Source: Octopus vulgaris
Taxonomy: Eukaryota
Reading direction: 5' to 3'
Assembly (NCBI GenBank): GCA_951406725.2
Contig: OX597819.1
Coordinates: 62,496,001-62,560,000 of the forward strand
Length of the DNA: 64,000 nt
This document shows positions 1 to 64,000 of this stretch, in pieces. How positions within the stretch are numbered: position 1 is the first letter of the stretch; every line of letters starts with the position of its first letter. Position numbers and translations under genes: made by a program. The notes under the pieces were generated by a model that was given only the letters and a program-made list of their open reading frames with translations, had not been told where the DNA came from and did no database searches.

Positions 1-120
1 ACATCGTTCCGGGTTCAGTCTCACTGCGTGTCACCTTGGGCAAGTGTCTTCTACTATAGCCTCGGGCCGACTAAAGCCTTGTGAGTGGATTTGGTAGACG
101 GAAACTGAAAGAAGCGCGTC

Positions 121-150
<30 letters not shown>

Positions 151-154
<4 letters not shown>

Positions 155-585
155 ATAAATATTAGGGAATAAATCCAAACTTACAGGGAAAAATCAGATT
201 TAGGATTGAATCCAATTTTATAGTAAAATATTATATTATATTAAATTAGAGACAAAACCACTATTAGGCAAATCAAACAATGAAAGACTTAAGCCAATAC
301 ATAAATTAATTTATATTATTTAAATATGTAACAATTATTAAAAAAATATAATTAATATCCACAACGATCGTTTCCTGGCTGCTGTCATCAAATTTTTAGG
401 TCGCAGTCATTCATCAGGTGTTTCAAAATTTTTCTTGGCGTGTTTTAAACAATCGCAGTGGATATTAATTATATTTTTTTAATAATTGTTACATATTTAA
501 ATAATACAAATTAATTTATGTATTGGCTTAAGTCTTTCATTGTTTGATTTTCCTAATAGTGGTTTTGTCTCTAATTTAATTTAAT
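151..585. mobile_element. Foldback non-coding element carrying a hammerhead motif (Penelope/retrozyme-like)
   Basis: ~120-bp inverted arms at 241-362 and 458-580, with (TA)n on both sides. The arm terminus recurs at ~42782. Confidence 0.7.
360..420 (-). ncRNA. Minimal type I hammerhead ribozyme
   Basis: Minus strand: CAC-CTGATGA-A-TGACTGC…GCAGCCA-G-GAAAC-GATC-GTT-GTG. Stem I CAC/GTG; palindromic stem III ACGATCGT. Confidence 0.7.
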
Positions 586-602
586 ATGATATAATATATA
601 AT

Positions 603-671
<69 letters not shown>

Positions 672-1192
672 GTATGTATATGTGTGTGTGCGTGTGTGTA
701 TGTTTGTGTGTCTGTGTTTGTAGCCCCCAACATCGCTTGACAACTGATGCTGGTGTGTTTACGTCCCCGTAACTTAGCGGTTCGGCAAAAGAGACCGATA
801 GAATAAGTACTAGGCTTACAAAGAATAAATTTTGAGATCGATTTGCTTGACTAAAGGTGGTGCTCCAGCATGGCCGCAGTGAAATGACTGAAACAAGTAA
901 AAGAGTAAAATAGTACTGTACTGTTTCTACTTCGCGGATTTTCAAGTAAAAGTGTATACTAGCTGACCCTGTACCGTCAAAAATGAAAGTTAATTGTAGT
1001 ATTTTGTATATAAATAAGGTAATAATAATCACAGGTGAAACATTTACATATTTTCCTTGTACACGCACACTCATACACACATATCCTCAAACATGAGAAA
1101 GTAAAACACTTATAAATAGATTTACAGTCGACAGACTAAAATTTCGACCACCTCATACACAACATTATTTATTATAAGTCTTAAAAACGTAC

Positions 1193-1590
1193 ACTCTTTT
1201 ACTCTTTTATTTGTTTCAGTCATTTGACTGCGGCCATGTTGGAGCACCGCCTTTAGTCGAGCAAATCGACCCCACGACGACTTATTCTTTGTAAGCCTAG
1301 TACTTATTCTATCGGTTCATTTTGCCGAACCGCTAATTTACGGGGACGTAAACATACAAGCATCGGTTGTCAATCGATGTTGGGGTGACAAACACAGACA
1401 CACAAACATATACACACACACATATATATATACATATATACGACGGGCTTCTTTCAGTTTCCGTCTACCAAATCCACTCACAAGGCTTTGGTATATAGTA
1501 GAAAATACTTGCCCAAGGCGCCACGTAGTGGGACTGAACCTGGAACCATGTGGTTGTTAAGCAAGCTACTTACCACACAGCCACTCCACT
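1193..1590 (-). mobile_element. SINE family A
   Basis: Reverse complement of the family A head, body and tail. Confidence 0.85.
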
Positions 1591-1704
1591 GCCTGTTGAA
1601 CTTAACTTAAAACTCTTTACAAAAAATGATTTGAACCTTTTCCTTAAAGACCAAACGTTGTTTGATCTTCCTTTTCGTGTTGAACGTTCACCATCCCATT
1701 ACCA

Positions 1705-1793
<89 letters not shown>

Positions 1794-2015
1794 AACATTT
1801 ACATACTTCCATTTTAATTATACACACATATACTCTCACAGAGTTGAAACGCTGATTTTGTTTTCACTTCTTCCTTATCTATCACCTCTTCCTTTCTCCA
1901 TTGCTATTACTTTCTTTCACTCTCTCTTTCACTCTCTCTCTCACTACTTTTCCTTCACTGAATTACTATTTCTCTCCTCTTCCTTCACTTACACTACTCT
2001 TTCTCCTACTCCTAC

Positions 2016-2375
2016 TCTAGTACTTATTCTTTAAAGTCTAGTATTTAGTCTATCGGACTCTTTGGCTGAACGGCTAAGTTAAAATAAGGGTCGTAAACGA
2101 ATCCACAGCGTTTGTCTTTGTCAAGCTATGGTGCGAGACAAACACAAACATAAAGATACGCACTCATATAACGCATACACACACAAAACACACACATACA
2201 CACACACACAAATACACACACGAACATACACATAACTGGCTTCCACACAGTTTCCGTCAACCAAATCCACTCACAAGTTTTTGGTCGGTCCTGTGCTGTT
2301 GCAGAAGTCACGTCCCCCAAGGTGTTGCGTCGTAGAACAGAAACCACTTGGTTGTAAAGCCAGCTTCTTAACCAC
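2016..2375 (-). mobile_element. SINE family A, diverged
   Basis: cagtttccgtcaaccaaatccactcacaag and degenerate flanking family sequence. Confidence 0.7.
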
Positions 2376-3872
2376 ATAATATAATTCGATGGTAGTTTTT
2401 GGTTGTTTTAACATCAATGGACCAGTAAATCTGTAGATCTGCAGACAAAATAACTTGTGGTATTTTATTTTGTCTATTTAAATTCTGAGTTCAATCATAC
2501 CACGAATAACTCTGCCTTTCATGTAGTCAGTGTCGATAATGTGAATGTCTGTCAAACTCTTTGATTAATCATCCCCACTAAATTTTTGACTTTATGCCTG
2601 TCTAAAAAGTCATTACAGAACAATAATACACTGTTCATAAATTATCTTTACAACTTTCACGAGTTATATCGTATCATCTGGACGTGTTGCGTACAACCAA
2701 GTGAGCCTACGTAGAAGAGTTCTGATGTTTCTTGCAAAGCCTTATTTGTCAATAAACTCTGCTGAGCTTTCCTTATTTTCCATTTTTGCCAATAAACTCT
2801 GCTGAGTTTTCATTTTTTTTTCTGAAATTGTTTTTGAAAATTCATTTATTCTGAATTGTTTCTGAAATTGTAAAGGTAATTTATATACATCCTGTATAAT
2901 TAATAGAGTTGCAGACAAAATTACCTCTGAGTATTTATTATATCTCTTTTCTGTTCAGTGTTCAAATCCCGCTTGGTCTGTCTTTATCTCTAATCTTTTT
3001 TTGCATCCCTGCTTTCTGAAAAACTGGGCCCACAGAAGGGAAGGTAGGCTGGACAGAATTCTATATCAGCATAACTAGTCTCTGCCTCCTGCATACTGAA
3101 ACGACCTCACCTCCCCCCTGCTAGTATTGACTTCACCATTCCCCCTTCCAAGGGTCGATAAAATAAACTCCCATGAAGAACTGGCATTAATTAAATCGAA
3201 TACATCGCTTTCCCACCACTCACGCGCGCTCAAGATTCCTGGCTTTGTGTTAATATAAGAAATCTTTAATTAGCTACTTACTTAAATAAATAACTAATAA
3301 CAAACACATTAATTAATTTGCTACTTAATTTATTTACCTCTCTATTGATTTGTCGCTTCTATTTATATATGTCTATTTATCTAATTATTTCTCTATTTAT
3401 TTATGTGTTACAACAGGAAGAAAAAGAAGAAAAAACACGAAAAATAAAAAAAGAAAATGTCTAAAAAATTTAGAAATATTTGCTATTTCGCCTAACGTCA
3501 GCGGGAAAAATATACAAAATATAAAAATGGGAACTGTAAACTGAAACGAAATAAAAGGACGACGAAATAAAAAAAATATAATAATAAAAAAGACATGACT
3601 ATTAAATCATTAAATATTTAACAAATTCATCGGAAGAATTAGAAAGATATCGACTTAATATAATGAAGTTGGTGGGGGTGCTAAAAAAAACTACACAAAT
3701 TTTTTGTTATACGCATCCCATGAAGAATTGTTTCGTTTGTTTCACCAAACATTATTAATTTAACCAATAGTTATTAATTTACTTCATACTTTCATTATGT
3801 TTATTTTTTCATCTTTCTCAATGCTTCAGTATGACCAGAAATCGAAGCGGATAAAAACCAATTAAAGAACGA

Positions 3873-4001
<129 letters not shown>

Positions 4002-4201
4002 GCTCTAATATCTACACAGCCTTGGTTTTTTTTTTATCTTATTACGCAAAAAATTCTTACACACACATATCAAAACGAGAGATTGGAAAATTGTTTGGCA
4101 TTATTTATCAATCATTACACGTGTTTCATTTACTAATTTGCACATGTCTTCAAAAAATCTAAGATGTCTTCTATTAGAAATTCAGGCAGAAAAATCAAAC
4201 A

Positions 4202-4255
<54 letters not shown>

Positions 4256-4569
4256 CTTGCGCGCATTAACATAATAATAATCAATAATCTTCTTTAGTAA
4301 GTTTTACCTATCATTTATCTTCATTACCACACCACACCGCACCCCGCTCACACTTCATTTATTCTTGTTGCAACAGAATTTGATCCCGTCACCTTAGAAT
4401 CATTAAACTTCATCGGTGACTTCAGCGATATCTCGCCACCTGAATAATATATTTTGGGTTCCTAAGTGATCCAGCATCACCTGTCAACAACGGATAGATT
4501 ACTGTAAGAATAAGTGAAACGTAACCAAAATAAAAAGGGACAAAAGAAAAAAAAATCAACAAAATTTAC

Positions 4570-4800
4570 TTCTTCCCGAGTCGTATAGACTCATAAGGCC
4601 TGTTTCCTGGTTTCTGCAGTATATATATATTCGCTCCTGGATGGGATGCTGGGCCATTGCAGCATCACTTTGGACTGAAGCAACGTGAAATGATGTGTTT
4701 TTGTTCGAGAACGTAACGCATCCCCTGGTCTAGGAATCGAAACTACAACTCCACGATCATAAGTGAAACATCCAAAACCACTGAGTCACCCGCCTCCATA
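4570..4800 (-). mobile_element. Diverged tRNA-derived SINE (family C-like)
   Basis: ggtctaggaatcgaaactacaa…aaccactgag resembles the copies at 28940-29231 and 35994-36315. Confidence 0.5.
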
Positions 4801-5445
4801 AACGTATTAATAAACATAACAGTAACGGAAACAGCAACATCTGCAGCGAAATCAGTTATCGGGGATAGTATAACAGAAACGTTAATTGTGGCCTCGTTCA
4901 TTATAGAAATTATAATCAAAGAGCAACATCGATAACAACAACAACAGCAGCAGCAGTAATCACCACCACCACCACAACAACAATAACAAAAGCATCTTCT
5001 GCAGTCAAGTGCAACAACAACAACAACAGCAGCAGCAGCAGGAAGTATAACAACAGTAATGTTAACTGTGGCCTTGTTCATTATAGAAACTATAACCAGA
5101 GCAACAGCAACAGTAGTAGCAGGAGCAGTAGCAGCAGCAGCAGTAAAAGCGGTAATATTAACAATGGAGTAGTGTTGCAACAGCTGGTGGTGTTATGCAA
5201 ATTATAACAGAAACATTAGCAGCAGTGATAATGATAGAAGAGCATACCATCACAAACAACAACGACAACAACAACATTAATAGGAATATCGGACAAAGGG
5301 GAAGAAATTACTATGGTTATGTGCAACTACAGCAAGAACAACAATTGCAACAACAACAATAATACCGAAGGAAGGAGAAATTACACTGGTTAAAATAATA
5401 ACAGCAGCGACAACAATAACAGTAACAACAACAGGAATATAACGA
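4800..5445. repeat. Degenerate (ACA/GCA)n low-complexity region with a ~50-bp internal duplication
   Basis: Trinucleotide runs; gttaa(t/c)tgtggcct(c/t)gttcattatagaaa occurs twice (~4881, ~5062). Confidence 0.8.
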
Positions 5446-6083
5446 CAATATGTGTCCAGCTTATGTCAGCATTTTGTCGATAGAATGTGCACCAAGAGAT
5501 TGGTTTCGTGTAATGATCAAAGCGGAGAATAATTGACCAGCGGAAAGTCATGTGAGTCAGCAGAATGATTTGATCTCAGTTCTGTAGTTTTACTTAAAAA
5601 AGCCGCCCATGTATTTTAATGCTACCTCTGCTCAAAGCGTGCAGCCAATATCAAAGTGAACTGTGCCGTTCAGAATTTTTAAGATTTGTCTACGGATACA
5701 ACGATCTGTTGGTGTCAAAATACGCAGTGCTAACCTCTTGGCTTCTTGTCCATTGTGTTATATCCATTGTGTTATTATAGCGGTTCAGTCATCCGCAACT
5801 TGTATTATTTAACTGTTTGAAACTGCATGCCACTACACGCTTTCAAATAAACAAACGTATTCGTATGCATACACGTATATACTGACACATACATAGACGC
5901 CAAATTCACAAATACACTTATACACCCGTTTATACATGTACACACATACTCGAAGCAGTAAAACGACACGAATCGCTGACCACATCAGATGCTTCTTCGA
6001 TATCCCACTATCATAGAGTAACTATAATTAAATTTCATTGCAGGACCACGTCCGAAACGTTTTTCTATTTTTGGTCATATCTT

Positions 6084-6230
<147 letters not shown>

Positions 6231-6834
6231 TTTCTGCTTTTAATTTCTTGGAACTACAGCATCGTTTTTATGCTCAAAATAACGTGATGGAGAACTCTTC
6301 AAAGCAGAGCAAAAAGCAGTCCTTTGACTCAGGGAGCTGAATCTGTAAGGCATGTTTCGATTCCGTCTAGAAAATAATGTCCTTGCCTCTCATAAGTAAG
6401 GTGCACGAATACCATAAATTCTTAAACCCCCTTGACTATACAAATATATACACAGAAAAAAGAGAAAGTGTGTTCCTGGAAATCACAAAGTTACTTTTTG
6501 GAGAGCCGAGACTGTTAGCCGGTTTCGTTACTCGGGTGACACAAATTCCCTTCCTCTACAAAGATAATGCTGTTTCGTTGAATGTTATAAAGCATCATAT
6601 TTCTCCACTATAAAGTTGAAAAAATATCTGCATAAATAAGAAACTATTCTTTTGTTCACATGCCCTTCTTTATAATTTTTATACGGGTGCAGTAATCGAG
6701 TACAGTGTTTTAGAACGTCACCAAAAACGAAATTTTCGGTTTTTGATTCAACGGAAGAGATAAGTGGAGTTGCTTCCTGTTACTTTATCGAGTTCAACAA
6801 GAGGACTGCGACTTAAAACGGTGATACAAAACAC

Positions 6835-7965
6835 ATGTCAACGTTTACATTACAGCTGCTGCAGATTTTCGCTGCAGTGGGGTTTTCATCTGTTAGTGAT
6901 TGCGAAGTAGGGGATATGGTCATGGATTCAACACAGTGGTGGCTGCAGGATACAAACCAGCTAAATCTCAGCGTCTTATCAACTCAGCCGTCTACACTCT
7001 CAATAAAGCATTTGGTCACGTTCAATTCATACTCCAACAAAACTATGCCTTTGTTATTTAATTCTGAAAACGAAGCTCTTCGAATAATACTTATAGTTAT
7101 TTACTACGTGTTGTTAATACCCGTTTTTGGTGGAAATTTGTTGTTAATAATCGCCACATTTAAATGTAAACAGTTGCACACACGAACTAACACTCTGGTG
7201 GCCAACAGTGCTTGCAGTGATATGATTTTCGGAACATTTTTGATAGTTTACGAAATAATCCTCTTACAGTTAAAGCGAGTGATTCCGGGGCAGGTTTTAG
7301 AAGTCATTTATCTAATATTTTTCCGTACTGGAATTTCTATATCTTTGTCCAATCTGCTTTTGATAACAGCTGAAAGATATTTTTCAGTGTTATGGCCATT
7401 TTGTTACGAGGCACACGTGACCAACCGCAGTATTATAGTGGGCATAAGTCTGTCTTGGCTTGTGAATATACCGCTATGTACAGCCTCTTGGCTTCTCGAA
7501 GTGAAGCTACAAGCGATCAAAGAAAACCTTGAGGAACATCCGGTGTTTGTGGACTCTACAGCATACGATTACGTCTGGCTGGCATTCTGTCTACTCGAGT
7601 TTAGTTTATCGATATATTTTTATGCTAGAGTAATATGCGTTAGCTGGCGACAACTCAAAACAATACACCGGAACAACAGTGTAGATGATGGGCTGGCAAG
7701 AAGAGACTTATATAAGGCCAAAAGAAGGTCTTTGTTTCTAGGTGCGTTCATTGTTTTATGGTCTCCAATATTTTGCTTTAAGATTTTACGACAGTTCTGC
7801 CGTGATATACTTCCGACGGAAGTACTCTCTAGGTTCGGCAACTTTCTGGTAAAGTTGAACTACTGCATAAATTTCATTGTTTATGCTGCTACGAAGACAT
7901 ATCGTTCGGCATTCAAAGACCTTTTCTGTTCGCGGCGAGTTTCCTCGCGCGTTTTTGTACTCTGA
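6835..7965 (+). CDS. Intronless class A (rhodopsin-like) orphan GPCR, 376 aa; true start may be a downstream Met
   Basis: Seven hydrophobic segments. TM1 GN (FGGNLL), TM2 Asp (SACSD), TM3 ERY, TM4 Trp, TM6 WSP, TM7 NYCINFIVY, helix 8 YRSAF. N-terminal sequons NLS and NKT. Confidence 0.9.
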   Translation: MSTFTLQLLQIFAAVGFSSVSDCEVGDMVMDSTQWWLQDTNQLNLSVLSTQPSTLSIKHLVTFNSYSNKTMPLLFNSENEALRIILIVIYYVLLIPVFGGNLLLIIATFKCKQLHTRTNTLVANSACSDMIFGTFLIVYEIILLQLKRVIPGQVLEVIYLIFFRTGISISLSNLLLITAERYFSVLWPFCYEAHVTNRSIIVGISLSWLVNIPLCTASWLLEVKLQAIKENLEEHPVFVDSTAYDYVWLAFCLLEFSLSIYFYARVICVSWRQLKTIHRNNSVDDGLARRDLYKAKRRSLFLGAFIVLWSPIFCFKILRQFCRDILPTEVLSRFGNFLVKLNYCINFIVYAATKTYRSAFKDLFCSRRVSSRVFVL

Positions 7966-8229
7966 ATGTTAGTAAATTATATTTGTACTACTGTCATTGT
8001 TATTCATAATATTATTATGACATTATTCTGATTGAATATGTTCGGATGTTACACATGAACTGGAATCAAATGTGAACCCCATATCCTTTGCAAAATGGAC
8101 AAGTTATTCTGTAGGGCACGACGCGAAAGATGTTTTTCTAATGTAAAAGAAGACTGATCGAAAATTGAAAGTTTTTTATTTTTAAATAAAGGGTAAATGA
8201 ATTTAATAATATGTATACATATATATATA

Positions 8230-9489
8230 TTGGGTTGTCTCACATGAACTGTTGCATTTAAAAAAGGAAACATTAAAATTGCTTAAGTTTTAGAATATTA
8301 ATTAACCAAAGTATGATCCTTGTTCATTTATGACCTTCATCCAACGTTCCTCTAAATAATATATTCCATCTTCAAAGAATTTGTCATCTGTTACACTGAT
8401 AAACTGTTCGAATGCTTCAAATACCTCTTCTTTATTTAAGACTGTTTCATTGTGTATAGCAAGCTCGAAGTGTTTAAATATTTGATTATCAGTAGGAGAG
8501 ATATCAGGAGAATAAGGAGGATGTACCAAAATTTCCTAATTCAGGCTTTGCAACTTGCGGACCGTAGCTTGAGAAGCGTGAGGCCGTGCATTATCATCGA
8601 GCAAAACTGGACCATCTCTATTCACTAATCTGGTATGCTTCTTTTTTAATTTTTCCTGCATACAATCAATTTCCTGACAATAGGATGTTGCTGTTACAAT
8701 GTTTCCTTGTTACAAAAATGAATAAGGAATAATCCCCTTTGTTGACCACCATACAGCGACCATCAACTTTTTAGGGTATAATAGTGGTTTTGGGTAGTGT
8801 TTTGGTGACTCTCCTGCATCTAACCACTGTCCTAGCCTCCTGCTGTTATTAAAGAGTATCCATTTGTCATCACACGTAATGAGTCGATACAAAAATGGTT
8901 CTCTTTTCAACCGTGAAATCAACATGGAACACACTGTAAGGCGTCTGTTTCTTTGAATCTCATGAAGTCGATGGGAAACAAACCTGTCCATCTTTTTGCC
9001 GTTTCCAATCTTCTTCAAGTGTCGAGAAGCAGTTACGGGAGATGTCTGGAGCTCTGATACGACTTTTAGGACCGTTGTTCTCGGATTTCGTTTAACCAAA
9101 GCATTCAATTCATCATGCCGAATAATTGATTTTGGTCTCCCTCTTGGTTCATTTTTAAGGCTTTCATTTCCTGAAATAAATTTTTGGAATCATCTCTGAA
9201 CAGTTCTAATGTCAACAGAATCGTTACCAAAAGCTCACTCGATGTTTCATAGAGCTTCGGTGGCAGAGTGACACAACTTGTATTCGTACAAGAAAATCAC
9301 TCGGTATTGTTCAGTTGTCAACATTGTCATAAGAGCTGTAGGTAGCAATATTGAATAACAGTATTCTCTAGAAAGAAAAAGTGTTAAGAGTAAATTCAAG
9401 CATATACATAGAAACTCATTAAAAATCCATTTATAGATGACTCATAAGAAACCCATTTAAAATACGGCATTTCACGTGAGACAACCTAA
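8230..9489 (-). mobile_element. Full-length defective mariner (DD34D) transposon
   Basis: TIRs ttgggttgtctcacatgaa / ttcacgtgagacaacctaa with TA on both sides. Fragments ITCDDKW, DDNARPH and HPPYSPDISPTD are broken by frameshift and stops. Confidence 0.92.
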
Positions 9490-9946
9490 TACTTATTACA
9501 AATAAATAACGAATCTAGTATTCATATTATTCTGCTTCTAAATGTGTGTGTTTGTATGATTCTCTTTGAGAGATTGAAAAAGAAAAAATTTTATTTTTTA
9601 CGAAATGTGAAATTAAGGGGAAAAATGTGAAAAAATGTGAAAATAATTTCCTGGATGAGAAGTGTAAGTTTATTTATATATTTCTAATATAAAAGATAAA
9701 CAACCATAACATTCCTCATTAATTAACCGCTAAAATCCATTATCAGAACAGACACAAAGTCACTTAGACTCGAATACATAAGAGTCTAATAGTTTGTGAT
9801 GAATATTAATGTCTTGTTTAATTCTTCCACAGCGATTCAAAATGTTTTATCAAACTGGATGCTTTATAATATCTACTGTCCAATATTTACTTCATTATCA
9901 TTATTGAATACTTTAGTCTTTTCATTTAATCTTTTCTGCGAAAATA

Positions 9947-11137
9947 TTGGGTTGTCCTGAAAGTTCGTGCCGATTTTTAAAGGAAAGAAAAAGGTCAATG
10001 AATACTTGCCATTACATTTTTAATCAGCCAATTTTGCGTCTCCCTCTTTCCTTTAACATGAAACTACCCTCTTTCCAGAATTGAGGTGGTTTCATGGCAA
10101 AGAATTCATCAAGGTATCTTTTTACGTCATCCAAGGAATTGAAATTTTTACCATTAAGACTATTCTGCAGAGACCTGAATAAGTGGAAATCCGAAGGAGC
10201 AATATCTGGTGAATATGGCGGGTGGGGTAACACATCCCAACCGAGCTGCAGCAAATTTTGTCTGGTTCCCAAAGAAACGTGCGGTCTTGCATTATCATCT
10301 TGGAAAGCAACACCCTTCCTGTTCGACAATTCTGGACGTTTCTCTTGAATTGCTGCTTTAAACTCGTTCAGTTGTGTGCAGTATTTCTCAGAACTGTCTG
10401 GTTACTTGGGAGAAGCTCATAGTACAGAATTCCTTTCCAATCCCAACAGACACAAAGCAAGTCTTTTTTAGGGTGAAGACCCGCTCTTGGGGAGGCTAAG
10501 TGTGGCTCATGTCGCTTACTCCAGGATCGCTTTCTCTGAACATTTCGGTTAATAATCCATTTCTCATCACCTGTCAAAATTTTCATTCAGTTTATAAAGC
10601 GAATCACAGACGGAAATGCGATCCAAAAGGTTCTTCTCACTCAACTCATATGGTACCCAAACATCGTAGCGATTTGTGTACCCAAGATTTACCAGGTGCT
10701 CATGAACGACGGATTTTGATAGGTTGAGGCTTTCTACCAGTTCTCGGTTTGTGTAATGTGGGTTATACTCAATTAATGACTTGATTTTGTAATCATCTGT
10801 AGTGGATGGTCTGCCTGATCGCTCTTTATCAATAAGGCTACAATCTCCAGCTAGGAACCTTGCGAACCACTTCCGTACAGTTCTTTCGGATAAAGAAACA
10901 TCACCGTAAACTGTGCATATTTCTTTGGTTGCTTATGAACTTTCTTATCTTCCATTTTAAAGGGTTACAGAATTAAAACAGGTTATATGAACATAAACCT
11001 TCTTCCACGAAAAGATAGCTTAAACTGTGCTCTAAATGGAGGTGTAGTCAAATCCTATTTTATGGACTCAACCATGTTCTAAAATAATTCGAAAGGTAAG
11101 TTACTATAAATCGGCAGGAACTTTCCGGACAACCCAA
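9947..11137 (-). mobile_element. Defective mariner transposon (second family)
   Basis: TIRs ttgggttgtcc(t/g)gaaagttc with TA flanks. Motifs TGDEKW, DNARPH and HPPYSPDIAPSDFHLF lie in different frames. Confidence 0.92.
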
Positions 11138-11888
11138 TACTTCCACTTTTAGCGTCTTTTTGCAAACATTTTATTTTTACTTTTGACAAGGTACAAAAAA
11201 GTTATGACTTTTCTCAACCAATACACTGAGCAACATAAAAAATGATGTACGTTGGAAAGAGTTGAAAGCTGAAGCATTTGCGTTCACAGAAAATAGAGTT
11301 CCTTGAAAATATGAAATGCATTTTAGACGAGGTCCCGACATCAAGCAGTAGAACGTATTTACAATTGATGAAATCGGCGATGTGGTAAATCGGCATAAAG
11401 TAGCCCCTCGGAGTCCCCTCCAGAAAACAGATATAATATATCGAAGAAATACATCATAAATAAAGATTTCATATTTAATCTTGACTCTACGCGTTATTTA
11501 TTTTCTTTGTTATTTCCTAATGGCGAGTAAGGAGAACAGCTTGCTGAAGAATGACAAACCAGTGCTTGAAATATGGTAAGTTTTGAAGAGATCTACTTCG
11601 AAGTAAGGTCTTAACAAAAAAGGTGGTTTCACGGACATTTACAAGTCAGAAAAAGCATTTTTTCAGCACTTTTTAATCGACGCCTACATCCAAGGCGAAG
11701 AGTACCGTTTATCGTTACAAATTTTGAAACAAACAATTTCAGAAGCGAGATAAAGATTGCAATGAATTAATAGATTACTTTTCAGCTAATGAAAATAAGA
11801 ATTTATTATATATATTGTCACTAACGCTATTAGTTATCTAAATTCTAATTTTTAAATAACTTTTTATTCACTATAAAAGCGGAATGCA

Positions 11889-12237
11889 TAAATTTCACGT
11901 GTTCATATTTTAGTTGAACTCAACAGTTGTTTCATTAAGGTAAACACAGCCAAATGTATATCTAAGTCAAATTAGCTTAAAACAGTATTTAGGCAATAAT
12001 CAGAAACGTTATGCTATCCTAATAAGAAATTTACCGGTTTAAATACTACCTCGATATATTCAAACCAATAACGGTTTTCTGATTAACATTCCTGTTGATT
12101 TTGGTAAACACTATTCTTAAATTAATTTGACTTAATTTAAGATAATCATATATCACAATCATGTAAATATACATTTGGTGGTGTTTACCTTATGGCCACA
12201 GCTGTTGAGCAAAAATTATGAACTACATGTGAAATTT
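11889..12237. mobile_element. Old foldback/MITE-like element
   Basis: Degenerate long inverted arms (aaatttcac…taaggtaaacac…caaatgtata / tatacatttgg…gtgtttacctta…gtgaaattt). Confidence 0.55.
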
Positions 12238-12312
12238 ACGGTTTTCTGAAAAAAATATGTTGCTCTTCAGTATCATTTTAGCCGATTATATATATATATA
12301 TATATATATATA

Positions 12313-13079
12313 CGGTTAAGTAATTGAGATTCAAGTGAATTCTAAAGAATTCACATGAATATGGTCCTTAACTAGGATGCACCGGAAATCTATATGGTGT
12401 TAACAATAGCAGTAACTGATTAAATTTCTACTTCCTTCCTCCTCTCTCTGTGATTCTTGTAAAATTCATTAACAACCTGAACCGCTACAATATAAGACTG
12501 TCATTTTGCTTCTCATTCGGATTCCCTGATATTTTTCGCATGATTGTACCCTAAATCTCTTCACAAAACTGGATTATGAACTATAAGGACATGCACATAT
12601 TCTGTAAGTTCAAGACTTTTCATCGGATCTCCAAGAATCGAACTTATCTGCGATTCTTGTAAATTTCAATAACAATCTGTTCCTCTACACGATATGACAG
12701 TCAATTTGCTTTTACTCAGACTTTCCTCTACATGATATGGCAGTCACTTTGCCTCTTACTCGGATTTTCAGAAATTTTGCATGACTGTATCCGAAAATTT
12801 CTTCACACAACTTGATTAAAAATTCAATATGAGCTATATGTAGACATGCACAAATTCTGTAAGTTTAAAACCTTTCATCGGATCTCCATGAATCGAACTT
12901 TCTTCAATGCAGTTAATCTTACAACCTCTTTTGTATCTACCCCTTTTGGGAATTCTCTGATGTTTTTTCGGCTGACGAGTACGAGCCATCTGTATTCACT
13001 GCATTTTTTGTAGCTTATTAAAGATGTCCTCGTACGAAACGATCGTACCGAGATTTTAATCCATTCTTGTTGCTTTTTT

Positions 13080-13081
<2 letters not shown>
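12313..13081 (+). mobile_element. Non-coding HHR element inserted in (TA)n, with an internal ~200-250-bp tandem duplication
   Basis: TA tracts on both sides. Units begin gattcttgtaaa at ~12452 and ~12652 and end …tcatcggatctcca(a/t)gaatcgaactt. Confidence 0.7.
12968..13051 (+). ncRNA. Canonical type I hammerhead ribozyme
   Basis: TCGG-CTGACGA-GTACGAG…CTCGTAC-GAAAC-GATC-GTA-CCGA. Perfect core and all three stems; GUA cleavage triplet. Confidence 0.88.
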
Positions 13082-13134
<53 letters not shown>

Positions 13135-13429
13135 CGATTTGCAAATGTATATATATATATATATATATATGCAAGTCAATCTATCGTTTTGGTAATTAGC
13201 GACATGTTGCTAATTGAGTTCTTTGTTAGCGTAGATACCGTTTGCTCATGTCTGGCTTTATCAAATGTGATACCAAATTTGAAAAGATAATGTATGACCA
13301 AAACGGCCGTAGAGTGGTTTCTCTGATACAGAAATTAAAAAAAAAAAAAAGTCTATGCATGCATCATGTATGGCATATTTGGACTGCTAGAAGACAAATA
13401 GGTTTGAATCCGCTTGAAGAAAAATGTTC

Positions 13430-13460
<31 letters not shown>

Positions 13461-13553
13461 TGTATGTATGTATGTATGTATGTATGTATGTATGCATGTA
13501 TATATGTATGTATGCATGCATGTATGTATGTATGTATGTATGTATGTATGTAT

Positions 13554-13626
<73 letters not shown>

Positions 13627-13627
<1 letters not shown>

Positions 13628-16505
13628 AGTAATAGGAGGGGATGCAAATGCCTCAAAGTCCTGCTCAGACGTTTCCAACTGTCTGACAGGTACCGACTGG
13701 ACCACCCGAATGTGCCAATGTGGACATGGAGCAACTGCATCGGGTACTCCAGATCGTACTTAGATAGAGTATTCTGTAGGACAGTAGTTAAGGATAGTGT
13801 AAGTTGTCCGCAATTCCATATAGTCAGCTACACAGACCACAAATTTGTAACTTGTACACTTGACTTAGATAACACACATAGGCAGGTTCCTTGTTACTGG
13901 AAGCTGAACGCATCGTTCACGGCACGCTAGGCTTACAGCGACCGAATTAGCACATTAGTTAAGAGAGCTTTGACGGGTGCCATCATCAACAGCAGATGGT
14001 GGTATGCCCTAAAGAAAGCAATTAAAGCAGAATCGGTTAGGTACAGCACGACCCTAGCATTAGACCGAAATAGAATAGAGGGCGATCTATAACTCTACTA
14101 GTTAAGAAATTAGAAGAGGCACTTAGAACCGGCATCGCGTCCAACGTCCCGACCCTACCATCACCAACCTGCAACGAGGTTGGCCCTCGACCAACACTTC
14201 AACCCAAACACAAGGATGTATTGTCAGAGCTAGGAAGCGTGTCCTGAGGAACGAAGGAGTTGGAGCTGCCCGAGAGGCCCGAGTGGCGGAGGCACAACGA
14301 GGCAACAGAGCCACCATAGGTTACTTACAGATGAACAGGGGCGCGAATTACTCGAGCCTGAAAGGCTGTGTGAGACCTTTCAACCACACTTTGTCCGAAT
14401 GTTTGGGACAACTGGTGGGTCAGAACGCAGAGTGGACTTTAGTAGCTACCTGCATTGCCTGCCACGACTCTCAGCAAGAGAGGCGGAGTGTTATGAAAGA
14501 CCCATCACAGCCGTGAACGTACGGGACACGATGGCAGGCTACGCGAGAGACAAGTCACCAGGCTTGGACAGTCTGCCCAACTTGTTTGAAGGCGTCTTGT
14601 CAGCTGTCTACTGCAACTGGCAGCAAAACGGGAGTATCCCCATCTTTGTAAAGCGAGGAGCAGTGGCACTGCTAAAGAAAGATACAAATAAGGGGGACTT
14701 CGTAGATAACTTCAAGCCCATCACTCTGCTTAACACAGATTTGAAAATTTTGGCCAAGGTGTTAACCGAGAGGTTGGCGCTTATCATTGAGAAACTAGTC
14801 GACCAGGCGCAAACGTGCGCCGTGCAGGTTAGGAGTATCCATGACAACCTCCATCTGATGCACTACATCATAGATAGGGTAGTTAAGGAATCTGGCATGG
14901 GTGGGGCGCTGATCAATTTGGATCAATTAAAAGCTTTCGATAGGGTAGACCATCCCTACTTGGAGGCTGTCCTTAGAGCGGCTGGTTTCGGTCCCATCTT
15001 CCGCGGTTGGATCGTTGCCTTATACAGTGGCATCCGCTCGGTAGTTCGCGTAAATGGTCGTCTATCCAGACCATTTAACATCATGCGTTCGAGGAGCATC
15101 CAACGAGAAGTGGGATGCGGGAGGAGCGTGTCTGCATATGCGGATGACGTCACTGTCATAATGTCGAGCCACAAACACATCGACCTAGTCCGCGAAACAC
15201 TAAAAGAATACGAAGCGGTAACGGGAGCAAAAATAAACCGGGAAAAGTTAGTGGGCTTGCGGCTCGATACCTGGAGAAGCATCCCATGCCGTCCAACAGC
15301 GTATCCGCCGTGGGACGCTGGACCGACGGACCGGTTAAATTGCTCAGAGTCTGGTTCGGTCCGGACCTCCAAATGGAGAAGAACTGGGGCGAAATAACGA
15401 CTAGGGTGGCCACTCACTCAGAAATGGGCTGAGAGGAAGCTATCCCTAAAATGTCGGGCGGAGGTGGCGAACGCGTACATCGCATCCGTCATCGAGTACC
15501 GTCTGACCGTCGTGCCTTGACCCGACCCTACCATCACCAACCTGGAATGCATACTCTTCTGCTTCTTGTCGAAGGTAAGCGTTCCGATGGTTAGGCGATC
15601 CATTTGCTGTCAACACCCGCTAAATGGAGGGATAGGCATGCCGTGGTTGATGATACGCAGACATGCGCCGAGACTGCGATATCTCCGGCGCTTCAGAGAC
15701 GACGGTGAACAGGTATGGTCGCTGTTTGTGCGGCGCGCTTTCCCGCAGCTCGTCTCCTAAGCCGAACTGCAGTCCTGGATCAAACAGAGACTGAGGTTAG
15801 GCGAATGGCAATGCGAGTGTCGCGTTGCTCTCGAGCAACTCTGCCGTTCGGGACCAAACTTGTGCGACTTCATTACAAGAAAGGTGTTCTATAGAGGATT
15901 AGTGGAGTGGAGGTGCGACGACGTTCTCGGGCAGAATCTGGGCGTCGATGAGGAAAACCTGACCCGCCTGTTCAGGACAACTTTCGAGCCGGGACGTGTG
16001 GTCAATAACCAAAGATCCCTGGCCTGGCAGTGCTATCGAGAAGCATTACCTGTTCGGAATAAGCTCTACTGGCACGGTTCGAGACACACCGGACCGATTT
16101 GCCCGAGAGGCGGTCAGAGCGACGAAACCTTTCTGCATGAACTCGTGCAGTGTCCAACCATTTCGAACCTGTGGCTTATGCCGAACGAATGCTGCCACGT
16201 GTGGGACGAGTCTGCCTGTCGGCCGAGTCTCTCATACCAATTGCTCCGCTACCTTCCTTCAACCGGGAATTCATCGTACTGGTGGCCATGGTGAAAAAAT
16301 GTGTATGGTGGATTCGAGCGAAAAGATTAGAGACAAGCACCTCACTGGCCAATCGCTCATCAACTTTTTCAAGTACCACTTGGAATGGAAGGTGAGAATG
16401 GAGAGGCAGGTTTTGTCTCGTGAAAGTTTCCAAAAAAGGTGGGTGAATGTAGCAAAGATGGTGCGTGCGAGTGACGAAACCACTTTGAGCATGAACCTGT
16501 AAATC

Positions 16506-16585
<80 letters not shown>

Positions 16586-16857
16586 ACTTTGCTCTCATAT
16601 GTTTATTTCCTCCCTGCCTGAGGTTACCGTGGTCTTTTCCGTAGGCTTTTCTTTCCACGCATGAACCTAATCTCGTTTTTTTGTTTGTTTGTTTCTTACT
16701 TTTTTAAAAAAAGAAATTTCTTTCTGTGATAGACGATCCCTTTTGATCGCCTTTTTTTCCGATCCCTTTTGATTGGAATTTTACATTTGTTTCCTATTTT
16801 TCCCTACATTTGTATTTGTGCCCTCTGTGTTCAGCCTTGTGTGGCCAATAAGGGAAG

Positions 16858-16858
<1 letters not shown>
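13627..16858 (+). mobile_element. 5'-truncated, decayed Tx1/L1-clade LINE flanked by (TATC)n
   Basis: End of APE domain (DHK…YWKLN); RT motifs KSPGLD, FKPITLLNTDLKILAK, LDQLKAFDRVDH, YADD; C-terminal CPR…ET..H…C knuckle. Multiple stops and frameshifts. Confidence 0.9.
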
Positions 16859-16947
<89 letters not shown>

Positions 16948-17696
16948 CTATACATGCATACATACATAATACATGTATACATACACACACATATAAAACC
17001 ATCTTATTTGTAAATATGTTTACGTCTGGCACTTTTTAAAAATACAAACGAATGTTGATATTTACCTCATACATACATGCACACGCACACACATATTTAT
17101 ATACATATGCGTATACACACATACACATGCATATACACATACATAACACAGATATCAACATTAGATTGTATTTTAAATGTTGGCGGAGATAAAAAGAAAC
17201 TGAATGAATAAATAAAGATTCTCTAAATAAATAACAGCAAAAATAAACAAAACCATAAAACAAAAATATAACACTGAACACAAAATAATTTAACGAACAT
17301 AAATACAGAAAATGTGCAAAAAAATATCTCAAACTATAATGGCGGATTCTCATATTTTTAAAATATTGAATAATTTCGTGTATATTTTTTGTACAATTAT
17401 TCTTTTTATTTAAATTGATTATGTTTTGTAATTCATTCAACGTGTTGTTTTTTTGTTGTTGTAGAACAGTTTTGCATTCTGAATCTGTTGTGATTTGTTT
17501 TAATATGAAAACCAACAAGAATAGAATCACATACGCACAGAGTACATGTACACACGAAAAACACATACGCACATAAAAACAGATGCTTATATAGACAGAC
17601 ACATTTCACACAACAAAAAAAAAATATATGTATATATATATATATACATATATAGTACATATGTATATGTGTACGTATACGTATTTATGTTTATGC

Positions 17697-17730
<34 letters not shown>

Positions 17731-17830
17731 GTGTGTGCGTGTGTGTGTGTGTGTATGTATATGTATATGTCTATATGCATATATATATATAAGTATATAT
17801 ATTTATATACACACACACATATATATATAC

Positions 17831-17927
<97 letters not shown>

Positions 17928-18079
17928 CATATATATGTGTATCTCTCTCTCTCTTTCTCTCTCTCTCTATATATATATATATGTATATATATAGATATAT
18001 ATATACATATGCACACAAGGAATTCATTTTTCCTGCAATTAACGTTTTTCTCATTGTAATTTTTTACTTCATTTTTTTC

Positions 18080-18110
<31 letters not shown>

Positions 18111-18353
18111 ATACCTACAGGTTCACTCTCACGCACACAAACTCACAGTTGTATACACCCGCAAAGACATACGCACAAACGTATAATCAAACACACACCT
18201 ATGCATGTATACGAAAAAGCACAAATACATGCACACTCACACGCGTATTCTGTTACGTAATTAAAAAACGCATTCGTGTACTTATTGAACAGCTTGTTTT
18301 ACACACACACACATAAGCACATGGGTACACAAATATACGTGCACACATATATA

Positions 18354-18573
18354 TTTCTTTACTACCCACAAGGGGCTAAACATAGAAGGGAAAAACAAGG
18401 GGATTAAGCCGATTACATCGACCCCAGTGCGTAACTGGTGCTTTATTTATCGACCCCGAAAGGATGAAAGGCAAAGTCGACCTCGGCGGAATTTGAACTC
18501 AGAACGTAACGGCAGACGAAATACCGCAAAGCATTTCGCCCGGCGTGCTAACGTTTCTGCCAGCTCGCCGCCT
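18354..18573 (-). mobile_element. tRNA-derived SINE family B
   Basis: Minus strand reads ggcggcgagctggcagaaacgttagc…gagttcaaattcc…gtcgactttgcctttcatcctttcggggtcgataaa. About 10 related copies in the window. Confidence 0.85.
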
Positions 18574-19093
18574 TATACCAGCTCGCCGCCTTATATGCAC
18601 ACATATACGCACACATATACATATACGCACACATATACGCACGCATACAATAATACACATGCACACACATTCATACACTCACGTATTCTCCTTTTTGCCA
18701 ATAGTGAGTGTCCTGAAGTTGACACGTGCACGCGTACACATACGTACAACATACAGAAATATGCATACGTACATTTACACATACACACACACATAAAACC
18801 ATATATGCATGCGTGCTTACATGCATGCATACATGCATGATACATGTACATATATACATACTTATGTAGATACATACATACACATATACATACATACATA
18901 ACACATGTACGTGTATACATACAAACGTACATACATACATAATACATACACACATACATACATACACACATACATACACACATAATACACGTACTTCAGT
19001 ACATACATACGCACGTAAATATATTCACACAAGCATACATTTATATGTACATACACGTGTACATACATACATTTATACACACGAACACACACA

Positions 19094-19151
<58 letters not shown>

Positions 19152-19317
19152 ATTGATGTTGAAATTCCAATGAAGGAGCCTTGGACCTAGGTTGAAACCG
19201 GCTGTTTCTCTATTGACAAGAAATCTTGAAATAAAACTGAATAATGACAAATATACATACATACATACATACATACATACATACATACATACATACATAC
19301 ATACATGTATCCCAAAA

Positions 19318-19950
19318 TGTCGGGTTCAGTCCCACTGCGTGGCACCTTGGACAAGTATCTTCTACTATAGCCTTGGGCCGAACAAAGCCTTGTGAGTAGA
19401 TTCGATAGACGGAAACTGAAAGAAGCCCGTGATATATATATAACGGGAAGCTTTATGAAAATAAACAAAAGACGAAGGCAGGTGGAATACAAACAAACAA
19501 TTGTATTAGTATGGCGCTCAGGAATATAAATAAAACAAGTCTTTTACGTTTCGAGCCTACGCTCTTCAACAGAAAGATACACAGAAAAGAAACACAGAAA
19601 GAAACAAGGAGAGAAAAAAATTGCGTGCAGAGGCTAGCGAATCAACATGGCGATCTGATTTCGGCTAGAAGTTAAAGATCAAACGTGGGACGCAAGAGCG
19701 AAATTAGGGGAGATAATAGGGTTAAATGACCTCGCCCCAACATATGTTTATGTGTGTGTGTCTGTGTTTGTCCCCCGCCATCGCCTGACAACCGATGTTG
19801 GTGTGTTTACATCCCCGAAAATAGCGGTTCGACAAAAGACACCGATAGAATAAGTACCAGGCTTACAAAGATTAAATCTTGGAGTCGATTTGTTCGACTA
19901 AAGGCAGCCCTAGTATAGCCGCAGTCAAATGACTGAAACAGGTAAAAGAA
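19318..19950 (+). mobile_element. SINE family A split at its TA tract by a ~300-bp insert
   Basis: 5' half ends gaagcccgtgatata (~19440); 3' half resumes ~19741. Confidence 0.85.
19541..19576 (-). ncRNA. Minimal hammerhead-like motif, core variant CUGUUGA
   Basis: CTTT-CTGTTGA-A-GAGC-GTAG-GCTC-GAAAC-GTA-AAAG, inside the 19443-19740 insert. Sister copy at 61463-61498. Confidence 0.55.
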
Positions 19951-20619
19951 TACATACATACAAATACATGTACATACATCTACATGTATATGCAGGTATA
20001 TGCACATATGCTTACATACATATGCTTATATATACTTACATACATACATATGATTACATATGCACGTATATACACATGACAATACACACGTGCATACATG
20101 TATCTATACATAAAGACATATACAAACATACATACATACACACATACATGTGCACATACAGAAATACACACACTTTCATGCATAGGTTGGGAACCGCTGC
20201 TATAAACAAATTATTTATTCAGATTGATCAGCAAGACATTGCAGAACCGTCATTCTCGGACTATAAGAGGCTACCATCATCCTTTATACACCAGCATGCA
20301 CACACATCCACGCACACTCACACACTCTCATACTACACACCTTCTCTTTTAAAGAACCGTGCCCAAACACTTACATAGATACACGTGTGTATGTATTCAT
20401 AAGTCCTTAGTTTTTAAACTATTAAAATCCTACAGTTGAACTCGAATCAAGTATTTCATACTATTTGGTCCCTAGAACGCAATGTGAAAGTTGAAGAGCT
20501 TACAATATAAGAGAGCTTATAAGTCTCATTCGTACAAGCATCATTGCGTTTTGGCTTCGTTACCTGAAAAAGGCTGTGCTCATGCCCTTTTCTATGATTT
20601 CGAAATTCGATGAAAAGAA

Positions 20620-21022
<403 letters not shown>

Positions 21023-21906
21023 TGGATGTTATTCCCCAATTGAAGTTTAGGTTTAAATGCTAGAAACAGAACAGGCCCCGCTAAATGCATCCCTCAGTTA
21101 ACCAGGAAGTGGTATGAAATAGGTCAACAGAGGAATTCTATCACTAACAAGCAAGATTGGTCTATGTGGATAACTTCACTGTAGGCTCTTTATCCAAAAT
21201 TTTACTCACAAGCCATTGTCCATCTCACCAAAGGTAACGTTCGTCAGGTCCGAACTTGATAACAAAGAATTGCGAAGCAATCCGTCTGAGGCCACCTTTC
21301 CGTTTTAATCCCTCGGGATCGATAAAAAAGCACCAATGGTCATTAATGGATTGGTGGAATTGTGACAACGTCGAACTCAATGTGTTTTTATTTCAGATGG
21401 TTGGGTGCCATTGAGGCAAATTTGGCTGTTATTTCTAGCAAGACGAGTGAATTTGTGGATGTTTATTGAATTGGTATTGATAAGAGTGTTGTTAATGTTC
21501 AGCCTCTGGTGATCTCTGAAGGAACATGCCTATGATCAAGATTGCTCCAGCTGAGCCCTTCGCTTTTTTCTCGAAGTATATCATGCAATGCAGCCTGAGT
21601 GTGATTTAAAGGCAGTTTAACTGGATTACTAGAAGATCGAGCAACGGCACACAGACGGCTTCAATGCCTCATGTTTTTGATGGTGATGGTATAACCGAAT
21701 TGGTGTTGTTCTTATTATCTAATCCCGGTTGCATCCTAGACGAAGAAACATGATAAAATGCGTTTCATCTGTAAAGTGTGATTTAAGCTGCTATTTCTAA
21801 AAGATCAACGGCTATGTTTACTGTCTATCGTTACCTGAGAATTATCGGAATGGCTATATTCGGTGTGGCTCGACAAACTAAATTGTATCTTAGATTTCAG
21901 GCTGAC

Positions 21907-23103
21907 TATGAAGGAGTGATGCTAGAGCTATGAAATTTTGCATGCATTAATTTCAACTCTTATTACTATCTGCATTGTATCTTTGCAGGTAAATTGACAT
22001 CTGACGGTTCAAAAAAGACTTCAAAAGTAACTAGCTGCGATTTCTCTTCAAAATGGGCAAAATTTGGTATCGTGGCGTTACGAAGTACTTGCAGAAAAGG
22101 ATTTAGCCAATAAGCATATTCATACTGACATGGTTGCTACATTAAGGGACGATACCCCAGCTTTATTAACAGTGCAAAAGTGGGAAGCTGAATTTTGGAG
22201 AGGAACAAAGAGTCTTGAAGATTTTGAAAGTCTTGCAAATACCACCACCGAGGAAAATATTGATCGTGTTCACCGCATGTTGATAGATGACTAGCGATTA
22301 GCTATAAATCAAACAGGTAACGTTATTAGCATATCCCAAAAGAGAAAAGTGAATATTCTGAACAATGAACTTGGCATGATGAAGGTTTCTGCTCGATGGG
22401 TACCACGTCTTCTGCCTCCTGATCAAAAGCGTGCCATTTGATCACATCATGGGAAAATCTGACATTGCTTGAGACAGATCCAGCCGGTTTTATCGAACAT
22501 CTCCTAATCAAGGATGTTTGTTCGGGTTATCACTTTGAGTCAAAGACTAAGAGACAATCCTCGCGGTGGAAATTGCCCTCCATGCTCCAGAGAAAGCCAA
22601 GGTCGTTTTATGTGCAGGGAAATTGATGGTCCCAATTTTGGGTAATGCAAAAGACATTGTGTTTATTGACTATTTTTAAAAGGGTCACACTGAAAATGGA
22701 GAACACTATGCCAACTTGCTGAGGCAGTTACGAAAGGTTCCTTGTTTCATTAGGACACTGCTCCAGCACACAAGCCCTTGGTTTTAATGGCTGCTATGCT
22801 TGACAGTGGCTTTGAATTCGTTGATCACTCTCCCTTTTCTACTGATTTGACCCCATCTGACTATTATCTGTTCTTCAGCATGAAAAAAAAAACACTTTGT
22901 GTCGCCGTGATGATGACGTTATATCCGCTGTTGATAACTTTTTTGATTAACAGGATGAAAGATTTTTCACCAATGAGATCCAAGCACTTCAACACCAATG
23001 CAAGACGTGTGTAGACTATGGGACTATGTTAAAAAATAAACCTCATTTCATCACATTCCATGAGAGCATCTTGGTCCGCCTATGAACTTTTCAGTCGGCT
23101 CCG
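21907..23103 (+). mobile_element. Highly decayed mariner transposon
   Basis: Fragments VQKWEAEF, (A)RWVPRLL and HSPFSTDLTPSDYYLF; TIRs are degenerate. Confidence 0.8.
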
Positions 23104-23482
23104 AAACTTAAACTCTTCACCTTGAAAGTCGCCATATAAAGCACAGAAACTCAGAGACTTGTAGGATAACAATAGGAAACTGTGGCGCTTATTCGGATTA
23201 TAAAAAATGTTTACAATGTATGAGTTGTGGAAGTCTATAATGGCTCCTACTGAGAATGGAAAGCGATTTGTGGAATGAAGCTTGTCTGTCGTTTCAATGA
23301 AAAGTTCTTATAGTGTTACAGTCGAAGCGGATGCCAGAAATTGATAAAAAAGAAAACGTATTTTAGTCGATAAATAGATAGATGCAGAGATCAATACCAA
23401 CTTACAGGGACAGATAAACATACAGATAAATAAACACATAAACTGACAGATTTATGACTACAGCGATAAATACATAACGCGT

Positions 23483-23553
<71 letters not shown>

Positions 23554-24707
23554 AGGCAAAAAGGGAAAAGTGAAGAATAATCAAAGAAGGGGAAAAGCAA
23601 TATTAAGGATCGAAAGAGACATAGCGAAAAATATTACACCATGATTACATACATGCACAGATTAATATCTATGCATATATACGTTTATTTTTACTCGTCT
23701 TTGTGCGTATATATGCGCGCCTACGCACGCACATACACTCACACACATATCTATTTGCACACACACACACACACGCATATTTACACATTCGCATCTCTAT
23801 ATTTGGATGTATAGATGTAAATATTCGTATATATTTTCCTTTCCTTTACTATAATATGTATGCAACTATATACATAGATGTATAAATATATACATTCATA
23901 TGCGAGCACACACACATAGGGAAAGAGAGTAGGAGAAAAACAATGAAAAATATATACATTATATGGACAGAACTATATAAAAGACAAAAAAAGGGGGAGA
24001 AATGAAGACAGAGATAGCCAGAGAGACGGATACGAAACAATGTATGCTTGCAATTAGAAGCTTAAAATTATCGTCTGCTCGTCAAATACTGTAACCTAGG
24101 CAACAATGAATGGGATGGTAGCAGAAATGTTGTCGCCAATCTTATACAATTGTATGACTGTCTACTTAGCTTGATTATTGGCGATAGCTGTGGTGGTGGT
24201 TGTGATGGTTGTGGTGGCTGTGATGGTGATGTTTACGATTGTAATAGTGGATGGTGTCGTTGTATTTTTTTTCATGGTTGTAGTGCTGGTTGTGGTGGTG
24301 GTGTTGATGAAATGGCTGGTGTTGAGATGGCATACAAAACGATGAAGGATAATAGAGGGACAAAGGTGAGGTCATACAGGCATGGAAGGAAATACGTTAA
24401 TTATGGCTGCCGGTATGAGATTCAGAATTAGCAACGTCGACCCCCCCCCCGTTTCTCCTATATTTTTTCTCTCTGTAACTTAAGACTAAAATCTGTAAAT
24501 GTATACAGAAGTGTATAGGACAAAGAAAACAATTCAAATACAACTGAGAAAACAAACAAAATAAAAGAAAAACGCTAAAAGAAACTTAAATATATTTGTA
24601 CTGAACGTACATACGCATAAATACTTGTGTGTATGTATGTATGTATGTATGTATGTATGTATGTATGTATGTATGTATGTATGTATGTATGTATGTATGT
24701 ATGTATG

Positions 24708-24929
<222 letters not shown>

Positions 24930-25057
24930 AGCACACACACACATATACGTACAGTCATATGCACATACACTTACGCATATGAATACATAATTCTGTGAGA
25001 ATCGGCCAAAAAATTGCAGCAAGATTCTAGAGACTTCTCAGTCGTATTTACACGCCA

Positions 25058-25140
<83 letters not shown>

Positions 25141-25284
25141 GAGTTACCCGGCGACGCCCGGATGTCGAAGAAGGAGAAACATCTTTTGTTAAACTTTGAG
25201 TTCTTAGGTAACGAGTTTTGTGAATAAATATTTGCATAGATTGTTTGTTTTAATGCGGGTTTATATCTAAAATTGTATATTTTG

Positions 25285-25630
25285 GTGCAGGAGTGGCTGT
25301 GTGTTAAGACGTTTTGTTCTCGACCACATGGTTCCGGGTTCAGTCCCACACTGTGGTACTTTCAACACTATAGCCTCTAACAAATCGAATATTTGTGACC
25401 GGATTTGGTAGACGGAAACTGAAAGAAACCTGTCGTATAAATACAAGTGTGTGTGTGTGTGTGTGTTTGAACCCACCACCGCTTGATAACGTCACCGTAA
25501 TCCAGTGGTTCGGCGAAAGGGGCCGAGAGAATATGTGCTGGGCTTAAAAAAGGTACTCGGGTCGATTCATTTGACTAAAATCCCCTAACATTGCATCAAT
25601 CTAATGACTGAGACATGTAAAAGATATAAA
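25285..25630 (+). mobile_element. SINE family A
   Basis: gcaggagtggctgtgtg…ggatttggtagacggaaactgaaag…. Confidence 0.8.
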
Positions 25631-26373
25631 AACGAAATTTCCAACTTTCAATGAATTATGAAACTTCTGGGGCTACGTTTATTCATTAAGTTCCATTTTG
25701 AGACATAAAACTATCTTAATGATTTTTCTTTATATTAGTTTCTTGTAACCCTAAATTGATTACCACAAATAAAGCAGAAACAATTCTGACAAAACTGCAT
25801 ATTTCGAACAGTAACATCTAGACTTTTAGTTTACATTATGTTCTCATAATGGACATAAAGATACTAGGTCCAGTGTAGCATAGATCTGACCATGTGAGGA
25901 ATATGAACGTTTCTCTTTAAATTCTACAACTTCGAATGGTTGTCCCTGATATTTGTCACGGTCATTATCCGCAGTCATTCGTCGCCACTATAAATTTGGC
26001 ATGATTTGATAAGCTTTCTATAAACTATTAAATTTTCTACTTGAGTTTGTCTTTTAATATAATCAATTCCTTTTCACTTCACGTTCTTTATGTGTAGTAT
26101 CAGTTTAGGTCTTTTCTGATCTCTTTTCGTCTTGCATAGCTGGGAATAAAGATGTTTGGAGAATCTGCTGTTTGCAGTCATAAACACAGATAATAGCAGG
26201 TTTTATCGTTTGGGGCATAAGAAATTGGACAGTTAGTTTCTTTAGTAATAGAGCTTTCTGCATCTAAATTTTGTAGTAGCAAAATGAGAGCTCTAACATG
26301 TCATTGTAGATTGTGATCCGGATATACAGTGAGCTGAAGAGTAATGAGAAACTTTTCTAGATTCTTTACATCA

Positions 26374-26580
26374 TTAGCAGAAACGTTAGCAAGCCGGGCG
26401 AAATGCTCAGCGGTATTTCGTCTGTCTTTATGTTCTGAGTTCAAATTCCGCCGAGGTCGATTTTGCCTTTCAACCTTTCAGTGTCGATAAATTAAGTGCC
26501 AGTTGCGTACTGGGTTCGATCTAATCGACTGCCCCCCTCCCCTAAAATTTCGGGCCTTGGGCCTAGAGTAGAAAGGATTA
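26374..26580 (+). mobile_element. SINE family B
   Basis: gcagaaacgttagc…gagttcaaattccgccgaggtcga…. Confidence 0.8.
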
Positions 26581-27591
26581 GCGTTACTACAATCTCAACT
26601 AACTTGCAATATGTGGATTAATTTAGCAACTGTTGAAGGATATGAACACCGTGTTTCTGTGTGTAGTAGGTCCGACTGAAGAGGCAGACATCTCCAGCGT
26701 CTTGCTGCAAGAATGTCAATTTTGGGAGCTGAGATTTCACGTTCGAAAACTCCCTCGGTGATTCTATAACTCTGTGGGAGGCTGGGATAAACTTCCAAGA
26801 GAATGTCTTGAGGGGTATGGTTGACGGTGTGGTACAATTCTTTTGCATTCTGGCATATTTACCAACGTTTCATGTGCATGCGCATACGCAGGCCTTCACA
26901 TACATATACTAACACACGCATGCGCGTATACTTGTACAATGATGACGTATAAACAAATATAGATACATACAGAAACACACACACACATACACACATCCAA
27001 ACACCCAAACTCAATATACAATCTAATACGAACACAACACACAAACGCGTACATATAGAGAAACATTCTAATATATAGACATTTTGAGAAACACATACAC
27101 GTATTACATGACATACAAGCACAGACACGACTATATACCTAACCTTTTGTAACCCGCCATTGTTAGCGCTGCCAAAACAGTGCATTCGTGCTAAACATCT
27201 CGTTAAGGTCTTTCGTCAAATGGCTTATGTAAATATTAAACATGTCACCCAGTTGTGACATGCTCGTGATACAAAATCTATAGAGTACAAAGGTTATTTA
27301 TTCTTGCTGACAGCTCCCCTTCGATTCCTTTATTACGAGGTTTCGTACAAGCGTGCATGCAGACACACACACACACACACGCGCATGCACATCTTAGAGA
27401 AACACATACATCTGTATACGCATGCAGCCATGCATAGATACTGTATACACACTATACATAAAGGTGTAATTAATAGTAATAATTAATTCTAGAAATAATT
27501 AACTACGCATGGGTCATTTCCCTGATTATATGCTTCAGACGAAAATGATAAAATTAATCGAAACGTGTTACTACAAACAAGTTTATGTATG

Positions 27592-27702
<111 letters not shown>

Positions 27703-27823
27703 GCGTGTGTGTCTGTGTGTGTGTATATGTGTATGTATGTATGCATACATTTATACGTGTGGCTGTATGTATATATATATATACACACATACTTATGTAT
27801 GTATATATATATATATATATATC

Positions 27824-28333
<510 letters not shown>

Positions 28334-28341
28334 GTCTCTCT

Positions 28342-28389
<48 letters not shown>

Positions 28390-28593
28390 GCGCACATATA
28401 TGAATACACGCACCGACAGAGACAGACACACAGGGAGTCACACATGCAACCACACACACACACACATACATACTGAGACACATACATACTGAGACACATA
28501 CATGCATATATCTTTACACAATATATGTTTATATACGAATACAAATTAATTGGTACATTTGTTTATGGACACGCGTATATGTGTCTATCTATA

Positions 28594-28765
28594 TACGAAT
28601 ATGTGCTGAAAAGTTCCTGGCTTTAAGGGTATCGCAAAAGGCCTGGTTGTAGGCTCAACCTTCCTAGATGTTTTAATAGGGCTTAGGAAGCTGAACGACC
28701 GCTGCATTAAGTGTGTGAATCTGAAAGGGGAATATGTTGAATTAAATCATAATTAATTGATCCTC

Positions 28766-28768
<3 letters not shown>
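28594..28768. mobile_element. Mariner-derived fragment/MITE
   Basis: TIR-like tacga…gctgaaaagttcctggc followed by a transposase C-terminus-like stretch (RCIKCVNLKGEYVE). Confidence 0.5.
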
Positions 28769-28842
<74 letters not shown>

Positions 28843-28939
28843 AACACACACACACACACACATACTTACTTGGAAATGGATATGTGGCATCCAAATAACT
28901 AATAATATAAATAATATATATATATATATATATATATGC

Positions 28940-29231
28940 ATATCACCACGTGATCACGTGACCGACCAGGCTATCAGATGTTGTTACACATCGCTGGTCA
29001 CAATGCGTTTCGCATTGTTTTATCCTTGAAATAACGCCACCCCGCTGGCTAAGCGAGCAGACTTACAGAACAGTGAGAGAAAGTTGTGGCGAAAGAGTGC
29101 AGCAGGAATCGCCACCACCCCCTGCCGGAACATCGTGAAGCTTTAGGTGTTTTCGCTCAATAAACACTCACAACACCCGGTCTGGGAATTGAAACCGCGA
29201 CCCTACGACCGAGAGTCCGCTGCCCTAACCA
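28940..29231 (-). mobile_element. tRNA-derived SINE family C
   Basis: Minus strand reads ggttagggcagcggactc…ggtttcaattccc…gtttattgagcgaaaacacc. Confidence 0.75.
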
Positions 29232-29239
29232 TATATATA

Positions 29240-30460
29240 TAACGAAAAAATCAAGGTAGAAAATGCTAAAATAATTTTATAGATAACATTTCCCTACTGG
29301 TGTCGGTCATTGAAACGTTTTTCAACTGTAAATATGGAAAACAATTAAATTTGGGAAATATTAGACGAAAAGTTTTTAAAAGAATATTTGCATAGTATTC
29401 AAATACAAGGGGCATTTTCCTTGATTCTGTCTGTCTCTGTCTCTCTTGTTTACTCTTGTGGGTTCGAGGTCGTTGTGAATTCTTGGCAGAGAAGAAGAAG
29501 AAGAAGAAGAAGAAGAAGAAGAAGAAGAAGAAGAAGAAGAAGAAGAAGAAGAAGAAGAAGGAGAAGGAGAAGGAGAAGAAGAAGGAGAAGAAAAAGAAGA
29601 AGAAGAAGAAGAAGAATGTATGCGGGAAAGTGACTTGTTGTGGATGGTGGTAGTGATTGAATTCTTGAATTCTTGAGATATCTCTTTTGAATGTATTGTT
29701 TATAATATTTGCGTAGGTGTTATTCTAAACAGCAGAAGTAGTAAAGTAAGGAAGGAGGTGGCGGAGAGGAAGAAGAAGGCGAAGAAGAAGGAGGAGAAGA
29801 GAAAGAATAATAAAAGAATGCGGGACGGTAGCAGGATGTTAAATGGTGAAGTGACTTAAAAGTGACTTGTGGATTATAGCAGTGATTGGGACTGTTTTTA
29901 AAGAATTCTTGGGTATCTCTTTTGAATGTATCATTTTTGATATTTGCGTATGTGTTCTAAGGTTGTAGTGGATATGTCATTTGTTGTAGATGCGTTCAAA
30001 AGGGGTCTGCATTTTGTGATAAAGAAAGACTCTTTACTAATTCGTTGGCTACTGGTTGTATCGTCCCTGAATTGATAGAGGGGAAAAATTCTGAAGCTTG
30101 GATTTTTGTTATTGGCGCGAATGTCGATGTGTTGGCTTAATGCTATTTTTCTGTTTTGGGGAATTTTGATCTGGGATCTGTGCAGAGTCATCCTTTGATG
30201 TAGACCGTAGACCTTCATCAGTTGTCGGCTGTCTAGCTACACCTCATTTCGATCAATCAACAACAATATGAGTCTTCTAACACAGTTGCTCCCATAAATG
30301 CCAAAATAAGATTTTGGATTTATGGCGGGTCAAAGTTAGGAACAAAAACAGGACAGTGGAAACCGACTGTCTCCACTGTTTCTAATAATTTAATTAAGGA
30401 GGATTTCTTTTATCACCAATCATGGAACCTATAATGAGGAAAACCAATTTTGATTTTGAT
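29240..30460 (-). mobile_element. Penelope-like element remnant (endonuclease 3' end plus low-complexity 3' region); boundaries approximate
   Basis: See the pseudogene feature. Truncated CTGATGAAGG at 30212-30221 and a decayed HHR-like motif at ~29292-29328. Confidence 0.55.
29990..30205 (-). pseudogene. C-terminal half of a GIY-YIG endonuclease, Penelope type
   Basis: LHQRMTLHRSQI…SQHI…FRIFP…RISKESFFITKCRPLLN fits the R..H…H…R..KE..FI….P.LN pattern. The GIY and YIG motifs themselves are missing. Confidence 0.65.
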
Positions 30461-31121
30461 TGTTATCATGATTAATTATGTAATTTTAATGATTTTGATT
30501 TAATTATATTCATTTAGTTTTTTTTTTACGTCACGGATACCAGCGTCAACTTTGCTGTTAAGTTTTTTAGAAGCAGTCTTGTCTGTGTTTTTATCCCTTG
30601 TCAATATTTCAACGTATGACATCGGTAAATGCTCATTTCTCAAAGGCCCGATATTTCCCTAGTTAATGTAAATTCTTGTAGCAGCTTTTAGACTACGCGC
30701 CGCTAATGAGGTGCAGCAAGCTAGGAAGAAGTTCTCAGAGTCAGACTATCAGACTCACTCGTTACTGAATGTTATATTTAATTAATTAATTATTAAATAA
30801 TTGAATTTTGAAGTGCTTGCACTTTGACCCATATTACTTATTTAAATATTTTCTCAAAGTGAAAGAAATGATTGTAATTAATTAAAATGACTCTACTAAT
30901 TATATTACTTGTCTGTCTGTTTATCATCTATTTATCTATCTACCGATTTATTTCTCTCTCTATAAGAATTTAAACGACAAAAAAAAAAAAAAATGGAATG
31001 AACAGGCTTTAATCACAAACCACAACAATTGTTTCTGCTCATTAATAATAGCTGTTAAGCGCTGAGTCTTCTATATTATACATAGATATCATATAAATAT
31101 GATCCAGCACATCATCAAGTG

Positions 31122-31207
<86 letters not shown>

Positions 31208-31740
31208 TGGGGCTTTGAAATGCACGTTATGAGATTATTACCAAGATGATATTAAATACTTTTTAATACACACATACACACAAACACATGTTTGTATGTA
31301 TGTATGTATCTATCTTTCTATCTATCAACACCTCCTCTTATCCCCATACTTACTGACTATCCCCTTCTATCCAAACCCTATACTTATCAAGTTACCCAAT
31401 ATTTCGTCCAAAAGAATGCGGCCCGGCCCTATTGCATTTTATTGTTCATGTATCAACCTGCAGAACTTCGAGCTCAATACGAAACGCATCTTTCACTGTA
31501 AAGGGCTTGACAGTGTTATGTCCTTAGGCTGCTCTGACCTCTACATTTGCATGTACGTATGTACATACATATATACATACATACGTGCATCCCAAAGATG
31601 GAGCCTTGTATCTTTGTGGAAACCGGCTCCCTCCTCAGTGGAGGATTTATAATAATTAAAAAATAGAAGAGACATACATATAAATGTGTGTGTATACACA
31701 CACACACACAGACGCACACACGCACACACACATATATATA

Positions 31741-32592
31741 CAGTTGCGACCAAAATGTTCAGAACGTACCTTTTCCCATCTGAGCCAAATAACATAAACT
31801 TAGAGTCATCACTGAAATGCACCGTTTGCCATTTTCTTGAGACCACAACACATGTTCGGTTGCAAAGGTAAGATGACACTTTTTATTCTTGGGGCTGATC
31901 AGTGGCTTCACTGCAGGTGCTCTTGCTTGTAGGTCATGTTCAACTAAACGACGAGACACAGTTTTTCGAGATAAAGTTTTCTTCAATACAATGCTCATTT
32001 TCCGAGAAACAGCAGCAGCAGTTTTAAATCTGTCCTTTTTAACCAACTTTACCATAGCACGATCTTTTCTCTTGGTCGTTTTTCTTGGCCTGCCTGTAAA
32101 CTTTCTTGCTTCACACGAACCACAATCATCGTAAACCTTAAGAATACCGTGTACAACACTTTTTGACCTGTTAACAATCTTTGCAATAGATCCAATACTT
32201 AAATTATCCTTCCTTCGAAGCTTAATAAACTGCTGACGAATTTGTAACGGAGTAAGTGGCATTATATTATCAAAGTACACTGCAAATATTCTTACTAATG
32301 TTTAGTAAACGAACCGTCACGTAAACAAATTCAAAACATTAGAGTTCGCCGGTTAAATATACTAAAACACGGAGTAAAAGCAACCGTTCTGATCATTTTG
32401 GCCGCCGTGGGTTTTGCAGTAAATCACTAAATCATCTATAACTTTCGTATTATCCTCTCAAATTACACCAAAATCTCAGGCAATAACAAATAATATCGTA
32501 TTTATTGTCTGTGAAAATTATAGAATACAAAATAACTTTAATAAAGAATTATATCTACTTTTCTGACGAAAACAATGCCGTTCTGAACATAA
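31741..32592 (-). mobile_element. Internally deleted Tc1 transposon
   Basis: TA-CAGTTGCGACCAAAATGTTCAGAACG terminus; inverted copies at ~32385-32409 and ~32579. HTH, GRPRKT and FSDDSKF are followed directly by the TIR. Confidence 0.85.
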
Positions 32593-32665
32593 ATGCATAC
32601 ATACGTACGGGTATGTGTATATATATATTACATGCATATGTATATATATGTAATATCTATATATA

Positions 32666-32727
<62 letters not shown>

Positions 32728-33508
32728 TACATAATACACACACACACACACATCAAACACGTAAATTAATATATAAACGGATAAACCTATTTACTCTCTT
32801 TCTCTGTCTCTCGCTCTATCTGTCTGTCCGTCTATCTATTGATCTATGAACAAACACACCTTCCCACATACAGGCATCCGTACACATAAATGTGTATGTA
32901 TGTATACACACAGAAATAAGCATACGTACATCCACGCACATTCACATATATACACAACAACAACAACGGTTGTAACAAAGGCAACTTCAAGATCTCTCAT
33001 TAACTGTAAGACACGCTGTCCACATTACGTGTCCCATGTCCGACCCCCAACCCATGATAGCTCCCCACCCCATCACCGCATCATGACGTTTTGTTAAAAT
33101 TAGCACGTACTTTTGTTCTATACACTTTGATGGAAATCATTTGTTGTTTGCTTTAGCAACATGTCTCTAAGCGCAATTTCTAATTCCAAAAATAGAAGAG
33201 TGCATTAGAATGATGCACAACAATAAATAAATAATTAAAAAGAAAAAAGGAAAGGAAGGAAAAAAACCCTCTAAAGTACAAATAGTGCCAAATACATTAT
33301 ATCCTCATTTATCACGGGGGCTTAGTTAGAAATGATGTAAAACCGTGTTAAATCAGTCAGCGATAAATGAATAGAGCACGTAGGAAAAATAAGATTCGTA
33401 CCGAAATCCAAAGCTGTCTCTCTAGCAGACCCAAATAACATCTCTAAACAGCGTTGAAACACATGTGAAGATATTGTTTCATTATTAAAATAATATTTAG
33501 AGTAAAAT

Positions 33509-35280
33509 TCATTTCTACTCTAGACACAAGGCCCGAAATTTTCTATGAGGGTCCAGTACGGCACTGGTACTTAATTTATCGTCTCCGAAAGGATGAAAGG
33601 CAAAGTCGACCTCGGCAGAATTTGAACGCCGAACGTAAAGACAGACGAAATGATGTTAAGCGTTTCGCCCGGTAAGATAGCGTTTCTTATTTCTAGATTG
33701 CCCACAAGGGGCTAAAAGTAGAGGGGACAAACAAGGACAGACAAAGGGATTAAATCGATTAGGTCGATCCCACTGCGTAAATGGTACTTAATTTATCGAC
33801 CCCGAAAGGAGGAAAAGCAAAGTCAACCTCAGCGGAATTTGAACTCTGAACGTAACGGCAGACGAAATACCGAGAAGCATTTCACCCGGCGCGCTAAAGT
33901 TTCTTCCAGCTCGCCGTCCTACGCTTAAAGTAAAATTGAATGACGTGTTCAGTAACTGGCACTCCGTCGGTTACGACGACGAGGGTTGCAGCTGATCCGA
34001 TCAACGGAACAGCCTGCTCGTGAAATTAACGTGGCTGAGCACTCCACAGACACGTGTGCCCTTAACATAGTTCTTGGGGAGATTCAGTGTGACACATTAT
34101 GTGACAAGGTTGGCCCTTTGAATTACATGTACGACTGACTTTTGCCAGCTGAGTAGACAGGATGAACGTGAAATAAAATGTGTTGCTCAAGGACACAACG
34201 CGTCGCTGGGAATTGAACTCACGGCCTTGCTGATCGTGAGCCGAATACCCTTAACCACTAAGCCATGCGACTTCACATATTCTTCTTTTATTCTTTTACT
34301 TGTTTCAGTCATTTGAATGCGGCCATGCTGGATCACCGCCGGACAAGTTCGTGACAAGCGTAACATAGTTTACATTTGAGCGTCCAAAGGCTCAATAAAA
34401 GAAACTGCTTGACTATTTCTTTATTTTATCGCCCCTGACCCCAAAAATGAAAGTCAAAATTTACATTAGCGGGGTTTTACCGGCCCGTCACCTTACTAGC
34501 ATTAATGATAATGATTTCAAATTTTTGCCACATGGGCAGATTGGGAAAAGGAATTAAGTCAATTATATTGACCCCAGTGCATAACTGGTACTTATTTCAT
34601 CGACCACGGGAAGGTGAAAGGCAAAGTCGACCTGTGCGTAATTTGAACGCAGAACGTAGCGGCAGACGAAATACCGCTAAGCATTTCGCCCGGCGTGCTA
34701 ACCATCTTTCAGATCGCCGCCTTATTATCATTAATAATTTTTTGTTCCTACTTGTTTCCCGGTTTCCTTGGCGTATAGGTTCCTTACCTGGACGGGACGC
34801 CAGTCCGTCGCAGGTGAGCTGCAAGATGCAAGAGGAAAGAGTGAGAGAAAGTTGTGGCGAAAGAGTCAGCAGAAGTTCCCCATTACATTCTGTTGGAGCC
34901 GCGTGGAGCTTATATGTTTCGCTCATAAACACACACATCGCCCGGTCTGAGATTCGAAACCGAGATCCCTCGACCGCGAGTTCGCTGCTCTAACCACTAG
35001 GCCATATGCCTCCACATCCTTAATAATAATGATTTCAAATTTTGGCAAAAAGGCCATGAATTTGGGGATGGATAATGTTGGTGAAATTGATGGGCGTTTT
35101 GATTAGAACTAGAAGCCGATCAGCTGTCAGAATCGTTACCATGCCAGCAAAAAGCTTAGTGACATTTCGTTCGGCTTTAGGTTGTGAGTTCAAACTCCGC
35201 CGAGGTCGACTTTACTTTTTATCCTTCGGGGTCGGTAAAATGAATATCAGTGGAACACTGGGGTTGATATAATCAACAAC
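33509..35280. mobile_element. Cluster of nested/adjacent SINEs (family B x4, family C-like x2, family A tail)
   Basis: Repeated family motifs near 33590, 33800, 33960-34270, 34290-34340, 34560-34720, 34750-35015 and 35110-35280. Confidence 0.8.
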
Positions 35281-35993
35281 TTTAGCCTCGTTTATGATTT
35301 CGTAAATATTTTCTTTGCTATTGCCTTGTTTAGTTCTTTCATGTTGCACTTCATTTCATTTCATTTCATTTCCCTTGTGTGTTTGTGGTCTGCTTGCTGT
35401 TCATTGGGCCGTCATTATCTTTTGTCAGGTTGGCTGTTTCATTTATTCTGCATTAGATACTTGCTGTTGCCTTCTGGCACACACACGCAATCCCCACGCA
35501 CCAGAAGGCTCGCACTCACGCCTTCGTGTGTCTGTATGTGTGCTTGTGTGTGTGTGTGTGTGTGTGTGTGTAAACGTCTAGAGTTGCTGTGTTGAGTTGT
35601 ATTATAGTCTACAGTATCTATGTTCGTGAGTCTAGAGCGGTTGAAATTTTTTGAAGCTGTAATTTTCTCTGTCTCTTGATGGATGGAAGTGGTTTCTTCA
35701 GGCTTCATGAAAGTCGGAAAGATTTTTGTTTCACACATTGACGAGTGGGTGTGCTTTGATGAGGGTAGGTATGTAGTTAGGCAGGTAGGTAACAGATGGG
35801 TTTATTTGCTGTGTGGTTTGCTAATAGAAAAGAAAGTGGTTTGGCAAGAAGTTATATATATATAGTTTGGCTATTTTTGCTGTTGTTATTCAAGTAGTGT
35901 GTTTAACCCCCGGTCATCGCCAATCGAGAAAATCTATGATCAAAGTAATCCACTTATGACTAATCCGTCTTTTCTTTTAACATGATATATCTC

Positions 35994-36315
35994 GTGGCAC
36001 TCCGTCGGTTCTGACGACGAGGGTTCCAGTTGATCCGATTAACGGAACAGCCTACGCGTGAAATTAACGTGTAAGTGGCTGAGCACTTACATGTACAATA
36101 GAAGTGGCTGAGCACTTACATGTACAATAGAAATAGGAAGAAAGAATAAGAGAAAGTTATGGTGAAAGAGTACAGCAGGATTCGCCCCCACTCCCTGCCA
36201 GAGCTTTAGGTGTTTTCGCTCAATAAACACTCACAACGCTCGATCTAGGAATCGAAACCACGATCCTACGACTGCGAGTCCGCTGCTCTAACCACTGGGC
36301 CATTGCGCCTCCACA
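35994..36315 (-). mobile_element. SINE family C
   Basis: Minus strand reads gtggaggcgcaatggcccagtggttagagcagcggactcgc…ggtttcgattcc (A and B boxes). Confidence 0.8.
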
Positions 36316-36909
36316 TGATGCATCTATGTATACATTGATATTACTGTTTTCTTTTTAAAAATTTGAAGACAGATGGTGCGATATAAAGATCTGAATGCCA
36401 TATTTGACAGGATAAAAGACCACATGGATGTTCTCATATTGGAGCAAGCACGGGTTGTTTAGGTTCAACATGGAGACTAAAGGTGATGCTACTGCGTCAC
36501 GATTTTTTTTATCAGTGTTATCTTTATACCAAGGCGCATTTTAGGGATTGAGTCCTCACAAAGATGGGATTTACAGCACAGACGTATTGTCCGGTCGGAC
36601 AGTTGGCGAGGCTGGTGATGGCACGTCCATGTATATTATAGCAATATCCCATGATGATGCTCTTTAAAAAATTAACGTTTTAATATTTCTTTCGATTTAA
36701 TATTTCTATTATTTGCTGCAAACATACCCTTCTCTCTGTGTTTTTGAGTGTGAGCACATTTCTCTTTATGTGTCTGAGGAGAGGGAAAGTGTTCATGTCA
36801 ATCTGGTTTAATTATATAAATTGTAATCTCTCTCTCTCTCTCCTTCTTCACTTTCACTCCTCCTCTCTATATGTGTACATTCCAGCACATGCGCATATAC
36901 TTGCTTCCA

Positions 36910-37102
36910 GTACCAAGAGGTACAGTCGCCAAAAGAGGCTCGCTGTACCTTCAATCATTCCAAATTCGCATGTGCCAAGAATTACAGTCGCCAGAACAGG
37001 CTCGGGTTCCCTCAACCATTCCAAATTCGCATGCGTTTGTTGTCAGTGCCAAGAATTGCAGTCACCAAAGCAGGCTCAATGTGCCCTTAACCATGCCAAA
37101 TT
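36910..37102. repeat. Three diverged tandem units of ~60-70 bp
   Basis: gt(a/g)ccaaga…cagtc(g/a)cca…aggctc…aa(t/c)cat(t/g)ccaaatt, three times. Confidence 0.8.
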
Positions 37103-37574
37103 TTAAGCGTCCAAACAACTGCATCCAATCCTTTCATTTACTCATTTTCTCTACTCATCTTCTTCTAATTTTGCCTCAGGGCCACTACTTGGCTGCTACT
37201 TATTTTATCGGCCTCGATAAGATAAAAGACTAAGTTGACCTGAGCGGAATTTGAAATCGGGACATAAACAGCTACAAGAAACGCTCATAAACATTTTGTT
37301 CGACTGCGCTAACGATTTTGGCAGTTCATCGCATTCGTAATTATAAAAAAATAATTTGAACATTGCTGGCAAAAAGAGATAGATAAGGCGAACAATGTAA
37401 TCGTTTGAGTTGACTCTAATAAAAGCCCGATACTCAAATTCTATAACAGGTCATGGTGACAGAGTTTGAACTAAGTATATTGATGCTCGGAACTGCAAAA
37501 CGATCCGTTTGATTGCTAATGTTCTACATATGGTTGTAGCAAACGTCACGTCGCCATCGAAATCTCATAAATAA

Positions 37575-37615
<41 letters not shown>

Positions 37616-37653
37616 GACTGTATGTATGTATATATGTATGTATGCATGTATGC

Positions 37654-37687
<34 letters not shown>

Positions 37688-38097
37688 TCGTTGATGACTC
37701 TATTGAAAAAACTGCTGATTTTTGTCAATATAATTTGCACAAATGTATATTTTATTCACACAAGGCAATATTTAGACTTTATCTATCCGCAACTTTTAAC
37801 TCAATATGTAAACACCATATGTAAACAAATAATATGTTGTTTAATGATACATTTTAATTCTATGTTTAAAGAGGTAGTATTTTTTTTAAATTTTAAATAA
37901 ACATGTAAACTATTTTGTCTGGCGTTGAATTTAAAGTTTATAGGCTGCAGTAAAACTGTTCTGATATTTTCTGATATTTGAGAGATTTTTTTTTGTATCT
38001 TGTACTTGTTTCAGACTTTGGACCACGGCCATGCTGGGATACCGGCTTGATGAGTTTTAGTCGAACTTATGCATTTTCTTTTTAGATTCTAGTATAT

Positions 38098-38480
38098 AGG
38101 CGCAGGAGTGGCTGTGTGGTAAGTAGCTTGCTTACCAACCACATGGTTCGGGGTTCAGTCCCACTGCGTGGCACCTTGGGCAAATGTCTTCTTCTATAGC
38201 CTCGGGCCGATCAAAGCCTTGTGAGTGGATTTGGTAGACGGAAACTGAAAGAAGCCCGTCGTATATATGTATATATATGTATGTGCATGTATGTTTGTGT
38301 ATCTGTGTTTGTCCCCCTAGCATTGCTTGACAACCGATGCTGGTGTGTTTATGTCCACGTCACTTAGCGGTTCGGCAAAAGAGACCGATAGAATAAGTAC
38401 TGGGCTTACAAAGAGTTGCTCGACTAAAGGCGGTGCTCCAGCATGGCCGCAGTCAAATGACTGAAACAAGTAAAGAGAGA
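38098..38480 (+). mobile_element. SINE family A, reference-like full-length copy
   Basis: A-box-like tggctgtgtgg, B-box-like ggttcagtccc, short TA/TG tract, 3' stem-loop tail. Confidence 0.88.
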
Positions 38481-38616
38481 GTATTCTACGCGTCTATTTT
38501 GCCGAAATGATCAGTTGCATAGATGAAAACAAACCAATACTGGCTGTCAAAGCCATACACAGATAGACATATAAATGCGTACATGCATACATATATACAT
38601 ACATGCATACATACAT

Positions 38617-38721
<105 letters not shown>

Positions 38722-38724
38722 ATC

Positions 38725-39030
38725 TTTTATTTTTTTACTTGTTTTAGTCATTAGTTGACCAAATCGACCCCAGGACTTATTCTTTATAAGCCTAGTACTA
38801 TCGGTCTCTTTTGCCGAACAACTAAGTTACGGGGACAAATACAGACACACATACACACAAACACATATATATTATATATACGACGGGCTTCTTTCAGTTT
38901 CTGTCTTCTAAATCCACTCACAAGGTTTTGGTCAACACCCGAGGCTATAGTAGAAGACACTTGCCCAAGGTCCCACGCAGTGGGACTGAACCTAGAACCA
39001 TGTGGTTGGTAAGCAAGCTACTCCTGCGTC
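38725..39030 (-). mobile_element. SINE family A with internal deletions
   Basis: Family motifs on the minus strand. Confidence 0.8.
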
Positions 39031-39048
39031 TCTCTTTCTCTTCCTCTA

Positions 39049-39189
<141 letters not shown>

Positions 39190-39388
39190 AACCATAATTA
39201 TATATACATATATATTAATATTTGTTTTATGTTCAATTATAATAAAAACAATTTACATTAATCTGGTGAGTTACTCTATATTTTTGTAGAGTACAAATTT
39301 ATTATTCTTAAGCATGAATATGATTGGAAATGAGTTCGACGATGGCCAAAACTTCGAAGTCACTGTTAACAATATTCTTGTTTAAGAA

Positions 39389-39459
<71 letters not shown>

Positions 39460-39498
39460 GTGTGTGTGTGTATGTACACTCATATATGTGTGTATCTC

Positions 39499-40350
39499 TC
39501 TATATATAAAACTGAGAATGTGTGTCTGTCTGTCTGTGTGTTTCCCTAAAACTTGAGAACTACACAACCAATTTCATTCAAATTTTACACATGCCTTACA
39601 TAGGGTCCATGTAGTTTCATGGGCAAAAACAAATGTTTAACTTCTTGCCTAGAGCGAGCCCATAGCAATATCATATCTTCTCCACTATTTCAGTAGTACG
39701 TGCTAAAAGTGAAACAAAAACATTTCTCTATTTTATGTCAGATACTTTCACTTTAACAATAAAAATAATAATAACAATTGAATTATATGTAGTAAGTAAT
39801 AATGAAAATAAAACTAAAATATAATATAATCGTAACATAACAAAAGTAGAAATAGCAATTGGTATAAAATTGCATCAATGACTTGAACTTGAATAAGTGG
39901 TTTCACATGAATGGGAATAAATTAAAAATAAAATTAGCGTGCAGAAATGGAATAGTCCAGATGGATAATAAAAAATTAAATTAAAGAAAAGACTATTGTC
40001 TATAAAGTATACAATGTAGAGAAAAAAGAAGATTTGAACACCTGGAAAAAAGCACCATAGAAAAGTGTCTTGGTGCGACTATGAAAGATATCTAACCAGA
40101 GGCGGTAAATTCGCCACAATAGAAGCAAGGTTCGAGTCAACGGAGCGTGCAAGGGAGTACTCGACTTGCAAAGTGGAAATATTTTATTTTTACCTTTATA
40201 TCTGGGACGTAGGACGTGCCGGATAAAAATTAAAATGCCCTCACCCCCGCCAGAAGTTGATGTAGGCTGGATTGTAGCCACACTTCTATACAAGAGGGAG
40301 GACAAGATACAATTGATCAAAATTGCAAGAGACGGGCTTACAATTCCAGT
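39499..40350 (+). mobile_element. Non-autonomous Helitron-like element (3' boundary uncertain)
   Basis: 5' TCTATATATAAAA, (GTCT)n, then caaccaatttcattcaaatttt, the usual layout of such elements. 3' hairpin/CTAG is degenerate. Confidence 0.5.
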
Positions 40351-40483
40351 CTATTATATATTTTGAGTATTGTTATAACTAGCGATATCAAGATATACCT
40401 TTGTATTTTGTATTTTATGTGTAGATGTATATATGTAGATGTACATGTAATATGTACACATATATATACACATATATACATGC

Positions 40484-40522
40484 ACTAGCACTATGACCCG
40501 GCAACGACGGTTCATAATGCTA

Positions 40523-40524
<2 letters not shown>
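40484..40524. mobile_element. Isolated palindromic Helitron-type 3' terminus
   Basis: ACTAGCActatgaCCCGgcaacgaCGGttcataaTGCTAGT. Confidence 0.5.
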
Positions 40525-40566
<42 letters not shown>

Positions 40567-40688
40567 TAACAAAGCTTATACAAATCTTTATATTTTATTT
40601 TGATAATCTTTTTTAAAAAAGGGAAAACGGCCAAGCCAATAAACATCTTTAAAATACCTCTGCATTTTCAAACCCTCTTTCCTATATG

Positions 40689-40778
<90 letters not shown>

Positions 40779-41152
40779 CATACATATATATATGTATCTA
40801 TATATGTATATATATGTATGTATATGTATGTATGTATATTCATATAAATACAGTGTACATTTAAACACATAAGAGGCATCAATCATAGGACTCCTTGCAT
40901 GCTAGAAAGAACAGTTAAATTCCAATCCACTATACTATTAGAGATAGAAATTCGAAGGGAATGAAAAATAAAAACATTTATCATGTAACTCCTGGACCAT
41001 GGTTTCAGACTTTTTTTAGTAAATAATATAATTTACTAGGTGAAGTATTTTTCAGTAGGTACACCTCAGATTAAACATATATGCACGAGGCAATCCAGTA
41101 TATGCCCCGTTCTTATACATTCAAATTTTTCAAATCTACCGTGCAATATATG

Positions 41153-41184
<32 letters not shown>

Positions 41185-41424
41185 CTGTATACGCACATGT
41201 AAACGCGCACACGCAAACACAGATATGCATACAATACAGACACACACACGCACATATATATATATACACACACACTATGAGTTCCACCCTGATTCTGTCT
41301 ACCATATTCACCCACAAGGTATTGAAAGACCTAGGGCTATAAAAGAATACATTTGTCCAACGTGTCCCACAGTGGAACCGAACCGGAGACCACCTGGTTT
41401 CCAAGCAATCTTCTTAACCACATA

Positions 41425-41656
41425 TATTTCTTTATTGCCCACAAGGAGCTAAACATAGAGGGGACAAATAAAGACAGACAAAGGGATTAAGTCGATTACA
41501 TCGACCCCAGTGCGTAACCGGTACTTTATTTATCGACCCCGAAAGGATGAAAGGCAAAGTTGACCTCGGCGGAATTTGAACTCACAACGTAACGGCAGAC
41601 GAAATACGGCTACGCATTTCGCCCGGCGTGCTAACGATTCTGCCAGCTCGCCGCCT
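41425..41656 (-). mobile_element. SINE family B nested in a decayed family A copy
   Basis: Near-consensus B. ttcttaaccacata is duplicated on both sides (TSD-like). Confidence 0.85.
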
Positions 41657-42509
41657 TCTTAACCACATAGCCATGCCTACGCCAATTACATTTAAAAACA
41701 TAATACAATCTCTCTAAATATGCGTTTTACAAAATCTAAATCTTTCAAATCTGTTACGCATATTAAATTAGGATGTTTTATCGAAAGTGTCCTCTTCAGG
41801 TGCCATACTTGACGTTTTTGTCGTATCTGATATATGCAGTAAGTGCGTATGCGCTGGGGGATCGGATTGAAACTTGAAAGCAGCCATTACATCAAGCAGA
41901 GCTACGACGTTTTTATAAAGTTAAACATAATCACACAAGGATTACAATGCACCTATTTAATTTACATTAAAAGTTATTTTCAATAACAGCAGTCATATTT
42001 GGTTAAACCCCGTAACTTGGATTATTCATTGCGTTTTAATGGCTTCATTTACATTAGATTTCATTTTAATTCTTTGCTTATAATGGACATTTTATCTCAT
42101 ATTGGTACATGAATTCTATTGAAGACGATTTCTATTTTCACATCATACGTGTTCGGATATTCGTCTTCCGTCCTTCCGGTGTCGTTACTATAAGTACCGT
42201 TCAAGTACCGGAGTCAATATTAATCTTCGCTGTAATAATTTCAAATCACACATACATGCACACAGGCACGCTCATATGCACCAACACGTACAAATGAATG
42301 TATATAAGACAGAGAGGGGAGAGAGAGAGAGAGAGAAAGAGAAAGAGGAAGAGAGATAAATAGATACCATTTGTGCATACAAGCGACAAATAAGTACTCG
42401 ATAAAAATAATAAACAATAAAAGTAGATTAGTATTTAATTTATTTAAAGTTGGAAGTTTAAGAATTTCAGCTTCTTTCCGGTGTTAGGACGATCACCGAA
42501 AAAGCAACA

Positions 42510-42564
<55 letters not shown>

Positions 42565-42633
42565 GTATGTATATACATATATACATACATACATGTATGT
42601 ATATTTATATACATATGAATAAATATATGTATA

Positions 42634-42769
<136 letters not shown>

Positions 42770-42941
42770 TATATATATAAATTAAATTAGAGATAAAACC
42801 ACTATTAGGCAAATCAAACAGTGAAAAACATAAACGAAAACATAAAAAAATAATTAATATAATATACAAAATATATAAAATATAAAATTTTAAAATTTAA
42901 ATTATTTTAATTAAAATTTTAAAAAATAATTTATATTTATA

Positions 42942-42978
<37 letters not shown>

Positions 42979-43039
42979 TTTTTTTAACTATATATAACTA
43001 TCAAAAAGTATAAAGTTTAATATAAGATAAAAAATAAAC

Positions 43040-43134
43040 CAATATGTACGTTTCATGCCCATAACATAATTCGAATTACAATAATTTAAATTCAGTTAAT
43101 AATTCGAATTATGGTTATAGTCAATCTTCAGGTT
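43040..43134 (-). ncRNA. Hammerhead motif with long stem II; stems I and III decayed
   Basis: CTGAAGA-T-TGACTATAACCATAATTCGAATT…AATTCGAATTATGTTATGGGCA-T-GAAAC-GTAC-ATA. Confidence 0.55.
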
Positions 43135-43602
43135 AAAGATAATAGTTAAATAAGCAAATATATTTAAACAAAATGTTTTTAAATAAATAAATAAAATAAT
43201 AATTTTTCTTATAAAAAACTCTATTATCAAACTGGAAAGTTTAACGATTATGATTATGTCATACAATCCAATTATAATGTTAAATATTAATTTTTAAGGT
43301 AAGAATAGATAGAAAATGTATTTATCAATTCAGATATAATATGGCTTTAAAAAACATAATAAACTCACGAATAACCTAATCTTAGTTATAGTCAATATCT
43401 AATTACCTAATTATTTTAAAAAAACAATCAAAAAAATTATCACTATTCATATTATTAAATTTAAGCTCAAATCAAATAATTATAAAATATTTGAATAATA
43501 ACTAAATTATCAATAAACAAATATAAATATATATAAATATAAGAATTAAGATCTAAAATTATCTCTATCAATAAATATATATTTTATTATTTTTTAAATT
43601 TT

Positions 43603-46600
43603 ATTTTATCTAGTTTCAGCTCACGAGCTGTGGCCATGCTGGGGCACCGCCATTTGGTGTTGCTACATGATTTTACTTCACGAATGCTTTTTAGCAACTG
43701 CCATTTGGTGCATGAGAGAGTTCGATGCAGCTGCCCTCATCTGCACCTCCTACCGTGAAGTTGGTTCATCCGGGACACCTGACAGGAAGAGATCCAGTCC
43801 TACTTTAAAGACATCCGCATCCACCCCATGCAGGTCCCTCAGGTTCTTCGGGAGGATATTGAAGAGCTGTGGGCCTCTGAAGCCCAGGCTATCACAGTAT
43901 CTTGTCCTACATCTTGATGGCAAATTTTGAGTCCTTGGCACCACGCAGTGGCGCCCAGTTCTGGCATTTGTGTAACTCTCGATGCCAAAGTTTGGGACAA
44001 GTCCTTCCAGGACCTTCCAGATGTATATTATGGCATATCTTTCTCGCCTACGCTCCAAGGAATAGAGTTTTAATCTCTTGAGTCTTTCCCAGTAGCTTAT
44101 ATGCTGCACAGAGGCTATCTTCTTTGTGTAGCTTCGTTGGATCGCCTCAAGTTCTGTGATCAACTTGACACTGGATGGTGACCATAGCTGAGAGCAATAG
44201 TCAAAGTGGCTTAGGACAAGTGTCCTCCAGAGGACCATCATGGTTTCTTGGTCTCTTGTTCTAAAGGTTCTAAGAACCCGTCCGGCCAGCCGTCTACATT
44301 TCATTGCCAATTTAGCAACATGTACATGAAAGGTTGCGTCATCACTAATGTAAATACCCAGGTCACGCACTGATTGTGCCTCTGGGATTGCAATCCCTCT
44401 GGGTCCAGTGTATTCATTGGGTATTGCATTTAGTTTTGCATGCTGATAGCATAAAGCTTGAAACTTTTCAGCATTGAACTGCATGCTATTCTTTTCAGCC
44501 CACTTGTATATTTTGTCCAGCTCACATTGCAGGTGCTTAGTGTCTTCAGGGTTCTGTATTGCCCGTGAAACTTTTGTATCATCTGCATAACTTGTGATCG
44601 TGGCTCTCTGCGTGGCTGAGGGCCTTTTTGAGAGGGCCATTATGAACAGTAGTGGTCCCAGAACAGTGCCCTACGGAACACCGCTCACTATTTGCGTGTT
44701 AGTGGAAGTGGCCCCATTGGTAAAGAAGTCAGTTGGATTGCTGATTTGGAAATGCCCAAGGGGTGGAGTGAAAACACTCTTGAATTGCTCATTTAGTATT
44801 TCACTTACCCTCCTTTTCAAGGAGTGGCCCTATCCTACAGTGCACGGTAGCTGTTTCTTTGGCATACCTGTAGAAAGCTCTGGGGTTAGATTTTATGTTG
44901 TCTATAGCCTAGGCTTCTTTGTCTGCCCTTTCCTTTTCATGGGAGAGTTGCAGACATTTTTCAATTTCCAACAGTTTTATTTTCAGGCGGGACTTTTCAC
45001 TGCTTTCAGTTTGTTTATTTAGGCGATTTGAAACTTTTGTACGCCGTCTCATTAGAATTTTCTTCTCTCTGGGGATTTTGTTCTTGTGTACAGTGGCCTT
45101 TCTCTCTGGGGATTTTGTTCTTGTGTACAGTGGCCTTTCTCTCTGGGACACATTTGTAGCATATGGTTTGTATTACAGACATGAATTGTTGAAGTTTCAT
45201 GTCGATGTCTGGCGAGGAGAGACATTCAGGCCAGTTTTGTTTGAGAATCTCTTTCTCAATTTGTTTCCAGTTTGCCTTATGGAAGTTCAAGCTGGAAAGA
45301 TTCTGAGAGTTTCTTGTAGGCTGCATGTCCATGCTTTCCTTTGGCCCGTACATGGTCAGCTCTACCATGTTGTGATCCGAGAGTAGTGTCGGTGTCACTT
45401 TCACATTATGGATGAGATCCATATTATTTGTGAAGCAGAGGTCCAGTATGTTACCTGCCCTGGTTGGTTGGAGTATTACTTGCTCCATGTACAGGGTGTT
45501 GATGATGTTCAGGAGAGACGTCGCCTGTCCTCGTTCACATCGTGTCATTCCTGGGAGAGAAAGGCCCTCGGGCCATCTGACATTGAGTAGATTGAAGTCT
45601 CCCATAAGAAGTACATTTATGTGTTGTTCTAATGTGACTAGAACTTCTTCTATTTTTATAAGGCAGTCTTCAAACTTGCCTACATGGCTTGGGGCATCTG
45701 GAGGACGATATGTAGCACACACAACTACACCAAGTTGTCTTATATGTACAATTAGTGTGTCACACACCGAGTTTGAGTATGACGAAAGGACCTGGGGTGT
45801 GAGGTCCTCACGGATGTACATAGCAACTCCTCCATGACTCCTTTCTTTTCTGTCGGTCCGTAGTACAACATACTGTGGTATGTGTAATTCCGCATCTGCT
45901 ATGTCCGGTTTCAGGTGTGTTTCCGTAAGTGCTATGCATAAGGCTTGATTGCATGCAACAAAGTCTCTCAAAAACGAGATTTCTGTCCTGTTACTGAGTG
46001 TTAGCAGTCCTCTGATGTTCTGTAGGAGCATCGAGGTGAGGTGTATGCTGTTGCCGGCGGTGTCCACCTTGGGTCTATTTGCTGTGGTGATCTTGTGTAT
46101 TGTGGATAGTCCCATCTGCGAGTTTGAGTTTGATGGAGCCAGGTTAGCTGCTGTACAATCTTTTGTGCCATGCACAAAAAAGATTCTTGTTCAGCAGCCG
46201 CCCTTTCAATAACATGTTGGCGGTTTGTAGCACGCACCACATCTGCGTATCTCCGTTTTGGAGCAGGTGGTGCGTGGTCCATCCCTTTTCCTTTTGGTAG
46301 TTGGTTTCTGACCTGTTTCGTGTTTCTGCGGGAGGGTCCCCGATGTGCAAAACGGCAGCCTGCACCTTCCTCTCCATGCCAGCAGACACCTCTCAGGTAG
46401 AACCTACACACGCGTGTGCGCTGTCTGTTTCCACCATTTTTGGTACATGTATAGTCAGGTTTGCTTCTATCCTTGGCTGTTTCATTTTTTGGTTTTGTTT
46501 GAGTTTTAGTTTTTCCTTCTTTGACTGTTTCAACTTTTGTTTTTCTTTTAGTTTTTCCTCCTTTTATTTCTTTTTTGGCTCTTTCATCTCCATGGCTTTT

Positions 46601-46640
46601 GGTGCTGGTAGGAGCACTTGCACTTGGGTTTACTAAAAAT
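43603..46640 (-). mobile_element. CR1/L2-group-like LINE: ORF1 with CCCH-like finger, APE, RT largely deleted
   Basis: APE motifs NIRGL, LTETHL, YRPP, GDFN, LDL, SDH. Deletion near 44720; SGVP*G stop; YADDTK; RDLG; YSLERRRER. A 37-bp tandem duplication at ~45064-45137 shifts the frame. Confidence 0.88.
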
Positions 46641-46649
46641 TTGTCAACA

Positions 46650-46722
46650 AACAGCCATAGGACTCGAACTTCAATCTCTTAAAGATTCCGGCGAAGTGAT
46701 TTTACCATTAAGCTAAACTGCT
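46650..46722 (-). promoter_or_regulatory. tRNA-like Pol III module (A and B boxes)
   Basis: AGCAGTT-TAGCTTAATGG…GTTCGAGTCC-TAT-GGCTGTT, with acceptor-like end pairing. Confidence 0.6.
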
Positions 46723-47633
46723 TAATTATACGTATAATAAACTGCTTTGTTATACGTATAATAAAAAACTAAATAAATCAATTATTCATTATTACTTATG
46801 AAATATATTAAAAATTAAAAGATTAAAGATGAAAAAGCAAATTGTAAACAAATAAACTATCTTAAAAGAACCCTATAACTATTAACGATCCATATATCTC
46901 GTTGGCTAATTAATAACTTACAAAAACCGTATAGTTAAGAACTAATAATGAAATAATGAAATACATATCTTCAAGAACTAAATACTTATACAATGAAATT
47001 ATTAATCCGTAGTTATATAGTATCCAATAAATACTACGAATATATTTATCAATGAAAAATACTATTACAAATTATCAATTGAAAATAGCTATATATAAGC
47101 TATAATAGAACAAAGTCAACAATTAGAGATATTAATGAATATATAAAAAAGCTTAAAAAAACATAATAAACTCACAAATATCCTTAACACAGTTATAGTC
47201 CAAAAATTTAATTACCAAATTATTTAACTAAAAAATCGTTATTCATATATTAAATTTAAGTACACATCTAATAATTATAAAATATTTAAAAATAATAACT
47301 AACTATTAACAAATATAGTTATTAAAGACTAAAATTTATGCTATCAATAAATGTATAGACATGAAACCTAACTTTAAAAAAAAATCGTATTAATATTAAC
47401 GATCTATATATCTCTTTGGCTAAGTAAAGTCTTACTAATAAACGTAGAGTTAAAATCTAATAATTATACACAACTTCGATAACTAAATCATTACATAACA
47501 ATCAGTATTTATATAGAATACAAAATTATACAATAAAACTTATTAAAGTATTTTAAATTTAAATTAAAAATTTTTTAAATCTTAAATAGAAATAGATTAC
47601 TTAGCTTTGCAAGGCTTTGTGATGAACTAAAAG

Positions 47634-47710
<77 letters not shown>

Positions 47711-47737
47711 GTATATATAGTCTTTTCTAGACTATAT

Positions 47738-48180
47738 ATCGAACCAATTCTACTATATGGCTAGTCGAACCAATTCTACTATATGGCTCAGAAACATGGA
47801 CGTTATCAAAGAAGCTTGAGAGGCGGTTGGATGGAACTTACACTCACCTCCTTATGAGAGTTCAAAATCTCTCGTGGAAGCGTCCTCCAACCAAATAGAA
47901 ATATATGGGAAACTACTACCTGTATCATCTCTTGTGAAAGGTGGGAGAGTCCAGTTTGCTGGACATTGTTGTAGAGATGAATGCGAGTCAATTTCTACTC
48001 TTCTCCTCTGGAAGCCATCTACTCCCGATACCAGAGGGTGCACACTCTCCTACCCTGATGTAATCTCCAGGGATACAGGCATCCAGCAACAGAACCTCCG
48101 TAATGCTATGATGGACCGTGAAGTCTGGCGTAGCATAGTAAATTCCATTGTCTCGACCACGGTCGAACAATGATGATAAT
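47738..48180 (+). mobile_element. RTE-clade LINE 3' end
   Basis: LLYGSETWTL…, [16 protein letters not shown], short (TGA)n tail; 26-bp duplication at the 5' junction. Confidence 0.8.
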
Positions 48181-48227
48181 ATATATATATATGTGTGCAT
48201 ATATATATGCATTCATATATGCATAGC

Positions 48228-48273
<46 letters not shown>

Positions 48274-48950
48274 CATATATGTATATACATATATTATATG
48301 TTTATATATATATATATATCATACATATATGCATATATGTATATATATATATATATGCATATACGTATGCATATATATATGTATGCATAGAGATACACAC
48401 ACACATGTGCGCGCACGCACACACACACACACACATATATTAGAAGATTCCGCACAATTTCCATCAACCAAATTCAATTATAAAGCATTAAACGGTTCCA
48501 GTGCAACCTAGGAAGGAATCACCCGAACTGCCATCCACTAAGACCCAACCCGAAACCACATGGCTGCAAAGCGATATTTTAAACCACAAAACAGGGTGGT
48601 GACCTGGTTTCAGGTCTTTTTGTGCTCTTTCCCCACTCTTCTCTCATACAGTACCATGCTAATGGCTATCTCGATTCAAATCCTTATTGACCTCATTCAT
48701 TGCATTAAATTGCAATGAATGGAGGTCACCATGATATAAAGCCCTACAAAACCTAAGAATTAAGACGTCTGTATCATTTTAAGCAACTGAGAGCAAAGAG
48801 CAACTATAACAGTCCTTTCTTATTTCCAATCTGATCATTAGCTGGACTAAAGTCACATAAGCGATTTGAAAAACATCTTTTTTCCCAGAACCAACAAACC
48901 TGATTTGGTTTTTTACTACCCTTAACGGGGAGCTGTCACCATACTAGCTT

Positions 48951-49013
48951 CCTCTGACGAGCACATGGTATCTATATACAGTATATTAGCCAGCACGAAA
49001 CCTATTGATAAGA
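48951..49013 (+). ncRNA. Decayed hammerhead motif
   Basis: CCT-CTGACGA-GCACATGG…CCAGCAC-GAAAC-CTATTG-ATA-AGA. Core intact, stems damaged. Confidence 0.45.
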
Positions 49014-49443
49014 TCGGCCATAATGGATGTATAATACCGTACAATTTGATTAATGCATCCCCAGTATTGACAAATGTATGAGCACATTTTTTTCTGGCTT
49101 ACGGTTTCTTAGATTGTATGTATGTATGTATGTATGTATGTATGTATGTATGTATGTATGTATGTATGTATGTATGTATGTATGTATGTATGTATGTATG
49201 TATGTATGTATGTATGTATGTATGCATTTATGTATGTATGAATTGTGTGTGTATCTGTTTATATATTTATGTGTGTATATATATCCTATATGTTGTTTAA
49301 CACACACACACACACACAACACACACATATTCATATATATATATATATATATATATTTGTACGTATGTATGTATTTATGTGTGTATATATATATCCTATA
49401 TATACACACATAGACACACAGCACACACACAACACACATATTC

Positions 49444-49482
<39 letters not shown>

Positions 49483-49483
<1 letters not shown>

Positions 49484-49714
49484 TTTATTTAAAAGCAGTA
49501 GAAATTCAACAAAACCTGTTACTCGGAGTTTCACGTTCCCGTTCTCCGGACAGCTTTGTTAAAATTTAACAAAACTGTCCGACGAATGGGAACGTGAAAC
49601 TCCGAGTAACAGGTTTTGTTGAATTTCTGCTGCTTTTAAATAAAGCATATTACTCTACCCCTGCTATTTGAGTACTCTTTTTTCCACCTTGTTTCACATT
49701 TATGTGTTTACTCC

Positions 49715-49716
<2 letters not shown>
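49483..49716. mobile_element. Near-perfect 163-bp palindrome (49483-49645) plus tail, in (TA)n, with two opposed HHR-like motifs
   Basis: Arms ~80 bp, centre tgttaaaatttaaca. Confidence 0.8.
49575..49612 (+). ncRNA. Minimal hammerhead, core variant CCGACGA
   Basis: CTGT-CCGACGA-ATG-GGAA-CGT-GAAAC-TCCGA-GTA-ACAG. The mirror copy at 49516-49553 (-) has core CCGGAGA. Confidence 0.65.
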
Positions 49717-49780
<64 letters not shown>

Positions 49781-49895
49781 TAAAAACCTGATAAAAAGTG
49801 TAAAAGAATGTAAAGATAAGGGATGTATAGAGGTTACGGACCAAGCATGGTGGTCAGGAGATTGATAAAATTTAGTTGTAGAATTGTCAGTAAAT

Positions 49896-49964
<69 letters not shown>

Positions 49965-49968
<4 letters not shown>

Positions 49969-50635
49969 GCCTTCGTTTTTGGAATCTCCACTTATAGAAA
50001 TGGAAAAAACGGTCTTTGACTGCCATTTCTAATTCCTTCGGTATGAGACGAAACAGCTCGCTGCTAGCCAACTTATTTTTCTTTACTATATACTGAACCT
50101 TACAAAGGTCTTGACAATTATTTTGTCGTATTTACATACCGAAATTTACCGGTAAATAATTGTTGGTTACATGAAAAACCACAGGAAAATTATTTACCAT
50201 TTTTATTGTATTACCATGTGGATTCCTCATTCCATTACGATTACCCAGAAGGCGCGCATGGCAGAATTTTGGAGGGAAAATTTACGTTCCCAGTCGTTAC
50301 TTGGTTTTAGCATCTGCGCACTTCCCCCCACTATATGATGTCGCTGGGTCAGAAGTGAGGGCTGGTGGCATTTGATAAAGCTAACGAATATAGCGCTGAA
50401 GAAGTAATTCAAACTCCCCTTTTTTAAGTTTGTGATCCAGAAACACCGTGTTCGCTATTAACGGTGAGTGACTGAATTCGTATATTTGCCACTCCGGTTT
50501 TGTGTATGTGAGCCGCAAGGGCCTTCGTTTTTGGAATCTCCACTTATAGAAATGGAAAAAACGGTCTTTGACTGCCATTTCTAATTCCTTCGGTATGAGG
50601 CGAAACAGCTCGCTGCTAGCCAACTTATTTTTCTT

Positions 50636-50638
<3 letters not shown>
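49965..50638 (+). mobile_element. 552-bp monomer plus 122-bp terminal redundancy, inserted in (TA)n
   Basis: 49965-50086 equals 50517-50638 with one mismatch seen. Confidence 0.85.
50390..50458 (+). ncRNA. Type I hammerhead ribozyme
   Basis: ATAGCG-CTGAAGA-A…CAAACT…AGTTTG…A-GAAAC-ACCGT-GTT-CGCTAT. 6-bp stem I; base of stem II imperfect. Confidence 0.72.
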
Positions 50639-50707
<69 letters not shown>

Positions 50708-51537
50708 TCATATATACATGCATACGTACATACGCCGAAGATCTTGATAAAGGAAACTTATTTTAATTGCTCGACAATTTGTAATGGAAGAAATATTTTT
50801 AAATGGAAATATTCATGGTTGAAATGTCATTATAAATGTAGATAGTGCAGAAAATTAAGCGTTGTGTGTGCCATAATTAAATACATAATGAGTTGAGCAT
50901 AAAAAAATTCAAAACACGGACATTCATCAATCACTGATGGAAACAAAACACCTCACGCCACCCCTCGAAGAGCCAGGAAATGAGAACAGAACCAAACAGT
51001 TGTAAACTGGAAGAAAAAAATATCTTTCAAGAAAATGATGCCCGGGAGGTAACTTGTATGAACATAAAAATGAAATTCTGGTAATTTATTTCTTCATTTT
51101 TTAATAGAAAATTCTTCAGACGTATATTCCGACACATATACCATTTGGAGGAAAAAATTAACGAATGGGTGAGATGTAAAACTGTAGCAAGAATTTATCA
51201 GAATACCCGCAGGATGCAACGAATTTAAATTTCTTATTTGGACCAAGAGAATTTTGTTTTGAATTTTTTTCTTTCATTATTTCAGTCATTTGATTGCGGC
51301 CATGCTGGAACACCACCTTGTTAATTTTTCAGTAAAGCTAATTCTGCAATGAAAGTAAATTACTATGAGTATATAGGTGCAGGCGTGGCTGTGTGGTAAT
51401 AAGCCTGCTTCGACAGCGTGACACCTTGGTCAAGTGTCATCTTCTATAACGTCGGACCAACCAAAGCCATGTGAGTGGATTTGGTAGACGGAAACTGAAC
51501 GAAGCTTGTCGTATATATATATATATATGTGTGTATG

Positions 51538-52076
51538 TAAAATTATAAATATTATTGCAATACAATAGTGTTATTTTCCAGCTAAATAAAGCCCCGTAAA
51601 GGTAAACTTATAGATAGGAAATACTGGCACAACAAGGTACCAATGTTTACGGTGCTTTATTTAGCTGGAAAATAATACTGTTGTATTACAAAAGTATTTA
51701 TAAATTTTTTTTATAAAACTTTTTCACTGATCGCTGTTCTGTTTATGTCTAGGCGTATCAGCCGAATATACTGGCGATATTGATAATTCAAATTTCATCT
51801 TCGGTGAGCCTAGCTGAAGAAGACTAACCTGATTTATGATAACAAACATATTCTGGAAAGTCCGAAACTTGAGTACTAGGTCATCCATTCTAGATTGTCC
51901 ATTTATCTGGTGTTCTTCCTAGAGGTAAGACGAAAAAATTTTTTTATGTTCGCCGCCCGCACACACCTTTGCCTATATACATTCAGTAAAGCTTTCCACA
52001 GCGTCGTACGGTTATCGACTGTTATTTCTAGCAAACATTGGTGCCTTGTTGTGCCACTATTTCCTATATATATATA
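51538..52076 (+). mobile_element. HHR element with inverted terminal rearrangements
   Basis: 51543-51600 is inverted relative to 51646-51703, and 51611-51650 is the reverse complement of the 3' end 52031-52076. Confidence 0.7.
51809..51880 (+). ncRNA. Canonical type I hammerhead ribozyme
   Basis: CCTAG-CTGAAGA-A-GACT…AGTC-C-GAAAC-TTGA-GTA-CTAGG. Confidence 0.82.
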
Positions 52077-52088
52077 TATTTCCTATAC

Positions 52089-52121
<33 letters not shown>

Positions 52122-52154
52122 TGTATGTATGTATGTATGTATGTATGTATGTAT

Positions 52155-52541
52155 ATCGGGGTTTTGAGAGGAAATGGTGTCAAGAAGAACCAAAAGTGTC
52201 AGGCAATGCTGAGTAAGTGCTATGGACAGACTATAGTTAAGCTCCAGGTTCGATGATTATGTGAATGAGAAGTCCGACTTAGGTCATATATTAGCGTGGA
52301 TATATATAAAAAATTAACAGAATGATATAAAAAAATTCAAGGCTGCGAACAGTTTTCAGAACATTTATAAAGAAAAGGCTTTACAGATGTTTCCGGGATA
52401 TTTTATATATCCCTTCATCAGAGACGGTGCGAGAAGGGATATATGAAATATCCTGGCCACAGCTGTAAGATCTTCTCTTTATAAATGTTCTGAAAACTAT
52501 TCACAGCCTTGGAATTTTTATCTCACTCTGTTAACTTTATA
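52155..52541. mobile_element. Foldback HHR element
   Basis: ~105-bp inverted arms at ~52309-52416 and 52433-52541. Confidence 0.75.
52378..52424 (-). ncRNA. Type I hammerhead ribozyme
   Basis: TCT-CTGATGA-A-GGGATAT-ATAAA-ATATCCC-G-GAAAC-ATCT-GTA-AAG. The opposite arm retains ACAGCTGTA-AGA. Confidence 0.75.
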
Positions 52542-53418
52542 CGCACACACACGCACATATATATATATATGTCTGTGTGTCTGTGTTTGTTCCCCCTCCA
52601 CCACTTAATAACCGGTGTTGGTGTGTTTATGTCCCCATAAATTAGCGGTTCAGCCTAAGAGATCAATAGAATAAGTATTAGATTAAGAAAAAAGTACTGG
52701 GGTTATGGTTATAACCCCAGTACTTATTCGACTATAAGATCTTCAAGGCGGTGCCCCAGCATGGCCGGAGTCTATGACTGAAACAAATAACAAATAAAAA
52801 ATAAAAGATGTGAAAGGCGTTTAAAATGGTATTCAGATATTTATTAGTTTAATAACCACTGTACAGGCAACTGGGGAGTAATCTCAAGCTTAGATATAGA
52901 AAAGTTATGGGACCACCGCGAAAACCCGAGATAAACCACGAACAAAGCATTTTAATTTAAGGTTAAAGAATTAATTTAGATGTAGATGCAAGACAGCACC
53001 TTTAACTGTTTCTAGAACTTTCCAAGAGGGTATAGGTTTAAATCTTTTGGTAGAATTTTTTGTAGCAAATGTTAATGGCGTATTATCTTACGTTTTGTCA
53101 GCTCCACTAAACGTCAACAGTAGTTATTAGATCATCTAAGACTGTTATATTCAGAGGAAGATTTCACCACCAGTCACTGCATGCCATAGAACTTCGGCTA
53201 AACAACAGACTCTTAAACGGCACCTCGGAGCTCATATGACATATTCCTGCATAGCAGTATCATGTAGATTTTGTGAGTTCGGACTGAAATGTTTTAATCT
53301 TCATTTGGTATTATACATCTGAAAGAAGTTGGATATAAACCTAGTGTAACTTTATATAAATCTTACTCCTGCACTCCTGATAGACATTTGTATCTAGTGG
53401 CGTTGTCATATATTTCTA

Positions 53419-53944
53419 TTGGGTTTTCCGGAAAGTTCGTGTCAAATTACAGTAGCTTACCTTTCGACTTATTTTAGAACATGGTTGAGTCCATAAAATA
53501 GGATTAGACTACACCTCCATTTAGAGCACAGTTTAAGTTATCTTTTCGTGGAAGAAGGTTTATGTTCCTATAACCTGTGTTAATTTTGTAACCCTTTAAA
53601 ATGGAAGATAAGAAAGTTCATTTTCGGCACTTGATGTTTTGGGAACCAGACAAAAATTGCTGCAGATATTGTTCCTTCGGATTTCCACTTATTCAGGTCT
53701 CTGCAGAATAGTCTTAATGGTAAAAATTTCAATTCCTTGCATGACGTAAAAAAATACCTTGATAAATTCTTTGCTATGAAACCACCTCAATTCTGGGAAG
53801 AGGGTATTTTCAAGTTAAAGGAAAGATAGAGACGCACTGTGCAACAAAATGGTTCATATTTGGTTGATTAAATATGTAATTACAAGTATTTATTGACCAT
53901 TTTCTTTCTTTTAAAAATCGGCATGAACTTTCCGGACAACCCAA
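53419..53944 (+). mobile_element. Internally deleted mariner, same family as 9947-11137
   Basis: Same TIRs and TA flanks; 5' UTR/N-terminus joined to the PSDFHLFRSLQN C-terminus. Confidence 0.92.
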
Positions 53945-55397
53945 TATCTACAGTGAAACCCTGAAGTAGTTTTAAATTCAGTGGGTCCTTCATATACAAC
54001 TGACTTCAGTGATGTAAAGATTGAAAAATGAATTTAATGGGGTTGTAATCAAATCTGTTTAATTAAGATTGTCCGCAAGTTTCTACCGAATACAACTAGT
54101 TCGGGGTTTACCGCAATGTATAGAACCTATTCGTGAAGATGGGGCTATCTTCTAACTTCTAACTCAGACTTTCTGTCAAGTTTTCTGAAAGTTCTGAAGA
54201 GTCTTATTTGAGGTGGGATATAATACAACACTAACTCAGCCATCCATGTTCTCTAATTTTCCAACTCAGACAAAATAAAGACCAAAATGCCATCGGCATC
54301 AAATGATAGACGAAACTAAATAGTTTAGCACTTCAGTGTCACATGTATGGATGGCACTGATATCACTGTCTTAATACTCTATTTATTAAAGCAATCGGTT
54401 TTAAAAGGCCAGTCTTTCTCCAAGCTATACATTATATATCCTCAGATGAAACTGAGCTTAACAGTCTAAGTAAACAAGCCATTTGTTAATTTTACACTGC
54501 TACCACTGACATTTAGAGTGATGTGTTTGTCTAAACTTTACCGCGCCAATTCACAGCCATTTGGTTTGGGCTGCTTGAGATTTGAACTCTGACACAACTG
54601 ACATTTAACAAGATACAAAGCATCGGTCTCACAGTAAGCAGATAAGAATCTTGTCCACTCATTATTGTCGCTCTCATGAAACTAGATAATTACTGAAATA
54701 CATTTCGTCTAGACTTCTATCTTTACAGGAGCCACATTAGTCCATATCTTAAAATGGTATCGGTCTTTGTAATTAATCGTCTCCTCTGTCTTGTTTCAAT
54801 TTATAATAGAATCCAATTTACTTCCACAGGTATAAATCAATTATTTGTCCTTCATCTAAATATAGGAGCTTCATGTGAAAATTAAAGGAAACAAATATTA
54901 CAAGCAATTATTTTAGAGACTTGCAGGAACGAATGTAATAATAGACTTTAGCTTTGATTTGAAGAAGAAGGGACGAAATTAAACACAGTTCATCACACCG
55001 TTTATTAAATTTTATCAACATCATTCGTCACTTTGACTTCCTCTCGTTCTGACAAATTGCGAGGATGAATTAATACAAAATATTAATGACAAAGTAGCAG
55101 CAGGGAGATTGTGAACACAGCAGGTGTGCATAATAGTAACATATAAACATATAAATGGCAGAATAAATAAATAAACATTATGACGCTTATTTTTGATGTA
55201 CATTGTAGTTATCGCAAGTGATCATTAAGAATATTTAGCTTTGGTCCATGACATATAATTGTAATTAAAAATACATATAATTAAAGAGGGAAATCATTAA
55301 ATGGGAAATCGTTAAGCATTCTATTGCTGACGTCGAATATTTAAAAATATTTCCTGATTCCAGCCATTGGTCAATGGCATCTGTTTTAAACATCTAA

Positions 55398-55775
55398 TTA
55401 CCACCTCCACCCTCACTAAGGCGGAGGTACTGCTTTCAGTCGCGTTTGTTTGGGTGTTTGTCCGTAGACAAGATATCTCAAGAACTACGGAATAAATTCG
55501 GATGAAACTTTCAGTGATGTTTGGCCTCGTGACTGGCACAATTGGATTAGATTTTGCGATCGATCGGGTACCGGACAAGGATTCTGGAATATTTTTCCTG
55601 TTTTTTTTTCCCCCTTAATTTTTTAGAGCGGTCGCATTGATTTTTAGCATTCTTATTTGTGAGAGCAGTCGAGTTTATTTCAGATATCCTCATTTTAAAA
55701 ATCATCTCTGGCTAATCGTCGAGAGGACGTTGGTGTTGCCTTGGCGGAGGTTCGCGCTCTCTGAGTACTCTTGTT
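55398..55775 (+). mobile_element. Helentron-associated (HINE/DINE-1-like) element
   Basis: Subterminal inverted repeats ACCTCC(A)CC / GGCGGAGGT (twice), (GTTT)n-like tract, 3' hairpin GCGCTC-TCT-GAGTAC. Confidence 0.7.
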
Positions 55776-56029
55776 AATAATGGATTATAACCACCCGACT
55801 TATTAGTTTCGTACTTATTTTCGCAGTTCAACAGAACCCCAATCAGAGTGCACTAATAAACCTAAAAGGGAAGCCCCCCCCCCACCGAAAGGAGATCGGA
55901 AATATTATACAAAACTGAAAGATTCTGAATAAAGTGACACACCACATTAGTTTTGTTAAATCATATAATTTACTTAGTAAAACTTAAAATTAATGCTCAA
56001 TCCTTCTTTCTTTTCTGTTCTATATTTAA

Positions 56030-56372
56030 GAGATGAGGAATTATATACATTATTTACATTATTTACATTCGACGGATGTTTGCCCTCATCTTGTTTGTTA
56101 TTAACACTACGCCATATACCCGTGGGCATATGGCGTAGTGGTTAGACGCGTGGGATACTAACCCCAAGATTCCGAGTTCGATTCCAAGCAGTGACCTGAA
56201 CAATAATAATAATAATAATAATAACATCGAAAAATACCTTAGGAATGAGAATCCAGGTACGAAATTTCCCCAACAGACCTGAAGAAGGCTGGAGGGTATA
56301 TCAGCCGAAACGTGTTCACAACAAACAAGACGAAGACAAATATCCGTCAAATGTAAATAATGTAAACATTCT
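56030..56372 (+). mobile_element. tRNA-head + (AAT)n + hammerhead element with inverted 5' appendage
   Basis: A box TGGCGTAGTGG 56131-56141, B box GAGTTCGATTCC 56174-56185. 56050-56106 is an inverted copy of the tail. Confidence 0.82.
56276..56316 (+). ncRNA. Hammerhead motif, cleavage-site nucleotide apparently deleted
   Basis: GAC-CTGAAGA-A-GGCTG-GAGGGTATAT-CAGCC-GAAAC-GT-GTT. Stem II is identical to 20696-20737. Confidence 0.65.
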
Positions 56373-56459
56373 TTCTTTCTTCTTCTCGCCTCCTTCTCCA
56401 TAATATACATGCGCGCGCGTATTTAATGAAAATTGGTGCTAATTATATATATATATATA

Positions 56460-57632
56460 TTAGATCGTCAAGTATGAAATTGGTAGTAAGGTATATGGTA
56501 AACTTTGACAGCTGCTCAGTTTGCGCCTTATAAATTATTTATAAATCATTTTTACTACTTTTGTTTAGAGATGGATAAGTCGGAAATACGTACAGTTTTG
56601 AAATATGAGTTCTTTCCTGGAAATACATCTTCACAGACAGCGCGGAATATTAATGGAGTATTTTATTCTAATGTTATTACACAGCAGACAGTATCGAATT
56701 GGTTTGCAAAATTTCGTTCTGATAACTTTGACCTCACAAATGAGCAACGCGGTCGACCCGAAACAAAGGAGGATAATGACGAACTGAAAACCTCCGTCGA
56801 GTCAGTGAATTATGCCCGTAAATTATCGTTGTTGATTAGTGTTAGCATGCAAACAATATTAACTCACCTAGTTCAAATCGGTAAAGTGAAAAAGTTAGAT
56901 AAGCGGGTTCCACATGTTCCACATGAACTCAATGAAAATCAGAAACAGCAACGTTTGGAAGTTTGCATTATACTACTTTCTCGTCACAAAAATGAATCAT
57001 TTTTTAATCGAATTGTAACATGTGATGAGACATGGATCCAATACAACAACGGTAAACGTTCAGCACAATTGTTGGACAAAGACGAGCCACCAAAACACAG
57101 TCCCAAAAGAAGCTGTGTGTTTCTTGGTCTGGCGCAGGAGTGATCCATTATGATTCCATTAAACCTGGCTCATCAATTACGGTCGAAGTATACTGCAGCC
57201 AACTGGACCAAATGATGCAGACATTTACAAAAAACAGCCTAGATTAGTCACCAGATCCACTCCTATTCTATTGCAAGACAACGCCAGACCACACACCGCA
57301 AAAATGGTTTGGAATTAGAGTTGGAATTTCTCCATCATTCACTACACTCACCTGATCTTGCCCCCACTGACTACCACTTTTTCCAGAATTTGGATAATTT
57401 TTTGATAGGAAAATATTTAATTCCGACGATGCTGTAAAACAGGCCTTCCAAGAATTTATTGACTCTAGATTGCCAGGCTTTTACAGTTCCCGGTTGGACA
57501 AGCTACCACTAAAATGGCAAAAGTGTATTGACAAAATGTATGCATATTTTGATGAAGAAAACTATTTCTTGTATTTATAAAACATTAGCAACCTTTTTTC
57601 TTTTCTTTCAAATTTCATACTTGACGACCTAA
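56460..57632 (+). mobile_element. Defective mariner transposon
   Basis: TIRs ttag(a/g)tcgtcaagtatgaaatt with TA flanks. VTCDETW, QDNARPH and SPDLAPTDYHFF, with frameshifts. Confidence 0.92.
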
Positions 57633-57669
57633 TAGACACACTCATATCATTTTTTCTTTTCTTCTTAAA

Positions 57670-57903
57670 GAAGCACCGCCGTTTAGTCGAACAAATCAAC
57701 CCCAGGAATTGTTCTTTGTAAGCCTAGTACTTATTCTATCGGCCTCTCTTTTGCCGAACCGGTAAGTTACGGGGACGTATACACACCAACATCGGTTATC
57801 GAGCGATGGTGGGAAGATAAACACAGACACACAAATACATAATACATGCGTACAAACACACACACACATATCACACACACACACATACACACACATACAC
57901 ATA

Positions 57904-57967
<64 letters not shown>

Positions 57968-58165
57968 CACACACACATATATATATATATATATATGACA
58001 CACACATATGTACGACAGGTTTTTTTTTCAGTTTCCGTCTACCGAATCCACTCATAAGGTTTAGCTCGATCTGAGATTCTAGTTGAAGACACTTTTTCAA
58101 AATACTATACAGTAAGAATGAACCCGGAACCCTTCGACTGAAAAGCAAATTCCTCACCACACTGC
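57670..58165 (-). mobile_element. SINE family A
   Basis: Family motifs, expanded microsatellite. Confidence 0.78.
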
Positions 58166-58289
58166 CGAACGAAAAGACACTTTTATTTTTATATCACTCA
58201 TAATCAGATGTGCGTAGAATTTCACAGAACGCGAACAAAATGTGCATTCAGTTTTTCCATAGAACTTCGACTTTTATTTTCCATATACA

Positions 58290-58454
58290 TAGGTGCGGGT
58301 GTGGCTGTGTGGTAAGAGGCTTGCTTCCCAATTTCATATTTTCTGGTTCAATCCCACTGCGTGGCACCTTAGGCAAGTATCTTCTACTATAGCCCCGGGC
58401 CGACTAAGGCCTTGTAAGTGGATTTGGTAGACGGAAAATGAAAAGCAGCCCGTC

Positions 58455-58547
<93 letters not shown>

Positions 58548-58885
58548 GCGTGTGTTTGTGTGTGTGTGTTTATATCTGTGTTTATCCCTCATCACTGCTT
58601 GGCAACCGGTGCTGGTGTGTTTATATCCCTGTAACTTCAAAGGGAGTCCAATAGAACAAGTACTAGGTTTCAACAAAAAAAATGATAATAATAATAATTC
58701 GAGGGGTTGATTCATTCGACTAAAACCCATCAAAGCAGTGCCCCAGTATGACCGGTTCGGCAAAAAAGAGATCGATAGAATAAGTACTAGGCTTACAAAG
58801 CAGAAGTCCTAGGGTCGACTAAAGGCGGTGCCCCAGCATGGCCGCAGTCAAATGACTGAAACAAATAAACGAATAAAAGAATAAA
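58290..58885 (+). mobile_element. SINE family A with duplicated 3' portion
   Basis: The tail segment (…gactaaa…gtgccccag(t/c)atg) occurs twice. Confidence 0.8.
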
Positions 58886-59059
58886 AAAATACATATGGGT
58901 TTACATTAGTCTTGCCCAAAAAGCAGAACTCACTTTTCCAGGCAAAGAGAAGTTTTGATTTAAATCTCAGCACCTTCAATTCATCGATCTCCATAGATGA
59001 CGAAATCACGCGGTTGTAAGATGAAATTGCTGTGATACATCTAGTATCATCCTTGGCAG

Positions 59060-59200
59060 GAGAAGCTAGAAGGTATGGCGGCCACTTAGGGAATCGTGGA
59101 TCTAACCTTAGACACACAATAACCTCATTTTCCTGGAAGCACCGAATGTTGATAACCACGTGGCTTTTATTGCTCCCTCACTTTTTAAACTTGTGGTCCT
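59060..59200 (-). pseudogene. Possible Tc1-like transposase relic
   Basis: …H….CFQENEVIV…KWPPY resembles the segment before WPPxSPDL. Weak. Confidence 0.3.
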
Positions 59201-59869
59201 TCTTTCCAAGTACTTGTCCCATATTGACCCCACAAAGCATCAATTAAGTCCATGCAATAAGGTCATGATGTTATAGACACATACACAAACATATACATAT
59301 ACAAACAAATATATATATATAAATATATATACATACATATATAAGTATGTATGTATATATGTATGTATGTATCTATCTATCTGCATATATATGTATAAAT
59401 ACACATGCATACATACACACTAGCAGGCGTATACGTATGTAAACATATATACGTAAAAATATTTTACACAAGCAACAAATTTCGGTTTATTGTGGGAAAA
59501 GAACACCGGAGTGTGTGCGCACGCGAGCGTATGTGTGTTTGTGTGTTGTGTGTGTGTGTGAGTGTGTGTGTGTGTGAGAGAGAGAGAGAGGATGTGTGAT
59601 GTCAGACATTTTTCAAAGGCATTGGTTGTTTTGGAACGAACCCAGAGTCCCACTCCATCTTTTTACGACACTAAGCTTATGAGTAAATGTATTATCCAAA
59701 GCGAAAACCGCACAAATACAGATACTCATTACCCAATCAATTGGCAGATAGAGGGCGATTGACTAGCTATTTTAGTTCGACCCCTAGAACACATAAGGCC
59801 GGTTGCCCGATGTCCATGGAGTATAAATGAGCAAGAGCACCACAGTCCGTGGCAGGTTTTAAGGCCAGC

Positions 59870-60252
59870 GATTTTAAGAGGAGAGGACAAGTCGATTACA
59901 TCGACTCTAATACTTGTACTTTATTTCGTCGAACCCAGAACGTAAGGAGCCGAAACAAATGCCGCTAAATATTGTATTCGACGCGCTAACAGTTCTGCTA
60001 GCTCGCCGCGTTCAGAATGACACTTTCGACAGACATATTGGTTTCGAATCTTAGCACAAGACCAAAATTTCAGGAGACGGGTTAAGTCGATTATATCGAC
60101 CACACTGTTCAACTGGTACTTATTTTATCAACTCCGAAATGAAGAAAGGCAAAGTCGACTTCGGTGGAATTTGAACCTAGAGCGTCAAGACAGAAGAAAT
60201 GTCGCAATGCATTTTGCCCGGCGTGATAACGATTGAGCCAGCTCGCCGCCTT
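59870..60252 (-). mobile_element. Two tandem SINE family B copies
   Basis: Two …gctcgccgc heads (60010, 60250) with duplicated flank ctttcga(c/t)agacatattg. Confidence 0.8.
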
Positions 60253-60489
60253 CAGATTGATGCTTTCGATAGACATATTGAAAAGCTTTTCGACACACGC
60301 TTATTATCAAATATTTATTGACAAACAAATATACTGACAGGCACATCTATTCACAAACTTACGGACAAGAAGAGACAGTAACAAACGCATTGACTGAAAT
60401 ACTGTGAGATAAATTTATTGACACGAGGATTATTGAGTAACTTATTAACAAACACATTGACAGAGCAACAATCATATTCACACACACAT

Positions 60490-60549
<60 letters not shown>

Positions 60550-61284
60550 TCACTCACTCACTCATTCACACTCATATATAAATGATATCCAGAGGTGATG
60601 CAGTACGACTGTTTCAAACGGCTCCATTTTATTTGAACAATGCAATCATTACATCACTTTAAATGCAGGGCTGTTCTCAGCTGCATAAATAAATAAATGG
60701 AATTTTTTAATCAGTCGGACACATTAGTATAATTTAGGGTAAGAAGACAGATAAAGTCTATGCTGTTGTCACTTCAGCTTAGAAGTTTCCAAGACATCAA
60801 GAAAAAAATTTGTTTGGGTCATAGCTTGTCACTGGTTTTGGTTCTGTTTTTATTTATTAGTTTTGTTTATCAAATCTAAGACTAGTGAATTGTATCTGTT
60901 AGGAAAGGGCATGATGGACTTGAGAGAATCATAGTGGGTATAGTTATAAAACTTGTCAAGACTATTTTGAAGTTGTATAAAGTAACTGGCTATAATGAGG
61001 TTGAGTAATGGAAGGCCTCAAATAAAGATGTTAATTACCAGTTAAAGGGGCAAGACGCTAATAAAACCAATGATGATAATACAGAGGAAATTTTATCATA
61101 TGGTACTATAATTGATTTATTTAAACAGAATTGTTATATTGTATAAAGATAAAATTTAGGATCATCAAGAAAAATATAACCAAAAAGATAAATTTCGAAT
61201 AATTTTGAATATATACCAAAGGTTTCAACCATAGAGATAGAAAAGATTTATATAGAATTAGTTTTATATATAAATAAAAAAATA

Positions 61285-61375
<91 letters not shown>

Positions 61376-61377
61376 AT

Positions 61378-61565
61378 AGGGAGAATTCACAAAAAAAGAC
61401 GAAGACAGGTGGTGTAGACAACAAAGAGAAGTATTAATATAACTCTCGAGAAGTGAAAAAGTCTTTAACGTTTCGAGCCTACGCTCTTCCAAAGAAAGGA
61501 ACACAGAAAGAAACAAAGAGAGAAAATAAAGAATGTGTTGAGGCTAGCGATCTATGATGGCGAAT
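61378..61565 (-). mobile_element. Second copy of the 19443-19740 family, with decayed HHR-like motif at 61463-61498
   Basis: CTTT-CTTTGGA-A-GAGC-GTAG-GCTC-GAAAC-GTT-AAAG; shared flanks; microsatellite on both sides. Confidence 0.7.
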
Positions 61566-61787
61566 GTGTGTATGTGTGTGTGTGTATGTATATGTGTGTG
61601 CATGAGAGAAAAATAAGTTCAAATAGAACAATTCAAACTTTTTAAGGAGTCAAAAAAAAAGAGAAAATAATTTCCAATAAAAAATCATCATATTCATAAA
61701 AATCAGCCAATTATAATTTTTTAGCATCTTTTCTCCATTTTTATACTTGTTTATGATATCTTTCTACGTATAATGAACTTTTTCAAT

Positions 61788-61908
<121 letters not shown>

Positions 61909-62096
61909 GTATATAACACAGGTGAGGACCGAAATCCTTCAAAGGGATGTTAAACATCCAAGTTCGCCAGTAAAATCCAAGTAAAGAATATATATAAATA
62001 TATATTCCGTATTTGCAAAAACAGTAAATGAAGTATAAGGAAAGGAAAATTATATAAGTGTAGACGAACTTTAATGATTAGGAATCTAATTTGTAT

Positions 62097-62155
62097 CTTA
62101 TGAAGAGTTTTTCGTCTTTGTCTTTGGAATTAATTAGACTCCGAAACAATTTGTA
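62097..62155 (+). ncRNA. Decayed hammerhead motif in a TA-flanked insert (~61907-62200)
   Basis: CTTATGA-A-GAGTT…GACTC-C-GAAAC-AATTT-GTA. G5 is mutated and stem I is not evident. Confidence 0.4.
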
Positions 62156-62291
62156 GAATGTAGATAGGTTCTGTACCAACTTGGTACAGAACCAATATAC
62201 TTCATCTCTCATCTCTCTCTCTCTCCCTCTCTCTTTATATATATATATAATGAAATGGATAAATGAATTATCTTGTTACGGATTATTCAAA

Positions 62292-62366
<75 letters not shown>

Positions 62367-62567
62367 TACATACATATATATTTTTATATTGACAGAGAGA
62401 CGAATTTGTTGACAAATTCATTTCTGGTCAGATATTTTGACATGAAAGCTTATGCATAGTTTTTTTTTCGACAAAGAAATCTAGTATTATATAAACTTAA
62501 TGGAAAATAGATATAAAACTCAATCAATTTCTGTCGATTAAAAACAATATATAAAGAAATGGCTTAC

Positions 62568-63018
62568 CGCGACAAACACCATAGCTCTTGCTCAGCGAAG
62601 ATTTCTTCTCTGGAATGCACCTAAGTCCTAAGTTTTGGTCACATCGTTTCCGTGTATTAAAGCCACATTTTTCACCCGCCATTTGTAGGCAGCTGCAGTC
62701 CTCTGCTGATGGAAGCCTGTTACCTGGGCAACGGGATATTTTAGGGTTGCATTGATTTTGTTCATCGTCACTCTCTGTGGCGGCTGGAGAGGTTGCAGTG
62801 ACAGCGGCAAATGTCATGGTGGCAGACGTGGACGAATCACTGAAATGTGTTGTTTCTTGTTGATTCTCCTTGTTCCCAGGATCGGAATCAGATTCCTTGT
62901 TGGTCTCTGAAGCGCTGATATTTTCTGCCAATGAGATATTCAATAACAAATTGAATAGAGTTAATACAATGATAATGTATGGTACCAAGTTTCGCAGGTG
63001 AGATATTCCGTACATCAT
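62568..63018 (-). CDS. First coding exon: signal peptide, S/T/acidic linker and 8-Cys IGFBP/CCN-like module
   Basis: Hydrophobic leader ending ISLA-E; GEKC…CDQNLGLRC…GVCR. Phase-1 donor G|GTAAGC right after the last Cys-Arg (150 codons + 1 nt). Confidence 0.8.
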
Positions 63019-63616
63019 GTCAGTAGTGAGCCTTTGTTGAAATGAAAATTCTTCTGCAAGAAGATGGTTCCGAACCCGCTAGCTGATCATGATTACCGAC
63101 TCAATTAATTTCATTCTTCGCCTCTTTTTCGATGTTTAAGTCGATGCAATATGACATAAGGAACAGCAGCAGAAGCAACAAAAACAACGCCGGACCAACC
63201 GCCGACACCACCACCACCACCACCACCACCACCACCACCACCACCACCACCACCACCACCACCGCCACCACCACCAATAACAACAGCGGTAGCAACAACA
63301 GTAGTAATAGTAATAGTCAAAGGGAGTCACAGTAGCAACGTGGACCAAACAACATTATCACCACGCCACAACAACAACAATACTTGTCTGTCACTAAACC
63401 ACTAAAGCAACTATTGGTAACTCACAGCTCCATCCCGGCCGAACAATAACACAAGTAATAAAAATAACCATAACAACAACAACAATAATAATAATATTAA
63501 TAAATAGTCCTGATAAGCAGAACAATTTCGGGTTTGATTTTGTAATAATCGAAACACACCCGAAAGCAACGGGTGAATAGAAAGTCCCAGAGGCGTAAAT
63601 TTTCCCTGACTACCAA

Positions 63617-63673
<57 letters not shown>

Positions 63674-63865
63674 CACTATAAACTGGCTGCTCCGAAAATA
63701 AGCTTGAAGCAGCTCCTTTGTTGTCATAAGAAGAACATTTCTTTGTTTTGAAACGAGGCCTCTACGAAATCACATTCTTCTCGCCGGAGCGTCAATGTTT
63801 ATATATGGTCCTTTGCGTTTCTCTTCTGTGTGACTCTGTGTGTTTTACGAGCGTGTGTGCGTGTG

Positions 63866-63920
<55 letters not shown>

Positions 63921-64000
63921 GCGTACGTGTGCGTGTGCGTGCGTGTGTGTGTGTGTGTGTGTTCGTATGGCTGTGTGCGTATATGCGTCTAGCCGTTCGT

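Follow-up and report, generated by a model that had tools for sequence, protein, structure and literature searches.

The insert at positions 49965..50638 (+) of the window, a 64,000-nt stretch of the Octopus vulgaris genome (GCA_951406725.2, contig OX597819.1, positions 62,496,001 to 62,560,000), very probably belongs to a dispersed family of non-coding tandem units that bear a hammerhead, and is thereby a copy of a non-LTR retrozyme with the insertion anatomy of Penelope-like elements (PLEs). Copies begin at scattered points of the unit and mostly end at one of two fixed sites, here called A and B, and where two copies lie back to back there is, almost without exception, one end of each kind. 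The retrozyme identity and target-primed insertion proposed in an earlier note on this DNA, made without database searches, hold up on the end anatomy of 118 sites.

The insert is 674 bp long, or 1.22 units, in a single arm with its 5′ end at unit position 1 and its 3′ end at the fixed site A. It consists of a full unit of 552 nt (49965..50516 (+)), which, if there is a circle, would correspond to its monomer, circularly permuted, and a partial second lap covering unit positions 1–128 (50517..50644 (+)), 6 bp of which are common to the TA flank. The earlier note had described a first 122 bp repeated at the end with one mismatch, a single hammerhead, (TA)n on both sides and no TG…CA ends; all four observations are borne out. 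The direct repeat (49965–50092 and 50517–50644, spacing 552, single mismatch at 50048/50600) gives the copy a pseudo-LTR-like terminal redundancy, and may be given as either 122 or 128 bp, because its final 6 bp (TATATA) run into the flank. Microsatellite target remnants, neither assigned to a strand, border it on the left (49901..49964) and right (50639..50716); a target-site duplication is undefinable inside (TA)n. An internal copy of site A, U-rich and followed by TATATA, lies at 50082..50092 (+), with the terminal copy at 50634–50644, and end mapping defines a “tail” of 119 nt (50093..50211 (+)) reaching from site A to the second fixed 3′ end, site B (50211). On neither strand of the insert is there a TG…CA pair of ends, a PBS-like TGG or a polypurine tract. 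The unit has a GC content of 0.40 and no long ORF, the longest stop-free frame in a dimer being ~100 aa, and the RT plus GIY-YIG ORF of an autonomous PLE is absent from it.

The window copy is an ordinary member of its family. Its unit of 552 nt compares with 554–555 nt in the family, and the identity of its repeats is typical for a family in which divergence is 0.59% within insertions vs. 2.2% between them. Near identity had been taken to imply a recent event, which stands as far as the family is young; the copy itself is not unusually fresh, and its terminal redundancy has no diagnostic value.

Other features of the window lie near by or further off. An older element of similar kind, with a type I hammerhead (CUGAAGA at 51814), an inverted left part and (TA)n flanks, occupies 51525–52065; it has 1,310 candidates in the genome, the best copies being 76–88% identical. 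Long inverted repeats with 86- and 87-nt arms adjoin (TA)n at 49478–49716 and 52330–52519, and are possibly short inverted insertions of other families. There are also an intronless frame at 6817–7965 (+), which we take to be GPCR-like, and a cysteine-rich, presumably exon-like frame at 62524–63078 (−).

The type I hammerhead motif (50390..50458 (+)) reads, in order, stem I, CUGAAGA, an extra A, stem II, another extra A, GAAAC, a palindromic stem III, and GUU. Its CUGANGA, at 50396, is the only one in the insert on either strand; GAAAC is at 50440–50444 and GUU at 50450–50452, stem I is ATAGCG/CGCTAT, and the predicted cut falls at 50452/50453, where the earlier note had put it. A second hammerhead-like string near 50040–50070 has no CUGANGA and was rejected. 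Because Rfam at gathering thresholds gave no match anywhere in the window, the call rests on the motif itself, its conservation, and covariation in sister families. The core bases hardly vary over ~87 sites: common variation is confined to tolerated positions, namely N7 (A/U), the extra base past A9 (A/C), the loop III base, U4 (C in 6) and the cut base (C in 2). Judged by this alignment, the core is under selection. The palindromic form of helix III is suited to a double hammerhead (PMC4209133). The window copy carries a private G>T at 50405 (1 of 30 units) that weakens stem II; since it has this change and only one hammerhead, it is likely a dead end that could not release a monomer or circle.

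A pattern for the core and stem II base had 926 matches in the genome, in sister families with units of ~527–565 nt, vs. four for a control pattern. Among 38 distinct motifs the position 3/8 pair is C-G in 24, U-A in seven, U-G in six and C-A in one. For the 33 motifs whose GUH could be called, pairing in stem I is 76% vs. 53% in shuffles (maximum 66% in 2,000 shuffles), a test that is indicative only, the rows being related. Across the sister families there is covariation both in stem I and at the 3/8 pair. The base of stem II is A-A or C-A rather than G-C in all motifs, a consequence of how the pattern was built; a hammerhead whose helix II starts with a U-U mismatch is reported still to cleave (PMC7229834).

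A search of the 2.8 Gb genome with the unit gave 1,080 candidates, the best 40 of which were scored, and mean identity over 30 units was 99.2%. The 118 sites pool the genome searches with 60 further regions, merged, and are biased toward long copies and toward B ends; a 52-site subset defined by a single probe provides a less biased check. A segmentally duplicated pair, L003 and L037, and the gap-broken L258 were kept in end and architecture counts; both were dropped for the allele-concordance and pair-independence statistics, and L037 alone for the 52-site subset, core and stop-rate analyses and for the pile-up count at positions 554–3. L003 and L037 (G000:C13, 0.27 and 0.30 Mb) have their flank and inversion junction in common, in opposite orientations, and are a local duplication or assembly repeat of a single insertion.

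The 3′ ends are strongly concentrated: of 188 arms, 87 end at site A (unit position 119–131), 68 at site B (238–256), and 33 elsewhere, several of these on other TAT-like words. TA runs follow 79 of the 87 A ends and 63 of the 68 B ends. The 5′ ends of arms are scattered across the 118 sites. A single shared 3′ end with variable length had been anticipated; the variable 5′ ends agree with this, while the fixed 3′ ends are two rather than one. By architecture the sites comprise 53 single arms at A or B, two other single arms, 57 back-to-back pairs and six complex cases, and at 17 of the 118 one arm contains at least two hammerheads in head-to-tail tandem, as against one hammerhead in the window copy. 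One two-hammerhead copy (L345; G000:C5, ~54.370–54.372 Mb) is joined to an intronless caspase-like ORF of like orientation, ~45 nt past its stop codon and with no intervening TA run; another caspase-like frame is 4.5 kb off. It is a possible read-through source locus, or a chimera.

The two fixed ends are divided between arms in a nearly absolute way. Thirty-nine of the back-to-back pairs have both ends at A or B, and of these 38 are A+B, one is A+A and none is B+B (p 7e-11 vs. independence); the remaining 18 have one end outside A and B. The 52-site subset has 13 A+B pairs vs. one other, and in sister families all 11 callable pairs are A+B, two of them read by distance. Every one of the 38 B arms of pairs crosses site A, and the arms therefore overlap in sequence, unlike those produced by L1 twin priming. 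At 11 subfamily positions, with third alleles left out of the count, no discordance was found in 405 lap pairs (128 expected) or 458 arm pairs (149 expected), so that the laps and arms of an insertion come from one template lineage. The third alleles concern two copies: in the long array L248 laps differ at two positions, each in more than one lap, and in L149 at two probable CpG sites. A one-sided A/B split with common alleles is the “tail” signature of PLEs, with a tail of 119 nt instead of 30–40 nt.

Arms range from less than one unit to 4.6 units (118 sites). Fifty of the 155 A or B arms exceed one unit, the longest being 2,529 nt; in the 52-site subset 31 sites are below one unit, 21 above one and six above two, with a median of 411 nt. 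Copies longer than a unit, which the earlier note expected from retrozyme cDNAs, exist in number, but most of the subset is shorter than a unit. The predicted cut site is traversed by 100 of the 155 arms, and neither a pile-up of 5′ ends nor indel scars were found there when family arms were searched for them (four stops at positions 486–496, the cut region, vs. 3.2 expected); cut linear monomers were therefore not the templates, which leaves circles or tandem transcripts that had not been cleaved. The stop rate is roughly flat, at 0.22–0.42 per 100 nt, and does not jump where one unit is complete. There is some structure in the 5′ ends: eight cluster at unit positions 554–3 (1.7 expected), where the window copy also starts, and 27 fall within positions 1–30 (10.6 expected). 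The region of the cluster contains a near-palindrome and a long predicted helix, and the cluster could represent either a transcript 5′ end, as a linear template would have, or stalling of RT at the helix or palindrome.

The reading we favor, and consider probable, is that the insert is a 5′-truncated copy written by a Penelope-like RT-endonuclease acting in trans, from a circular RNA of 552–555 nt. Loci with two hammerheads would give transcripts that are cleaved as double hammerheads and closed into circles by ligation; a PLE protein would nick (TA)n and prime at site A through the TATATA match, the other strand often being primed at site B on the same RNA lineage; and RT would stop with about the same frequency throughout, in the window copy after 1.22 turns. 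The predicted circular fold of the unit (−157.4 vs. −125.7 ± 8.2 kcal/mol for 40 shuffles) is more stable than that of shuffled sequence. The unit assembles as one closed contig of 585 nt (554+31) in two of four sequencing runs whose RNA status was guessed; it is in fragments in one of the others, and has no contig in the last. The two runs with closed contigs come from two studies with two organism labels and are not on record as RNA; since a collapsed tandem might give the same contig as a circle, they are a weak hint. The earlier note had RT traveling ~1.2 times round a 552-nt circle: the length of the insert fits, but is no proof of a circle when taken alone, since PLEs normally produce partial tandems and an uncleaved tandem transcript would yield the same DNA.

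That transcript is the main competitor, and takes up the alternative in the earlier note, the copying of a tandem pLTR. The element and the PLE machinery would be the same, but the template would be a linear, uncleaved tandem RNA starting near unit position 1, and the hammerhead would serve some other step. The 5′ cluster at unit positions 554–3 appears in first and second laps, the window copy included; the 17 sites with at least two hammerheads per arm could be sources; lap heterogeneity in L248 is unexpected from a single circle; and unprocessed RNA was the dominant substrate in vitro in the PLE system of PMC11167929. Also counting against the favored reading are the A-A or C-A base of stem II, the dispensability of cleavage for PLE insertion in vitro (PMC11167929), the single retrozyme in nine that cleaved in Li et al., and the negative search of GIY-YIG and motif loci for an autonomous PLE with unit sequence. 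On the other side, linear copying can only shorten, whereas arms reach 4.6 units, and at least nine in a sister family; no unlinked sites with a common inversion junction or source flank were found by eye; the catalytic core is under strong selection; and there are, for what weight they carry, the closed contigs. DNA features do not separate the two templates, and circularity seems to us likely, with linear copying a substantial but lesser possibility.

The remaining explanations dispense with one part or another of this anatomy. Movement at the DNA level, whether by a rolling-circle or recombinase-type element or as a satellite without reverse transcription, would also give tandem units, and fits the lack of a definable target-site duplication in (TA)n. 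Ends that are fixed at 3′ and variable at 5′, inverted 5′ arms, a one-sided tail and a conserved RNA catalytic motif are, though, the PLE/TPRT pattern (PMC8557442), and the end distribution largely refutes this explanation, which we regard as very improbable. At first glance the window copy alone, a core between two short direct repeats, suggests a TRIM or LTR retrozyme with 122-bp LTRs, an identity that the earlier note had itself weighed. The lack of TG…CA, PBS and PPT, the type I hammerhead, lying outside the repeat, and a direct repeat whose length differs in every copy and which most copies do not have at all refute that reading. The same applies to a tandem duplication peculiar to this locus and arising after insertion, also considered at the outset: its repeat copies are 99% identical, as it would predict, but the identical unit junction turns up on more than 20 contigs, at dozens of sites not linked to one another.

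Sister families, with units of ~527–565 nt as measured or estimated from spacing, share a motif that in the window copy is found at 50018..50045 (+). It holds the 5′ strand (50037–50045) of a predicted 10-bp helix, seen in 10 sequences, whose 3′ strand (50135..50143 (+)) is within the tail, so that the helix pairs the region upstream of site A with the tail and encloses site A; with seven of its pairs invariant, covariation support for it is thin. A genome search for the motif as it reads in sister families gave 7,497 matches vs. none for a control, and the motif is a candidate recognition element for RT. A sister-family array at G000:C1:33099782-33104988 has at least nine units of 545 nt.

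A search for GIY-YIG copies gave 6,136 candidates, the best 150 of which were scored. Among these is a young PLE family (L106–L112, L088) with a 781-aa frame containing RT-like and GIY-YIG domains, RVT_1 being slightly below cut-off. It inserts in (TA)n and ends with or without a 38-nt tail, and one back-to-back pair (L088) has one end of each kind. It carries a minimal hammerhead with U3-A8. Having no clear sequence in common with the unit, it is a model for the helper rather than a proven helper; nor did any of 45 GIY-YIG loci (of the 6,136 candidates) or 30 motif loci yield an autonomous PLE sharing unit sequence. By eye only, the last 25 nt faintly resemble the 3′ terminus of the 781-aa PLE, an impression that was given no weight. 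PLE fragments near sister copies (L329/L343, L344, L357) were considered as partners, and were taken for neighbors: (TA)n or flank intervenes.

Animal retrozymes have been proposed as non-autonomous PLEs, in a survey that appears not to sample molluscs and in which one of nine retrozymes tested cleaved in vitro (Li et al. bioRxiv 10.64898/2026.07.22.740005); circles have been shown in coral, mussel and axolotl, with PLEs proposed as helpers (Cervera and de la Pena 2020, PMC7229834). Like these metazoan non-LTR retrozymes, the family has non-coding tandem units of low GC (<50%), each with one type I hammerhead with a weak palindromic helix III, lacks LTR, PBS and PPT, and coexists with autonomous PLEs. 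Its unit of 552–555 nt is longer than the 170–400 nt of PMC7229834 and within the 51–972 nt of Li et al.; targeting to (TA)n is a difference, and two fixed 3′ ends and inverted arms do not seem to be mentioned in either. The motif and helix conserved across sister families also contrast with the description of retrozyme repeats in PMC7761336 as having no conserved motif that points to a helper.

With EN+ PLEs (PMC8557442, PMC3846280, PMC11167929, PMC4209133) the family has in common 5′ truncation, partial tandems (pLTR), a head-to-head inverted 5′ copy, a tail at one end only, a microsatellite target, an extra hammerhead base between positions 9 and 10.1, and C3-G8/U3-A8 covariation. A circle as template for longer-than-unit copies was proposed in PMC4209133, which also describes the extra base past A9 and the U3-A8 variant; in PMC11167929 two internal RT starts define the tail, and cleavage is dispensable for insertion in vitro; and in PMC3846280 the tail, optionally present on one inverted pLTR, is attributed to self-priming. 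Ribozymes do not appear to be mentioned in PMC13282606. Differences are the absence of an ORF and the length of the tail, 119 vs. 30–40 nt; in addition, site A matches the target (TATATA) where PAc initiates in vitro without homology, and A and B are strictly split between arms where PAc showed no difference between strands in start site. Plant LTR retrozymes and TRIMs (PMC4918200, PMC7761336) are likewise non-autonomous and hammerhead-bearing, and resemble the window copy in its terminal direct repeats, but theirs are type III hammerheads within true LTRs, accompanied by PBS and PPT, all of which are absent here, and by a 4-bp TSD, which here is undefinable inside (TA)n. In the main text of the open literature we came across no account of this family and none of a strict A+B rule; supplements such as that of PMC7229834, which covers other invertebrate retrozymes, or repeat libraries could contain the family. 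The circle-to-multimer model is already published (PMC4209133, PMC7229834); the strict two-site rule, 119-nt tail, target-matched priming site and conserved superfamily helix appear to be new in degree.

So far, arguments over which enzyme moves animal retrozymes, and over whether PLE tandems have circular templates, have relied on co-occurrence and phylogeny. In this family the insertion anatomy of PLEs is seen directly on a retrozyme, with a near-absolute rule of one arm per start site. The family also supplies a conserved RNA element and a substrate of 555 nt, and its host genome a young PLE protein. More tentatively, each insertion may use one circular ribozyme RNA, on which two PLE RTs would prime from both cut (TA)n strands and roll past unit length, starting at two dedicated sites, which lie 119 nt apart with the conserved helix framing them, with thousands of circle footprints left genome-wide. 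If so, a single mechanism would explain the pseudo-LTRs, inverted arms and one-sided tails of PLEs in general.
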